This document shows, piece after piece, positions 1-64,000 of a DNA stretch of 64,000 nucleotides. This stretch comes from Comamonadaceae bacterium. GTDB taxonomy: Bacteria; Pseudomonadota; Gammaproteobacteria; Burkholderiales; Burkholderiaceae_C. A program made the position numbers and the translations under genes. The notes below the pieces were generated by a model that saw nothing but the letters and a program-made list of their open reading frames with translations, had not been told where the DNA came from and did no database searches. The stretch's first letter is position 1. Each line of letters begins with the position of its first letter. Where the stretch lies: positions 9,992 to 73,991 of the forward strand of contig JAYWHR010000065.1 of the NCBI GenBank assembly GCA_043777675.1. Direction: 5' to 3'.

Positions 1-115
1 TTGGAGGAAGGTCGGGTTGTGGAGGTTGGAGAAATCTAGTGTCATGCAGGGATTATCCGTGCCCGGCAGGCTCACGTTGACAAGCAGGCGATTTATCGCA
101 CTGAGCGCATGCGAA

Positions 116-1537
116 CTACTGCAATACACCCCGCCTTTGCGCCACCACTTCTGAAGCACTCACAGCATGGGCTTGATTGCCCCAACCCGCGCGGATATAA
201 GTGGCTACAGCAGCAATATCTTCATCGGTGAGCACATGAACGAAAGGCGGCATGCCATAGGGGTGAGGGTTGCCTAGGGTAGCGGGCGCGTAGCCGCCGG
301 CCAAGATAATTCGCACAAGGTTGGCACTGCTAGCTAGGCTGACGGCGCGGTTGCCCGAAAGAGCAGGAATTTTTGTAACGGATGGCGCCATGCCTGGCTG
401 GGCAAGTGCGTCTAGCTCTTGCAGGCCTTGGCCATCTGAGCCATGGCAGGTGGCGCAATATTTGCCGAAAAGTGCAGCGCCTTGGCCAAGCAATTGCTGT
501 GAGATTTTTGCGGCTCCCATACGTGGCGCGGGGCGCTCAGGCAGGCTTTGCAGATAAGCGGCAGCGGCATTCAAATCCTCATCGCGCCAATACTGCGTGC
601 TCTTGGCCACCACTTCGGCCATGGGGCCGAGAGCTGAGGCATTGTGCGTCGCGCCATTTTTGAGAAAAGCAATCACTTCGCTTCGCGGCCAATGTTGTAC
701 GCCGGCTTCCTCTTTCGCATGCAGCGATGGGGCATACCAATCTTGCATCGGCATCAGGGCGCCAGAGAGCAGGCCATCGCTGCTGGCTGCGCCCAGCGCA
801 TTGCGCTGCGCATGGCAAGCGCTGCAATGGCCGAGGCCGCTCACAAGATAGCGGCCTCTTTCCACTTCATTTTTAAAGGGTTTTGAGCCAGTAGCCGGCA
901 CAGAATATGCGTGAGAAGCTATTAATTTAGGAGTGTTCTCGATATCTCCAGCGCTAAAAAAGAGTACGCGCCACACCGCCAAAGCCAGCTGCGTGTTAAA
1001 CGGAAAGCCCAGCTCATGCTCACGGCTGGCCTGCGCAACAGGCTGCACGCCGAGCTGGAAATAGGCATACAGCGCATCGCTGTCAGCGCGGCTGATTTGG
1101 GTGTAATTCGGATAAGGAAAAGCGGGGGTGAGCAAGCGGCCTTGCGCATTCACGCCGTGCTTCATGGCACGATAAAAAGCATCAGCGCTCCACGCGCCAA
1201 TGCCATGCACAGGATCAGGCGTGATGTTGCTGGCGAAGACCGCGCCAAAAGGCGTGTGAATTGCCTTCCCGCCGGCGAATGGCTCGCCGCCTCGCGCGCT
1301 GTGGCAAGCAGCGCAGTTGCCTACTCTTGCTAGATACTCGCCTTGTGCAAGAGCCACATTTTTTTCTTCACTTTTAATACTTTTTTGGGCACTAGCCGGC
1401 ATATCTATTGATCTAAATGCTACTAATTCAATAGCAATCAGGCTGCACAACGTCAGCAGTAAAGCGGTAAGCGCAGCGCCTGCCACGATCAGGCAGCGCT
1501 TAGGCCATGAGGCCGTTTGCCAAAATTGCCGCTTCAT
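116..1537 (-). CDS. Membrane-anchored triheme cytochrome c (gluconate/alcohol dehydrogenase cytochrome subunit-like)
   Basis: Three CxxCH motifs (CAACH, CSACH, CATCH), N-terminal hydrophobic helix, NITPD and APSL motifs. Start moved to the ATG at 1537, which overlaps the upstream stop (ATGA). Confidence 0.85.
   Translation of the reverse strand: MKRQFWQTASWPKRCLIVAGAALTALLLTLCSLIAIELVAFRSIDMPASAQKSIKSEEKNVALAQGEYLARVGNCAACHSARGGEPFAGGKAIHTPFGAVFASNITPDPVHGIGAWSADAFYRAMKHGVNAQGRLLTPAFPYPNYTQISRADSDALYAYFQLGVQPVAQASREHELGFPFNTQLALAVWRVLFFSAGDIENTPKLIASHAYSVPATGSKPFKNEVERGRYLVSGLGHCSACHAQRNALGAASSDGLLSGALMPMQDWYAPSLHAKEEAGVQHWPRSEVIAFLKNGATHNASALGPMAEVVAKSTQYWRDEDLNAAAAYLQSLPERPAPRMGAAKISQQLLGQGAALFGKYCATCHGSDGQGLQELDALAQPGMAPSVTKIPALSGNRAVSLASSANLVRIILAGGYAPATLGNPHPYGMPPFVHVLTDEDIAAVATYIRAGWGNQAHAVSASEVVAQRRGVLQ
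892..934 (+). repeat. 43-bp interspersed repeat, copy 1 (in frame inside cytochrome c gene)
   Basis: tagccggcacagaatatgcgtgagaagctattaatttaggagt; gap-free match to the other copies; encodes TPKLIASHAYSVPAT on the minus strand. Confidence 0.85.
1393..1435 (+). repeat. 43-bp interspersed repeat, copy 2 (in frame inside cytochrome c gene)
   Basis: tagccggcatatctattgatctaaatgctactaattcaatagc; both ends conserved, middle diverged; encodes AIELVAFRSIDMPAS on the minus strand. Confidence 0.75.
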
Positions 1538-2274
1538 TTCACGCCGCCGCATTCAAGAGGCAATGGCAGAGGCAGAGCCAATGGCATTGGCAAGGCCGCA
1601 AGATTGGGTGCTGCAGATATGACGAGTTTGGCTTGAGGCACAGACTGCGCCGCCAGCCAGGTCACCACGGCGCTCACGTCTTCAGGCGTCAGTGTGCGAG
1701 CGATGCGCGCCATGCAATCTGGCGCTTGCGCCTTGCGAATGCCAGTTTGCCAAGCGCCGAGCTGCCCGGCCATATAGTCGCGCGGCAACCCGAGCAAGCC
1801 GGGAATGCTGGGCTGGGCAGTTGCATCGCCTACCAGTGCCGCACCGTGGCAGCTGGCGCAAGCTGCAATCCCCTTGCTGGCATCGCCCCGCAAGGCCAAT
1901 TGCTGGCCGCGCTGCATCACAGCAGCTGTTGTGCCACTGGGCGGCACTTGTGGCTCCGGGTAAGGTAATTGCAATTGCGCGAAATACTGAGCCATCTCCA
2001 TCAAAGCCGCATCGCTTTGATGCTCCACCAAGCCCACCATCAAGCCGTAATGCCGACGGCCATCGCGGAAATTCACGAGTTGGTTGTAGAGATAAAGCGC
2101 GGGCTTGCCAGCAATACGCGGAAAATACACTTCATTGGCTGTGCGCCCCACCGTAGCCGTAGAGCCAGCGCCATGGCATGTGGTGCAGGCTTGCATCCTT
2201 TTGGCAGCGCTTTGCGCGAAGCTGGAGTTAAGTGAAAGCGCACATACGAGCGCGAAAAGAAAGAAAGAATTCAC
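1534..2274 (-). CDS. Diheme cytochrome c4/c553 family protein
   Basis: Signal peptide, CTTCH and CASCH, PRIAGK..YLYNQL and P.L.GLPRDY motifs typical of c4. Confidence 0.85.
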   Translation of the reverse strand: MNSFFLFALVCALSLNSSFAQSAAKRMQACTTCHGAGSTATVGRTANEVYFPRIAGKPALYLYNQLVNFRDGRRHYGLMVGLVEHQSDAALMEMAQYFAQLQLPYPEPQVPPSGTTAAVMQRGQQLALRGDASKGIAACASCHGAALVGDATAQPSIPGLLGLPRDYMAGQLGAWQTGIRKAQAPDCMARIARTLTPEDVSAVVTWLAAQSVPQAKLVISAAPNLAALPMPLALPLPLPLECGGVK

Positions 2275-2318
2275 AGCCTAATGATAGCGCTGCACAAGCA
2301 CCGAGGGCTCGGGCAAGG

Positions 2319-2867
2319 CTAATAACTGCGCCCTGCTTTGTAAGCGGCGTGCGCTCTGGGCGCTAGCGTCGTGGCTGCCGCAAGCCGAGCTCTGGCCTGG
2401 CCCACATGCGCATGGGTGATAGCGAGGCCCAGCGCATCGGCGGCATCTTTGCCGGGCAAGCCGGGAAGCTTCAGCAAACGCATCACCATCTCCTGCACCT
2501 GTGCCTTAGCCGCTTTACCATGCCCCGCCACAGCCTGCTTCATCTGCAAAGCCGTGTATTCAGCCACTGGCATATCCAGTGAGACCAAAGCCGTAACACA
2601 GGCGCCACGCGCTTGGCCAAGCAGCAGCGTGGCCTGCGGATTCACGTTCACAAACACAATCTCAACCGCCGTCTGCGCTGGCTGATACGTGGCGACCACT
2701 TCGCGCACACCGTCATACAACACTTTCAAACGCGCAGGCAAATTGCCACGATCCAGATGCGTGGTGGTGATCGTGCCACTGGCGATGTATTGCAAAACGC
2801 CGCCAGAATACTCCAGCACGCCAAAGCCCGTGGTTTGCAAGCCAGGATCAATGCCTAAGATGCGCAT
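2319..2867 (-). CDS. ruvC: Holliday junction resolvase RuvC
   Basis: [44 protein letters not shown]. Confidence 0.95.
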
Positions 2868-3853
2868 CACAAATCAAAATACCAACGCACAGAATGAAAG
2901 AAGACAGGCGCCGCGAAACACAGCGCGTCCACGCGATCCAGCAGCCCTGTTGCACCCGTGACCGATGGCGCGCCGCTCCAGTTCGTCACACCCCGGTCGC
3001 GCTTTAATGCCTTCATCACCAAATGCCCCAAGCTGCCCGCCGTGCAAGCAATCAAAGCCATGCCTAGCGCCTGGCCTGGCTTAAAGGGCGTGATGCCTGC
3101 CAGCAAGCCCCCCACCAAACCGCCCGCTGCCACGCCCACTGCAAAGCTAGTCCAGGTAAAGCTCATGCTGATCAGTGGTGCACGCGGCTTTCCCTTTAGC
3201 CAGCGCTGCATCACATGCTGCACCACCATACAAATTTGCACGGTAAACACCAAGAAAAATACGAGGAAAGCATTCTTCGCCTCATCCCAGCGCGGAAAAT
3301 CAAGAAGCAACAAAGCCGGCACATGGCTCATGCCATACACACACACCATGATGCCCCATTGCAACTTAGCGTTGCGCTCCAAAAAGCGCTGCGGATCATT
3401 GGCCAGAGCGCTCACCACGGGAATCGCCAAAAACACATAGACCGGAATAAACACCGTAAAGAGCTCAAAATGTTCAGTAATCACCAGCCAAAACTGAATC
3501 GGCAGCACGATGAAAAAAGCCAAAATCAAGCTGCGATGATCGCCACGCCGCGTGGGCGAGAGCGTGATAAATTCGCGCAGCGCGAAAAATGCCACGATCG
3601 CAAAGAGCACAGTAGCCACCGTCTCACCCGCCACCCAACCGATCCAAAAAACCAAGGCCACCAGCCAAGAGGTATTGAGCAAACCGACCAAGCGCTTGAT
3701 CTCCAGCTCCCAAGCTTTGCCCAGCGGCGTTTCGCGCTCACGGAAAGCCAGCGCAAAGAGCACCATGGAGGCCACAAAAAGCAGGCCAAATACGATAATG
3801 AACAGCAAACCAACTTGCTGGGAGGCGGTAAGCGTACGCAAATATTGATTCAT
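2867..3853 (-). CDS. Phosphatidate cytidylyltransferase family membrane protein
   Basis: Multi-TM; ALREF, KRDRGV and [17 protein letters not shown] motifs; adjacent to acyltransferase. Start placed at MNQYL. Confidence 0.8.
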
Positions 3854-3857
3854 TGCG

Positions 3858-4508
3858 TTACACCTCTCTGAGCGCAATCACCGCATCGCGTGCTCTTTCG
3901 GCAAATGCTGCATGATCTTCCACCCAAGCGTCTTCGCCCTGCCCGCTGCGCTGAATTTGGATGGGTGCACCAAAAGTTACGCTGCATAACACGGGCACCG
4001 GCACCACCTCACCCTTGGGCAAAAGGCGCTGAATATTGTTGATCCATGCTGGCACCAGCACTACAAGGGGGAATTTCAACGCTAAGTTGTAAAGCCCGCT
4101 TTTAAACCGTTGCGGCAGCTCCTCGTAGCCTCGCGTACCTTCAGGAAACAAAATGATCGAATCACCATTCGCCAGCGCGTCGATCAAAGGTGCCAGCGGA
4201 TCGCTTAAATTACCAGCCGCATCAACGTTGCGCTCCCGCTCCACGTACACCGCATTGAACACTTCTCGCGTGATCCAGTGCTTAAAAGTCGTCTTCGTCC
4301 AGTAATCTCTTGCAGCAATGGGCCGCGTGATCCCGCGCAGCTCGGCGGGCAATGCTGCCCAAATCATCACTAAATCTGCATGGCTTTGGTGATTGGCAAA
4401 ATAAATGCGCTGCTCGGCCTTAGGCGGGCAGCCATGCCAACGCGCTTGCGCTCCGGTGAGCACACGCACAAGGCTCAGCAAAAAGAAACCCATTAATTTA
4501 GCCAACAT
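3858..4508 (-). CDS. Lysophospholipid (1-acyl-G3P) acyltransferase family protein
   Basis: NHQSHAD (HxxxxD), FPEGTRG, FKSGLY. Confidence 0.87.
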   Translation of the reverse strand: MLAKLMGFFLLSLVRVLTGAQARWHGCPPKAEQRIYFANHQSHADLVMIWAALPAELRGITRPIAARDYWTKTTFKHWITREVFNAVYVERERNVDAAGNLSDPLAPLIDALANGDSIILFPEGTRGYEELPQRFKSGLYNLALKFPLVVLVPAWINNIQRLLPKGEVVPVPVLCSVTFGAPIQIQRSGQGEDAWVEDHAAFAERARDAVIALREV

Positions 4509-4747
4509 GGCTTGATGTTACCCGTGCAGAAGCACAAGTTCTAAGAAATAAGACTGCATTTGTCTTTTTGCTTAGCGGCAACAGCCCACGAATCCGCGAA
4601 GCCGTGAGCGACAGCATTCATAATTTTTGTAGGCACACTGCCGTGCTAAATGTCACACTCCTCATCTGTTCTAGGGAGAGGCTCGTGTCAATGCACCAAT
4701 GATGTTCGGTATCATCAGTCCCTAGGGTTGCCACTACTTATCTACAA

Positions 4748-5809
4748 ATGTCTAAAATTCTCGTTACTGGCGGTGCCGGCTTTATTGGCTCAAATTTCGT
4801 GATTGATTGGCTTACCAATAAAGAGCACGCTGCGGTCAACGTTGATGCCCTGACTTACGCCGGAAACTTAGAGAATCTGAGCAGTCTTGAGAAAAATGCC
4901 GCGCATACCTTCGTTAAAGCCGATATCGCAGATTCAACGCGTATCGCGGAGCTTCTGGCTCAGCATCAGCCCAGTGCCGTGGTGCATTTTGCGGCTGAAA
5001 GCCATGTAGATCGCTCCATTCATGGGCCAGAGGCCTTCATTCAAACCAATATTGTTGGCACATTTCGCTTGCTTGAAGCCGTTCGCACCTATTGGGCAGG
5101 CTTGGCCGCTGATCAAAAAGCCGCATTCCGCTATCTTCACGTCTCGACTGACGAAGTCTATGGCTCACTCAGCGCTGGCGCGCCAGCGTTTACCGAAACG
5201 CACACCTACGAGCCCAACAGCCCCTACAGCGCCAGCAAAGCGGCCAGCGACCATCTCGTGCGCGCCTACCACCACACCTATGGCTTGCCCACGCTCACCA
5301 CCAATTGCTCCAACAATTACGGCCCCTACCATTTCCCCGAAAAGCTCATCCCCCTGATGATCGTCAACGCTTTAGCCGGCAAAAATTTGCCTGTGTATGG
5401 CGATGGCATGCAAATCCGCGATTGGCTTTATGTCAAAGACCATTGCAGCGCCATCCGCCGCGTGCTCGAAGCGGGCAAAGTTGGCGAGGTGTACAACATC
5501 GGCGGCTGGAATGAAAAGACCAATATCGAGATCGTCAAAACCATCTGCGCCCTGCTCGATGAATTGCGCCCCCGTGCAGACGGAAAAAGCTACACCAGCC
5601 AAATCACCTATGTGCAAGATCGCCCCGGCCACGATCGCCGCTACGCCATCGATGCGAGCAAAATCCACAATGAGCTCGGCTGGAAACCTCAAGAGACTTT
5701 CGACAGCGGCATCCGCAAAACCGTGCAGTGGTATCTGGATCATCCGCAATGGGTTGCCAATGTGCAGAGCGGCAGCTACCGCGATTGGGTAGAAAAGCAA
5801 TATGCTTAA
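4748..5809 (+). CDS. rfbB: dTDP-glucose 4,6-dehydratase
   Basis: [53 protein letters not shown]. Confidence 0.97.
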
Positions 5810-5835
5810 AATAGTGCTAGCCATAGGAGCACATC

Positions 5836-6390
5836 ATGGGTGAAGCACTTGCCAAACAAACTGCAGTCGAATACCTTGCGTGGGAGCCCAAGCAAGAAGA
5901 ACGGCATATTTATGTGCGCGGCGAGATTTTTGCTATATCAGGCGGTACGTTTGAGCACAATGAAATAGCGCTGAATTTAGCGGTTGCGCTTAAATCTCAT
6001 CTCAAAGGCGCGCCCTGTAAGGTTGGTATCAACGATATGCGAGTGGCCGTTGAAAAAGCTGATTGTTATTTTTACCCTGATGTGTTTGTGACCTGCGCCA
6101 CGCGCGACACACAAGATCCAAAAATCACCGAAGTCTATGAAGCGAAGCTTATCGCTGAAGTCCTCTCTGAGAGCACGGCATCGTATGACAGGGGTGCAAA
6201 GTTTGCAGACTATCGCCAGCTCAGCAGCTTAGAAGAATATGTCCTGATTGACCCTGATGCACGCACCGTTGAAGTCTTCCGAAAAAATGCTTCTCATATT
6301 TGGGAGTTGCATCCCAGCAATGCTGCCTCTCCGTCCGTTTCGCTCAATAGCGTGGGCTGGCAGGGCAATTTGGCCGATTTCTTCGGCTAA
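5836..6390 (+). CDS. Uma2 family (DUF820) PD-(D/E)xK endonuclease-like protein
   Basis: GGTFEHNEIA, YFYPDVFVTC, EVLSESTASYDRGAKF..YRQLSSLEEYVLID. Confidence 0.85.
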   Translation: MGEALAKQTAVEYLAWEPKQEERHIYVRGEIFAISGGTFEHNEIALNLAVALKSHLKGAPCKVGINDMRVAVEKADCYFYPDVFVTCATRDTQDPKITEVYEAKLIAEVLSESTASYDRGAKFADYRQLSSLEEYVLIDPDARTVEVFRKNASHIWELHPSNAASPSVSLNSVGWQGNLADFFG

Positions 6391-6416
6391 CAGTAAGCAA
6401 CTACAGGGACCTCAAT

Positions 6417-6500
6417 ATGCAATGGAGTGAAGTCATCGCCAACCCGTTTTTGCAAACCCGAGTGACATGCATGCAATATTTTGCCCGGCTCAAATATTAA
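6417..6500 (+). pseudogene. Possible 5' remnant of a second Uma2-type gene
   Basis: 27-codon ORF MQWSEVIANPFLQ-TRVTC... The first 13 residues resemble my recollection of a Uma2 subfamily N-terminus (MQWxEVxxxPxLQDLPYKIEL); unverified. Confidence 0.35.
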
Positions 6501-6508
6501 TTCGCATC

Positions 6509-6808
6509 ATGCGCCTTCAACCCAAGCAAATTGAGATCATCAAACTGCACACCCTAGATATCTTCGGCCCGCAGGCTGTTGTGCGCTTGTTTGGTTCGAG
6601 GCTTGATGATGCTGCGCTTGGTGGCGATGTCGATTTACACATTGATAGCCCCGTTCCACTAGGCTCCCCAGCGTTAGCCATCAGCCGGATGGGTGCAGCC
6701 TGTTCGCGCGCGATGTGGGGGCGTAAAGTTGATGTGTTGCTCAGTGCCCCAGGCCTGACTGAGCTGCCCATTCATCGCGTCGCGAAAACACAAGGAATTG
6801 TCTTGTGA
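6509..6808 (+). CDS. Minimal nucleotidyltransferase (MNT), putative antitoxin
   Basis: FGSRLDDAALGGDVDL (GS-x9-DxD), about 99 aa; overlaps the downstream HEPN gene by 4 nt. Confidence 0.85.
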   Translation: MRLQPKQIEIIKLHTLDIFGPQAVVRLFGSRLDDAALGGDVDLHIDSPVPLGSPALAISRMGAACSRAMWGRKVDVLLSAPGLTELPIHRVAKTQGIVL

Positions 6809-7299
6809 AACGTATCGATCATGAGCGCTTGGCATTTTTGTGCACCGTCGTGCGCAAAGAAATTACTCTTCTAATGCAAAGCATTCAAGAGTTGCAGCCC
6901 GCTTACGCCAGCAAAAGTGATGCAGAAATCACTGTGCTTCTTTCTACAAATCAGCGGATCAACGAAGTGATTGAGCTTTTCGCGGGGCGCTTTAGCCGTT
7001 TGCAAGACACTGTGGGCGACAAGTTGCTTGAACAACTCATGCGCGCACTCAGCGAGCCACCCCTTGCGCAACTTGCCAAGCTAGATCGCGCTGAGGCACT
7101 GGGCTGGCTGTCTAGCGCTAATTTATGGCTTGAAACGCGCCAATTGCGCAATCTTCTTCTGCACGAATACATCGAAGCGCCAGAGTTGCTGGTAGCGTCC
7201 GTCCGCACTGCGCTTGATCGCTGCAGTTTGCTTCTGGATACGGCAGAGCGCCTTATTGCTGAAGTCAACAAAATAACACCTCAAAATTCTTCATCATGA
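6805..7299 (+). CDS. HEPN-domain protein, putative RNase toxin
   Basis: RFSRLQD and RNLLLHEY (R-x4-H); paired with upstream MNT; stop overlaps rfbA start (ATGA). Confidence 0.8.
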
Positions 7300-8171
7300 C
7301 CACCCAACGCAAAGGCATCATCCTCGCCGGCGGCTCCGGCACGCGCCTGCACCCTGCCACGCTCGCCATCAGCAAGCAATTGCTTCCCGTGTACGACAAG
7401 CCCATGGTGTATTACCCACTCAGCACCCTCATGCTCGCTGGCATACGCGATATTCTCGTCATCAGCACACCGCACGACACGCCGCTGTATCAAAAGCTTC
7501 TGGGCGACGGCAGCCAATGGGGCATTAGCTTGCAATACGCCATTCAGCCAAGCCCTGATGGCCTAGCTCAAGCCTTCATCATCGGCGATAAATTTCTCGG
7601 CAATTCTCCCAGCGCTCTCGTGCTAGGAGACAACATCTTCTACGGCCATGATTTTCAGCAGCTTCTTGGTGCCGCAGATCAGCAAAGTCAAGGTGCCACA
7701 GTTTTCGCTTATCACGTCAAAGACCCCGAGCGCTATGGCGTGGTTGCCTTTGATGCGGCAGGCAAAGCCAACAGCATCGAAGAGAAACCAAAAGCGCCAA
7801 AAAGCAACTATGCTGTAACAGGCCTGTATTTTTATGACAATCAAGTCTCGGCAATCGCTAAAGAAGTCAAGCCCAGCGCTCGCGGCGAGCTAGAAATCAC
7901 ATCCGTCAACGATGCCTATCTGCAAAGGGATCAACTCAACGTGCAGATCATGCAGCGCGGCTACGCATGGCTTGACACAGGCACACACGAAAGCTTACTA
8001 GAGGCCAGCCAATTCATTGCTACCATTGAGCATCGGCAAGGCTTGAAAGTCTGCTGCCCAGAGGAGATTGCCTACAGATCCAGCTGGATTAACGCAGCGC
8101 AGCTCGAAGTCTTGGCCGCACCCTTGGCCAAGAATGCATATGGCCAGTATTTGCGTGGCCTGCTTAACTGA
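7296..8171 (+). CDS. rfbA: Glucose-1-phosphate thymidylyltransferase
   Basis: [48 protein letters not shown]. Confidence 0.97.
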
Positions 8172-8205
8172 TCCCAGTCAACGCTGCTAAATTAGGAGTC
8201 AAGCT

Positions 8206-8475
8206 GTGCCAGCCATCAGTATGTTTTACGGTATCGTCATTTATATGTACTTTTTTGATAATGATCGACACCATATGCCCCACATCCATGCCAAGTATCA
8301 AGATTTCAAAGCAATCTTTTCCATAGACGATGGAGCTTTGCTCGGTGGAAATCTCCCGCCTGCAAAAAATCGCTTGGTACAAGCATGGATAGAGATTCGC
8401 AGAGAAGAGCTGGTAGCCGATTGGAGTCTGGCGGTAGAAGGGCAAGCTCCGCTTTCGATTGATCCGCTGCGCTGA
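8206..8475 (+). CDS. DUF4160 family protein (putative toxin of a TA-like pair)
   Basis: MPxISxFYGIVIYMY..D..H..PHIH, LVQAWIE.RREEL..DW; GTG start with AGGAG RBS. Confidence 0.85.
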   Translation: MPAISMFYGIVIYMYFFDNDRHHMPHIHAKYQDFKAIFSIDDGALLGGNLPPAKNRLVQAWIEIRREELVADWSLAVEGQAPLSIDPLR

Positions 8476-8490
8476 AGCATAAGTTGCAAT

Positions 8491-8733
8491 ATGAACCACC
8501 TAGAAGAAGTCACAGCAGTATGTGCACTCAGCGGGCACCAACTGAAGTTAAAGTTTAAGTCCGGTGAAGACCGCTTGTTTGATTGCACTCCTTACCTCAA
8601 CAAAGGCTTATTCAAAGCGCTTCAAAACGAAGCTGTGTTTAATCAAGTCCGACTATGCTCTGGATCAATCGCATGGCCAGGCGGGCTCGATTTATCTCCA
8701 GAAACCTTGTTTGATCGTTCAATCCCATTTTAA
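8491..8733 (+). CDS. DUF2442 family protein (usual partner of DUF4160)
   Basis: L.L.F.SGE.R.FD..PYL, F..V, IAWPGGLDLSPETLF. Confidence 0.8.
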   Translation: MNHLEEVTAVCALSGHQLKLKFKSGEDRLFDCTPYLNKGLFKALQNEAVFNQVRLCSGSIAWPGGLDLSPETLFDRSIPF

Positions 8734-8737
8734 AGCC

Positions 8738-9022
8738 ATGCGCATCACCCCCCAAGAACACATCGCCATCGTCCAAGCTGTCATAGCTCAGGATGCTGCT
8801 GCGCAGATTTTTCTGTATGGCTCGCGGGCAGATGATCAAGCCTTGGGCGGCGACATTGATCTACTGCTTCTGTCCCAAAAAATCAAATTCGACAACAAAC
8901 TAGACATCTTGGTAAGCCTGCGCCACAGCCTAGGGGAGCGCAAAATTGATATTGCTGTGTATCCCGATGCGAGCAGGCCATTTGCGCAAGTTGCGCTTGA
9001 AACTGGTATTCGGCTCAACTAA
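8738..9022 (+). CDS. Second minimal nucleotidyltransferase (MNT), putative antitoxin
   Basis: YGSRADDQALGGDIDL and ERKIDI. Start reassigned to ATG at 8738, 4 nt after the DUF2442 stop. Confidence 0.85.
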   Translation: MRITPQEHIAIVQAVIAQDAAAQIFLYGSRADDQALGGDIDLLLLSQKIKFDNKLDILVSLRHSLGERKIDIAVYPDASRPFAQVALETGIRLN

Positions 9023-9024
9023 TC

Positions 9025-9465
9025 ATGCAGGCCAAGCTCACCCTCTTAAAAGCTGAGTTGGCTAGCCTCGAGCTTGCAGCGCAACATCTGAGGTTCTCTA
9101 TAGCGCGCTGTGATGGCTTTGCCAGTTGGCAGCCACCCACGCCAGAGCAGCTAGAGCGTTTAGAGTTTCTCTCTGCCAGATTTGCCAGGTTGGCTGACTT
9201 ACTGATACAGCGCATTTTTCGCTTGATTGATGACATTGAGATCGTCGGCTCCAGCACTGTGCTTGACAGAATTTATCGTGCTGAAAAACGTGGCTGGTGC
9301 GTAGCCTCTGATCTGATCAGAATCAGAGAGCTTCGCAACACCATCGCCCATGAATACGCCAGCGAAGCTATGGCCGAAATGTATACAAGTATTGCAGCTT
9401 TTTCTGAAATCCTATTGCAAGCCGCTCAGCAAACAATCAACGGCGCACAAGCGCACTTAAAATGA
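9025..9465 (+). CDS. Second HEPN-domain protein, putative RNase toxin
   Basis: RFARLAD and RNTIAHEY (R-x4-H); 2 nt after MNT, 7 nt before rfbC. Confidence 0.8.
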   Translation: MQAKLTLLKAELASLELAAQHLRFSIARCDGFASWQPPTPEQLERLEFLSARFARLADLLIQRIFRLIDDIEIVGSSTVLDRIYRAEKRGWCVASDLIRIRELRNTIAHEYASEAMAEMYTSIAAFSEILLQAAQQTINGAQAHLK

Positions 9466-9472
9466 TAAAACC

Positions 9473-10018
9473 ATGATTGTTACCCCAACATCCCTACCCG
9501 AAGTGCTCATCCTCGAACCCAAAGTGTTCGGCGATGAGCGCGGCTTTTTCTACGAGAGCTTTAACGCAAAGGCATTCGAGCAAGCCACAGGTGTCAAGAA
9601 AACTTTTGTGCAAGACAACCATTCCAAATCAGCCAAAGGCGTATTACGCGGTCTGCATTATCAGATTGAACAACCTCAAGGCAAGCTAGTGAGAGTGACG
9701 CAGGGTGAAGTGTTTGATGTGGCGGTAGACATCCGCAAAAGCTCGCCAAATTTCGGCAAATGGGTGGGCGTGAATTTAAGCGCGGAAAATAAACGCCAGC
9801 TTTGGGTGCCAGAGGGGTTTGCGCATGGCTTCTATACTATTACCGAAAGCGCAGAGTTTCTCTATAAAACGACCAACTACTATGCGCCACAAGCAGAAAG
9901 GTGTATTGTTTGGAATGATGCGCAGATCGGGATTGATTGGCCTGTGATTGCTCAGCCCGCCGTATCTGCAAAAGATGCTTTCGGCCTAGTATTCACTGAA
10001 GCTGAAAAATTCGATTGA
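9473..10018 (+). CDS. rfbC: dTDP-4-dehydrorhamnose 3,5-epimerase
   Basis: FGDERGFFYESF, FVQDNHS.S.KGVLRGLHYQ, PEGFAHGF. Confidence 0.97.
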   Translation: MIVTPTSLPEVLILEPKVFGDERGFFYESFNAKAFEQATGVKKTFVQDNHSKSAKGVLRGLHYQIEQPQGKLVRVTQGEVFDVAVDIRKSSPNFGKWVGVNLSAENKRQLWVPEGFAHGFYTITESAEFLYKTTNYYAPQAERCIVWNDAQIGIDWPVIAQPAVSAKDAFGLVFTEAEKFD

Positions 10019-10022
10019 CGAA

Positions 10023-11018
10023 TCATTCCGTGTAAAACACCCCTTCGCCAGCATGATTTTCTAAAAACTCGTGTTTTACAGTTTGCTCAATGGCTCTTTC
10101 AAGCGGAACGGGAGGCACAAAGCCTGTGCGTTCTAGCGCTGTGTTGTAAACAGAATTAGCACAAAACTTTTTGACGCGAATGGCGCTGATAGGAAATTGT
10201 TTGCCTGTGAGATTCGCCACCCCATCAAAACACTTGCCAATCATGTGGCCGACAGCGAAGGGCAGTCTAAAACGAATCGTCTCCGAGCGACCAAGCATGC
10301 GGTTCACGTTGGCAACCAAGCTATTCATCGTGAAATCTGGCTTGTCAATATAGTTAAAAATATGCAAACCTGGGCTAAAGCTCAAACTGTGCTCGATGAA
10401 CGCTGTCACATTCTCCACATAAGCCATCGATTTTCTGTTCTCTCCATTACCCACCATCACAAATTTGCCCGAGGCGATTTGTTTAAGGAGGTTATATACG
10501 TTTCCACGATTTTGTTCGCCAAAAACCACTGTGGGGCGAATGATCACCAGTGAACGTTCTGAAGGAGCTTCGGCCTGCCAAGCTTTAAAAATGAGCTCAG
10601 CTTCGCTTTTTGTGCGCCCATATTCGTTGAAGGGAGCAATCTTTCCTGATTCATCAGTTCCCAGCGGCGCAAATCCGTAAACCGCAACCGTGCTTGTGAA
10701 AACAATAGTCTTCACATTCTTTTCACGCGCAACAGTACAGATATTTCGTGCACCTTCAATGTTGACGTCGCTATAAAGGCTCAAAGGCCGGACATCATCT
10801 CGGTGCTCTGCAGCTAAGTTGATAATGACAGACGCTTCGGAAATCGTCGCTCTTAGCTGATCAGGGCGGGTTACATCGCCGAGCGCCACCAGTTCTGGAT
10901 GAGCTTTACTGGATGCCTTGTCGATGATTTTGACATTCAGCAAGTTGGTGAAGCTAAGTCGACGTACTAAACGAGTCCCAATGAAGCCGCTGCCACCAAT
11001 CACATTTACTGTTTGCAT
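10023..11018 (-). CDS. gnu: Gnu-like GlcNAc-PP-undecaprenol 4-epimerase (extended SDR)
   Basis: GGSGFIG, LAAEHRDDV, RPTVVFGEQNRGNVYNLLKQIASGKF, RVKKFCA, all matching my recollection of E. coli O157 Gnu. Confidence 0.78.
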   Translation of the reverse strand: MQTVNVIGGSGFIGTRLVRRLSFTNLLNVKIIDKASSKAHPELVALGDVTRPDQLRATISEASVIINLAAEHRDDVRPLSLYSDVNIEGARNICTVAREKNVKTIVFTSTVAVYGFAPLGTDESGKIAPFNEYGRTKSEAELIFKAWQAEAPSERSLVIIRPTVVFGEQNRGNVYNLLKQIASGKFVMVGNGENRKSMAYVENVTAFIEHSLSFSPGLHIFNYIDKPDFTMNSLVANVNRMLGRSETIRFRLPFAVGHMIGKCFDGVANLTGKQFPISAIRVKKFCANSVYNTALERTGFVPPVPLERAIEQTVKHEFLENHAGEGVFYTE

Positions 11019-11164
11019 TTGAATATCCCTTGAGTGCATGGAGTTCGCGTAAATAAGTTGCTTGTGTGATCATCGAAAAAAGGAAAGTTATGCCGCCAAC
11101 ACAGTAGCTCGCTTTTCTTCACGTCATATTTTATTTGTGGCAAGACAAAATCATGCTAGCACTT

Positions 11165-12427
11165 TTAATTTTTCTGAATTTTTTGGCTCGGATGCATGGC
11201 TGATGACCGCATTTTGTGAAAGAAAATACTGAATCTAGCCAGTTGCCCGGCTTCGGTATAGGATGCCTCGACGAGCCTTCGTGCGTTATCTCCGCGTGCT
11301 TCAATCGCACAAAGGTCATCGATTGACCATTGGTTGATCAACTCGATTAGTTGGTTGGCCTCGCTCCAGTCGAATGCCCAGCCGATATCATGCGACTTGA
11401 CGAGTCGATATATCTCACTGTCTTTCGGACCCAGAAACAGCATGGGCTTACCAGCGGCCAAGATGTTGTAGGTCTTCGACGGGACGCCAAGACCATACAT
11501 GTCAGGTCCTAGGATCACGAGAGCAATGTCACACGCACCCAGTACCCGGCTTTGATGGGCTCGGGGATAAGCCCCCTTCAGGATGAATCTCTGTCGACCT
11601 TGCGTTGCCTCGCGCAGCGCTGTTGACAGAGCGCCGGAGCCACGGAACACGTACTGGATAACATCGTTTTGCGCGGCCGAGACAAGCGCTACGAATTCGA
11701 GCAGACCTTGGGCGCGACCGATGTTGCCCGCGTATTGAATGACAATCCGATCCGACAGGCCCATGCCCGGGATCATCGATTGGTCTCGGGGAATCCGTTC
11801 CACTAACGGGTGGTCTGCCCAGTTTTCGATGAGTGTGATCCTGTCGGCACTGGCGGGAACTTTTTTGGCGATCACTTCGGACATGTCCCGGCCAATGGTG
11901 ATCACGGCGTCTGCCGAACCATATGCCCAGTCGAACACTCGGCGGATCAGCGGATATAGAAAGTGCTGGCGCCGAATGACACCAGCGGCCACCGCGTTCT
12001 CGGGAAATACGTCGTGGACGAGGAATACCAGCTGGAATCGCCGAACCTGCCGGATCATCGCCAAAGCGACCAGCAGAGGTGCTGGGTTGGTAACTGCAAA
12101 TACGGTGTCGGTGCGCCGGGATTTCAGGAGCGTTTTCCAGCCTAGGCCAATAGTCAGCATCAGCAAGCGAGCGAGCCGTGCCAGCAGTTTGTTTTTACTC
12201 AGCTTAGGTGCCCATGTCCGTACGATGCTGGCTTCATTAATCGGTGGTTTCTCCGCATTGTGGTGTGCTCGCCCTTCATAGGAGGCTGGGCCGGTCAGAA
12301 CCAACAGCTCAAACTCACGCGTAAGCTCGCTAGCAATCTTTGTGAGAATGTGGGCCGTCGCCGACTCCTCCGGATAGAAGAGTTCTGAGACCAAGACAAT
12401 ACGTTGTCTGTTACACATATTAATCAT
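11165..12427 (-). CDS. GT4 glycosyltransferase, WbuB-like (candidate L-FucNAc transferase)
   Basis: SELFYPE, HDVFPENA, YAGNIGRAQGL, PSK.YNILAAGKP; follows fnlABC. Confidence 0.78.
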   Translation of the reverse strand: MINMCNRQRIVLVSELFYPEESATAHILTKIASELTREFELLVLTGPASYEGRAHHNAEKPPINEASIVRTWAPKLSKNKLLARLARLLMLTIGLGWKTLLKSRRTDTVFAVTNPAPLLVALAMIRQVRRFQLVFLVHDVFPENAVAAGVIRRQHFLYPLIRRVFDWAYGSADAVITIGRDMSEVIAKKVPASADRITLIENWADHPLVERIPRDQSMIPGMGLSDRIVIQYAGNIGRAQGLLEFVALVSAAQNDVIQYVFRGSGALSTALREATQGRQRFILKGAYPRAHQSRVLGACDIALVILGPDMYGLGVPSKTYNILAAGKPMLFLGPKDSEIYRLVKSHDIGWAFDWSEANQLIELINQWSIDDLCAIEARGDNARRLVEASYTEAGQLARFSIFFHKMRSSAMHPSQKIQKN

Positions 12428-12433
12428 CTAGGA

Positions 12434-13570
12434 TCAATACGCTTTCCACACCACACGCCTGACATAGTCTGTGTAACTGTGGATGATGCGCAGAATCTTG
12501 TCCGACACATTGGGAACGCTGTAGTCCGCCACCAAGCGCAGAGATCGTTCGACACCGCGTGACTGAGTGGCCAAGATGGCTAGGCCTTGGCGCACCCTGT
12601 CCACCTCCAAGCCGGTCATCATTACAGCCGCTTCTTCCATGCCCTCTGGCCGCTCGTGCGCCTCGCGCAGGTTTAGCGCAGGGAAGTTTAGGATCGACGA
12701 CTCTTCGTTGATCGTTCCACTGTCCGACAGCACAGCTTTGGCATGCATCTGCAGATTTACGTAATCATGAAAGCCAAGAGGCTTCATAAGCCGTATTTGC
12801 GGATGAAATTTGACGCCTGTTGCATCGATACGCTTTTGGGTACGGGGATGCGTTGACACCACAATAGGCAGTTCATGGTCTTCAGCAACAGCGTTTAACA
12901 CACCAACCAACTTATTAAAGCTCCGATCAGACTCAATGTTTTCCTCACGATGCGCGCTAACTACAAAGTACTGCTCGCCAGTCAAGCCAAGTCGAGCTAG
13001 CGCATCAGATTCCTTAATTTGCGGCATATAGTGATGCAACACTTCAAACATAGGGCTTCCGGTATTGATCACTTGATCTGGCGGCAAGCCTTCGCGCAAT
13101 AAATAGTCTTTCGCTATGCTGCTGTAAGTTAAATTTATATCTGCCGTGTGATCAACAATTCGGCGATTTGTTTCTTCCGGTACACGCTGATCAAAGCAAC
13201 GGTTGCCAGCCTCCATGTGAAAGATCGGGATCCTGCGCCGCTTGGCTGGGATGACAGATAAACAGCTGTTGGTGTCCCCAAGCACCAGCATGGCTTCTGG
13301 CTGAATCTCAGCGAGCACTTGGTCTACACCGATGATTAGGTTGCCAATCGTGTGTGCTGCGCTCATAGTATTGATAGCGCTGCCTAGGAAATGGTCAGGC
13401 TTGCGAACTCCCAAATCGTCAAAAAACACCTGGTTGAGCTCATAGTCGTAGTTTTGTCCTGTATGCACCAGCACATGCTCACAGTGCTTGTCGAGTGCCG
13501 CAAGGACACGCGAGAGCCGGATGATCTCCGGTCGTGTGCCCACCACTGTCATTATCTTGAGCTTTTTCAT
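12434..13570 (-). CDS. fnlC: UDP-2-acetamido-2,6-dideoxy-L-talose 2-epimerase (FnlC/WbjD)
   Basis: GTRPEIIRLS, HTGQNYDYEL, HMEAGNRCFD, DSGTINEES, HERPEG; third gene of an fnlABC block. Confidence 0.87.
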   Translation of the reverse strand: MKKLKIMTVVGTRPEIIRLSRVLAALDKHCEHVLVHTGQNYDYELNQVFFDDLGVRKPDHFLGSAINTMSAAHTIGNLIIGVDQVLAEIQPEAMLVLGDTNSCLSVIPAKRRRIPIFHMEAGNRCFDQRVPEETNRRIVDHTADINLTYSSIAKDYLLREGLPPDQVINTGSPMFEVLHHYMPQIKESDALARLGLTGEQYFVVSAHREENIESDRSFNKLVGVLNAVAEDHELPIVVSTHPRTQKRIDATGVKFHPQIRLMKPLGFHDYVNLQMHAKAVLSDSGTINEESSILNFPALNLREAHERPEGMEEAAVMMTGLEVDRVRQGLAILATQSRGVERSLRLVADYSVPNVSDKILRIIHSYTDYVRRVVWKAY

Positions 13571-14700
13571 ACTTTCACTTTCATGGCTACAGTGTCCGGG
13601 CGCTGTTGGTCAAAAACCTCGTTGGCCCAGAGCATCACGATCATTTCGTCGTCTCCTATATTGGTGATGTTGTGCGTCCAGCCAGGGACAGTCTCCACAA
13701 TCTGTGCTTCGCCACCGCGTGTCACCAGTTCGTGGGTTTCGCCCGAGAGGATGTGGCGGAACCCGAAATGAGCTGTGCCTTTGAGCACTAAGAATTTTTC
13801 GGTCTTGCTGTGGTGGTAATGCTCGCCGCGGGTCACGCCGGGGTGTGCAGTGAAGTAAGAAAACTGCCCCGCGTCGGCCGTCTTCAGCATCTCGACAAAT
13901 TCGCCGCGCTGGTCGGCATGTCGAGGCACGGTGTAGGCGAACGCGGTTGGCGGCAGATAGCTGATGTATGTGCTGTAGAGCGCCCTCAAAAAGCCGGTGC
14001 CCACGCGATCAGTCAGCAGCGTGTTGCGGCTCGCTGCAAAACCGCGCAAGGTGGCTGCCACCTCAGCCACGGTGGTCGTGTACGCCGGAGCCACCGTGTC
14101 AAATGCGTCGGATGCCTGTGCCTCGCTGTTTGTCGCGGATATGCACGCAACAAAGGCCTGCACCACATCGTCCACGTAAACTAGATTTAACGGAGGTGCT
14201 GCTTCGTTCACCGAAATTGGTAGACCATAGGCCACGTTGTGGCAGAAGGTTGCAATGGCTGAATTGTAGTTGGGACGAGCCCACTTGCCAAACACATTGG
14301 GCAGCCGGAACACGTGCACCGGTGCACCAATGGCCGCGCAGTAAGCGCGAACCGTAAACTCGGCAGCGGCTTTGCTACGACCATAGGGGTTGTCTTGCGC
14401 AGCTTGGGTGGATGAAGCCAGCACCACGCGCGCCTTGCGCCCAGCAGCCGACAAGGCATCACAGATCGTCTGTGTCAACTCAGCATTCCCTGTTGTGAAC
14501 TCGGCTGGGTCTTTGGGTCGGTTGACACCAGCTAGGTGAAATACGCAGTCTGCCTCTTCCATCGCATGCTGTACATCGTTGGCCGACGAAGCACGGGTGA
14601 TTTCGGTCACTTGGGTGTGCCCGAGCTCGCGAAGGCGTACACGAAGATTCTTGCCAATGAAACCGTCGGCGCCGGTGATCACGATGCGCATGGGGTTCAA
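13567..14700 (-). CDS. fnlB: FnlB/WbjC reductase with C-terminal cupin domain
   Basis: TGADGFIGKNL, HLAGVNRP, NVFGKWARPNYNS, HYHHSKTEKF. Confidence 0.87.
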   Translation of the reverse strand: MNPMRIVITGADGFIGKNLRVRLRELGHTQVTEITRASSANDVQHAMEEADCVFHLAGVNRPKDPAEFTTGNAELTQTICDALSAAGRKARVVLASSTQAAQDNPYGRSKAAAEFTVRAYCAAIGAPVHVFRLPNVFGKWARPNYNSAIATFCHNVAYGLPISVNEAAPPLNLVYVDDVVQAFVACISATNSEAQASDAFDTVAPAYTTTVAEVAATLRGFAASRNTLLTDRVGTGFLRALYSTYISYLPPTAFAYTVPRHADQRGEFVEMLKTADAGQFSYFTAHPGVTRGEHYHHSKTEKFLVLKGTAHFGFRHILSGETHELVTRGGEAQIVETVPGWTHNITNIGDDEMIVMLWANEVFDQQRPDTVAMKVKV

Positions 14701-15752
14701 TCCTCGGCGGTGGCGTAGTCGCCTCGGGCAATATTTTGTATGAAATCCAGCTTGAGCAACAGCCGCTTCATGCCCGTGACATCCAGCCGCGTGGTGTTGT
14801 GTGAGTTGTAGTCTTCGCCATGTGTGCTCTGGGTGATGCGGGCCTCGCCTTGGTCAACGAACTTGGCGTAGTTCAAGTCACGCCCGTCTGGCGGCACGCG
14901 GAAATAGTCGCCCAAATCTTCAGCGCATGCCATGTCTTCCCTGCTGAGCAACGCCTCATACAGCTTTTCGCCATGCCGCGTGCCAATCGCACGCACCTCG
15001 TGACCCGGTTTGCCCATCACCGCCAGAATGGCCTCAGTTAGCACAGCCACCGTAGCTGCGGGTGCCTTTTGAATGAACATATCGCCGTTTTTGCCGTGCT
15101 CAAAAGCGTAGAGCACCAAATCCACCGCGTCGTCCAGCGTCATCATAAATCGCGTCATAGCGGGGTCGGTGACGGTGATAGCCTTACCGCCCTGCACCTG
15201 TTTGACGAATAGCGGAATGACCGAACCGCGCGAAGCCATCACATTGCCGTAGCGCGTGCCACAGATTACGGTGGGGGTGCCCTCTAGGTTGCGGCTAGCC
15301 GCCACCATCACCTTTTCCATCATGGCCTTGCTGATGCCCATGGCGTTGATCGGATAGACGGCTTTGTCGGTGCTCAAGCAAACGACCCGCTTCACCCCCG
15401 CGGAAATAGCCGCTTCCAACACATTCTCGGTGCCCATTACATTGGTGCGCACCGCCTCCATGGGGTGGAACTCACAAGAGGGCACCTGCTTCAATGCGGC
15501 GGCGTGGAAAACATAGTCCACACCGCGCATGGCAGTGCCTATGCTTCGCTCGTCACGCACATCACCAATGTAGAACTTCAGCTTGGGATGTTTGTAGCGC
15601 TTACGCATGTCATCCTGCTTCTTCTCATCTCGACTGAAAATGCGGATCTCACCGATGCTGGATTGCAAGAAACGACGAAGCACAGCGTTACCGAATGAAC
15701 CGGTGCCACCAGTAATTAATAGGACGCGACCTTCAAATGTGCTGGAAATCAT
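14697..15752 (-). CDS. fnlA: UDP-GlcNAc 4,6-dehydratase/5-epimerase (FnlA/WbjB)
   Basis: TGGTGSFG, SRDEKKQDDMR, AALKQVPSCEF, STDKAVYPINAMGISK, RYGNVMASRGSV. Confidence 0.9.
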   Translation of the reverse strand: MISSTFEGRVLLITGGTGSFGNAVLRRFLQSSIGEIRIFSRDEKKQDDMRKRYKHPKLKFYIGDVRDERSIGTAMRGVDYVFHAAALKQVPSCEFHPMEAVRTNVMGTENVLEAAISAGVKRVVCLSTDKAVYPINAMGISKAMMEKVMVAASRNLEGTPTVICGTRYGNVMASRGSVIPLFVKQVQGGKAITVTDPAMTRFMMTLDDAVDLVLYAFEHGKNGDMFIQKAPAATVAVLTEAILAVMGKPGHEVRAIGTRHGEKLYEALLSREDMACAEDLGDYFRVPPDGRDLNYAKFVDQGEARITQSTHGEDYNSHNTTRLDVTGMKRLLLKLDFIQNIARGDYATAED

Positions 15753-15761
15753 GAAACTCTC

Positions 15762-16475
15762 TTAGTGGTTGGATTTGAAAACGCCAACGTAGGATTCACC
15801 CGCAGACCAGCGAAGGGAACCAAAAGCAAACAGCAAAAACCAATTGACCAAACCCAAGGGCAACTTGTTTAGCAAGGGAATGCCAGAAAAGAAGGTGCTG
15901 CCTGAATATAGCGAGTTAAATCCATGCGATGTAATCAGAGTATCCCAGTCCTGTTTGTGCTTAAGTGACACATGGTCATCGCGGTAGCCATGCCACCCCT
16001 CTTTCATGAGCCGCGCACCCAAACCGGACAGATTCGGCGTTGTTACAAGGAAGATTCCACCGGGCTTTAGGTGCGCCTTAACTTTATCTAGCATGGCAGC
16101 CGGATTGTACAAATGCTCAATAACCTGAAAAGATACGATCAAATCGTATTTGCCTTTACCGAGATCGAAATTCTCGGCATTTCCTTGGCGCAGATTTGCT
16201 TGGGGTGCACGTGAAGCGGTTTCTTGCAAGAGCCGTTCGTCGTATTCCAGTCCGGTAAACCGGCTGTTTGCAAAGTTCTCGCTGGCAAATTCTAGGAAAA
16301 ATCCTGACCCCGTGCCGACTTCAAGAATTTCAAGTGGCTGTGTTCGGTCGAGGTTCTTATTTAAGAGTCTGAAAGCAAAAGCATAAGTGAGCCTGCGTTT
16401 GAATCGGTAAAGGCCGCCTCGTTTCTCAATATAAGGTGATGGAATATCACTTTTAACAGAGATTTTTTCATTCAT
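15762..16475 (-). CDS. Class I SAM-dependent methyltransferase
   Basis: LEVGTGSG, FQVIEH, VTTPN. Confidence 0.8.
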   Translation of the reverse strand: MNEKISVKSDIPSPYIEKRGGLYRFKRRLTYAFAFRLLNKNLDRTQPLEILEVGTGSGFFLEFASENFANSRFTGLEYDERLLQETASRAPQANLRQGNAENFDLGKGKYDLIVSFQVIEHLYNPAAMLDKVKAHLKPGGIFLVTTPNLSGLGARLMKEGWHGYRDDHVSLKHKQDWDTLITSHGFNSLYSGSTFFSGIPLLNKLPLGLVNWFLLFAFGSLRWSAGESYVGVFKSNH

Positions 16476-17539
16476 TTTTTTTCCGATACGAAATTCATAA
16501 ACGATTTTGAAAGGGCACGGTAATCGAAATTATCTAAGTAGTAGCTTCGGCAGTTCTGGGATAAGGTCGCCCATGAAGCCTCAAGTTTGGTAGCAGCTTG
16601 CAGAAATTCGTCTAGTGCGTAGCTATCAGAGATCAAGACGCCATGAACGCCATTCTCAAAGTATTCACTCTGGTTGCAGGTCGATACTAAAACAGGCGTA
16701 CCGAACATGTATGCCTTTGGCAGCACTCCGCTTTGCATGGAGCGCTTGTATGCATTCCAAACCACGAAGCTCTGTGCATAAAAGCGGTTGATCTGGCTGT
16801 TTGTCATGGGGTTGCCAGACTGTAAGACGAGGCGACCTGAAGACACGCACTGATCAATAGCAGCACGGTGCTTTAAAGGTATCTGGCTGCGAGTCGCAAT
16901 CAGGAAGCGCAGCGGGGACAGCGCCTGGTCTGCAATGCAAGCTTGCATTAGGCGGACGAATTCGTCAAAGGCGTGATCTTCGGCAATAGTGCCGATGTAG
17001 GAAACAAAATCTCTAGTGTAGCTCTGCGTTTCAGGCCCGCTTTCGTCGGCAAACATGAGGTTAATCTTGGCGTAACGGCGCGGCTGGAGTCGTGCGGCTG
17101 GAATGGCCTCAAAAGCGCGCGTCGAAGGTAGGATGATCTTGTCAGACAGCGCACAAATAACTCGACTCACCATGGAAATAACGGTGACTCGCACCGTCTT
17201 GAACCAACTGAAGCCGCCCGCCCGATAGGATGAAAAAGACGTAAATGGCTCATGATAGACGTAGACCGTCGTTGCTCGGGCGAATAACTTGACAAACAGC
17301 AGGTTGAAAATTACTGAAATACTGGCGTACCAAACGATGAATAGATCGCCTTTGCCAAGCGCTATAAAGCTCGAGAGATCCGCCTCTCTGCCCTTCATGG
17401 CGCAATCGGCAAACAACAAAAATCTTTTGTGCACGCAGAATCTCACGTCGAACCCATGCTCTTCAAGCAACTTGGAATTGGCTTCCATGTGGGAGATGTG
17501 TCCCGGATTGAAGCGCTTGGATGCTAGGATTGATTTCAT
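16472..17539 (-). CDS. Putative GT-B (GT4-like) glycosyltransferase
   Basis: N-terminal FNPGHISH and C-terminal SGVLPKAYMFGTPV resemble GT4. Start reassigned to MKSIL to remove the overlap with wzy. Confidence 0.65.
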   Translation of the reverse strand: MKSILASKRFNPGHISHMEANSKLLEEHGFDVRFCVHKRFLLFADCAMKGREADLSSFIALGKGDLFIVWYASISVIFNLLFVKLFARATTVYVYHEPFTSFSSYRAGGFSWFKTVRVTVISMVSRVICALSDKIILPSTRAFEAIPAARLQPRRYAKINLMFADESGPETQSYTRDFVSYIGTIAEDHAFDEFVRLMQACIADQALSPLRFLIATRSQIPLKHRAAIDQCVSSGRLVLQSGNPMTNSQINRFYAQSFVVWNAYKRSMQSGVLPKAYMFGTPVLVSTCNQSEYFENGVHGVLISDSYALDEFLQAATKLEASWATLSQNCRSYYLDNFDYRALSKSFMNFVSEKK

Positions 17540-17562
17540 AGATGGACACTGAGTGCGGATTC

Positions 17563-18780
17563 TCAGAGTGTCGCCAAAGTACGTTTTGGAGTTGAAGTGG
17601 TGTGACGACAATAGTGTGTGATGGCCGCTACAAGCCCTAGCGGAAGTATGCCGTTGGTAGAGAATAAATAAGGGTTTATTGCTGCGTTGATCAAATAAAT
17701 GGAAAACCCTGGGTAAATCCACTGCAAGTCAGAGCGCAGATTTTTTGTTGCTCTAACTAACATAAATAGGGTACCAATAAGTAGTGAGGCGAGGACGATT
17801 CCAAAAACACGTATCAACTCAATGTAGGTGAGTTCTGTTTTACTAGCCTTCTCTTCCATGGCTATCATATCTCTTAGTGGTGGTGACCATTCATGAGCAT
17901 TAAATCCCTGACCAAACAACAAGACTTGGGGGGCTGAAAATATCTCGCCATACCCATGCAGTAGCGATACCTTCATCGAGTTACTTGTTTCAGAGGTGGA
18001 AAAGAAAGAACTTAGTAGAGCGCTGACTTCTTCTGAACCAAGTCCTATGGCTGTTAACAATGTGGCGAGTAGGGCAATGCCTTTAACGGCAGCTCTTGGA
18101 GTGCTTAGCAGGACCATGTAAAACGGAGCAAATGCTAGTGCAATCAGTATGTGCGCTCGTGTCCCGGTTAACGCGAAAGAAAAGGCTGTTGCTGAAAAGA
18201 TAAGAAAACTCAGGACATTTTTCTTTTGTCTAAACTTGCCAAAATCATAGGCCATCAAGAGGATCAACAAGGGCGATGCCAGAAAATAGATGTATGGGAA
18301 TGTGATATTCGAGTACTCTCGATAGCTAAAAAGTGCAACGTTTCTTTCGCCGAAAAATCCAAGCCAACCGTCGAAGGAAAATATCTGTGCTACATATCCT
18401 GCAAAAACGAGGAGCGACAGCAGTCTAGTTGAAAGTACGAGCGATCTAATTCCGAACTCGCACATGCGTAGATTACGATAGAGTAGTGATGTGAGCATCA
18501 GTACGCCAGCCGCCAAGTAAGATGTGTCTATAAATTCACCGCCGTTCGCTCGAAACGAATACATGAAAAGTCCGTAAATTGGAAGCACGCCCGCTAGTAA
18601 CAATATCAGTAACCCACGATATGATCTGTCTAACTGCTTTAACGAGCCTGTCCATAATAGCCACAGCAAGCATGCGCATGCTGTCGCAAGAGCTAAATAT
18701 CTGATCCCAAACGTGAGTCCAATAGGATCAACTATGGCCCCAAACCATAGTAATGCTATTGCAGATTTCGCTAGTAGCAT
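17563..18780 (-). CDS. wzy: O-antigen polymerase Wzy (putative)
   Basis: About 10 hydrophobic segments, late soluble loop, AT-rich codons, position in a wzx cluster. Confidence 0.65.
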   Translation of the reverse strand: MLLAKSAIALLWFGAIVDPIGLTFGIRYLALATACACLLWLLWTGSLKQLDRSYRGLLILLLAGVLPIYGLFMYSFRANGGEFIDTSYLAAGVLMLTSLLYRNLRMCEFGIRSLVLSTRLLSLLVFAGYVAQIFSFDGWLGFFGERNVALFSYREYSNITFPYIYFLASPLLILLMAYDFGKFRQKKNVLSFLIFSATAFSFALTGTRAHILIALAFAPFYMVLLSTPRAAVKGIALLATLLTAIGLGSEEVSALLSSFFSTSETSNSMKVSLLHGYGEIFSAPQVLLFGQGFNAHEWSPPLRDMIAMEEKASKTELTYIELIRVFGIVLASLLIGTLFMLVRATKNLRSDLQWIYPGFSIYLINAAINPYLFSTNGILPLGLVAAITHYCRHTTSTPKRTLATL

Positions 18781-18914
18781 GGTTAATTTGGTGCAATTAA
18801 ATTCGAATTAGAATAAACGATTAAGCGGTTGTGAGTGGCATTGGAATGCACTAAATCGGTATTAAAAGAAAAATCTTGCATGCTTAAATCTTCTGCGGCG
18901 CATTTGAATTGTGG

Positions 18915-19559
18915 TTAGGGTTTGATAGCTCTTGTAATATATTGGACTGCAAGAAACTGTTCCATTAAACCGAAAGTGAGTCGGTTAAGCAAAGCGGATC
19001 TGCTGTTTCCTTCAACATTGGTTGGATTGCACTGCACAACCTTCAAGCCAGCTTCTTCGATCAATCTAATCATGCTCTTTTTAGTGAAAAATCTGAGGTG
19101 GGTTTTATCGAGAACGCCTGATTCTTTATACTCGAATTCACCCCTTAGGAGCTGTACGACGAGAGAGTGGTTGCGGGCGTTGGGTATGGAGGTTATGACA
19201 GTCCCACGTGCGCATAAATTGTCTTTGACTAAGCAATTTAGGGTCGCCCATGGATCCTTTAAGTGCTCCAAGACATCCAAAAGTAATATGAGATCAAATT
19301 GTCCAAGCGTTGACCGGGATTCATTCCGTTCAATATCCAGATTCCTTACTACATCCACTCTTTTCGAAGCGACTTCTGCAGCTCTTTCAGATAACTCAAT
19401 GCCTACGGTGATCGAATCTGGAAACTTGGATTTTATGATGCTCAATGTCGCACCTGAGCCGCAGCCTACTTCCAAAACTCGATGGATTTTTTCTGGGAGT
19501 AGTTGAATGATGTCCTCTCGGGGGTTTGAAAAATAACTGGGCTGCTTTTCTTCGTACAT
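18915..19559 (-). CDS. Class I SAM-dependent methyltransferase
   Basis: LEVGCGSG, DVLEHL.DPW, S.PNARN, G.LDKTHLRFFT. Confidence 0.82.
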   Translation of the reverse strand: MYEEKQPSYFSNPREDIIQLLPEKIHRVLEVGCGSGATLSIIKSKFPDSITVGIELSERAAEVASKRVDVVRNLDIERNESRSTLGQFDLILLLDVLEHLKDPWATLNCLVKDNLCARGTVITSIPNARNHSLVVQLLRGEFEYKESGVLDKTHLRFFTKKSMIRLIEEAGLKVVQCNPTNVEGNSRSALLNRLTFGLMEQFLAVQYITRAIKP

Positions 19560-19638
19560 TTTCGTCCTTTAGCTAAAATGATTTAGTTATTGTTGGTTGT
19601 GAATTGGGCTACTGACTATTTATTTGATCGCCGTCTAG

Positions 19639-20883
19639 TCAGATGTTCCAGTATTTATGGTCTTTTCTGTAGACGGACAAAAAAACCATTAGTTTCGAGA
19701 GATCATAGAAGCGATTGGGTCCAAATGCGCGCAGGAAGATACGCATCATCCAGTAAATAAATCCAAGAATCCTTTGGTTGCCATTGGCTTCCTTGAGTCC
19801 GGGATAGCTGTAGCGTTGTTGCGTTTTTCGCATGACAAGCCCGTTTTTGCGGGCAAAGTTTCCGACGACCTCAGTCGAATTAAATGGGTCTGCATGTGCA
19901 GGCAACTTTCGCCTGACGCTGGCGTATGCGCGTCTTAGTGTGGGTGAAATGTAGCTGCCATCACTCATATAGTCAAACGAATACGGCAATCGCTTGATTG
20001 TGCTCTCGTGGAACTTGAGCTTCTGCGAGTAATCCTTGCCGAGCTGTTCAAGCAATTCGTATCGCTTACCAGTTTCGTTGCTGGCTCTTTTGTTTAGGTA
20101 CTGCGGATCGGTGTGATCGAAGTTGCTGAAATGGAAGAAGATTAGCGGGTGAACGTGGTTGACCATGTATTGCTCGCCATTTTTGCTGGTTAGCGTTCTT
20201 TCGAAGGTGTTCCACGGTGCTGCGTTATAGCCAGGATTGAACGATATCTTTAGGAAGTCAAAAAAGCATGGCGCAATAGATACCCATTTTTGGTCGGTTG
20301 ACAAACCAAACTGGCTTTCCATAAAGCAAAAGTCAATGCAACGCCTGTTCCACCAATTGAGGAAGTAAGCGGCCTCAGAACTCTTCGTGACAGCAAAAAA
20401 ACCAAGATTGAACGATCCAAAACGCATCATTGCTAAGTCGGACTCACCTTCTGTGTCTGGTTGGGGTTTGATGTAGTGCGGTGTCAGGACTACAGGAGAC
20501 ACATCTAAATCTTTTAGGATCGGGTCTAAGGCACTGTACACGGCAGTATCTGGATCGAGAAAAATAACTCGCCTGTGTTTTTCCAATAGCTTTAAGGCGA
20601 TAAATGGTTTGAGGCTTGTACTGAATTCGATGATGTCGTAGATGAAAGCGAGTTGCTTCCATTCGGGCACGCCTAAATCCTCAAGCCAGGTAATGTCCAC
20701 CGTCTCTGGATGAGGGCTAAGTTCCTGTTTCCTGTCGAAGAGGATAACGTTTAGTCGCGTAGCGTTGTGTTCCCTCAGTGAATCAGCCAGCACGAGCGCT
20801 TTGGGCAGATAAGCGATATTGCAAACTGTAAATACGGCTAGGTCAACGTGGACGGGTTGAATCGCTTGAGAATTAAATTCCAT
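19639..20883 (-). CDS. Putative GT-A fold glycosyltransferase/polysaccharide protein
   Basis: AYLPKA.VLA.SL, ELSTS-like EFSTSLKP, FLDPD (DxD), FNLGF, DQKW, GYN.A.WN; cluster context. Confidence 0.6.
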   Translation of the reverse strand: MEFNSQAIQPVHVDLAVFTVCNIAYLPKALVLADSLREHNATRLNVILFDRKQELSPHPETVDITWLEDLGVPEWKQLAFIYDIIEFSTSLKPFIALKLLEKHRRVIFLDPDTAVYSALDPILKDLDVSPVVLTPHYIKPQPDTEGESDLAMMRFGSFNLGFFAVTKSSEAAYFLNWWNRRCIDFCFMESQFGLSTDQKWVSIAPCFFDFLKISFNPGYNAAPWNTFERTLTSKNGEQYMVNHVHPLIFFHFSNFDHTDPQYLNKRASNETGKRYELLEQLGKDYSQKLKFHESTIKRLPYSFDYMSDGSYISPTLRRAYASVRRKLPAHADPFNSTEVVGNFARKNGLVMRKTQQRYSYPGLKEANGNQRILGFIYWMMRIFLRAFGPNRFYDLSKLMVFLSVYRKDHKYWNI

Positions 20884-21689
20884 TATTTGCCTTGAATGAG
20901 CCGGGCTGTCAATTGCCCGAAAATATAGAGCACCATACTCCTAGTCAGTGTGTAGGTGTCGCTGAGTTGATTTTCAAAAATGCCGCCAACAATCAGTTTT
21001 AGATAAGCACCCAAAGCATCTTTGATGCGCGTGGCCGAATAGCGTCGTACTAGTAGCGTTTTTCCGAAGAGCTTAAGTGCCTTATCGGGCTGTTCGCTAG
21101 TGTGGTCAAAATCAGGCGTGTTATTAACTAGGCCAATCCTAAATCCGCAACGCCTTGCTCTGACACAGAATTCATAATCCACGCAGTCCACGAAGTATCT
21201 TTCATTATGCCACCCAATCTGTTGGAGCGCATTGAGATTGAATAGGCTGCCGCTGCTAATAGCTAAGCGTACTTCCTGCACGGATTCGGCGGCAGCCGGG
21301 TGTCCACTGAAGACCAGTGCGGCGTATTGCTGCTGAGCGTCTGCTGGTATAGATTGAGGAAAGGTTTGGATGAACTCGAGAGTCTGGCCGCTGATGCCAG
21401 TGTCTTGATCCAGAAACAGGAGGCGTTGAAAGCCGTACGCATAAGCGGTAGCACAAAGGGTGGACAGCGAATACCCGATGCCAACATTTTTGCCTGCGGT
21501 GAGGTAGACGATGTTCGAGTTCTCTTGCAAGGCGCGGCTGTGTTCGGTGTCAAAGGGTGAGTTGTCAAAGACATAAATACGGAAGCCAAGGGCGATCATT
21601 AGGTTGACTCTTTTGAGCAAGCTTTCTTGCGGATAAAAGAGTACCAGCCCAATGGCGTAGCTTGAGCGTGCGGGCCACTGTGAATTCAT
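20883..21689 (-). CDS. GT2 glycosyltransferase, rhamnosyltransferase-like
   Basis: VFDNS, N.GIGY.L, LDQDT, ISSGSL, YFVDCVDYEFC. Confidence 0.75.
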   Translation of the reverse strand: MNSQWPARSSYAIGLVLFYPQESLLKRVNLMIALGFRIYVFDNSPFDTEHSRALQENSNIVYLTAGKNVGIGYSLSTLCATAYAYGFQRLLFLDQDTGISGQTLEFIQTFPQSIPADAQQQYAALVFSGHPAAAESVQEVRLAISSGSLFNLNALQQIGWHNERYFVDCVDYEFCVRARRCGFRIGLVNNTPDFDHTSEQPDKALKLFGKTLLVRRYSATRIKDALGAYLKLIVGGIFENQLSDTYTLTRSMVLYIFGQLTARLIQGK

Positions 21690-22951
21690 GTGTTGATTTT
21701 CATTGCTCTGGTGTGCAGCAGGATAAGATCAAGCAATGCACGAAGCATCCAAGCTAGTGCCGCGCCAAGGATGCCGTGCAGTTGCGTTAGCAGATAGACG
21801 GCTGGGATGTAAAGAGCCGACTCGAAAAGATGAATCAGCGCGGTGCTTCGCGCGTCTCCAGATGCTTGAATATACGCGTGGGGAACTTGCGCTAGGCTGT
21901 TGAACAATATTCCTACGGCCAGCACGGACGCTACCGCTGACGATTTTTTGGCGAATTCCTCTCCTAGCCATATATTGATTCCGAACCTTGCACCGAAGAA
22001 AATGCATACTGTGACTGCACCCATCATTAAAAGAATGATTTTCATGCTCTTCGTGTACAGAGCCACGGATTTTACGTACCTTTTTTCCGAAAGGTCTTTT
22101 GAAAAAATAGGAAATAAGGTAGTTGTAATAGCAGCGGGCAAAACCAACAGACGCAGCATGAACTCAGCGGGAATGGTGTAATAAGCCAGCACTGCTGCGC
22201 CAAGAACGTTGGCTATCAAAAATCGATCAGCTACCACCATCAACGGACCGATGATATTGGACACTGTCATCCATCCGCCGAATTGGAAGAGTTGTGTTGA
22301 CTCTTCGCGACTGACATTGCTGGCGGATTTACCGATAACTTGGCGGACGCTTAAGTGGTGCGCGAAAAGGATGAGGTATCGGGCAATAACCAGTGATCCA
22401 ACTGTGTAGTCCAAACGTGGTCCGAACAGGGCGATTGAGGCCATAGGTCCAAGGAAATTTGAAAGTCCTAGGACGAGTCTGAGAAGGTTGATGGCCTTAA
22501 AGCGCTGCTCGCCTTCTAGGACTCCGCGCAGACCCGCAGTGGCTGTTGTCGCTGGAATTGCTAGGCATGCCAAAAGAAAGGAAGTGCGGATCTCATGGTC
22601 AAGGTGTGGCGTCGAATTGATCCAGCTAACACCTATTAATTCGATTGCCGCAAACCCTACCAAGCCGCCGACTATGCCAATCATTAGGGTGAGGAAAACA
22701 CCGGTAGTAGCAATAGTTTTTTTCTGCGAGTCGGTCTGATGTGATCCTAGGCTGGCGATCCGCTGGGTGATAGCCCGGCCGAGCCCGAAATCGAAAATAC
22801 TGAAATAGCCAATCAGTGCCCAGATTATTGTTAGGATGCCAATGCGCTCAATGCCAATGTGCTTATAAATGTATGGGATAGCGACGATACCAACAAGCAT
22901 TGGTGCCGCTGAACCTAGAAGGTTCCACAGCGTATTTACTCGGATATTCAT
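21686..22951 (-). CDS. wzx: O-antigen flippase Wzx
   Basis: NTLWNL.G, G.ERIG, FDFGLGRA, DRFLI; multi-TM. Start reassigned to MNIRV. Confidence 0.87.
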   Translation of the reverse strand: MNIRVNTLWNLLGSAAPMLVGIVAIPYIYKHIGIERIGILTIIWALIGYFSIFDFGLGRAITQRIASLGSHQTDSQKKTIATTGVFLTLMIGIVGGLVGFAAIELIGVSWINSTPHLDHEIRTSFLLACLAIPATTATAGLRGVLEGEQRFKAINLLRLVLGLSNFLGPMASIALFGPRLDYTVGSLVIARYLILFAHHLSVRQVIGKSASNVSREESTQLFQFGGWMTVSNIIGPLMVVADRFLIANVLGAAVLAYYTIPAEFMLRLLVLPAAITTTLFPIFSKDLSEKRYVKSVALYTKSMKIILLMMGAVTVCIFFGARFGINIWLGEEFAKKSSAVASVLAVGILFNSLAQVPHAYIQASGDARSTALIHLFESALYIPAVYLLTQLHGILGAALAWMLRALLDLILLHTRAMKINT

Positions 22952-22973
22952 GGATTTGTGAATCTTTGCCAAT

Positions 22974-24413
22974 TCATCGAACTCGCCCGTATTTATCGTC
23001 ATAGCGCACGATATCGTCCTCGCCCAAATAGCTGCCCGATTGCACTTCAATAATTTCGAGCGGTGCTGTGCCAGGGTTCGCGAGCCGATGCACCTCACCA
23101 AGTGGAATGTAAGTGGATTGGTTTTCCGTCAAGGTGAATACTTTGTCGCCGTTGGTGATTTCAGCAGTTCCCTTGACGACGATCCAGTGCTCAGCCCGAT
23201 GGCGGTGCTTTTGCAGGCTGAGGCTTGCCTTGGGTTTCACTTGAATGCGCTTGACTTTGAAGCGCTCGCCTTCGTCAATGCTGTCGTACCAGCCCCAAGG
23301 TCGGTGCACTTTGCGATGCAGGCTGTGTTCTTCTCTGCCTTGGGTATTGAGTTGACTGACGATATGCTTTACATCTTGGCATTTAGATTTGTCAGCAACA
23401 AGAATGGCGTCTGGCGTTTCGATAACAACCAAGTTTTCTACCCCGACCAAGCTGACCAATCGGCTGCTTGCATGCACGAGTGTGTTTCTGCAGTCAGTGG
23501 TGAGCACATCGCCCACGTGGGCGTTGCCAAAATCGTCTTTGGGGAGCACGTTCCAAACGGCATCCCACGCGCCGAGGTCATTCCACCCTGCATCCAAAGG
23601 CACCATCTTGATCGGGAAGGCGCTGCCGGGGCAGCGCTCCATAACGGCATAGTCAACGGATTCGCTGGGAATGGCAGTGAACGCCTCTTTACCGGGGCGG
23701 ATGAAGGCGCTGTCTGCGGTGCGCTGATCCCATGCGAGCTGGGTGGGTTGGGCGATGTCGGGGCGGAAGTGTTTGATGGCGTTTAGCCAAACTGAGGCCT
23801 TGAGCACAAACATGCCGGCGTTCCAGTAGTAGCCGCCTTCGCTCAGGTAGGTTTGGGCGGTTACGGCATCTGGTTTCTCAACGAACCGTTCAACCGTGAG
23901 GCGTGATGTGGATACTGCGAGTGTCTTGATATAACCGTAGCCAGTTTCGGGGCGATCCGGCTTGATTCCCAAGATCACGATATTGCCGCCAGCCGCCTCC
24001 GCAATGGCCTGCTGCATAGCAGCTGTGAATGCTGCGGAGTTGCTAACAGTCTGGTCGGCAGGGGTGACGACAAGGACGGGATCTTGGCCTGCTTCAACAG
24101 CCGCTAACGCGGCAAGTGTCAATGCAGGTGCTGTGTTGCGGCCCACGGGCTCAAGCAGTGCGGCGCCTAGTGCAATGCCCACTTCCTGCAGCTGCTGTGT
24201 GGCCAGGAAGCGATGATTCTCACCCATAACGATGAGTGGCGCTGCGACCTCAATATCTGGCGCGCCAAGGTTTGATAGGCGCAGTGCAGCTTGCTGGAAA
24301 AGGCTTTCATTGCCCGTTAAGCAGAGAAATTGTTTGGGAAATCCTGTACGAGAGAGCGGCCATAAGCGAGTGCCTGAGCCACCACACAGAATCACGGGTG
24401 TGATATGAATCAT
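22974..24413 (-). CDS. manC: Mannose-1-phosphate guanylyltransferase / mannose-6-phosphate isomerase
   Basis: LCGGSGTRLWPLSR, EPVGRNTAPA, FVEKP, WNDLGAW, RPWG, SLQKH.HRAEHW. Confidence 0.93.
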   Translation of the reverse strand: MIHITPVILCGGSGTRLWPLSRTGFPKQFLCLTGNESLFQQAALRLSNLGAPDIEVAAPLIVMGENHRFLATQQLQEVGIALGAALLEPVGRNTAPALTLAALAAVEAGQDPVLVVTPADQTVSNSAAFTAAMQQAIAEAAGGNIVILGIKPDRPETGYGYIKTLAVSTSRLTVERFVEKPDAVTAQTYLSEGGYYWNAGMFVLKASVWLNAIKHFRPDIAQPTQLAWDQRTADSAFIRPGKEAFTAIPSESVDYAVMERCPGSAFPIKMVPLDAGWNDLGAWDAVWNVLPKDDFGNAHVGDVLTTDCRNTLVHASSRLVSLVGVENLVVIETPDAILVADKSKCQDVKHIVSQLNTQGREEHSLHRKVHRPWGWYDSIDEGERFKVKRIQVKPKASLSLQKHRHRAEHWIVVKGTAEITNGDKVFTLTENQSTYIPLGEVHRLANPGTAPLEIIEVQSGSYLGEDDIVRYDDKYGRVR

Positions 24414-24534
24414 ATTGGTAAAAAGAGTTTCGGGTTTTTGCAATAACGGCAGGAAACTTTTTAAGTTAGTGGCTTAAAAACAGATCGCAGCAAGCGCGTT
24501 TGGCAACAGGTATTTTTCTTTGCAACTTTCCAAA

Positions 24535-25659
24535 TCAACTCTTGAAGCTTGCTAATCTGGTGTACGTGAAGGAGAAGATGACAATAACACCTATAAATGC
24601 AATCATGAGCATCAACTGCGAATGATGTATGTAATACGTAATTGCAACGATCACCATATTTGCGATACAGATTGCTAGAGCAGTCATGCCGTTTGCCAAG
24701 CCTGAGATTTGTGTAGATCCTGAACGGCTGAAGTACTTCCGGATGCAGCGGGCATAGACTAAATGATGCATATGAACTTTATCGGGCGCTCCCGGATGGT
24801 GGCCGCTGCGCCTAATCCTGCGGATCACACTAAACAACACTTCAGCGACCGGATATGAAATTAAGAGCAAACTTGCCCAAGGACTGACGCTAGGATTTCT
24901 AGCGGGTAACAAAATCACTAGCCATGCGATGCAAAAACCAATGAAGTATGCACCTCCATCTCCTAAAAATAATTTGCCGTACGGCCAATTCGTAAGCCAA
25001 AAGCCGAAGATTGCAACCGAAAGTAAGCTACTAACGTAAAGAAGCGGCATATCCCCTAGCCGCGCTGCAATAGCCATGACCCCAGCGCATACGACCATTG
25101 CAACGCCGCTGGACAAGCCATTGAAGCCGTCGATAATATTGAAAGCATTTGCCAAACCGGCGATAGCAATGCATGTCAAAAAAATGGCCGCCGGGGCTAA
25201 TGCTATAGACCATTCAGGTTTCAATGAAAGCACAGAATCAATCCAAGGCAAACCGACATCCGTGATAGAAATCGAGCTATGAAATACCGCCAACAGGGCA
25301 GCAATAAGGCACAGGACGAGCCGCATTGATACGCTTACCTTTTTGGTAACATCTTCGGCAAGACCTGCTAAAAAACATAGGCTGCCGCCTAGCAACATGG
25401 TTCGCATGATTTTTAGACTATCAAGATGAGACGAAGATTTAGCTTGGCTTTCAAAAATAAAGTAAGCAATGAGCATGCTTAAAAATACGCCTAAGCCCCC
25501 GATACGTGGGGTTGGCTGAGTGTGAATTTTCTGAATACCTTCATTGGAATCATGCGACCAGCGGCCATGCAGATTTTGCGTCAACACCACGCCAACGCAA
25601 ATTACAAAAGATGTACAGCAGACCACCACTAACAGGAAGTTATTTTCAGTGAAAAGCAA
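24535..25659 (-). CDS. WecA/MraY-family undecaprenyl-phosphate GlcNAc-1-P transferase
   Basis: TPRIGG, DD-like ED, NAFNIIDGFNGL, FLGDGG, DKVHMHH; TTG start. Confidence 0.82.
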   Translation of the reverse strand: MLFTENNFLLVVVCCTSFVICVGVVLTQNLHGRWSHDSNEGIQKIHTQPTPRIGGLGVFLSMLIAYFIFESQAKSSSHLDSLKIMRTMLLGGSLCFLAGLAEDVTKKVSVSMRLVLCLIAALLAVFHSSISITDVGLPWIDSVLSLKPEWSIALAPAAIFLTCIAIAGLANAFNIIDGFNGLSSGVAMVVCAGVMAIAARLGDMPLLYVSSLLSVAIFGFWLTNWPYGKLFLGDGGAYFIGFCIAWLVILLPARNPSVSPWASLLLISYPVAEVLFSVIRRIRRSGHHPGAPDKVHMHHLVYARCIRKYFSRSGSTQISGLANGMTALAICIANMVIVAITYYIHHSQLMLMIAFIGVIVIFSFTYTRLASFKS

Positions 25660-25669
25660 ATTTATCCCC

Positions 25670-25691
25670 TGTCATAATGGCTTTCATTATA
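25670..25691. promoter_or_regulatory. Candidate back-to-back -10 elements in a 46-bp divergent gap
   Basis: TGtCATAAT on + (25670-25678) and TATAAT on - (25686-25691), forming an ATAATG/CATTAT inverted repeat. Confidence 0.35.
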
Positions 25692-25705
25692 TTTGAAAGA
25701 GATTT

Positions 25706-26857
25706 ATGCCTTTGGAACTAATACCCATTTTGAAGAAAAAATGGCGCAGCTTAATGATGGCGGTCATTGGAGGAGCTTTATTAGCCTTTGTGCTTGCGAG
25801 CACAGTCTTATTAAGATTTAAATCAGACGGCTTTCTGAGCATCGAACTTTCCGTCATGGAGCACAAACGTATTAGTGAAAGCCTAGGGGCAGGGACGGAG
25901 ATCGCTACACGCTTGGCGGCCGAGCCTAGCTTACAAAATGATGCTAATGTGATTCAAAACGTGTTGCAAGGCGGCGTTGCTAAATGGCAAGCGCCGATAC
26001 CACGTGTGAGTAAAGCTGAGTCTAAAGATTTGCCAGATGCATTGTTGAAGTTGGAGCTTGAGAAAGAAAAGTTATCTGACGTCCAGCGTGCTTATTCTGG
26101 CATTCGCATAACCGCCAATGCCAAAGATGCTCAGCAATCCGCCCGCGTGGTGAGGTGGTTGGGTGACTATTTTCGCGACTCAGCTGCGAAGGAAATCTTG
26201 CGTCAAGAAATCTACGTATGGAAAGCAGAGAATGAAGGCTTTATAAGCCGATCAAAAGAAGAGCGGATTCGCATAGCTTATGAAGCCGAGCAATCTCAAT
26301 TGCGCGCTGGCGCACTCAAAAAGGTGCTGGGGCAATATCCCGATTTGGCAAAGGTAGATGCGCGATCTGTATTTGACGTTAGGAAGGAGAATGAGAAATT
26401 TGTATCCCCTGGTGGCCAGCTTATTGCGGCGGAGGTTGAGGTGATCAACTATAGAGAAAGCCTAACTCGATTAGAGAGACAGGTGGTGCAAGCGCAATTT
26501 ATCGCTCCATTTCTCATTGCATCGGAGAAAGCTTTGACTGAAAGCAATAGCGGGGACGATTTGGTGAAGCGCTTGAATGAATTAGTGCAGCAGACCAGTA
26601 AGCAAATTGAAAACGACACCCAGCGGGAAGTCTTGCTTAGCAAAGCCGCCAAGATCGCCGAGACCTCAGCCCGCTTCTTTTCCCGAACTCAATTTATCGT
26701 ACCGCCATCCATCCCAAGTAGAGCCGAAGCGCCTCGACCAAAAATGCTAGCGGCATTGGGCGGAATCTTGTTTGGCTTACTTGCGCTCGGTTGGGTGTTA
26801 AGAGATTGGATCAGCGCTGCCTTTAAGGAGAACGAAGTGATTCTGAATAAGCAGTGA
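25706..26857 (+). CDS. Wzz-like chain-length regulator (polysaccharide co-polymerase)
   Basis: One TM near each terminus, long coiled-coil-like middle, proline-rich PSIPSRAEAPRPK before the last TM. Confidence 0.55.
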   Translation: MPLELIPILKKKWRSLMMAVIGGALLAFVLASTVLLRFKSDGFLSIELSVMEHKRISESLGAGTEIATRLAAEPSLQNDANVIQNVLQGGVAKWQAPIPRVSKAESKDLPDALLKLELEKEKLSDVQRAYSGIRITANAKDAQQSARVVRWLGDYFRDSAAKEILRQEIYVWKAENEGFISRSKEERIRIAYEAEQSQLRAGALKKVLGQYPDLAKVDARSVFDVRKENEKFVSPGGQLIAAEVEVINYRESLTRLERQVVQAQFIAPFLIASEKALTESNSGDDLVKRLNELVQQTSKQIENDTQREVLLSKAAKIAETSARFFSRTQFIVPPSIPSRAEAPRPKMLAALGGILFGLLALGWVLRDWISAAFKENEVILNKQ

Positions 26858-26861
26858 TTTC

Positions 26862-26894
26862 AAAAATAAGAAACCCGCCGGTGGAGGGCTTCCT
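26862..26894 (-). terminator. Possible intrinsic terminator after yegP
   Basis: Minus-strand stem AGGAAGCCC/GGGTTTCTT (two G-U pairs) followed by ATTTTT. Confidence 0.45.
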
Positions 26895-26916
26895 GTTTTT
26901 AATTGGTGTGTCGAAA

Positions 26917-27249
26917 TCAGGTCTGATCATCAACAGCAGCACCGGGCGCATTGTTCACGCAAGATTCAACACCGCCATCGCGAGCTTTTTCGCTGGCATA
27001 CATCTGGCTTTGGCCGATGACTTGATGGTTGCCGGCTTTGAGTACAAAGTAAGGATCGCCTTTGGTGCCGGTGAGCTTTTCAAAGCGGCTGGCATCTGCT
27101 GCATTTTTTCTCACGGATTCAATGCCGTTTTGGGCACTGGCTTTGGTTTCATACATTTCGCTTTGCAAAATGTTTTGGCCATTGCTGGCGAGAAGACTGA
27201 AGTAAAACTTTTCATTTTTCGATTTTTTGAGCTCAAACTTGCCTGCCAT
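26917..27249 (-). CDS. yegP: YegP family (DUF1508) protein
   Basis: MAGKFELKKS...FYF.L.ASNGQ.IL.SE.Y, two tandem repeats. Confidence 0.88.
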   Translation of the reverse strand: MAGKFELKKSKNEKFYFSLLASNGQNILQSEMYETKASAQNGIESVRKNAADASRFEKLTGTKGDPYFVLKAGNHQVIGQSQMYASEKARDGGVESCVNNAPGAAVDDQT

Positions 27250-27360
27250 GATGGACTTCCTTGAATTGAAAGGGTTGCAGCGCCAAACGCTGTGGGATCG
27301 TTTTTAACGCCAAAGCACCCTTTTTGCAAGCCCTTACCCCAAACTGTGCTTCTAACACTC

Positions 27361-27975
27361 TTAAATGTTGTGAGATATTAGCCAATTGTGTTGGATGAGA
27401 GAGACCATAGCCCTGGCTGATTGCCCGCGATGGCTGATTTGATTTTTATGCTCGGGATTGAGCTGCGCCATCGTTTTACCGAGCTCGGGGATATACATCA
27501 CAGGATCAAAGCCGAAGCCGCCACTTCCTATTTCTTTCACTGCGATCTCACCTTGCACACGCCCCACCGAGATGAGCGGCTGCGGATCAAGTGGCGAGAG
27601 CACGGCCACTTGCACACTGATCATATTGGCGCGGCGATTTTTCTCGCCAACCATACGCTCGAGCACAGCTCTGCGATTGTTGTCGTCGCTCTTTTCGTAG
27701 CCGAATTGCATGCAGTAATAGGCAGTATCCACGCCAGGCAGCCCGCCCCAAGCATCGATGCACAACCCGGCATCATCGGCAATGGCAGGCAGGCCGGTGT
27801 GCTGCGCGGCGTTGCGGGCTTTGGTGAGGGCGTTTTCAACAAAGGTTTTATAGGGCTCGGGCGCTTCTGGCACGCCCAGCAAACCTTGCGCAATCAGCTC
27901 TACGCTCAATGGCGCAAACATGGGCAGCAATTCTGCGAGCTTGCCTTGATTGTTTGATGCGAGAACAATTTTCAT
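27361..27975 (-). CDS. rdgB: Non-canonical purine NTP pyrophosphatase
   Basis: LASNNQGK, TFVENA..KAR, ADDAGL, GFGFDP, K..ISHRG. Confidence 0.93.
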   Translation of the reverse strand: MKIVLASNNQGKLAELLPMFAPLSVELIAQGLLGVPEAPEPYKTFVENALTKARNAAQHTGLPAIADDAGLCIDAWGGLPGVDTAYYCMQFGYEKSDDNNRRAVLERMVGEKNRRANMISVQVAVLSPLDPQPLISVGRVQGEIAVKEIGSGGFGFDPVMYIPELGKTMAQLNPEHKNQISHRGQSARAMVSLIQHNWLISHNI

Positions 27976-28011
27976 GGCTTTTTAAGCTGATTTCAGTACA
28001 TTTTCAGTACC

Positions 28012-28054
28012 TAGCCGGCATCAATACTGCGTGAGCTGCTATTAATTCAGGAGT
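28012..28054 (+). repeat. 43-bp repeat, copy 3 (contains rph stop codon)
   Basis: tagccggcatcaatactgcgtgagctgctattaattcaggagt; close to copy 1. Confidence 0.85.
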
Positions 28055-28767
28055 GATTGCTTTTGCATGCCGATCAGCTCTGTGATGCCTTTCTCAGCCA
28101 AACTGAGCAATGCATCCATCTCTGCACGGCTAAATGCTACGCCTTCGGCTGTGCCCTGCACTTCCACATAATGGCCAGCGCCGGTCATCACCACATTCAT
28201 ATCGGTATCGCAACCGGAATCTTCGGTGTATTCGAGATCGAGCAGAGGCGTGCCTTGCACGATGCCCACCGAGATCGCCGCTACGGGCGCTGTCACGGGG
28301 CTTTCAGTAATTTTTCCTTGCGCGATCAGCCAATTCACGGCATCGATTGCAGCCACGTAGGCTCCCGTGATGCTTGCGGTGCGCGTGCCGCCATCGGCTT
28401 GCAATACATCGCAGTCAAGCGAGATCGTGCGCTCACCGAGCTTCTTTAAATCAAATACAGCGCGCAAACTGCGGCCAATCAAGCGCTGGATTTCTTGCGT
28501 GCGGCCGCTTTGCTTGCCCTTAGCAGCTTCACGGCTGGAGCGATCATGCGTGGCACGCGGCAGCATGCCGTATTCAGCTGTCACCCAGCCTTCGCCCGAG
28601 CCCTTTTTGTGCGGCGGCACGCGCTCTTCCACGCTGGCCGTGCAAAGCACTTTGGTGTTGCCCATCTCAATAAGCACTGAGCCTTCGGCGTGGATGGTGT
28701 ATTTACGGGTGATTTTTACGGGGCGAAGTGCGTTAGCAGCGCGGTTTTCGGAACGTTGGTAGGTCAT
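28042..28767 (-). CDS. rph: Ribonuclease PH
   Basis: [49 protein letters not shown]. Confidence 0.97.
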
Positions 28768-28800
28768 GGTTTGGAGGGATGAAGGATAGAAATTCAATAC

Positions 28801-28970
28801 CGGACGCAGAAGACGCAAAGGTTACGCAGAAGTAATACCAAAAAGAAAAAGAAAAAGAAAAAGAAAAAAAAGAAATTAAGTTAAAGCCGAAGTTTCTCGT
28901 GCAAAAGCACGACTTTTTTGTATTTCTCTTTTTTACGTCTTCTGCGAAACCTTTGCGTCTGCTGCGTCCG
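28801..28970. repeat. Long palindromic element, copy A
   Basis: Arm CGGACGCAGAAGACGCAAAGGTTACGCAGAAG at 28801 and its inverted copy ending at 28970; A-rich left and T-rich right interior; inner TCGTGC/GCACGA hairpin. Confidence 0.9.
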
Positions 28971-28988
28971 GCTGTTTGTATTTAGAAT

Positions 28989-29897
28989 TTAAGGCTTGAT
29001 CGACTTAGCAGCCGTTTTGCGGATCGCTTCATTGATCTCCGCAATGGAGCGCTCAATAGCGGCATCGTCCAAATCATCAACGAAATTGTCTAGGCCGCCC
29101 GCTTGAATAGTTGATGCGAACACGCCATCGCTGATGCTGTCGGTTGAAATGCCTTGCGTGGATTCAAAGGCATCCGGCGTTTCCCACTCCATGGCGATCA
29201 CGGTGACGTTATCGGAATGCTCACCACCCTGGCGCAAGCCCAGCTCGACCACATCGGGCACCACACTGGCCACCGGGGCTTTGCACATGGTGTGAACAAT
29301 ATCGTTATCGTTCACACTACCCCAAAGGCCATCGGAGCAGAGCATGATGCGATCACCTTGCTGGAGCATGTGCGGGCCGGAAATATCAAAAACAGGCTTC
29401 GTCGGCGAGCCAAGGCAAGTAAAAAGCACATTGCGATTCAAGCGATCAAGCTTGATGATGCCCGCTGCATGCTGCTCAACATAAGAATGATCTCGCGTGC
29501 GCGTGACGAGCTCACCATCGCGCATGTAATACAAGCGAGAATCGCCGCAATGCACCCAAGTGGCCGAGCCACCCTGAATCAGCGCAGCCACGAGCGTAGT
29601 GCGCGGCGTATCGAGCATGCCTTTTTCGCTGGCGTATCGAATGATCTGGTGATGCGCAGCCATTAATGCTGAGGTTAGAAATTCAGAGACATTATGAATT
29701 TGAGGGCGTGCTTCTTTTTGAAAGAGCGCGGAGATGGTTTGAAGCGCCAATTGCGCAGCAACTTCGCCTTCTGGATGCCCGCCCATGCCATCAGCGAGCG
29801 CAAACATCGCAGATTCCCGCGTGTAGCTGTAGCCCATACGGTCTTCGTTTTTCTCCCGCCCGCCCCTGCGGCTGACCTGAAATACAGAAAATTTCAT
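28989..29897 (-). CDS. PP2C-family Ser/Thr protein phosphatase
   Basis: NEDR, ADGMGGH, HCGDSRLY, TRDHS, CSDGLW, DNVT. Confidence 0.9.
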   Translation of the reverse strand: MKFSVFQVSRRGGREKNEDRMGYSYTRESAMFALADGMGGHPEGEVAAQLALQTISALFQKEARPQIHNVSEFLTSALMAAHHQIIRYASEKGMLDTPRTTLVAALIQGGSATWVHCGDSRLYYMRDGELVTRTRDHSYVEQHAAGIIKLDRLNRNVLFTCLGSPTKPVFDISGPHMLQQGDRIMLCSDGLWGSVNDNDIVHTMCKAPVASVVPDVVELGLRQGGEHSDNVTVIAMEWETPDAFESTQGISTDSISDGVFASTIQAGGLDNFVDDLDDAAIERSIAEINEAIRKTAAKSIKP

Positions 29898-29911
29898 CGC
29901 CTCGCTCGATT

Positions 29912-30916
29912 TCATTTAACTTTACCAAATCCGGTGGCTCTGCCAACGGCTTTCTTCGTATCGCTGATCACATTATCAAACTGAAGGCGCATTTTCTCGC
30001 CAACAGACAAGCGCGTATAACGCCGCTCGCTTTCCTGAGAAAGCTCTTTTTGCAGCGCAAACACCGATTGCGGGCGAGACAGTGGATCAAGAGACATGCA
30101 CCATTCCACCACTTCAATCAAATTGTCTGAATACACGCCGCGCAGACGGGAGAGCGAAAGCGACAAACGGTCTTTTTCCAAACGCTGCGGTGCATCGTTG
30201 GGCGGATAGCCTTGCATGCTGGCATAAATACAAGCGCCAATCGCGTAAATATCCGTCCACGGGCCCATGCTCGCGTCTCGGCGATACATCTCAGGCGCAG
30301 CAAACCCAGGGGTGTACATTGGGCGAATGAAATTGCCTTCTTTGGAGAGCACCTCGCGCGCCGCGCCGAAATCAATCATCACGGCTTTGTTGTCATCGGT
30401 GATGAAAATATTCGCTGGCTTGATATCTAGATGCAGCATCTTGTGCTGATGCACGATGCGCAAACCGCGCAAAATTTCATCGTACAAGCTGCGGATGGTG
30501 GATTCCCGGAAGACTTTTTGCTTCTTTAATTCACGCGCGGTGATGATGAAATCTTGCAGCGTAGCACCTTCGAGATAATTCATCACCATGTAAACCGTCT
30601 CGTTTTCGCGGAAGAAATTCAACACGGAAACGACAGAAGGATGCGAGATTTGAGCCAGCGAGCGACCTTCTTCAAAGAAACTCTTGAGGCCCAAGCGATA
30701 CAAAGACAATTTATCCGGCTGCACCTGCGGCAGCAGCTCGCCCGGCGCACGCGTGGCTAAGCTAGCGGGCAAGTATTCTTTGATAGCAACCTGCTGGCCT
30801 TCACTATCTACAGAGAGATACACCACGCCAAAGCCCCCAGCAGAAACTTTGCGAACGACACGATAGCCACCAATAACGGTATCGGGCGGCAGGGAAGCGG
30901 GTTTAACTTTAGACAT
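29912..30916 (-). CDS. Hanks-type Ser/Thr protein kinase
   Basis: GGFGVVY, VAIKE, HLDIKPANI, DFG, YTPGFAAPE, DIYAIG. Confidence 0.92.
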   Translation of the reverse strand: MSKVKPASLPPDTVIGGYRVVRKVSAGGFGVVYLSVDSEGQQVAIKEYLPASLATRAPGELLPQVQPDKLSLYRLGLKSFFEEGRSLAQISHPSVVSVLNFFRENETVYMVMNYLEGATLQDFIITARELKKQKVFRESTIRSLYDEILRGLRIVHQHKMLHLDIKPANIFITDDNKAVMIDFGAAREVLSKEGNFIRPMYTPGFAAPEMYRRDASMGPWTDIYAIGACIYASMQGYPPNDAPQRLEKDRLSLSLSRLRGVYSDNLIEVVEWCMSLDPLSRPQSVFALQKELSQESERRYTRLSVGEKMRLQFDNVISDTKKAVGRATGFGKVK

Positions 30917-30925
30917 AATGCTTGC

Positions 30926-31930
30926 ATGTCAGTTTACAGCATGACGGGCTACGCCAGCCTGCAAACCACCCCCCCCACCCCTTCTGGCGCGCAATCCGAA
31001 AGCCCTGCTTCACCCCGCCTCGGCTTAGAGCTGCGCTCGGTCAACAGTCGCTTTCTCGATCTCAGCTTCAAGCTAGGCGATGAGCTGAGAGCACAAGAAA
31101 GCGCCCTGCGCGAGCTGCTCACAGCTCATTTGAAACGCGGCAAAGTCGAGCTGCGCGCCTATTTATCTCATGAGAAGGCGCATGAAGCCGACGCCGCGAT
31201 GCCCAGCGCGCCGCCAGCCGCCCTACTCCAGCAGCTCTCCCATGCGCAGGATCAAATCCAAGCTTGGCTGCCGCAGGCGCGGGCTTTGTCTGTGGCGGAT
31301 GTGCTGCGCCTGAGCACCAGCCCTGGCCAAGCATCGCAAGCTGTGACAGGCGATCTGAGCGGAGCGCTTCTGGCGCTGGCCAAAGAAGCCCTCACGCAAT
31401 TCATGGCATCGCGTGAGCGAGAAGGTGCGCGCTTGGCCGCCATGCTTGCCGGGCACACAATCCAGCTGCGCCAGCTGGTGAAAATCGCCCAGCCGTTAGT
31501 GCCCACACTCGTGGCGGCGCAACAACAACGCTTCATCGAGCGCTTCACCGAAGCCTTGAAGCAAGCCGATAACACTGGCCAGCTCTCCGCCACCGCCGCC
31601 CAAGAGCGCGCCCTCACCGAAGCTGCCGCTTTTGCCATCCGCATTGATGTGGCCGAAGAGCTCACGCGCCTGAACGCACACCTGGATGAAATTGACGGCC
31701 TACTCGCTGGCAAATCCAGAGGCAGCGACAACTCAAAAGCTCAAGCCAAATCGAAAGTCAACGCACAACCCACCGAGCTGGGCAAACGCCTTGATTTCAT
31801 CATCCAAGAGCTGCACCGCGAAGCCAACACCTTAGGCAGCAAATCCTCCACACTCGAACTCTCGCGCATTAGCGTCGATATGAAGGTCCTGATCGAGCAA
31901 ATGCGTGAGCAAGTGCAGAATATCGAATAA
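30926..31930 (+). CDS. yicC: YicC/YloC family endoribonuclease
   Basis: SMTGYA, SVNSRFLD, DVAEEL.RL..H, GKRLDF..QE..REANT..SK, EQVQNIE. Confidence 0.9.
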   Translation: MSVYSMTGYASLQTTPPTPSGAQSESPASPRLGLELRSVNSRFLDLSFKLGDELRAQESALRELLTAHLKRGKVELRAYLSHEKAHEADAAMPSAPPAALLQQLSHAQDQIQAWLPQARALSVADVLRLSTSPGQASQAVTGDLSGALLALAKEALTQFMASREREGARLAAMLAGHTIQLRQLVKIAQPLVPTLVAAQQQRFIERFTEALKQADNTGQLSATAAQERALTEAAAFAIRIDVAEELTRLNAHLDEIDGLLAGKSRGSDNSKAQAKSKVNAQPTELGKRLDFIIQELHREANTLGSKSSTLELSRISVDMKVLIEQMREQVQNIE

Positions 31931-31972
31931 CTATCTTTTTGATAGCAGACTACGCATATTTTACGCCGGCTA
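31930..31972 (-). repeat. 43-bp repeat, copy 4 (abuts yicC stop)
   Basis: Reverse complement tagccggcgtaaaatatgcgtagtctgctatcaaaaagatagt. Confidence 0.78.
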
Positions 31973-32022
31973 TATGCCTTAAATGCTTTCAAAATCAGCT
32001 GAAACGTAGTTAAAATAAAGCT

Positions 32023-32643
32023 ATGGAATTTCCTGGAAATCTTTTTGTTGTTGCAGCTCCGAGTGGGGCCGGTAAATCGAGCCTTGTGAAAGCCCTGATG
32101 GAGCTGGATTCTCAGGTGCAACCTAGCATCTCGCACACCACGCGCTCAGCTCGCGGCCAAGAAAAGCATGGCCGAGAGTACTATTTTGTGAGCGATTCTG
32201 AATTTGAAACGCTTATCGCAGGTCAAGCCTTCTTTGAATGGGCGCATGTGCATGGCAAGCGCTATGGCACTTCGCGCATGGCCATAGAGAGCCGCCTCTC
32301 GCGCGGGGAAGATGTGATTCTTGAGATCGACTACCAAGGCGCGTATCAAATCAAAAAGCTTTTTCCAGAAGCTGTGCTGATCTTCATCTTGCCGCCCAGC
32401 CTTGAGGAGCTTCGTGGCCGCATTGAGCGGCGCGGTGAGGATACGACGGACAGCATCGAGCTGCGCATGCAAAACGCCCGCGATGAGATCATCCAAGCTC
32501 GCAATTTCGATTTCGTTATAATCAATGAGATATTTGAGCGGGCTTTGTTCGATCTGAAAGCTATCGTTTCTGCGCAACGGTTGAAGTTTGTAGCCCAGCG
32601 CCGAGCACGAGCCGCCACCTTCCTCGCACTGAATATTCATTGA
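32023..32643 (+). CDS. gmk: Guanylate kinase
   Basis: [30 protein letters not shown]. Confidence 0.96.
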
Positions 32644-32689
32644 GCTGCTTGTTCTCACATCATTTTTTTCGAATCACTGGAGTTATCCC

Positions 32690-32893
32690 ATGGCCCGTAT
32701 CACTGTTGAAGACTGCCTCAAACAGATCCCCAACCGCTTTGAGCTTGTGCTCTCGGCCACTTACCGTGCCCGCATGCTCAGCCAAGGCCACACGCCCAAG
32801 CTGGAGAGCAAAAACAAGCCTTGCGTCACCGCCTTGCGCGAGATCGCTGCTGGCAAAATCGGCACTGAAATGCTGAAAAAAGTGCCTATCTAA
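32690..32893 (+). CDS. rpoZ: RNA polymerase omega subunit
   Basis: [10 protein letters not shown]...NRFELVL.A..RAR, K....ALREIA.G. Confidence 0.96.
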
Positions 32894-32918
32894 GCCCGTC
32901 TACAACATCTACCTCTCG

Positions 32919-32945
32919 AAAAAGCGCCTTTTCAGGCGCTTTTTT
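32919..32945 (+). terminator. Intrinsic terminator-like hairpin after rpoZ
   Basis: AAAAAGCGCC-ttttca-GGCGCTTTTTT. Confidence 0.6.
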
Positions 32946-32983
32946 CATGGAATTTGCTTCTCTTGTTACCATGTGACTTATCT

Positions 32984-35308
32984 ATGAGTGCAGTGATGAA
33001 ACCCGTCCGTGCCAAGGCATCCGCCAAAAGCCCGAAATTAGCCGCAGATGCAGCCAATGCAGCGGCTGCTAGCTTTGCTGCGCTCATGGCCAAATTGGAT
33101 TACTTGGGGGCAGACGATGTCGATAGCATTCGCCGCGCCTACCGCTTTGCCGACGAAGCGCATTTAGGCCAAATGCGCGGCAATGGCGAGCCTTACATTA
33201 CGCACCCGATTTCCGTAGCTTCCCTCTGCGCCGAGTGGAAACTCGATGCCCAAGCGCTCATGGCAGCACTCATGCATGACACGCTGGAAGACTGTGGCGT
33301 GAGCAAGAGCGAAATCATCGAAAAGTTTGGTTCGCCCGTCGCAGAACTGGTCGACGGCCTCACGAAACTCGACAAACTCGAATTCAACACACGAGAAGAA
33401 AACCAAGCCGAGAGCTTTCGAAAAATGCTGCTTGCGATGGCGCGCGATGTGCGCGTGATCTTGATCAAACTGGCAGATCGCAGCCACAACATGCGCACAA
33501 TGGACGACATGCCCCGCGCCAAGTGGCCGCGCATCGCCCGCGAAACGCTGGATATCTACGCGCCGATCGCTCACCGCTTGGGTCTGAACACCACCTATCG
33601 CGAGCTGCAAGATCTCAGTTTTCGGCATTTGCACCCTTGGCGCTACGCCACGCTCACCCGTGCCGTGCAAAAAGCACGCGGCCGCCGCCGCGATCTGATT
33701 CAAAAAGTGCAGCGTGATATCGAAGCCAGCTTTGTCAATGCCAAGCTCCCTGTCACCATCTCAGGCCGCGAGAAAACCTTATTTTCCATCTACAACAAGA
33801 TGGACGGCAAGCACCTGAGCTTTGCAGAAGTTACCGATATCTATGGCTTTCGCCTAATCGTACCGAGCATCACCGATTGCTATACAGCGCTGGGCGTGCT
33901 GCATCAGCTCTACAAGCCCGTGCCTGGCAAGTTCAAAGATCACATCGCCATCCCGAAAATTAACGGCTACCAATCACTGCACACCACGGTGGTCGGCCCC
34001 AGCGGCGTGAATGTGGAATTTCAAATGCGCACGGAGCCGATGCATGTGGTGGCTGAGAGCGGTGTGGCTGCCCATTGGCTCTATAAGTCTGCCGGGGAGC
34101 AACAAGCGCTTGATGGCGTTGAAGATCCGCCGTCTTCTGCCGCCAGTGCCTCAGCCGATGCTGAGCGCTTAGGCACGCAATGGCTGCAATCCCTGCTCGA
34201 TATTCACAGCGAAAACCGCGAATCAGGCGATTTCTGGGAGCATGTGAAGATTGATCTCTTCCCCGATGCGGTGTATGTGTTCACGCCCAAAAGCAAAATC
34301 ATGGCCATGCCGCGTGGTGCAACGCTTGTGGATTTCGCCTATGCCGTCCACACCGATGTGGGCGACCATACCGTTGGTGCAAAAGTCAATGGCGAACAAG
34401 TGCCGCTGCGCACCGAGCTAAAAAATGGTGATGTGATTGAAATCATCACAGCAGAATTTTCCAAGCCCAACCCGGCTTGGCTAGGCTTTGTGCGAACCGC
34501 GCGAGCGCGCAGCAAAATTCGCCACTATCTGAAGACCCTGTCGCAAAATGAATCGCAAGATTTGGGAGAGAAATTGCTGCTACAAGCGTTGCGCAGCGAA
34601 GGCATTGAGGCACTCCCCGCTTACAAAGAGTCAAACCAAGATGATGCTCCGGTGAACGCGCTGTGGGATAAGCTGCTGCGCTTCTCAGGTAACAAAACCC
34701 GCGAAGAAATGCTCATCGATATCGGGCTGGGCAAGCGGGTGGCCACGATCGTTGCCAAGCGCTTGGTCAGTTTGTTGGCTGAGACCGGTAAAAAACCTGA
34801 TGCGCTGCTCATGAGCAAGGAGCGATTCACGGCGCATGAGCAAATCTCCCAAGGCGCGATTGTGCTTGATGGACGCGATGGCGGCACGGTGCAATACGCG
34901 CCATGCTGCCAACCGATTCCGGGCGACGCGATCACTGGCTACCTCGGGCGGGGCGAAGGTTTGCAGGTTCACACGGATGCATGCGGTGTGGCTAAGAAAC
35001 TCATGCAAAAAGATAAAGAACGCTTCATTGCCGTGGAATGGAGCGACGAACCGCTGCGCCCGTTTGCCACCACTGTCGTCGTCACCGTGCAAAGCGGTAA
35101 AGGCGTGTTGGCCAAGGTTGCGGCGGCTATGGCTTCGGCCGAAGCTGACATTAAAAGCGTGGATTTGGGACGCGACAGCGAGGTGGGCGCACCCACGGCC
35201 GATCTGCGATTTGTGATTGATGTACGGGATACGGCGCATTTGGATGCCGTGCTGCGTACCCTTGCCCGCACAGCCAACGTTCATAAAGCGCTACGGGTTT
35301 CGAGCTGA
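32984..35308 (+). CDS. spoT: Bifunctional (p)ppGpp synthetase/hydrolase
   Basis: HD hydrolase motif MHD..ED, GREK, PK.NGYQSLHT, TGS and ACT domains; gmk-rpoZ-spoT order. Confidence 0.92.
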   Translation: MSAVMKPVRAKASAKSPKLAADAANAAAASFAALMAKLDYLGADDVDSIRRAYRFADEAHLGQMRGNGEPYITHPISVASLCAEWKLDAQALMAALMHDTLEDCGVSKSEIIEKFGSPVAELVDGLTKLDKLEFNTREENQAESFRKMLLAMARDVRVILIKLADRSHNMRTMDDMPRAKWPRIARETLDIYAPIAHRLGLNTTYRELQDLSFRHLHPWRYATLTRAVQKARGRRRDLIQKVQRDIEASFVNAKLPVTISGREKTLFSIYNKMDGKHLSFAEVTDIYGFRLIVPSITDCYTALGVLHQLYKPVPGKFKDHIAIPKINGYQSLHTTVVGPSGVNVEFQMRTEPMHVVAESGVAAHWLYKSAGEQQALDGVEDPPSSAASASADAERLGTQWLQSLLDIHSENRESGDFWEHVKIDLFPDAVYVFTPKSKIMAMPRGATLVDFAYAVHTDVGDHTVGAKVNGEQVPLRTELKNGDVIEIITAEFSKPNPAWLGFVRTARARSKIRHYLKTLSQNESQDLGEKLLLQALRSEGIEALPAYKESNQDDAPVNALWDKLLRFSGNKTREEMLIDIGLGKRVATIVAKRLVSLLAETGKKPDALLMSKERFTAHEQISQGAIVLDGRDGGTVQYAPCCQPIPGDAITGYLGRGEGLQVHTDACGVAKKLMQKDKERFIAVEWSDEPLRPFATTVVVTVQSGKGVLAKVAAAMASAEADIKSVDLGRDSEVGAPTADLRFVIDVRDTAHLDAVLRTLARTANVHKALRVSS

Positions 35309-35387
35309 AGACCTCATTTGCTCACTGATTAGCGCTGCAATCTGTGGCCTAATAGTGGGTTGTATCAATTTTTCTTGGAATTCAATC

Positions 35388-35555
35388 ATGGCCGACAAAA
35401 TCAGAACCGAAGCAGATCGCAAACGCAGCCCTAAGCCTGTATTGCCTAATGGCGTATCTATGCCTGTGAGCCGTGGCCAAAAGGTGAGCTTAGAGCGCGG
35501 CAGCTCCACTAGAAATAAGAAAAACGCGGGCAAGCGTCCGAAAAAAGGCGGTTAA
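35388..35555 (+). CDS. Small basic hypothetical protein (55 aa)
   Basis: ATG-started ORF filling the spoT-FDH gap; 16 of 55 residues are K/R; weak RBS. Confidence 0.4.
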   Translation: MADKIRTEADRKRSPKPVLPNGVSMPVSRGQKVSLERGSSTRNKKNAGKRPKKGG

Positions 35556-35636
35556 TCTCGGCGGGCTGCTGTAGCCTGACGCTGCGATTGATTCAAATGC
35601 GCAGTTTGAACATGCGTGACTCTTGCTTGCCAAGAC

Positions 35637-38453
35637 TCACGCTTTTTGTATTTTTACAGCGCAGTATTTGAATTCTGGGATTTTTCCAAACGGATCAAGC
35701 GCTGAATTGGTGAGCAAATTGGCAGCCGATTCTGCATAGGCGAAGGGAATGAACACCGTATTTACGGGCGTTCCTTCGTCGATGCGCACTTGAAGCACGA
35801 TGCTACCGCGCCGTGAGGCGACCCGCAAACTCTCCCCGGCTTTGACGCTTGCTTGCGTTGCTGTAGCGGCGCTCATCGATACTGTAGCTTCTGGCTCAAG
35901 AGCATCTAGCATGCTGGCGCGGCGCGTCATGGAGCCGGTATGCCAGTGCTCTAGCTGGCGGCCCGTGATGAGCACAACCGGATATTCATCGTCCGGCAAT
36001 TCGTTGGCGGGTATAAAGCCAGCGGGTACGAGTTTGATGCGGCCATCCTTGGTGGGTACGGCGTCTTGAAATACGATAGGCTGGCCTGGATCATCTTCTG
36101 TGAGGCACGGGTAGGTGACTGAGCCTTCTTTTTCAAGCCGCGCCCAAGTGATGCCAGCAATCGCAGTGTGCATCGCTTGACGCATTTCTTCATACACGGC
36201 ACTGGCACCGCTATCGTCGCTCTCGCCACTGCCTTGCGATTCATCATCAGCGCCCGCGTAATCCCAATGCAGATCTAAGCGTTTGGCAAGCTGCTGAATG
36301 ATCCACAAATCATGCTTGGCAGCGCCCGGCAGCGGCAAAGCTTGGCGGCCGAGCTGCACCATGCGATCTGTGTTGCTCACCGTGCCGGTTTTTTCTGGCC
36401 AAGCGCTGGCGGGAAGCACCACATCGGCAAGCCACGCGGTCTCGGTCATGAAAATATCTTGTACGACGAGATGCTCCAAGCTTTCCAGCGCGTGGCGTGC
36501 ATGCGACAGGTCAGGGTCGCTCATCGCGGGGTTTTCGCCCATGATGTACATGCCGCGAATCTTGTGAGGATCTGTCTCTGGCGCGAGGATCTTGTGCATG
36601 ATCTCCACCACGGTGTAGCCGGGTTTGTTATCAAGCTTGGTATCCCAGAAATTTTCAAACCACGCATGTGCCTCTTGGTTGTCCACGCGCTGGTAGTTGG
36701 GCAGCATCATCGGAATCAAACCCGCATCGCTTGCGCCCTGCACATTGTTTTGCCCACGCAGCGGATGCAAGCCTGTGCCGGGGCGGCCAATCTGCCCAGT
36801 GATTGTGGCGAGAGCAATCAAGCAGCGCGCATTGTCTGTGCCGTGCACATGCTGGCTCACGCCCATACCCCAGAGAATCATCGCGCTCTTGGCGGTGGCA
36901 AACGTGGTGGCGACTTCGCGGATCGTTGCCGCATCAATCCCGCAAGCTTGGCTTACAGCTTCCGGTGAAAAATTCGCGACCTGCGCTTTAAGCGCTTCAA
37001 AATTGGTAGCACGCTGCGCAATGAAATCGTCGGCCACCAGCCCTTTTTCTATGATGGTGTAGAGCATGGCGTTGAGCAGCAACACATCTGTATCTGGCTT
37101 GAATTGCAGGCTCTTCCAAGCGTGGCGTGCGATGTCGGTGCGGCGTGGGTCAGCCAAAATAATTTTGCTGCCTTCTTTCGCCGAATTCTTCATCCACGTA
37201 GCGGCCACGGGATGATTCGAGGTGGGATTGCTACCGATGATGAGGATCACTTCGCTGTGCGCCACGTCGTTCACCTGATTGCTTACCGCGCCTGAGCCTA
37301 CGCCTTCCAGCAGCGCGGCAACCGATGATGCATGGCACAAGCGCGTGCAGTGATCCACGTTGTTACTGCCAAATCCCGTGCGCACAAGCTTTTGGAAAAG
37401 ATAGGCTTCTTCGTTGCTGCCTTTGGCACTACCAAAGCCGGCAAGTGACTTTGCACCATATTGATCACGCAAACTCTTGAGCTTACCGCCCGCAAGATTC
37501 AAAGCTTCTTCCCAAGTCGCCTCACGAAATACCTCGCGCCAATCCGCATCATGCGGCAAGATGCTTTTCGGCACGCCAGGCTTGCGAATCAAAGGCTGCG
37601 TCAAGCGCCCATCGTGATGCACGTAATCAAAACCAAAGCGCCCTTTCACGCAGAGCCGCGAATCATTCGCCGGTCCTTTGCGGCCGTCCACGCTGACGAT
37701 TTTGTCGTCTTTGACGTTGTAAGTGATCAAACAGCCCACGCCGCAATACGGGCAGACCGAATCAATTTTTTTATCAACCTTCTGGGAGCCAACTTGCGTC
37801 TTTGGCATCAGCGCTCCGGTTGGGCAGGCCTGCACGCATTCGCCGCAGCCCACGCAACTGCTCTCGCCCATCGCATCAAACTGATCAAACACAATGCTTG
37901 AGTGGCTGCCGCGCTGTGCATAGCCAATCACATCGTTGACCTGAACTTCGCGGCAAGCGCGCACACAGCGCGTGCATTGAATGCAAGCATCCAGATTCAC
38001 CGCCATCGCAGGGTGAGAAAGATCGGCTTTAGGTTGCTCGCGCCGCAGCGCTCTCAATTCGGGGCGCACTTGAACATCCATCACGCTCGCCCACTCGCTC
38101 AGTTCGCCATGCGGCTGCGTTGCATCGTCTTCGTGCCATTTGTAGCCCTGCTCTGGCAAATCTGCGAGCAGCATCTCCAGCACCATTTTTTGGCTTTTTA
38201 CAGCGCGCTCGCTAGTCGCTTTGACCTGCATACCCTCAACGGGCGCGCGGCAGCAGCTCGGCGCGAGCACGCGCTCGCCCTCAACTTCCACCACACAAGC
38301 CCGGCAATTGCCATCGGCTCGCATCCCTTCTTTGAAGCACAGATGTGGAATCTCCACGCCGCTGCGCTTAGCCGCTTGCAAAATGCTCTCGCCGGGAATC
38401 GCCTGCACGGCTTTGCCATCGAGCTCAAAACTGATCACTTCGCGGGCGCTCAT
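35637..38453 (-). CDS. fdhF: NAD-dependent formate dehydrogenase, alpha (molybdopterin) subunit
   Basis: 2Fe-2S (CRAC..E..LAPSC), 2x[4Fe-4S], CPYCGVGC, DHCTRLCH (Cys ligand, no Sec), LRGQNNVQGASD. Confidence 0.9.
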   Translation of the reverse strand: MSAREVISFELDGKAVQAIPGESILQAAKRSGVEIPHLCFKEGMRADGNCRACVVEVEGERVLAPSCCRAPVEGMQVKATSERAVKSQKMVLEMLLADLPEQGYKWHEDDATQPHGELSEWASVMDVQVRPELRALRREQPKADLSHPAMAVNLDACIQCTRCVRACREVQVNDVIGYAQRGSHSSIVFDQFDAMGESSCVGCGECVQACPTGALMPKTQVGSQKVDKKIDSVCPYCGVGCLITYNVKDDKIVSVDGRKGPANDSRLCVKGRFGFDYVHHDGRLTQPLIRKPGVPKSILPHDADWREVFREATWEEALNLAGGKLKSLRDQYGAKSLAGFGSAKGSNEEAYLFQKLVRTGFGSNNVDHCTRLCHASSVAALLEGVGSGAVSNQVNDVAHSEVILIIGSNPTSNHPVAATWMKNSAKEGSKIILADPRRTDIARHAWKSLQFKPDTDVLLLNAMLYTIIEKGLVADDFIAQRATNFEALKAQVANFSPEAVSQACGIDAATIREVATTFATAKSAMILWGMGVSQHVHGTDNARCLIALATITGQIGRPGTGLHPLRGQNNVQGASDAGLIPMMLPNYQRVDNQEAHAWFENFWDTKLDNKPGYTVVEIMHKILAPETDPHKIRGMYIMGENPAMSDPDLSHARHALESLEHLVVQDIFMTETAWLADVVLPASAWPEKTGTVSNTDRMVQLGRQALPLPGAAKHDLWIIQQLAKRLDLHWDYAGADDESQGSGESDDSGASAVYEEMRQAMHTAIAGITWARLEKEGSVTYPCLTEDDPGQPIVFQDAVPTKDGRIKLVPAGFIPANELPDDEYPVVLITGRQLEHWHTGSMTRRASMLDALEPEATVSMSAATATQASVKAGESLRVASRRGSIVLQVRIDEGTPVNTVFIPFAYAESAANLLTNSALDPFGKIPEFKYCAVKIQKA

Positions 38454-40195
38454 TGCACAACTCCAACGCTAATCTCATGCGAGAAGTATTTCAAAACGCT
38501 CAGCATCGGGTTCGGCGCAGCCTGCCCCAAGCCGCAAATGCTGGCATCCACCATCACAGTGCTTAAATCATTCAGCGTGGCTTGATCCCACACTTTCGCC
38601 TCCATCAGCTTCACAGATTTCTCCGTGCCCACGCGGCAAGGCGTGCATTGCCCGCAGCTCTCATGCGCAAAAAATTTCATCATATTGAGCGCGCCATTTC
38701 GCGCTGAATCCTGCTGACTCAACACGATCACCGCCGCGCTGCCAATGAAGCAACCATAGGGCTGCAGAGTATCAAAATCGAGTGGCACATTGGCCAGCGC
38801 TGCCGGCAAAATGCCGCCGCTCGCACCGCCCGGCAAGTAGGCATACAGCTCATGGCCATCCGCCATACCGCCACAGAATTCATCAATCAATTCGCGCACG
38901 CTGATGCCAGCAGGAGCCAACTTCACGCCCGGCTGCTTCACACGCCCGCTCACGCTAAAACTGCGCAGCCCCTTTCGGCCATTCCTGCCATGCGAAGCAA
39001 ACCATTCACCGCCTTTTTCCACAATCTCGCGCACCCAATACAGCGTTTCAAAGTTGTGCTGCAGCGTCGGCCGGCCAAACAAGCCCACTTGCGCAATATA
39101 CGGCGGCCGCATGCGCGGCTCACCGCGTTTGCCCTCAATGCTCTCAATCATCGCGCTCTCTTCGCCGCAGATATACGCACCCGCACCGCGCCGCAGTTCA
39201 ATTGTGGGCAGCTTGCATGGCGGATTCATTTGTAGCTTGGCGATTTCTGCGCTCAGCATCTCGCGCAGCTCATGGTATTCATCGCGCAGATAAATATAAA
39301 TCGCGTCAATGCCCACCACCTGCGCGGCAATCAACATGCCTTCTAAAAACCGATGCGGATCACGCTCCAGATACCAACGGTCTTTGAATGTGCCCGGTTC
39401 GCCCTCGTCAAGATTAATAGCCATGAGCTTAGGACTTGGTTGATCACGAACGATCCGCCACTTGCGCCCCGCCGGAAAACCCGCACCACCCAAACCGCGC
39501 AAGCCTGCATGCTCCAGCGCCGCAATCACACTCTCAGCATCGCGCGAACCATCCGCCACAGAACGCAGCAGCGCGTAGCCACCAGCAGCTTGGTAGTTAT
39601 TTAACGCTATTAAATCAATAGCGCTCTGCGCATGTTCTATGCCGGCTAGATGCTGTTTTTGCCCTAAAAACTGCTGAAAAATGTCTATGGAGGCATGCCC
39701 GAAATTCCGCTGCCCCACGGCCACCGCAGGCGCTTGCTCGCAGCGCCCAATGCAAGGCACCGGCTCAACTTTCACATCCGCTTGCAGCAGCGCGGGCAGC
39801 TCAGCCAGCAGCTCATTCGAGCCAGCCATCTCGCAGCTCAGTCCATTGCACACTCGAATCCGTAAACTTGGCGCGGCTTCGGCATCCCGCAAAATTTCAA
39901 AGTGATGATAAAAAGAAGCGACCTCAAACACTTCGGCCTGCGATAGTTTCATCAGATCCGCCAGTGCAGCGATATGCCGTTCAAACACCGCGCCATACGC
40001 GTCGTTCAAAGCATGCAAATATTCAATCAGCAAATCCCGCCTGAACAACTGCTCTGATGTGCCTGGCCACACTTTCTGCATCAGCGCACGCACCTGTTCG
40101 CGCGCCTGCGGCAATACCTGCCGCCCCTTCAATTGCGAGCGCACTGGATGCGTCTTGTGAACCGTGATTGGTTTGACTTCAACAATAGTTTTCAT
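38450..40195 (-). CDS. Formate dehydrogenase beta subunit (NuoE-like + NuoF-like fusion)
   Basis: EVASFY, CNGLSC, CIGRC; GLRGLGGAGF, DEGEPG.FKDR, GAGAYICGEE, HESCGQCTPCR, CGLG. Confidence 0.88.
   Translation of the reverse strand: MKTIVEVKPITVHKTHPVRSQLKGRQVLPQAREQVRALMQKVWPGTSEQLFRRDLLIEYLHALNDAYGAVFERHIAALADLMKLSQAEVFEVASFYHHFEILRDAEAAPSLRIRVCNGLSCEMAGSNELLAELPALLQADVKVEPVPCIGRCEQAPAVAVGQRNFGHASIDIFQQFLGQKQHLAGIEHAQSAIDLIALNNYQAAGGYALLRSVADGSRDAESVIAALEHAGLRGLGGAGFPAGRKWRIVRDQPSPKLMAINLDEGEPGTFKDRWYLERDPHRFLEGMLIAAQVVGIDAIYIYLRDEYHELREMLSAEIAKLQMNPPCKLPTIELRRGAGAYICGEESAMIESIEGKRGEPRMRPPYIAQVGLFGRPTLQHNFETLYWVREIVEKGGEWFASHGRNGRKGLRSFSVSGRVKQPGVKLAPAGISVRELIDEFCGGMADGHELYAYLPGGASGGILPAALANVPLDFDTLQPYGCFIGSAAVIVLSQQDSARNGALNMMKFFAHESCGQCTPCRVGTEKSVKLMEAKVWDQATLNDLSTVMVDASICGLGQAAPNPMLSVLKYFSHEISVGVVQ
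39606..39648 (-). repeat. 43-bp repeat, copy 5 (in frame in FDH beta)
   Basis: Reverse complement tagccggcatagaacatgcgcagagcgctattgatttaatagc; encodes LAGIEHAQSAIDLIA. Confidence 0.9.
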
Positions 40196-41052
40196 ACAGC
40201 GCAGCGCAAGATTTCGGCGTGATGACGAAGATGGCTTTCCATGAAACTGCTCACGAAATAATAACCGTGGTCATAGCTCGCATGTTGGCGAAATTGCAAG
40301 GCTTGGCCCACTTCTCGGCAGGCTGCTTCAAACAAATGCGGATGCAATTGCTCGGCCAAAAATTGATCACTCAAACCCTGATCAATCAAGATGCTGGTGG
40401 GCAGCAATGCCTTGCCACGCGCTAGCAGCAACTGAGTTGCGTCATGCTGGCGCCAAATTGCTTCATCATCGCCCAAATACCCTGCAAATGCCTTTCGCCC
40501 CCACGGGCATTGGCTGGGCGCGCAGATGGGTGCGAAGGCAGAGACTGACCGAAATGCATGAGGGTGGCGCAAGGCCAAGCTCAAAGCCCCATGCCCGCCC
40601 ATCGAGTGCCCCATGATGCCAAGGCGTTGCGTATCTATCGGCAAGAGTTGCCCAATGTGCGCCAGCAGCTCTTGCATTAAATAACTCTCCATGCGCCAAT
40701 GCTTTGCCCAAGGCTGCTGCGTGGCATCCAGATAAAAACCAGCCGCCACGCCAAAATCCCAGCTCTCGGATTGCCCAAGCACATCCGTGTTGCGCGGGCT
40801 GGTGTCTGGCGCGATCAATGCAATCCCCAGCTCACTAGCTACTCGCTGCGCTCCAGCTTTGATAGCAAAGGTTTCTTGCGTACAAGTCAGCCCCGCCAAA
40901 TACATCACGGCGGGCACTGTAGTTTGACTAGCTGCAGGCGGCAAATACACCGCAAAACGCATCGGCAGACCAATCTGGCTTGAGGCATGCTCGTAAAAAG
41001 ACTGCCGGCCACCAAAACAGGCATGCTCGCTCAACAACTGAAAATCTTTCAT
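40192..41052 (-). CDS. fghA: S-formylglutathione hydrolase
   Basis: LAGLTC, APDTSPR, GHSMGGHGAL, DQG..DQFL..QL, YDHGYYF. Confidence 0.93.
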   Translation of the reverse strand: MKDFQLLSEHACFGGRQSFYEHASSQIGLPMRFAVYLPPAASQTTVPAVMYLAGLTCTQETFAIKAGAQRVASELGIALIAPDTSPRNTDVLGQSESWDFGVAAGFYLDATQQPWAKHWRMESYLMQELLAHIGQLLPIDTQRLGIMGHSMGGHGALSLALRHPHAFRSVSAFAPICAPSQCPWGRKAFAGYLGDDEAIWRQHDATQLLLARGKALLPTSILIDQGLSDQFLAEQLHPHLFEAACREVGQALQFRQHASYDHGYYFVSSFMESHLRHHAEILRCAV

Positions 41053-41054
41053 GA

Positions 41055-43432
<2,378 letters not shown>

Positions 43433-43441
43433 AAATGGCGA

Positions 43442-44755
43442 TCAGTAAGTTTCTAAGTGCAAACGCGCTTCTTTTTTCAGGGCGCTGCCAATCGTATCCC
43501 AGCTGAATCCTGATTTTTCAGCGATGTCTTTGAGCGCAAGGATCACGCCCTCTTCCATTGCTTTCAAGCCACAAACATAGAAGTAAGCATTGGGGTCTTT
43601 CAGCAAGACGGCGAGATCGACGGCGCGGTCGCGCAGGGCATCTTGCACATAGCGTTTGGGTTTGCCGGATTCGCGGGAATAGCAAAATTCAATATCGATG
43701 AAATCTTTGGGCAGCTGCTGCAGCGGGCCGAAATACGGGAGCTCTGCTTGGGAGCGTGCGCCAAAGAAGAGCCAGAGTTTCCCACCGTCAAATTTGCTTT
43801 CACTGGCCGTATTTTTTGCGCGCATGCGCCTGCGCCACTCCGTCATGGCGCGCATCGGGGCGCTGCCTGTGCCGGTGCAGATCATCACGATGTGGCTCTT
43901 GGGGTGATTGGGCATGAGGAAGCTACTCCCGAAAGGGCCGATGACTTCAACCTGATCTCCCACCTTCAAATCGCACATGAAGTTGCTCGCCACGCCGCGC
44001 ACGGCTTTGCCACTGTGATCTTCGAGCACACGCTTGATCGTGAGCGAGAGATTGTTGTAACCCGCACGCTCGCCGCTGCGTGCGCTGGCAATCGAATACT
44101 GCCGAGCATGATGCGGCTTGCCGCGCGCATCCACGCCCGGCGGCACGATGCCGATGCTCTGCCCCTCGAGCACGGGGAACGGCATGCTGCCAAAATCGAG
44201 CACGATGTGGTGCGTGTCGTAATCACTGCCTGCCGTCTTACCGACTTCGGTGACGCGCACATTGCCTGTGACGCTGGCTGTGATGCTTTTTTCAGCCGCT
44301 TTCGCGCCATAAAGATTCGTGTACGCAAGGGCGGCAGACCATGGCGGCAGCGTTGCGCCATATTGTTGGTTGCTGATAGACGCTATGGTTTCGATAGCTG
44401 TCTGCGCAGGTTCTATGCCGGCTAATGGCCTATTTTCTTCTGAAACGGCACTGGAAATTTCCTCCTCAGCCAAAGCAGCTTCGGGCAACTCCTCTGGCAA
44501 ATCATCCCAAGTCAGCTGCTCTTCGACTGAATACGCTTTGACTTTCAGCATGCTGCGCCAATTGTCAATTGAGCCCGTAGGACAAGGCGAAATACAAGCC
44601 ATGCAAGAGTTGCACTTCTCGGCATCCACCACGTAGTTTCGATCATCATGCGTGATCGCCCCCACGGGGCAAGTGGCTTCGCAAGTGTTACAGCGAATAC
44701 AAATGACCGGATCGATCAGATGCTGTTTGATGATGGATGTTTCGTTAGCGCCCAT
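43442..44755 (-). CDS. boxA: Benzoyl-CoA epoxidase reductase component A
   Basis: KQHLIDP..CIRCNTCE..CP, second ferredoxin motif, RQYSIAS, CTGTGSAP, VCGL, ETY end. Confidence 0.93.
   Translation of the reverse strand: MGANETSIIKQHLIDPVICIRCNTCEATCPVGAITHDDRNYVVDAEKCNSCMACISPCPTGSIDNWRSMLKVKAYSVEEQLTWDDLPEELPEAALAEEEISSAVSEENRPLAGIEPAQTAIETIASISNQQYGATLPPWSAALAYTNLYGAKAAEKSITASVTGNVRVTEVGKTAGSDYDTHHIVLDFGSMPFPVLEGQSIGIVPPGVDARGKPHHARQYSIASARSGERAGYNNLSLTIKRVLEDHSGKAVRGVASNFMCDLKVGDQVEVIGPFGSSFLMPNHPKSHIVMICTGTGSAPMRAMTEWRRRMRAKNTASESKFDGGKLWLFFGARSQAELPYFGPLQQLPKDFIDIEFCYSRESGKPKRYVQDALRDRAVDLAVLLKDPNAYFYVCGLKAMEEGVILALKDIAEKSGFSWDTIGSALKKEARLHLETY
44382..44424 (-). repeat. 43-bp repeat, copy 6 (in frame in boxA)
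   Basis: Reverse complement tagccggcatagaacctgcgcagacagctatcgaaaccatagc; encodes LAGIEPAQTAIETIA. Confidence 0.88.
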
Positions 44756-44784
44756 GAGTTTTAAGTCCTTGAAGACATGAACAC

Positions 44785-44930
44785 CGGACGCAGAAGACGC
44801 AGAGGTTACGCAGAAGAAATACCAAAGAGAAAAAAAGAAACGGTGTCTTCAAATCAAACCCATTCAATTTTAAATCCCGTCTTCTGTCTTTTTTGCGTCT
44901 TTTGCGTAACCTTCGCGTCTTCTGCGTCCG
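44785..44930. repeat. Long palindromic element, copy B (boxB-boxA gap)
   Basis: Same 32-bp inverted arms as copy A, different interior. Confidence 0.9.
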
Positions 44931-44959
44931 GTATTGAATTCGTACTATTTCCTATTGAA

Positions 44960-46384
44960 TTAGTTAAAACGAATGTAATCGAAATCAACCACTTGCTTGT
45001 TGATACCCATTGCAGGTGGCGCAATCCAGTTGGCAAATTTTCCTGGCTCGACCACGCGGCCCATCAAGCTCGCTACAAACATGCGGTCTTCAGCCGTTGG
45101 CAACCATTCAGCTGATTTTGCAGCCCATTCCACCTCGCTCAACACACGGCCATCCGGCGAGACTTTTGCGCCAGCCAATGCGCCGATATTGCGGTTGAAA
45201 GCTTTGTGCGGTGTAGTGAGTTTGAACGGGATGCCCGCTTTCTCAATCACTTTGTTCCATCGGCCCACGCCTGCGACTGAATCCTTGATGTAGTCATCGC
45301 GCAGTACTTCGTTGAGTGCATTGAGCATCGGCACTTCTTTTTCAACCAACTGGCCACCGACCACTTGCAGCACTTTATAGCTCTGGCCGCGCAGCTGATG
45401 ATCATCCGTGCGCTTGCCTTCTTCGTAGCGGCCTTTGATGCCGGTGCTGTAGAAGGTGGCGGCATTGGATGATTCGTCTGCACCAAACAAATCGATTGTG
45501 ACGGAGAAGTGAAAGTTCAAATAGCGCTGCAATGTAGGTAGATCAATTACACCTGCTGCGCGAAGCTTTTTAGAATCATCCGTTTTCAGCTCATTCATCA
45601 TCTGGCAGGTGCGCTGGATCACGCGACTGATGCCGCTCTCACCCACAAACATGTGATGCGCTTCTTCGGTCAGCATGAATTTGCTGGTGCGCGCCAATGG
45701 CTCAAATGCGCTTTCTGCAAGAGCGCAGAGCTGGAATTTGCCATCACGATCGGTGAAATACGTGAACATAAAGAAGCTCAGCCAATCCGGCGTGGCTTCG
45801 TTGAAGGCTTGCAAGATGCGCGGTGTATCGGCATCGCCGCTGCGGCGCTCAAGCAGCGCTTCGGCTTCTTCACGGCCATCGCGGCCAAAATGCTTGTGCA
45901 GCAAATAGACCATCGCCCACAAATGGCGGCCTTCTTCAACGTTGATCTGATATAGGTTGCGCAAGTCATACATGGAGGGCGCTGTTAAGCCCAAGTGGCG
46001 CTGCTGCTCCACAGATGCTGGCTCGGTATCGCCTTGCGTGACGATGATGCGACGCAGATTGGCGCGGTATTCGCCGGGCACATCGTTCCACACGTCTTGC
46101 CCCATGTGATCACCAAAATGAATTTTACGGTCTTGCTGCGCAGGGTTCAAGAAAATGCCCCAGCGGTAATCGCGCATCTTCACATGCCCAAACTGCGCCC
46201 AGCCCGCTGGATCCACGCTCACTGCGGTGCGCAAATACACATCAGACATTTCCGAGCCCACGGGGCCAATTTCATCCCACCAGTTGATGAAATTAGGCTG
46301 CCAACCTTCTAGCGCGCGCTGCAAGGTGCGGTCTTCGCTCAAGTTGACATTGTTAGGAATTTTCTCGCTGTAGTTAATGCTCAT
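44960..46384 (-). CDS. boxB: Benzoyl-CoA 2,3-epoxidase component B (diiron)
   Basis: INYSEKIPNNV, QGDTEPASVEQ, EEGRH, DRDGK, EEAHH. Confidence 0.95.
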   Translation of the reverse strand: MSINYSEKIPNNVNLSEDRTLQRALEGWQPNFINWWDEIGPVGSEMSDVYLRTAVSVDPAGWAQFGHVKMRDYRWGIFLNPAQQDRKIHFGDHMGQDVWNDVPGEYRANLRRIIVTQGDTEPASVEQQRHLGLTAPSMYDLRNLYQINVEEGRHLWAMVYLLHKHFGRDGREEAEALLERRSGDADTPRILQAFNEATPDWLSFFMFTYFTDRDGKFQLCALAESAFEPLARTSKFMLTEEAHHMFVGESGISRVIQRTCQMMNELKTDDSKKLRAAGVIDLPTLQRYLNFHFSVTIDLFGADESSNAATFYSTGIKGRYEEGKRTDDHQLRGQSYKVLQVVGGQLVEKEVPMLNALNEVLRDDYIKDSVAGVGRWNKVIEKAGIPFKLTTPHKAFNRNIGALAGAKVSPDGRVLSEVEWAAKSAEWLPTAEDRMFVASLMGRVVEPGKFANWIAPPAMGINKQVVDFDYIRFN

Positions 46385-46485
46385 GAATTGCTCGATTTAA
46401 AAACAACGGTGGAGTTAGTTCGGTTACAGCAAGCCACCTGCCTTGCTGCACAACGAGATTTTTTAACTTCTAAATACATGAATAC

Positions 46486-46618
46486 CGGCCGCAGAAGACG
46501 CAAAGGTTACGCAGAAGGGATACCAAAAAATACCAAGACTGATGTTTCAAAAAAATCCTCTTTCTTGGATTTTCTTTTTTGTATTTTTTCTGCGTAACCT
46601 CTGCGTCTTCTGCGTCCG
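46486..46618. repeat. Long palindromic element, copy C (boxC-boxB gap)
   Basis: Same 32-bp inverted arms, shortest interior. Confidence 0.9.
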
Positions 46619-46637
46619 GCTGTTTGTATTCAAAACC

Positions 46638-48296
46638 TCAAACACGATTCCAATCGAAAACCGCCTTATCGCCCTTGCCATAAACCTTCAAAGCCCCCTT
46701 CTCTCCCACGGCGTTAGGCCTCTGAAAGATCCAGTTTTGCCAAGCAGTCAAGCGGCCGAAGACGCGGGTGGCCATGGTCTCTACGCCGTTGAAGCGCAGA
46801 TTGGCTTCCAAGCCTGTGAGTGCATCTGGGCTCATGGCCATGCGCTCTTCTAAAGCGATGCGCACTTCGTCTGCCCAATCAATATCATCTGGATTGGCGG
46901 TCACCAAGCCCAGTGCAAAGGCTGCATCTGCATCCAGCGGCTGGCCTGCCACAGCGCGCACGGCATCGAGCGCAGGCGCTTCGCTGTAGAAGCGGCGCTG
47001 CAAACGGCTTTCGCGCGTTGCCATCGGGTAGAGGCCAAAATTCACATCGCTCACAGTGATCTTCGGCGCTTTGGCTTCATAATCTGGCAAAGCGAGGTGA
47101 TATGCGCGGTCACAAGCCAAGCTCAGCTCTAAGAAAGTGCCTGCAAAGCACGAGCCGGGTTCGATGAAAGCGAAGAGGCTACGGGAAGATACATCAATGC
47201 GGCTGAAGGTGCGGCGTAGCATTCCGATGGTCTCGCGCACGAACCAATGATCCTTATTGGCCATCAGCACAGCATCCATCGCGAGCACTTTAGCGGCGTC
47301 GCCTTCGGTTTTGAAAATCCAAGTGCCAATGTCCAGCTCATTGGTGCGCATTTGCAAAATGGCATCATCCAGCTCACGCGCCAGCACGAAGGGATACCAA
47401 TTCGATGCTGCATTTTCGATAGCGGCTACGGTAGATTCCACGCCGGCTGTTGGCGCTTTAACTATAAAAGTAGCAAGGCGCTTAGCGCGATCAATCTCTA
47501 CCGTCACGTTGCCATAGCGCAATGCATCAGCTTCAATCGTGCAATTCAATGGTGTGAGTGCCACGCCTTTTGCGCCAGCAGGTCGGTCGCTCTTCTCAGC
47601 CAATTCTGCTGCTCGCTTTTGCACAGCCTCGTTAAATTGCGCGGGCTTCACAGCCTGATCCACCAAGCGCCATTCCACAGCTTTCTTGCCGCGCACGCCT
47701 TCAACACTGGTGCAAAAAATATCAGCCAAATCATGGCGTACTTTGCGTTTGTCTGTCACGCGGGTGAGGCCGCCGGTGCCGGGCAACACGCCGAGCAGTG
47801 GCACTTCAGGCAAGCTCACAGCGCTGGCGCGGTCGTCTACCAAAATGATTTCATCGCAAGCCAGCGCCACTTCATAGCCGCCACCTGCGCATGCCCCGTT
47901 CACAGCAGCAATGAATTTGAGGCCGCTGTATTCGGAAGAATCTTCCAAACCATTGCGCGTCTCGTTGGTGAATTTGCAGAAATTCACTTTCCATGCGTGG
48001 CTCGATACGCCAAGCATGAAAATATTGGCGCCCGAGCAAAACACTTTTTCCTTTGCGCTGGTGAGCACCACGGTGCGCACTTCAGGATGCTCGAAGCGGA
48101 TGCGATTAATTGCATCGTTCAACTCAATGTCGACACCGAGGTCATAGCTGTTGAGTTTGAGCTTATAGCCGGGGCGAAGGCCAGCGTTTTCATCGAAGTC
48201 GGCTTTGAGCGTGGCCACTGCGCCATTGAACTCCAATTTCCAATGTTTGTATTGGCTAGGCTCGGTGCGGTAGTTAACGCGAAGTTCGTTGCTCAT
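46638..48296 (-). CDS. boxC: 2,3-epoxybenzoyl-CoA dihydrolase
   Basis: KLNSYDLGVDIEL, CKFTNETRN, LPEVPLLGVLPGTGG, GRLTAWQNWIFQRPNA. Confidence 0.95.
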   Translation of the reverse strand: MSNELRVNYRTEPSQYKHWKLEFNGAVATLKADFDENAGLRPGYKLKLNSYDLGVDIELNDAINRIRFEHPEVRTVVLTSAKEKVFCSGANIFMLGVSSHAWKVNFCKFTNETRNGLEDSSEYSGLKFIAAVNGACAGGGYEVALACDEIILVDDRASAVSLPEVPLLGVLPGTGGLTRVTDKRKVRHDLADIFCTSVEGVRGKKAVEWRLVDQAVKPAQFNEAVQKRAAELAEKSDRPAGAKGVALTPLNCTIEADALRYGNVTVEIDRAKRLATFIVKAPTAGVESTVAAIENAASNWYPFVLARELDDAILQMRTNELDIGTWIFKTEGDAAKVLAMDAVLMANKDHWFVRETIGMLRRTFSRIDVSSRSLFAFIEPGSCFAGTFLELSLACDRAYHLALPDYEAKAPKITVSDVNFGLYPMATRESRLQRRFYSEAPALDAVRAVAGQPLDADAAFALGLVTANPDDIDWADEVRIALEERMAMSPDALTGLEANLRFNGVETMATRVFGRLTAWQNWIFQRPNAVGEKGALKVYGKGDKAVFDWNRV

Positions 48297-48319
48297 GAGT
48301 TGTCTCCTCGGTTTAGTTT

Positions 48320-48362
48320 ATGAATTATATTGCATATTTTGAAAACATGCAATATTTTTCAT
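48320..48362. promoter_or_regulatory. Candidate BoxR operator upstream of boxC
   Basis: Palindrome atgaaTTATATTGCATattttgaaaacATGCAATATTTttcat holding TGAA-N6-TGCA and TGCA-N6-TTCA. BzdR/BoxR are known to bind TGCA-containing operators. Confidence 0.6.
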
Positions 48363-48363
48363 G

Positions 48364-49296
48364 TTATTGAATTTCAACCACGGGCAGGAGCAATTTTTGA
48401 AGCAAGCCAAAGCTCTCATTCAAGCCTTGCGCACTCGTGTTGAGCGTGAAATCAGCTTTGGAATAGAAGGCAGTGCGGCCTGCCAGAATGCTCTTCAAAT
48501 CATCCAACGCCTCTTTGCTGGCCGCCATCGGGCGCATGTCGCCCTGCGCTTGCACGCGCTGCAAATGCTCTTGCGGCTCGGCTTGAAGCCAAACGCTGGT
48601 GCAGTGCGTGAGCACGGTATTGAATGTGCTCACATCGCTCACCAGCCCGCCCGGCGTAGCGATCACGCATTGCGCATGCTGGGCAATCAGCGCATCGAGT
48701 GCGCGGCGCTCATAGCGGCGATATGCCGTCACGCCATACAGCGCCTGAATCTCCGCCACGGAAGTGCCTGCCAACTTCTCAATCTCTCTGCTCATCTCAA
48801 AAAACGGGTATTTCAACGTCTGCGCAAGCATCTTGCCCAGCGTGGATTTACCTGCCCCGCGCAGGCCGATCAAAGCGATTCTCTGAGACCGTTTTTGGCC
48901 AGTAGCCGGCATAGAATCTGCGCGAGGCGCTCCTAAATATGTAGCAATGTTCAACCGAAGGTGTTTCAGTTGCACCTCATCCGCGTTTTCCAACAGTTTG
49001 CGCAGCATCAGCCATTCGGGGTTGCTTGTGGTCAAGTCGCCATGCAGCTCGGCCAGCGGGCATTCCAGCGCATCGGCCACCTGCTGCAAGATCAAAATCG
49101 AGGCATTGCCCACGCCATATTCCAAATTGGCCAAATGCCGCTCAGACACATCAGCAGCGGCGGCCAGCGCCTTGCGCGTTAGCCCCCGGCGCGAGCGCTG
49201 GCTGCGCACGCGCTCGCCCAGAGCTACCAAAAACGGGTTTTTGGCCTCTGGCTCGTCAGCTTCAGCAGCATCAACATGCAATATATTGCTTGACAT
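48364..49296 (-). CDS. boxR: BoxR/BzdR-type regulator (XRE HTH + shikimate-kinase-like domain)
   Basis: GLTRKALA..ADVSERHLANLE.G.GN; IALIGLRGAGKSTLG; position in box cluster. Confidence 0.87.
   Translation of the reverse strand: MSSNILHVDAAEADEPEAKNPFLVALGERVRSQRSRRGLTRKALAAAADVSERHLANLEYGVGNASILILQQVADALECPLAELHGDLTTSNPEWLMLRKLLENADEVQLKHLRLNIATYLGAPRADSMPATGQKRSQRIALIGLRGAGKSTLGKMLAQTLKYPFFEMSREIEKLAGTSVAEIQALYGVTAYRRYERRALDALIAQHAQCVIATPGGLVSDVSTFNTVLTHCTSVWLQAEPQEHLQRVQAQGDMRPMAASKEALDDLKSILAGRTAFYSKADFTLNTSAQGLNESFGLLQKLLLPVVEIQ
48903..48945 (+). repeat. 43-bp repeat, copy 7 (in frame in boxR)
   Basis: tagccggcatagaatctgcgcgaggcgctcctaaatatgtagc; encodes ATYLGAPRADSMPAT on the minus strand. 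Confidence 0.88.
49277..49290. promoter_or_regulatory. Possible second BoxR site (TGCA-N6-TGCT) at the boxR/bclA divergence
   Basis: tgcaatatattgct overlapping boxR codons 3-7. Confidence 0.3.
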
Positions 49297-49383
49297 GGGG
49301 TGATTTCAGGATTTATAGTTCAACTGGAATTATTTTGCATCAGAACAGATAACCCGTCAAACCAAGGGCTTGAGGAGACAACC

Positions 49384-50979
49384 ATGCAACAGCACACACC
49401 AGCGCCCCCGGCGCAGTTCAATTTCGCCGCCGATTTGATCGCCGCCAACGCGGCCCGCCCCAATAAAGTCGCTCTCATCGACGATGCTCTCTCGCTCACC
49501 TATGGCCAGCTTGCAGAGCAAATCAAAAGTACCGCTGCCGGCCTGCTAAACGCTGGCTTGCGCCGTGAAGAGCGCGTCTTGCTCCTGATGCACGATTGCA
49601 GCGATTGGGTCGTCTCCTTCCTCGGCTGCTTGTATGCGGGCGTGGTTCCCGTGGCGGTTAACACGCTGCTCACACCGGAAGACTACGCTTATATGCTGCA
49701 ACACAGCCGCGCCCAAGCGGCCTTGGTCTCTGGTGCGCTCGTGCCTGCACTGCAAGGCGGCATGCAACTCGCTTCGCAAAATGGCGGGCATGAAATCAAG
49801 GCAATTTATGTTTCCCGTGCAACTGCCGATCTGCCAGTGAGCTACAGGGCTTGGAGCACGTTGCTTGAAGCTGCGCCCTTGAGCAAGCCTTGCCCCACAT
49901 ACGCCGATGAAGCCGCCTTCTGGCTCTATTCTTCAGGCTCCACAGGCCGCCCCAAAGGCACTGTTCACACCCATGCCAATGCGTTTTACACCGCAGAGTT
50001 GTATGGCAAAGGCGTTTTGCAAATCACCGAGAAGGATGTGTGCTTCTCCGCCGCCAAGCTCTTCTTTGCTTATGGCTTAGGTAACGGCCTGAGCTTCCCG
50101 CTCGCCGTGGGCGCCACCGTGATTTTGATGGCCGAGCGGCCCACGCCGGATGCCGTCTTTAAACGCTGGAAAGGGCAGCTAGCCGGCATGAAATCTATCA
50201 AGCCTACTATCTTTTTCGGAGCACCCACAGGTTTCGCTGGCATGCTTGCTGCGCCCAATCTCCCAGCTAAAAACGAAGTGGCGTTGCGCATGTGCTCCAG
50301 CGCCGGCGAAGCCCTGCCCGCAGACATTGGCCAACGGTTTGAAAAACACTTCGGTGTACAAATCATCGATGGCATCGGCTCCACCGAAATGCTACATATC
50401 TTTTTATCCAACCAACCCGGCAAAGTCCGTTACGGCACCACGGGATGGGCTGTGCCCGGATATCAGGTTGAACTCAGAGGAGAGGGCGGTGGCGCTGTGC
50501 CCGACGGCGAGCCCGGTGAGCTCTACATCCAAGGCCCCACGGCTGCTCTCATGTATTGGCAAAACAGAGAAAAATCTCGCAACACTTTTCAAGGCGAATG
50601 GACGAAAAGCGGCGACAAATACGTCAAAAACTCTGACGGCTCATACACCTACTCAGGCCGCAGCGACGACATGCTCAAGGTCAGCGGTATCTACGTCTCT
50701 CCCTTCGAGGTGGAAGCCACACTCGTGCAACACAGCGCCGTGTTAGAGGCCGCCGTCATCGGCAAAGAAGATCACGAGGGGCTTACAAAAACCAAAGCCT
50801 TCGTCGTCTTAAAAGACGGGCATTCGGCCACCGAAGAAGAACTCAAAGCCTTCGTCAAAGGCCTTCTCGCGCCCTACAAATATCCGCGCTACATTGAGTT
50901 TGTGCGCGAATTGCCCAAGACGGCGACGGGGAAGATTCAGCGGTTTAAATTGCGAGATTTGGAAGCTTCGCGTCATTGA
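49384..50979 (+). CDS. bclA: Benzoate-CoA ligase
   Basis: FNFA.DL, LYSSGSTGRPKG, KLFFAYGLGN, DGIGSTE.LHIF, KTATGKIQRF. Confidence 0.9.
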   Translation: MQQHTPAPPAQFNFAADLIAANAARPNKVALIDDALSLTYGQLAEQIKSTAAGLLNAGLRREERVLLLMHDCSDWVVSFLGCLYAGVVPVAVNTLLTPEDYAYMLQHSRAQAALVSGALVPALQGGMQLASQNGGHEIKAIYVSRATADLPVSYRAWSTLLEAAPLSKPCPTYADEAAFWLYSSGSTGRPKGTVHTHANAFYTAELYGKGVLQITEKDVCFSAAKLFFAYGLGNGLSFPLAVGATVILMAERPTPDAVFKRWKGQLAGMKSIKPTIFFGAPTGFAGMLAAPNLPAKNEVALRMCSSAGEALPADIGQRFEKHFGVQIIDGIGSTEMLHIFLSNQPGKVRYGTTGWAVPGYQVELRGEGGGAVPDGEPGELYIQGPTAALMYWQNREKSRNTFQGEWTKSGDKYVKNSDGSYTYSGRSDDMLKVSGIYVSPFEVEATLVQHSAVLEAAVIGKEDHEGLTKTKAFVVLKDGHSATEEELKAFVKGLLAPYKYPRYIEFVRELPKTATGKIQRFKLRDLEASRH

Positions 50980-51212
50980 GCGTACATTGGTAGTACGCTG
51001 TGGCCTGAGATGACTGAAATCGGGCGCCCTCATGGTGGAGTACCACAAATCGGTCGCCCAATTTCAGTCATCTCAGACCGTCTTGTACAACGCGACCGGC
51101 TACGAGCGAAGACCTTTCGAGTAGCCAACAGGCCGCGAGTGTGAGGCTTTGCGACTGACCGATTTGTGGTACTCCACCATGAGGGCAGGCGCAAAGCCTC
51201 ACACTCGCAGCC
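50979..51212. repeat. Multi-hairpin intergenic element with 30-bp perfect inverted repeat
   Basis: Stems 50979-85/50993-99, 51005-20/51061-76, 51098-103/51121-26, 51135-53/51190-208. Sequence 51026-51055 is the exact reverse complement of 51157-51186. Confidence 0.8.
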
Positions 51213-51251
51213 GCTCTATCCACGCAGCCATCAACAGCCAGCCAACAACCT

Positions 51252-52364
51252 ATGCAAAACCTAGACAGCCTCCAAGGCATCAAAGTCATCGATCTATCGC
51301 GAGTACTCGGCGGCCCCTACTGCACGCAAATCTTGGCAGACCACGGCGCAGATGTTTTGAAAATCGAGCCACCTCAAGGGGACGAGACACGCGGCTGGGG
51401 CCCGCCATTTAATGCACATGGCACAGCCAGCTATTTCCTAGGTCTGAACCGCAACAAACGCGGCACGACCATGGATTTGTACGATCCCGCGCAGCGCGAA
51501 GCTTTGATGAAGTTGCTCGAAGATGCCGATGTGCTCGTGGAGAATTTCAAAACGGGCAGCATGGAAAAATGGGGTATTGGGTTTGACACACTGCATGCCA
51601 AATTCCCTCGCCTCATCCATTGCCGAGTGAGTGGTTTCGGCGCAGATGGGCCGATGGGCGGCTTGCCCGGCTATGACGCTGCGATTCAAGCTTTAGCTGG
51701 CCTGATGAGCATCAATGGCGAAAAGGGCGGCGAGCCGCTCCGTATGGGCATCCCCATCGTCGATATTGCCACCGGTATGAGCGCCGCCATGGGCATCTTG
51801 CTCGCGCTGCATGAGCGCGACAAAGGCGGAGGAAGCGGATTGGGTCAGTTCGTCGAATCCAGTCTCTACGACAACGGCTTAGCGCTGCTGCACCCTCATA
51901 GCGCCAACCATTTGCTCGATGGCCGCGTGCCCGGCCGCAGCGGCAATGCGCATCCCAATATCGTGCCCTACGACACCTTTGCCACAGGCACTGAGCCGAT
52001 CTTCCTCGCCGTGGGCAACGACCGGCAATTTGCCACCCTCGTGCAGACCATCGGTGCGCCCGATCTCGCCACCGATCCGCGCTTCGTCAACAACGGTCAG
52101 CGCAACCTCAACCGCGTCGCCCTCAAAGCCGCTTTAGAGGAAAAACTTGCCCTCTTCGCTGGCAAACCGCTGGCAGATCAACTCGTGCGCGCAGGCGTGC
52201 CCTGTGCCCCCATCCAAGACGTGAAAGCCGCGCTGAGCGACGAGCACACCTTGCACCGCGAGATGATCGTCAATATCGGTGAATATCAAGGCGTCGCCTC
52301 TCCCATCAAGCTCAGCCGCACGCCTGCGACCTACCGCTTACCACCGCCAGAGCGAAACAAATAG
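51252..52364 (+). CDS. Family III (CaiB/BaiF) CoA-transferase
   Basis: DLSRVLGGP, GADVLKIEPP.GD, LNRNKR, ENFK.G, PGYD..IQA. Confidence 0.9.
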   Translation: MQNLDSLQGIKVIDLSRVLGGPYCTQILADHGADVLKIEPPQGDETRGWGPPFNAHGTASYFLGLNRNKRGTTMDLYDPAQREALMKLLEDADVLVENFKTGSMEKWGIGFDTLHAKFPRLIHCRVSGFGADGPMGGLPGYDAAIQALAGLMSINGEKGGEPLRMGIPIVDIATGMSAAMGILLALHERDKGGGSGLGQFVESSLYDNGLALLHPHSANHLLDGRVPGRSGNAHPNIVPYDTFATGTEPIFLAVGNDRQFATLVQTIGAPDLATDPRFVNNGQRNLNRVALKAALEEKLALFAGKPLADQLVRAGVPCAPIQDVKAALSDEHTLHREMIVNIGEYQGVASPIKLSRTPATYRLPPPERNK

Positions 52365-52426
52365 CGCCGAACGCCGTCTCACCAAGCCCTGCGCGACAAT
52401 CTGCCATCGCAATTTAGGAAACCCCC

Positions 52427-53215
52427 ATGACCCTCTCGCTTAAAAACAAAACCGCCCTCATCACAGGCTCCACCAGTGGCATCGGCCTAGGCATTGCCAT
52501 TGAGCTTGCCAAGCAAGGCGCGAATATTGTGCTCAACGGTTTCGGAGACGCGGCAGCCATTGAAGCCGCTCGCTCGCAGGTAGCCGCGCAAGGCGTACGC
52601 GTGGCCTACCACGGGGCAGATATGAGCAAGCCCGCTGAGATCGAGCAGCTCATCGCATTTGCCGCCCGAGAATTCGGCATGGTCGATATCTTGGTGAACA
52701 ACGCAGGCATTCAGCATGTGAGCCCGGTGGAGAATTTCCCTGTTGAAAAGTGGGATGCTATTCTGGCCATCAATTTATCCAGCGCCTTCCACACCACACG
52801 CTTGGCCATGCCCGGGATGCGCGCCAAAAATTGGGGCCGCATCATCAACATCGCCTCAGCGCATGGCTTGGTGGCCTCCCAAGACAAATCCGCCTACGTC
52901 GCTGCCAAACATGGCCTCGTGGGTTTTACCAAATCCATCGCACTAGAAACAGCCACCACCGGCATCACAATCAACGCCATCTGCCCAGGCTGGGTGCTCA
53001 CGCCCTTGGTGCAAAAGCAAATCGACAATCGCGCTGAGCGTGAAGGCATCAGCGTGGATCAGGCCAGCAAAGATCTGCTGGGCGAGAAGCAGCCCTCGCT
53101 CCAATTCACCACACCCCAGCAGCTCGGCGAACTTGCCGTCTTCCTCTGCCAAGAGGCAGCAGCTAACGTGCGTGGTCAGGCTTGGGCAGTGGATGGCGGG
53201 TGGACAGCGCAGTGA
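52427..53215 (+). CDS. bdhA: D-3-hydroxybutyrate dehydrogenase
   Basis: TGSTSGIG, NNAGIQHV, SAHGLVAS..KSAYVAAKHG, WVLTPLVQKQI. Confidence 0.9.
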   Translation: MTLSLKNKTALITGSTSGIGLGIAIELAKQGANIVLNGFGDAAAIEAARSQVAAQGVRVAYHGADMSKPAEIEQLIAFAAREFGMVDILVNNAGIQHVSPVENFPVEKWDAILAINLSSAFHTTRLAMPGMRAKNWGRIINIASAHGLVASQDKSAYVAAKHGLVGFTKSIALETATTGITINAICPGWVLTPLVQKQIDNRAEREGISVDQASKDLLGEKQPSLQFTTPQQLGELAVFLCQEAAANVRGQAWAVDGGWTAQ

Positions 53216-53230
53216 TCTGCATTCCTGTGC

Positions 53231-53273
53231 ACTACTAAATCAATAGCGCTCCACGCTGTATTTATTCCGGCTA
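53231..53273 (-). repeat. 43-bp repeat, copy 8 (intergenic, after bdhA)
   Basis: Reverse complement tagccggaataaatacagcgtggagcgctattgatttagtagt. Confidence 0.8.
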
Positions 53274-53341
53274 TGCAGCCAAAAAGCCTTAAAAATCCAC
53301 TAAAAAATCTGCTCAGCGGCGCAAATCAGCGCCACTGAACT

Positions 53342-54430
53342 TCAAGTATCTTTGCTAATCTTGATAGAAGGAAACTTCGATGAAAAATCTTTGGCTTTCG
53401 CAGCAATCTTGATCGCCACTTGTCGCGCGACAGCTTTGTAGATTGTGGCAATCTCCCCATCTGGATCGGTCACCATCGTGGGGCGGCCGCTGTCTGCATT
53501 GACGCGGATGCTCATATTAAGTGGCAACGCGCCGAGGTAATCGATGCCCTTTTCCGCCGCATAGCGTTTGCCGCCATCTTCGCCAAAGATATGCTCGGTG
53601 TGGCCGCATTTTTCGCAGACGTGGACTGCCATGTTCTCCACCACGCCCAGAATCGGCACACCCACTTTTTCGAACATTGCCACGCCTTTTTTCGCATCCA
53701 GCAAGGCAATGTCTTGCGGTGTGGTGACGATCACAGCGCCTGTCATGGGCACGCGCTGGCTGAGCGTAAGTTGAATATCGCCGGTGCCAGGGGGCATATC
53801 GACGATGAGGTAATCCAAATCTTTCCAATTGGTTTGGCGAATCAGTTGCTCTAGCGCCTGAGTGGCCATGGGGCCGCGCCAGATCATGGCTTCGTCTTGG
53901 TTGACAAGGAAGCCTATGCTCATCACCTGCACGCCGTAGTTTTCCATGGGCTCCATGGTCTTGCCGTCTTCACTCTCTGGGCGGCCTTCAATGCCCATCA
54001 TCATGGGCTGGCTCGGGCCATAAATATCGGCATCCAAAATGCCCACGCGCGCGCCCTCGGCGGCCAGCGCGAGCGCGAGATTCACCGTGGTGGTGCTCTT
54101 GCCCACGCCGCCTTTGCCCGAAGCCACGGCTACGATGTTTTTTACCGTAGGCATGAGCGCCACACCGCGCTGAGCCGCATGCGCGACGATTTTGACTGTG
54201 ACATTGCAAGAGACGTTGTCCACGCCCGCCACGCTTTTGGCGGCTGCGATCAGCGCTTTGCGAAATGCCGGAATCTGGCTCTTGGCCGGGTAGCCCAGCT
54301 CCACATCAAAGGCCACATCGCCCTCGGTGACGGTGAGGTTTTTGATGCATTTGCTAGAGACAAAATCTTTACCGGTATTGGTGTCGATCACGCTTTTTAG
54401 CGCGTTGAGAATCTGTTCGTTGGTGGCCAT
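53342..54430 (-). CDS. apbC: Fe-S cluster carrier ApbC/Mrp
   Basis: SGKGGVGKST, DADIYGPS, WRGPM, DMPPGTGD, TTPQ, ENM..H.CEKCG. Confidence 0.95.
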   Translation of the reverse strand: MATNEQILNALKSVIDTNTGKDFVSSKCIKNLTVTEGDVAFDVELGYPAKSQIPAFRKALIAAAKSVAGVDNVSCNVTVKIVAHAAQRGVALMPTVKNIVAVASGKGGVGKSTTTVNLALALAAEGARVGILDADIYGPSQPMMMGIEGRPESEDGKTMEPMENYGVQVMSIGFLVNQDEAMIWRGPMATQALEQLIRQTNWKDLDYLIVDMPPGTGDIQLTLSQRVPMTGAVIVTTPQDIALLDAKKGVAMFEKVGVPILGVVENMAVHVCEKCGHTEHIFGEDGGKRYAAEKGIDYLGALPLNMSIRVNADSGRPTMVTDPDGEIATIYKAVARQVAIKIAAKAKDFSSKFPSIKISKDT

Positions 54431-54529
54431 AAGGTCTGCTAATTCGATGTTCGATGAAAGGGGGAATCGCTTGAGTGTACAGAAGCCCCATAAAATCAGG
54501 GATTCCCCCGATAAGAACTGCTCCTCGCC

Positions 54530-56605
54530 ATGTCAGCCAAACGCCAACTTTTCGTCACCACCGCCCTACCGTATGCCAACGGCAAATTCCACATCGGCCA
54601 CATCATGGAATATATTCAGGCTGATATTTGGGTGCGTTTCCAGCGGATGCAGGGGCATGACGTAAATTTTGTGTGTGCAGACGATGCACATGGCGCGCCG
54701 ATCATGATCGCAGCTGAAAAGGCTGGTAAAACACCGCGCCAGTTTGTGGACGACATTGCCGCTGGCCGCAAAGAATACTTAGATGGCTTTCACATCAGCT
54801 TCGACAACTGGAGCCACACCGACAGCGAAGAAAACCACGAACTGTGCCAAACCATTTATCAAGACCTAGACAAAATGGGCCTGATCGGCAAGAAAAGCGT
54901 AGAGCAGTTTTTCGATCCAGAGAAAAACATGTTTTTGCCAGACCGCTTCATCAAAGGCGAATGCCCCAAATGCGGCACCAAAGATCAGTATGGCGACAAC
55001 TGCGAAAACTGCGGCGCAGTGTATGCCCCCACCGATCTGAAAAATCCGTATTCCGCGCTCAGCGGCACCACGCCAATTCTCAAAAGCAGCGACCACTATT
55101 TCTTCAATTTGTCTGACTCTCGCTGCGTGGAATATCTAGAGAACTGGACGCAAGACGGCAAACTACAACCCGAAGTAGCCAACAAAGTCAAAGAATGGTT
55201 TTCAGTACGCACCAACCAAGACGGCAGTACGTCTGAGGGTTTAGCTGACTGGGACATCTCCCGCGACGCGCCCTATTTCGGCATCGAGATTCCCGGCGCG
55301 CCTGGTAAATATTTCTATGTGTGGTTTGACGCACCGATTGGTTATTTGGCATCGCTCAAAAATCTGCTCAATGAACGTGGTCAGGATTTTGATGCTTACA
55401 TCGCACCTAGTTCAGCAGTTGAGCAATACCACTTCATCGGCAAAGACATCGTTACGTTTCACACGCTCTTCTGGCCAGCAGTATTGAAGTTCAGCGGCCG
55501 CAAGACGCCGAATAACGTGTTTGTGCACGGCTTCCTCACCGTCAACAACGGTGAAAAAATGAGCAAGAGCCGTGGCACGGGTCTCGATCCTTTGAAATAC
55601 CTCGGCTTGAGTATGAACCCAGAATGGCTGCGCTATTACTTGGCCACCAAGCTGTCTGCACGCAATGAAGATATTGATTTCAACGCAGAAGATTTCATGC
55701 TGCGGGTGAATAGTGATTTGATTGGCAAGTATGTAAATATTGCGAGTCGTGCTGCTAAGTTTTTACCCAACGGCGCGCTGGCAGCATTTACGGATGATTC
55801 GCCGCACAAGTCGGGTGATCTACTCAAAAACGTTCGCGGCTTTTACGAAGAGCGTGAATATGGCAAAGCGCTGCGCGAGATCATGACGTTTGCTGACAGC
55901 GTGAATTCGCGATTCGATGGCGCTGCACCTTGGAAGCTCGTTAAAGAAGGCAAGGCAGAGCTTGCTGCAGAGAAAAGCTCGGAAGCCATTCAAATGTTTC
56001 GCATCATGAGCGCATGCTTGAAGCCGGTGATGCCTAGCGTTGTTGCGGCCGTTGAAAAATTTCTGCAATGTGAATCGCTCAGCTTTGAAAACGCAAGCCA
56101 GCCCTTGCCCATCGGCCACCGCGTGGGCAATTATGAGCACCTCATGCAACGCGTCACCTCAGAGCAACTTTCAAGCCTTTTTGAGCCTCCAGCCGGCATA
56201 GAATCTGCGCAAGTCGCTATTGAATCAGTAGCATCATCATTGCCCGGTGGCGAAGCGATTGCACAGAGCATCACGATTGACGACTTCGCCAAAATCGATC
56301 TGCGCATCGCCAAAATCGTTAACTGCGAAGCCGTGGAAGGCTCAACCAAGCTGCTGCGCTTGACGCTGGAAGTGGGCGAAGGCAAAACGCGGAACGTCTT
56401 CAGTGGCATCGCCAGCATGTACAAACCCGAGCAGCTCGTGGGCAAGCTGACGGTGATGGTGGCCAATCTCGCGCCGCGCAAGATGAAATTCGGCATCAGC
56501 GAAGGCATGGTGCTCGCAGGCAGCCATGCCGATGAAAAAGCCACGCCCGGTATTTACATCCTAGAGCCCTTCCCCGGCGCGCAACCAGGCATGCGCGTGC
56601 GTTAA
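54530..56605 (+). CDS. metG: Methionine-tRNA ligase
   Basis: ALPYANG..HIGH, Zn knuckle [25 protein letters not shown]-terminal tRNA-binding domain. Confidence 0.97.
56190..56232 (+). repeat. 43-bp repeat, copy 9 (in frame in metG)
   Basis: cagccggcatagaatctgcgcaagtcgctattgaatcagtagc; encodes [15 protein letters not shown]. Confidence 0.88.
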
Positions 56606-56662
56606 TCACGCCGCCCTCAAAAAGCTCCGCTGGTCACATTTCATCTTTACATTGAAGCAGCT

Positions 56663-56705
56663 ATTTTGTACAATATTGCATTCTGAATGCATTTTTGTAC
56701 AAAAT
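56663..56705. promoter_or_regulatory. Palindrome overlapping the ATPase start, candidate operator
   Basis: ATTTTGTACAA-tat-TGCATTC-t-GAATGCA-ttt-TTGTACAAAAT. Confidence 0.5.
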
Positions 56706-57951
56706 GACCGCCTCGCAATTTTCTCATCCAACAGCAGCTCTCCAAAGTAGCATCGCTCGCCAAGCAGCGCCCGCAATAGCGCGGTTGGCGCGTGGTTTTC
56801 GAGTGCTCGCGCTCACCGGCCCGCGACAATCAGGCAAAACGACTCTTGCGCAACTGGCCTTCCCCGCTAAACCTTATGTGAGCTTTGAAGACCTAGAGGT
56901 TCGCCGCCGCGCTGAGCTTGATCCACGCGGGTTTCTGGCGATGTTCCCAGATGGCGCTATTTTTGATGAAGTGCAGCGCAGCCCTGATATTTTTTCCTAC
57001 CTGCAAACGCATGTGGATGCACGCCAGCGCATGGGGGACTTCATTCTCACTGGTTCGCAGCAATTTGGCCTCACGGCGAGCATCACCCAATCGCTCGCAG
57101 GGCGCGTGGCTATGCTGGATTTGTTGCCACTCTCGCTGGCAGAAATTCATGCCCATCAAGGCATGGCATTGGGTCGCAAGCGCTTATGGGATTTCATTTG
57201 GCGCGGCTCTTATCCCGCGCTGCATCATAAAACACAGCATGGCGCACCTGCGCTGGAGCCAGCAGATTGGTATTCATCTTATGTCGCTACATATATACAA
57301 CGGGATGTGAGGCAGATTTCTGGCGTGCAGGATTTGGGAAGCTTTGAGCGTTTTGTGCTGCTGTGCGCAGGCCGCGTAGGGCAATTGCTCAATCTGGCCT
57401 CGCTCGCTTCCGATTGCGGCATCAGCTTCAACACAGCTAAGCATTGGATCAGCGTCATGGAGGCCAGCTACATCATTCGCTTGGTGCAGCCTTGGCATGA
57501 GAGCTTTGGAAAACGGCTGGTGAAAATGCCCAAGCTGTATTTTTTAGATATGGGCTTACTGTGCTACTTGCTGCGTATTCGTGATCCTCTGGCCTTGGCA
57601 CAGCATGCTCTGCGTGGGCTGATTTTTGAATCGTGGGTAATCAGCGAAACGCTCAAATGGCGTGCGAACCAAGGCTTGCGAAGCGATGTGTATTTCTGGC
57701 GTGATAACCATGGCACGGAGATCGATCTGGTGTTCCCGCATGATGACTTGCTCTATGCGGTGGAGATCAAATCAGGCGAGACCTTCAGCGCAGACTGGCG
57801 AGCGGGCTGCGACAAGTTTGTCAAATACGCGGGTTCGCGTGCGGGTGCGCCCATCATCGTCTATGGCGGCTTGGAGAATTTTGAATTTTTGGGTTACTCT
57901 GTGCGCTCTTGGCATAGCTTATCTGGTGCACCCTCCAACGTATCACCGTAG
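56704..57951 (+). CDS. AAA_14-type ATPase with C-terminal DUF4143 / nuclease-like domain
   Basis: GPRQSGKTT, IFDEVQ, LTGS, SLAGR, KMPKLYF.D.G, EIDL...AVEIKS. Confidence 0.87.
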   Translation: MTASQFSHPTAALQSSIARQAAPAIARLARGFRVLALTGPRQSGKTTLAQLAFPAKPYVSFEDLEVRRRAELDPRGFLAMFPDGAIFDEVQRSPDIFSYLQTHVDARQRMGDFILTGSQQFGLTASITQSLAGRVAMLDLLPLSLAEIHAHQGMALGRKRLWDFIWRGSYPALHHKTQHGAPALEPADWYSSYVATYIQRDVRQISGVQDLGSFERFVLLCAGRVGQLLNLASLASDCGISFNTAKHWISVMEASYIIRLVQPWHESFGKRLVKMPKLYFLDMGLLCYLLRIRDPLALAQHALRGLIFESWVISETLKWRANQGLRSDVYFWRDNHGTEIDLVFPHDDLLYAVEIKSGETFSADWRAGCDKFVKYAGSRAGAPIIVYGGLENFEFLGYSVRSWHSLSGAPSNVSP

Positions 57952-58001
57952 CGTGTATAGAAACTCTTCCCTGCACACTCTTGAAGAGATAATATCGCAT
58001 C

Positions 58002-58829
58002 ATGAACGCCCAAACAGATCGCGAAAGCCAGGCTCTCCAAAAGACCGATGCATCCGCCTACCGCAACTACACCGCCCCGCAAGTGAGCGAGGCGCAGCAG
58101 CGGGTGCGGGAGTTTTATCGGCTCAACCACACGCATCAAACGCACGATTTCGCGAAGGCAAAGAAAGCAGATTTTTTGAGCTTTACGCGCCAGAAGATGA
58201 ACCTGTGGGATGCGCTGGATTACCTCAACACTTTGGTAGACGATTCAGATCCTGACACCGCGCTGCCGCAAATTGATCATCTTGTGCAAACGGCCGAAGC
58301 CATGCGCAAAGATGGCCAACCCGATTGGATGATACTCACGGGCTTTATTCATGATTTGGGCAAAGTGCTCTGCCTGTTTGGTGAGCCACAATGGGCTGTG
58401 GTGGGCGATACATTTCCCACGGGCTGCGCGTATTCATCAAAAATTGTTTATAGTGAATTTTTCGCGCACAACCCTGATTTGCACAAGCCAGAATTACAAA
58501 CGAAGTACGGCATTTATGCGCCCCATTGCGGCCTGGATCAAGTCCACATGAGTTGGGGGCATGATGAATATCTGTATCACCTGCTGCGCCATCATCTGCC
58601 GATGGAAGCGCTCTACATGATTCGTTATCACAGCTTTTACAGTTGGCACGTAGTGGGCCATTACGATCACCTGTGCAACGCGCAAGACCGCGCGATGCTG
58701 CCTTGGGTGCAGCGCTTCAATCCATATGATTTGTATTCCAAAAATCCAAATCGCCCTGTGCTCAGCGATGTGAAGCCGTATTACGAAGATTTGATGGCGA
58801 AGTATTTGCCTGCTGATATTCAGTTCTGA
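58002..58829 (+). CDS. Myo-inositol oxygenase (MIOX) family HD-domain diiron protein
   Basis: VDDSDPD, H..QTAEA.R, IHDLGK, QWAVVGDTFP.GC, SWGHDEY, IRYHSFY.WH, FN.YDLYSK. Confidence 0.9.
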   Translation: MNAQTDRESQALQKTDASAYRNYTAPQVSEAQQRVREFYRLNHTHQTHDFAKAKKADFLSFTRQKMNLWDALDYLNTLVDDSDPDTALPQIDHLVQTAEAMRKDGQPDWMILTGFIHDLGKVLCLFGEPQWAVVGDTFPTGCAYSSKIVYSEFFAHNPDLHKPELQTKYGIYAPHCGLDQVHMSWGHDEYLYHLLRHHLPMEALYMIRYHSFYSWHVVGHYDHLCNAQDRAMLPWVQRFNPYDLYSKNPNRPVLSDVKPYYEDLMAKYLPADIQF

Positions 58830-58877
58830 AGCCTGCTTTGAGTTAGTCATTGGCACACAGCTTGCTCTGAACCCAGT

Positions 58878-60146
58878 ATGACTTTCCGCCCTCGCCTGCT
58901 CGACACCCTGGCCGGCTACAGCCGCGCAGCCCTCATCAAAGACATCGGCGCTGGCATCACCGTGGGCATTGTGGCGCTGCCGCTGGCTATTGCGATTGCC
59001 ATTGCCTCCGGGCTGCCGCCGCAAGCGGGCTTGTGGACAGCGATTGTGGGCGGGCTGCTTGTGTCGCTGTTGGGCGGCTCCAATGTGCAAATCGCGGGGC
59101 CCGCCAATGCATTCATCGTGGTGGTTTACAGCATCATTTTGCAACACGGCATCATGGGCTTGCTGCTGGCCACCATGATGGCGGGCGCGCTCATGGTGAT
59201 CATGGGTCTGCTGCAACTGGGGCGCTGGATGCGCCATGTGCCCGATGCTTTGATTGAAGGCTTCACCAGCGCCATTGCAGTAATCATCATCATCACGCAG
59301 CTCAAAGATGCGCTCGGCTTGCCGCTACCCAAGCCGCCAGCGGATGTGATTGGCTTGGTGGCTGCGGTGGCGGGCAAACTTGCGCAATTCAACCCGTGGT
59401 CGCTGGCTTTGGCTACTTCCTGCATTCTCATGCTCGTGCTCTGGCAGCAATTGAGCAAGCGCTTTGCGCTGCTCGCGCGCATTCCGGGACCGATGGTGGC
59501 GCTGCTTGGCCTCACTTTGCTGGCTTGGGGTTTGCAGCTGCCCGCCGAGACGATTGGCAGCCGCTTTGGCGCAGCCTTCAGCGAGATGGGTAGCCATTGG
59601 CCAAGCTTCATGTTGCCCAGCGTGCCTTGGAGCAGCCTGCCTGCGCTGATCGTGCCTGCGTTTACTTTAGCCGCGCTTGCTGCGATTGAATCCCTGCTTT
59701 GCGCGCGCATGGCCGATGAGCAAGCGCCAAACATGCAAAAGCATGCCCCCAATCAAGAGTTAATGGCGCAAGGCATCGCCAACATGGCCGCGCCGCTGCT
59801 TGGAGGCATGCCCGTCACAGGCACGATTGCCCGCACCATGACCAGTTTGCGCAGCGGCGGCTCCACGCCCATTGCAGGCATCGTGCATTCCCTCACGCTA
59901 TTGCTCATCGTGTTGATCGCTGCGCCCTTGGCCGCACACATTCCACTTGCGGTGCTCTCAGGCATCTTGCTCTTCATCGCATGGAACATGGGCGATTGGA
60001 AAGGCTTGCTCGCCTTACATCGCCAGGGCCGTGAATGGGCTTGGGTGGTGGGGGTGACTTTCGTTTTGACGCTCGCGCTCAGCTTGACTTGGGGAATTGC
60101 TGGCGGGTTGGCGGTTTCTTGGGCTTTTGGCAAGCGTAAGGCTTGA
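58878..60146 (+). CDS. SulP family anion transporter lacking the STAS domain
   Basis: AG.TVGIVALPLA.A.AIASG, ESLL.A..AD, NQEL..QG.AN, TG.IART; ends just after the last TM. Confidence 0.87.
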   Translation: MTFRPRLLDTLAGYSRAALIKDIGAGITVGIVALPLAIAIAIASGLPPQAGLWTAIVGGLLVSLLGGSNVQIAGPANAFIVVVYSIILQHGIMGLLLATMMAGALMVIMGLLQLGRWMRHVPDALIEGFTSAIAVIIIITQLKDALGLPLPKPPADVIGLVAAVAGKLAQFNPWSLALATSCILMLVLWQQLSKRFALLARIPGPMVALLGLTLLAWGLQLPAETIGSRFGAAFSEMGSHWPSFMLPSVPWSSLPALIVPAFTLAALAAIESLLCARMADEQAPNMQKHAPNQELMAQGIANMAAPLLGGMPVTGTIARTMTSLRSGGSTPIAGIVHSLTLLLIVLIAAPLAAHIPLAVLSGILLFIAWNMGDWKGLLALHRQGREWAWVVGVTFVLTLALSLTWGIAGGLAVSWAFGKRKA

Positions 60147-60158
60147 ATACCGAACTGC

Positions 60159-60320
60159 CGGACGCAGAAGACGCAAAGGTTACGCAGAAGGAATACCAAA
60201 AAGACAAAAAAGGGCGAAGAGAAGGCGAATACAGATCACTGAAGTTTCTGAATTCAATTTTTGCATTTTTTTTCTGTCTTTTTTGCGTCTTTTGCGTAAC
60301 CTTTGTGTCTTCTGCGTCCG
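60159..60320. repeat. Long palindromic element, copy D (between convergent SulP and lipoprotein genes)
   Basis: Same 32-bp inverted arms; right arm near-identical to that of copy B. Confidence 0.9.
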
Positions 60321-60331
60321 ATATTTTTGAC

Positions 60332-60865
60332 TTATTTTCCCGTCATCCCATTTTTAGGGTCTTCAGGATCAAGCCCCGTCTCTGAGCGGATTACTTTCAA
60401 ATTGCTATCCATCACCGCGCTAAAAATCATCGATGTATTGTTTTGATCTGCCAGATAGCGCCAGTTGTAATAGGTCTCTCTTTTCAGCTCATACGGCACA
60501 ACCTTCATCGGCTTGCCAAGCAGTTTGCGCACATCTTCCATCATCATCCCGGGCTGCACTTTTGCGAAATTCGCTGCCGAGAGCACTTGGCGCAGGGCGC
60601 TCATTTTTCCGTCTGTACCAATCGTGATCATGTAGTTGCGGTGGCCGGCGGGCTGACGGTTGTATTCAAAGATACGCGCACCATTCTCGCCCTCCCAAAT
60701 TTTCTCAGGCTCACCAAATTTCGTGCGCACATCGGCCTCAGTAGCCACACCCTCTTCGAGCTCAATAATCCGCTGCTGGTCACAGCCGACAAGCCCGAAA
60801 AAACTAGCCACGATTCCCATAAAAATCACCTTTTTGAAGACGTTTTTAAATGCTGCTGATGCCAT
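60332..60865 (-). CDS. BamE/SmpA-OmlA-like lipoprotein with two repeated domains
   Basis: Lipobox LVGC; two repeats (T.ADVR..FGEP and M..EDVR..LGKP). Confidence 0.7.
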   Translation of the reverse strand: MASAAFKNVFKKVIFMGIVASFFGLVGCDQQRIIELEEGVATEADVRTKFGEPEKIWEGENGARIFEYNRQPAGHRNYMITIGTDGKMSALRQVLSAANFAKVQPGMMMEDVRKLLGKPMKVVPYELKRETYYNWRYLADQNNTSMIFSAVMDSNLKVIRSETGLDPEDPKNGMTGK

Positions 60866-60911
60866 GTTAACCCCCGGTAAAATAGTCAATTACTAGAAAC
60901 AGTGTAAACCC

Positions 60912-61139
60912 ATGTCGCTCAAATCCATCCTCGCCAATTTGTTTCTCAAAAATGGCGACTATCGTTCGGATGCCACGAATTTCATCGCTGATGTCAAGCG
61001 CGCCCGCCCTGAGCTTGATGCCCAGCAACTCACAGGCCGCGCGCTGCTTTGGGATAAGAACGTTGATCGCAGCCAAATGGCTGACATTGGCGCTGGCCAA
61101 GTCAAGCAACAAGCCTACCCCTATCAAACCAAGGCCTGA
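60912..61139 (+). CDS. DUF3460 family protein
   Basis: Y.SDAT.FI, P.L...Q..GRALLWDK, V.Q..YPYQ. Confidence 0.75.
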   Translation: MSLKSILANLFLKNGDYRSDATNFIADVKRARPELDAQQLTGRALLWDKNVDRSQMADIGAGQVKQQAYPYQTKA

Positions 61140-61183
61140 ACCGCTCCGCCCCTGCCTGCCCTGCGATTGATCGAAGCTAAGCC

Positions 61184-62041
61184 GTGACCCGATTGCCTGA
61201 TCTGAGTGAAAGCGCTGCATTGCCTGCATCGCTAGCTGCCATGCCCACTGTGTTTGACACCGTAGCACTTGCTCGGCTGTATGGTGAGCCGCTGTTTAAA
61301 ATGCCACAGGATTTATACATCCCGCCTGATGCGCTGGAGGTGTTTCTTGAAGCCTTTGAAGGCCCACTTGATCTTTTGCTTTATCTCATCCGCAAACAAA
61401 ATTTCAATATTCTCGACATCCCCATGGCGGGAGTGACCAAGCAATATTTGAGCTATGTTGACGAAATCCGCAATCACAATTTAGAGCTTGCTGCTGAATA
61501 TCTTTTGATGGCTGCCATGCTGATCGAAATCAAATCACGCATGCTCTTGCCGCCGAAGAAAACGGAAGATGGCAAAGAACCGGAAGACCCGCGTGCCGAG
61601 CTGGTGCGCCGCCTGCTCGAATACGAGCGCATGAAGCAAGCTGCCCACAAGATAGACAGCTTGCCTACCTTTGGTCGCGATTATTTGCGCGCTCAGGTCT
61701 ATATCGAACAAAGCCTCGTGCCGCGCTTCCCCGATGTGCATATGGTGGATTTGCAGGATGCGTGGCGCGACATATTAAAGCGCGCCAAGCTCATCCAGCA
61801 TCACAAAATCACGCGCGAAGAGCTTTCCGTACGCGAGCATATGAGCATGGTTTTGAAGCGTCTTCAAGGCCGCAAGTTTGTGGAATTTGAAGAGCTGTTT
61901 GATCCGAGCCACGGCACGCAAGTGCTGGTCGTCACGTTTATTGCTCTGCTTGAATTGGGCAAAGAGACGCTGGTTGAGATCACGCAGGCTGAAGCTTACG
62001 CGCCGATTTACGTCCGACTGGCTTACACACCTGCGAGTTGA
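61184..62041 (+). CDS. scpA: Segregation and condensation protein A
   Basis: FEGPLDLLLYLIRK, AAEYL.MAA.L.EIKSR.LLP, F.ALLEL. Confidence 0.92.
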   Translation: MTRLPDLSESAALPASLAAMPTVFDTVALARLYGEPLFKMPQDLYIPPDALEVFLEAFEGPLDLLLYLIRKQNFNILDIPMAGVTKQYLSYVDEIRNHNLELAAEYLLMAAMLIEIKSRMLLPPKKTEDGKEPEDPRAELVRRLLEYERMKQAAHKIDSLPTFGRDYLRAQVYIEQSLVPRFPDVHMVDLQDAWRDILKRAKLIQHHKITREELSVREHMSMVLKRLQGRKFVEFEELFDPSHGTQVLVVTFIALLELGKETLVEITQAEAYAPIYVRLAYTPAS

Positions 62042-62045
62042 TACT

Positions 62046-63635
62046 TCAGTGGCGGAAGTGCCGCACGCCTGAAAACACCATGGTGACACTACGCTCGTTG
62101 GCCGCCTCAATAACCTCTTGATCGCGCATACTGCCGCCGGGTTGGATCACGCATGTCGCGCCTGCATCCACAACGACATCGAGGCCATCGCGGAATGGGA
62201 AGAAGGCGTCTGACGCTACCGCTGTGCCTTGCAGGCTTAAATTTGCGTGGCCAGCTTTGATGCTTGCGATGCGCGCGGAATCCAAACGGCTCATTTGGCC
62301 TGCACCTACGCCTAGGGTCATGCCGTCTTTGCAGAAGACAATAGCGTTAGATTTTACGAACTTGGCCACTTTCCATGCGAAGAGCAAATCTTGCAGCTGC
62401 TCTTGTGTCGGCTGGATTTTGGTGACGATTTTCAAATCACTCAGGTGCAATTCATGATTGTCTGCGGTCTGCATCAAAAGGCCAGAACCCACCCGCTTGA
62501 TATCCATCACGTTTTGGCCTCTGCTCCAAGCGCTATCGCCACCGGCAGGTAAGCTGATTTCCAGCACACGCACATTCGCCTTCGCCTTGAACACTGCCAA
62601 AGCTTGCGGCGAATAACTCGGTGCAATCAGCACCTCTACAAACTGCTTCGAAATCTGGAGTGCAGCGCGCTCATCCAGCGGGCAGTTCAAAGCAATGATG
62701 CCACCGAAGGCTGATGTGGGATCAGTTTGAAAAGCCTTGCAGTAAGCGGCCAAAGCGTTTGCTGCAGTAGCCACGCCGCAAGGATTGGCATGCTTGACGA
62801 TCACGCACGCTGGCTGAGAAAAGCTCTTCACGCATTCCCAAGCAGCATCCGCATCGGCGATATTGTTGTAAGACAATTCTTTGCCTTGCAGCTGTTTGGC
62901 TGTGACGAGCGATCCTGGTGCGGGATGCAAATCACGATAAAAAGCTGCAGCTTGGTGAGGATTTTCGCCATAGCGCAAATCTTGCAGTTTGACGAACCTT
63001 CCGTTGGTTTGAGAAGGAAACGTGCTTCTAGCCGGCGTATTACTTGCGCTAGATGCTTCGAAATCGATAGCAGACAGATAATCACTGATCGCACCATCGT
63101 AATTGCTGATGCGGTTGAATGCCGCCACGCTGAGTGCGAATTTGGTTTTTTTCGAGATGCCGCCAGCTTTGAGCTCAGCGATCACGCCAGCGTACTGCGA
63201 GGCATCGGTGAGCACGGCCACATCATTCCAATTCTTCGCTGCGCTGCGTACCATCGCCGGGCCGCCGATATCAATGTTCTCAATGGCATCTTCTAACGTG
63301 CAGCCGGGTTGAGCAACTGTGGCTTCAAACGGATAAAGATTCACGATCAGAATATCGATTTGCTCGATGGAATGCTCTTTGAGTGCTGCCATATGCGCAG
63401 GCAGATCACGCCGAGCCAGCAATCCGCCATGCACTTTGGGATGCAGCGTTTTCACGCGGCCATCTAGCATTTCGGGGAAACCAGTGACTTGCGCAATTTC
63501 AGTCACAGGCAGACCGTTGTCAGCTAAGAGTTTGGCTGTGCCGCCGGTGGAAATCAAATCCACCTTTAAAGCATGCAGTTCGCGGGCAAGCTCGACCACG
63601 CCGGTTTTGTCAGACACAGAAATCAATGCACGCAT
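62046..63635 (-). CDS. purH: Bifunctional AICAR transformylase / IMP cyclohydrolase
   Basis: [49 protein letters not shown]. Confidence 0.97.
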
Positions 63636-63686
63636 GTGCGCTCCCTGAAAGTTATAGAAATGGATTCACTGCTGCCCACAAGCGCA

Positions 63687-63920
63687 TCACAGCATCTGGT
63701 GTTCACCGAGCTTTTTGCGCAGCGTGTTGCGATTCATGCCAAGCCATTCTGCGGCTTTGGATTGGTTGTTGCCTGCTTGTCGCATCACCACCTCCAACAT
63801 CGGCTTTTCCACAACGCCAAGCATCATGGCATAAAGCTCATGCGGTGTCTCGCTGCCGAGATCTTTGAAATACGCATCCAAACCGTGGCGCACACTGTCT
63901 TCAATATTTTTTTTGCTCAT
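63687..63920 (-). CDS. fis: Fis family DNA-binding protein
   Basis: VEKP.L..VM..A.NNQSKAA..LG.NRNTLRKKL. Confidence 0.9.
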   Translation of the reverse strand: MSKKNIEDSVRHGLDAYFKDLGSETPHELYAMMLGVVEKPMLEVVMRQAGNNQSKAAEWLGMNRNTLRKKLGEHQML

Positions 63921-63924
63921 ACGC

Positions 63925-64000
63925 TTAACTCAAAACATCCGTCTCTTCTAATAGCAACTTGGCGCGATGCACCGGCAATCGATCCATCTGCTGCGCCAAA
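63925..64000 (-). CDS. 3' end of a gene cut by the window edge, probably dusB
   Basis: Open frame ...LAQQMDRLPVHRAKLLLEETDVLS* ending 4 nt before fis; dusB-fis-purH order is common. Inference from position. Confidence 0.4.
   Translation of the reverse strand, partial: LAQQMDRLPVHRAKLLLEETDVLS

Follow-up and report, generated by a model that had tools for sequence, protein, structure and literature searches.

A hairpin doublet in Comamonadaceae and its family of BIME/REPIN-like dispersed repeats, as read from sequence

In a 64,000-nt stretch of DNA from a Comamonadaceae bacterium (the window), a non-coding element made of two inverted hairpin units occupies the gap between two genes of the forward strand. 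The upstream gene encodes a benzoate-CoA ligase family protein, whose product scores 752.6 bits against NCBIfam TIGR02262 (cut-off 375). The downstream gene is that of a family III (CaiB/BaiF-type) CoA-transferase; its top NCBIfam matches are CoA-transferases, every one of them below the equivalog cut-off. The whole doublet copy corresponds to 51002-51226 of the window, and the parts of the locus are as follows.

49300-50979, plus strand: benzoate-CoA ligase family protein gene, the upstream neighbour (context, outside the element)
50981-50999: small GCGTAC/GTACGC hairpin, immediately 3' of the benzoate-CoA ligase stop codon
51002-51079: unit 1 (hairpin 1, HP1), V-type stem, foldable strand minus, core at 51026-51055
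51080-51100: linker GTCTTGTACAACGCGACC..., kept in doublets of the source genus (doublet and orthologue alignments)
51101-51129: hairpin 2, the central small palindrome GGCTAC...GTAGCC
51131-51212: unit 2 (hairpin 3, HP3), W-type stem, foldable strand plus, core at 51157-51186
51213-51226: tail GCCGCTCTATCCA, conserved 3' of W-type units (alignments)
51252-52364, plus strand: family III (CaiB/BaiF-type) CoA-transferase gene, the downstream neighbour (context)

The sequence-only reading of this gap had described two hairpins whose loops are complementary over 30 nt, and the match is exact: GCCCTCATGGTGGAGTACCACAAATCGGTC lies at 51026-51055 on the plus strand and its reverse complement at 51157-51186, the two 30-bp inverted cores being separated by 101 bp. 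The chance expectation for such a 30-nt inverted repeat is zero matches (0 of 100 shuffles). The perfect 16-bp stem of hairpin 1 (CTGAGATGACTGAAAT / ATTTCAGTCATCTCAG, 51007-51022 and 51061-51076), the perfect 19-bp stem of hairpin 3 (GCGAGTGTGAGGCTTTGCG / CGCAAAGCCTCACACTCGC, 51135-51153 and 51191-51209) and the GGCTAC/GTAGCC hairpin between them are all present where they had been placed. The element region folds at -135.7 kcal/mol (z = -9.6 versus shuffles). The view of a structured, non-coding and non-random element is upheld. The two hairpins are real, but their 30-nt "loops" are not open as had been supposed: inside them the helix is extended by two further Watson-Crick pairs, by non-canonical pairs and by an apical stem of 4 bp with a TACT tetraloop at its tip. 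A scan for sigma-70-like promoters and intrinsic terminators found none within or beside the element. The small GCGTAC/GTACGC hairpin next to the ligase gene is specific to this locus, lies outside the repeat family described below and is without a counterpart in the orthologous gaps of congeners.

Within the window the element has no other copy (none within 3 mismatches), as first noted, but this does not extend to the genome, which carries nine units: the two in the window and seven paralogues on other contigs. Seven of the nine are singles without a partner. Both units of the window are recognised by a covariance model of the family, R1, unit 1 with 82.2 bits on the minus strand (G000:C65:60992-71) and unit 2 with 88.7 bits on the plus strand. 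The W-type HP3 is the typical form of the family within the source genome, and V-type stems related to HP1 are present in other genomes. A pattern scan found more than 116 loci, nearly all in records of Polaromonas, Variovorax, Rhodoferax or Comamonadaceae, with metagenome-assembled genomes of the three named genera rich in copies; a plasmid collection gave no match to the repeat family. Model R1 detected the family in 12 of 121 sampled Comamonadaceae genera, with 0-21 copies per genome among 15 congeners and counts reaching at least 38 elsewhere. We conclude that the element is almost certainly a member of a dispersed hairpin-repeat family of Comamonadaceae.

The dominant form of the family is two inverted units around a small GTAG palindrome. 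Doublets in (-,+) orientation at 135-215 nt spacing were detected with model R1 in at least seven genera, and a set of 31 doublets was identified. In one Polaromonas-like genome, 13 of 14 apparent singles turned out to be doublets at a 154-nt offset. Hairpin 2 of the window corresponds to the GTAG-rich central hairpin in Polaromonas doublets. Units also form mosaics with other repeats, and different repeat types are common to the same gaps.

Each unit is a hairpin of about 80 nt, in which a 23-27-bp stem, free in sequence but with its pairing kept, encloses an asymmetric core of 30 nt that is almost without variation. Read on the selected strand, the core consists of GAYYGAT(T/G)T, a 4-5-bp apical stem with a GTAC-containing tetraloop, and (A/C)TGARRGC, with conserved non-Watson-Crick positions (A.G, tandem G.A/A.G and U.U). 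Pattern matching, with 17 of the 30 core positions fixed, gave 137 stretches, of which 135 proved to be real units; the core is identical in 73 of the 137. The search for homologues and covariation suggested by the sequence-only reading yielded both: in addition to the dispersed copies, 29 of 31 pairs show compensatory change, paired cells amount to 95.2%, and the covariation score is 0.82, compared to 0.23 for shuffled and 0.08-0.14 for slid controls. At least five stem families, unrelated in sequence, can be told apart. No clear inverted repetition links the outer ends of the doublet, and the two units of a doublet have no mutual pairing beyond the core. The "loops" are complementary because both inverted units carry the family core. 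An early description of the hairpins as paired sites with a shared core and distinct arms is a good fit to this anatomy, the recombination role attached to it set apart.

Inspection of the stem mismatches revealed a strong asymmetry between the strands. Among 44 diverse units there are 65 G.T mismatches versus 5 A.C; units from other genera have 42 G.T versus 5 A.C, and 31 R.R versus 3 Y.Y. The preference for G.T rather than A.C indicates that one defined strand is selected to fold. Tolerance of G.T is a classic mark of RNA structure as well. At the window locus, the foldable strand of HP1 is antisense, and that of HP3 is sense to the bclA-CoA-transferase pair. When 25 doublets were sorted by the type of gap, none lay between divergent genes, 10 between convergent genes and 15 between co-directional genes. 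Singles between co-directional genes are sense in 8 cases and antisense in 10; this absence of strand bias relative to the neighbours argues against a role in read-through mRNA. The foldable strand coincides with the strand of negative GC skew in six of seven source-genome singles and in five of six in a complete genome, samples that are too small for a claim.

The orthologous gaps of congeners show both conservation and turnover. HP3 orthologues in five congeners are 99, 95, 85, 82 and 80% identical, compared with 52-66% at the third codon positions of both flanking genes. In one congener (G011) the positional orthologue of unit 1 keeps the core unaltered, and its stem has six changes, each fully compensated. 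Among congeners HP3 is kept at the window locus, and HP1 is present, replaced by another hairpin, or absent. At one orthologous gap between convergent genes, one species has a doublet, a second has almost nothing, and six further congeners have either other repeats or short unrelated sequence. The core has been inverted in situ between the C17 copy of the source genome and its orthologue G005:C133 (one event). In one congener a lone GGCC stands at the place of GGCC...hairpin...GGCC in others. This is no more than suggestive, the orthologous gaps being much diverged, and the same divergence makes a target-site duplication unreadable. Such long persistence under strong constraint is explained by a host function no less well than by selfish spread.

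The analysis pointed out neither a mobilising enzyme nor a binding protein. The recurrent neighbours of 116 loci include no transposase or recombinase, and no TnpA or TnpB; the sole large neighbour cluster consists of spurious ORFs read across the repeat, and the remainder belong to ordinary LysR, Bug and ABC families. A parent insertion sequence, as a MITE reading would have it, was not found near the loci. The source genome contains a single-copy RAYT-like gene (NF047646, 78.8 bits versus a cut-off of 80). In the source genome and three other genomes the flanks of the RAYT gene are free of units to a distance of about 1-1.5 kb on both sides, and in the source genome and a high-copy Polaromonas genome the gene is flanked by a different palindrome, AAATTAAATGGTATCTGACCC, of about 10 copies. 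Of the 121 genera, 114 have a RAYT homologue and 12 have the repeat; the presence of the two is uncorrelated. On adjacency and distribution we reject a RAYT association, although a helper role may be conceived.

To place the family among known elements, we compared it with described repeats and structured RNAs. Rfam 15, searched with the locus at E<=10 and with seven related loci at E<=0.01, gave sub-threshold matches only: miRNA precursors, the Mycobacterium sRNA Ms_IGR-8 (23.8 bits versus a gathering threshold of 44), ZMP-ZTP and a few others. The earlier statement that the element matches no class with a name agrees with these look-alikes. Likenesses to hammerhead, K-turn, C/D-box, dif and attC were rejected by eye, their defining motifs being missing. 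Like the REP/BIME elements of E. coli and enterobacteria (PMC2817692), the family has extragenic palindromic units in alternating orientation and mosaics with short motifs, lies 3' of genes or between convergent genes, avoids promoter gaps and occurs in many dispersed copies. The sequence-only reading had named a match to a known REP/BIME family as a result that would count against it; the resemblance is there in spirit, but the REP list of PMC2817692 contains no sequence similar to the family unit. The unit is about 80 nt long rather than about 35 nt, and the family conserves the asymmetric 30-nt apex, whereas REP conserves the stem and a 5' GTAG. It also differs in its at least five unrelated stem families and in its host taxon, the Comamonadaceae. 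GTAG in the doublet is confined to the central palindrome, with no REP-type GTAG head. We know of no IHF, gyrase or Pol I binding for the family units.

The REPIN-RAYT systems of Pseudomonas and enterobacteria (PMC3116915, PMC3337134) share with the family a prevailing inverted doublet, which is probably the form that replicates, singlets being its remnants. Both also persist vertically for long, differ in copy number from one close relative to the next and go with a RAYT-like gene in single copy. In REPINs, however, it is the arms that are conserved and the spacer that is free, whereas the family has a conserved apex and free arms; each unit of the family folds separately, and the RAYT gene is without flanking units. 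The subterminal hairpins of IS200/IS605 elements are likewise imperfect, and they are read single-stranded by an HUH tyrosine enzyme and have non-autonomous derivatives. The end hairpins of these elements lie on the same strand, in contrast to the opposite foldable strands of the doublet, and no conserved cleavage motif was identified in the family. Integron attC and CTX-phage attP sites may be likened to the family, in that they combine free stem sequence with kept structure, one-strand folding and conserved unpaired or non-canonical positions on a hairpin. Unlike them, the family is without an integrase, cassette arrays, R/L boxes or a dif-like sequence, and its copies are dispersed, not arrayed. 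A loop on a perfect inverted-repeat stem, present in both orientations at one site, is like the hairpin-loop inversions (flip-flop) of plastid non-coding DNA and parvovirus terminal repeats, although here it is a single event in a bacterial chromosome, for which recombination and template switching are both possible. The Beta-proteobacterial repeat element (BRE; Hot et al. 2011, PMC3110155), reported from Bordetella and Comamonadaceae (Polaromonas, Rhodoferax, Delftia, Acidovorax), has a similar repeat length of about 80-90 nt. Identity with BRE was rejected, as the BRE sequence TTTTTTGGCCGCGGGCCGCCCAAGGCAAAAAAGCC... (supplement, PMC3110155) is tandemly arrayed and is without the family core or stem. 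PMC10969869 cites a MITE of Polaromonas JS666. The family is apparently undescribed, by comparison with the REP list of PMC2817692 and with BRE. Judged by sequence, it is a BIME/REPIN-like repeat in a variant not seen before, with its mechanism unproven.

The best explanation, and in our view a probable one, is that the element is a doublet of a dispersed hairpin family that is read single-stranded by a trans-acting protein and spreads non-autonomously. The conserved asymmetric apex, the selection of one strand, the kept dyad, the persistence and the core flip together point to a specific reader protein and a single-stranded form. Strand-specific recognition of the single-stranded unit is, on these features, likely; mobility through an enzyme acting on single-stranded DNA is a possibility to which we give rather less than even weight. 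The unit would work single-stranded, on one defined strand, and the putative protein would read the core displayed on any stable stem, with single-stranded DNA somewhat likelier than RNA as the working form. Recognition of the core would serve the spread and maintenance of a non-autonomous element. The dyad-symmetric doublet would present the same face from either strand; copies would settle 3' of genes and then persist for long under constraint, and the core would flip through recombination or template switching between the stem arms.

Several other readings were weighed against this. The units may instead be structured RNA, transcribed and recognised by a protein through the core, for example as a stabiliser in 3'-UTRs or between cistrons, a processing site or a small RNA, in which case the doublet may give both convergent transcripts one architecture. 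The strong covariation, the RNA-typical bias for G.U over A.C on one strand, the conserved tandem G.A and U.U positions, the enrichment of doublets between convergent genes with none in divergent gaps, and the window HP3, sense to the bclA-CoA-transferase pair and conserved above silent sites, all favour it. Co-directional singles are nevertheless antisense (10) as often as sense (8), the foldable strand of HP1 is antisense at the window locus, the core flips relative to its flanks, no sigma-70-like promoter or intrinsic terminator lies in or beside the element, and Rfam is without a match. We regard it as a minority possibility, with perhaps a quarter of the weight. It is unlikely that the single REP-associated tyrosine transposase of the genome copies the doublets as REPINs. 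The dominance of the inverted doublet with singletons alongside it, the vertical-looking persistence at variable copy number, the single-copy RAYT-like gene, the GTAG motifs within the central palindrome and the strand-specific folding that a single-stranded DNA substrate would predict speak for such copying. The RAYT gene, however, is flanked by the AAATTAAATGGTATCTGACCC repeat instead of family units and occurs in 114 of 121 genera against 12 for the repeat, the two units are unpaired with each other outside the core, and the unit measures about 80 nt rather than about 25 nt.

The two mechanisms that the sequence-only reading had considered for this locus fare worse. A locus-specific two-state RNA switch or loop-loop device regulating the bclA-CoA-transferase junction could draw on the exact complementarity (30 of 30), on a core-core duplex fold merely 9 kcal/mol over the minimum (-113 versus -122) and on the identity of the two cores in 23 of 31 doublets, compared with 15.3 for shuffled partners. 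The two-hairpin fold is still the better by those 9 kcal/mol, the "loops" are mostly helical and selection is seen on each hairpin's own stem. Moreover, this doublet is spread over many unrelated loci and genera, and congeners retain HP3 at the locus with HP1 absent or swapped for another hairpin. With seven of nine source-genome units single and so lacking a partner loop, loop-loop pairing is not the general function of the family, and we consider the switch highly improbable. Even less credit goes to an invertible DNA switch, in which a site-specific recombinase would flip the segment of about 100 bp between the inverted 30-bp cores (51056-51156). The perfect inverted repeats 101 bp apart would suit it, and inversion does occur within the family, but inside one hairpin. 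The non-complementary arm combination expected after inversion between cores was found in 0 of 135 real units, no recombinase gene recurs nearby and the segment is without a promoter.

Returning to the reading of a single-stranded signal, we tentatively propose that the core is the site of a putative reader protein and that the units form a new class of single-strand-read chromosomal signal or non-autonomous element in Comamonadaceae. If this is true, the doublet and the in-situ flipping of the core would free the signal from the direction of replication or transcription, or allow it to be adjusted to that direction. What is unusual is that an asymmetric apex is conserved while the stems drift under a pairing rule, that the two-unit dyad is kept across genera and that orthologous copies outlast the saturation of silent sites. 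Cold freshwater metagenomes abound in genomes of Polaromonas, Variovorax and Rhodoferax. In practical terms, the units break assemblies in these genera and may be taken wrongly for riboswitches, sRNAs or recombination sites. Bacteria commonly carry dispersed palindromic repeats and, to our knowledge, a mobilising enzyme or function is known for few families of them (mainly REP/REPIN with RAYT, Correia elements and ERIC). The family offers a concrete, testable case of how dispersed repeats are recognised and why hosts retain them.

The gap between the two flanking genes holds two hairpins whose 30-nt loops are perfectly complementary, as the sequence-only reading had described:

upstream gene: benzoate-CoA ligase (TIGR02262, 752.6 bits)
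just after the upstream gene's stop codon: small hairpin GCGTAC/GTACGC
51002-51079 (-): hairpin 1 (HP1), a V-type unit with a perfect 16-bp stem
51026-51055: core of HP1, GCCCTCATGGTGGAGTACCACAAATCGGTC
51101-51129: hairpin 2, the central GGCTAC/GTAGCC palindrome between HP1 and HP3
51131-51212 (+): hairpin 3 (HP3), a W-type unit with a perfect 19-bp stem unrelated to that of HP1
51157-51186: core of HP3, the exact reverse complement of the HP1 core
downstream gene: family III CoA-transferase

An inverted 30-nt match between the cores arose in none of the shuffles, and the window has no third copy at up to three mismatches. The region has a folding energy of -135.7 kcal/mol (z = -9.6 relative to shuffles). 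A BLAST search of the genome's own assembly (3.66 Mb, 54% G+C) for homologues gave matches on seven further contigs, covering hairpin 2, HP3 and the ~15 nt that follow HP3. This genome has nine units by the concordant result of pattern search, nhmmer and a covariance model; HP1 alone among them has its type of stem. The element is a doublet, two inverted ~80-nt units, of a dispersed and structurally constrained family of hairpin repeats; the loops are therefore complementary because one core is present twice, in inverted orientation.

On the strand reading GAYYGAT(T/G)T ... GTAC ... TGARRGC, a unit forms a nearly unbroken helix with four components: an outer 23-27-bp stem; a G-C closing pair; a segment of invariant A.G, two Watson-Crick pairs, tandem G.A/A.G, U.U, one pair and U.Y; and an apical stem of 4-5 bp under a TACT or TACC tetraloop. 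Across 44 diverse units, paired cells amount to 95.2% and 29 of the 31 pairs show two-sided changes. The covariation proposed as a check was borne out in these units, with a score of 0.82; shuffled partners scored 0.23 and slid partners 0.08-0.14. Covariation is also seen in the apical stem (CTGG/CCAG, GTGG/CCAC, CGGG/CCCG, GCGG/CCGC), and the outer stems make up no fewer than five sequence families unrelated to one another. An identical 30-nt core is present in 73 of 137 pattern-matched stretches, 135 of which are real units; the scan pattern itself had prescribed 17 of these 30 positions. Long variants retain the closing GATTT...ATGAG motif around an apical domain of ~95 nt. At one congener locus (L154, G008:C26:12480-12783), a separate MITE of ~105 bp has inserted into the core of a unit and breaks its apical stem; the terminal inverted repeats of this MITE read CTAATACTGTTCG... 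and the direct duplication, of 10 bp, is GTCGAGTACG.

A degenerate core pattern, searched across one genome per prokaryote species, matched more than 116 loci; among the matches listed, nearly all are Polaromonas, Variovorax, Rhodoferax or "Comamonadaceae" records. Two matches (Chloroflexota and one Burkholderiales locus) are due to chance, since they lack stems. By sequence matching, the window's genus takes in Variovorax sp. PCZ-1 and MAG JAAFJC01. R1, the covariance model built on the 44 diverse units, detected the repeat in 12 of the 121 genera sampled from the bacterial family, with 0 to 21 copies per genome within the window's genus (15 genomes). A search of a plasmid collection gave no match.

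The layout of HP1 and HP3 recurs at 31 fetched loci, each with a (-,+) pair of units spaced by 131-157 nt. The Polaromonas doublet is a well-delimited element of ~265 nt, with two units of different stems (X and Y) and a GTAG-rich central palindrome of 16-20 bp. In one Polaromonas-like genome, 13 of the 14 units initially called singles have a partner at an offset of 154 nt. Doublets with wholly different stems were found in at least seven genera, and the window-type doublet (W-type unit, hairpin 2, V-type unit) also occurs at other loci of congeners. In 23 of 31 doublets both units carry the same core sequence, versus 15.3 expected from shuffled partners.

The family has turned over between congeners, as seen in two orthologous gaps:

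window locus, own genome and G011: HP1, hairpin 2 and HP3 all present
window locus, three congeners: another long hairpin replaces HP1
window locus, one congener: HP1 absent
window locus, one congener: most of HP3 deleted
window locus, one congener: an unrelated repeat
second convergent gap, one species: a doublet
second convergent gap, one species: nearly empty (17 nt)
second convergent gap, two species: short unrelated sequence
second convergent gap, remaining five: three other repeat types

HP3 orthologues are 99, 95, 85, 82 and 80% identical to the window copy, above the 52-66% identity at third codon positions in the genes on either side. HP1 of the own genome and of G011 share an identical core; their stems are set apart by six double changes, each fully compensated. 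This suggests that other copies replaced or converted the hairpin, rather than that mutations accumulated one at a time. The core can also flip: it is reverse-complemented in situ between G000:C17:26872-26951 (own genome) and its orthologue G005:C133:5277-5356, with stems and flanks collinear.

Other repeats occur nearby or in the same genomes:

G000:C16:52092-52250 (own genome), and the HP1 position in G010, G017 and G007 (L132, L137, L139): long hairpin with ends GGCCTG.G ... C.CAGGCC (GCGGCTGTGGTTGGGGTATC...GATACCCCAAGCGCAGCC)
G000:C61:139731-139797 and 140182-140248, window 39617-39631 and 53242-53256: examples of a ~45-60-nt repeat, CTACAAATTCAATAGCA.TC..CGCA....ACGCCGGCTA
C16:1018-1719: RAYT-like gene beside gltB
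L009 (G000:C16) 981-1001 and 1775-1809: inverted AAATTAAATGGTATCTGACCC palindromes flanking the RAYT-like gene

The GGCCTG.G hairpins form a separate family that occupies the same gaps as core-bearing units, with an outer stem similar to the V type; apical modules that nest or can be exchanged seem a likely reading. The ~45-60-nt repeat, far commoner than the units (more than 100 copies in the own genome), often lies 60-70 nt past W-type units, forming mosaics. The AAATTAAATGGTATCTGACCC palindromes, with about 10 copies across the own genome, flank the RAYT gene in Polaromonas too and are probably that gene's own small REP family.

Non-Watson-Crick cells in the stems are strongly asymmetric: G.T 65 versus A.C 5 in the 44 units and, in 29 units from other genera, G.T 42 versus A.C 5 and purine-purine 31 versus pyrimidine-pyrimidine 3. 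Since any transition that reads as G.T on one strand reads as A.C on its complement, this sequence asymmetry marks the GAYYGATTT... strand as the one selected to fold, and the working form of the unit would thus be single-stranded. Because the foldable strands are opposite in a doublet, the order along either strand is anti-unit, central palindrome, unit. Doublets lie in convergent (10) or co-directional (15) gaps and in no divergent gap (n = 25); singles between co-directional genes are sense in 8 cases and antisense in 10. In 6 of 7 own singles (contigs C61, C17, C70, C24, C23 and C51 versus C67) and in 5 of 6 singles of G152, a complete 2.6-Mb genome from a different genus, the foldable strand has negative local GC skew; these 11 of 13, a small and partly non-independent sample, may reflect a replication-related orientation bias. 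In G152 (C1, L223-L227), 4 of 6 singles adjoin a conserved GTTTTT..CTG.GCTC flank directly after the stop codon of the upstream gene, which suggests a preferred post-stop position or target.

The sequence-only reading had offered a two-state RNA switch or loop-loop structure, a structured ncRNA, or paired recombination sites. A locus-specific two-state RNA is contradicted by the prevalence of singles among own-genome units, by the variation of HP1 among congeners while HP3 stays, and by a core-core fold 9 kcal/mol worse than the two hairpins. A switch working by inversion of the inter-core segment is contradicted too: the predicted recombinant arms appear in 0 of 135 real units. An Rfam scan of the element and related loci gave no match to a known RNA family, the element contains neither a sigma-70-type promoter nor an intrinsic terminator, and no transposase recurs near loci of the family. 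The published BRE sequences (Hot et al. 2011) are unrelated to it.

We infer that a trans-acting protein would read the invariant core on the single-stranded hairpin. An RNA role would accord well with G.U tolerance, tandem G.A and long-term constraint; we hold it to be the less likely form. We lean towards single-stranded DNA as the form read, and towards a function in propagating and maintaining the element itself, because orientation is unrelated to neighbouring genes, promoters are absent and the dyad doublet resembles REPIN logic. A REPIN-RAYT system is not demonstrable: the RAYT-like gene (single-copy in the own genome, 78.8 bits to NF047646, cut-off 80) is flanked by AAATTAAATGGTATCTGACCC-type palindromes there and in Polaromonas, and 114 of the 121 genera sampled have a RAYT homologue regardless of repeat presence.

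A MITE has reportedly been described for Polaromonas sp. JS666; leaving it outside the comparison, we found no description of this family in the literature, and the REPIN/RAYT literature found does not mention Comamonadaceae. The element, first thought to match no nameable class, belongs to the REP/BIME/REPIN kind and is ordinary as a category. What is unusual in the family is an asymmetric apex that is conserved, stems that vary freely, selection specific to one strand and a doublet recurring across genera.
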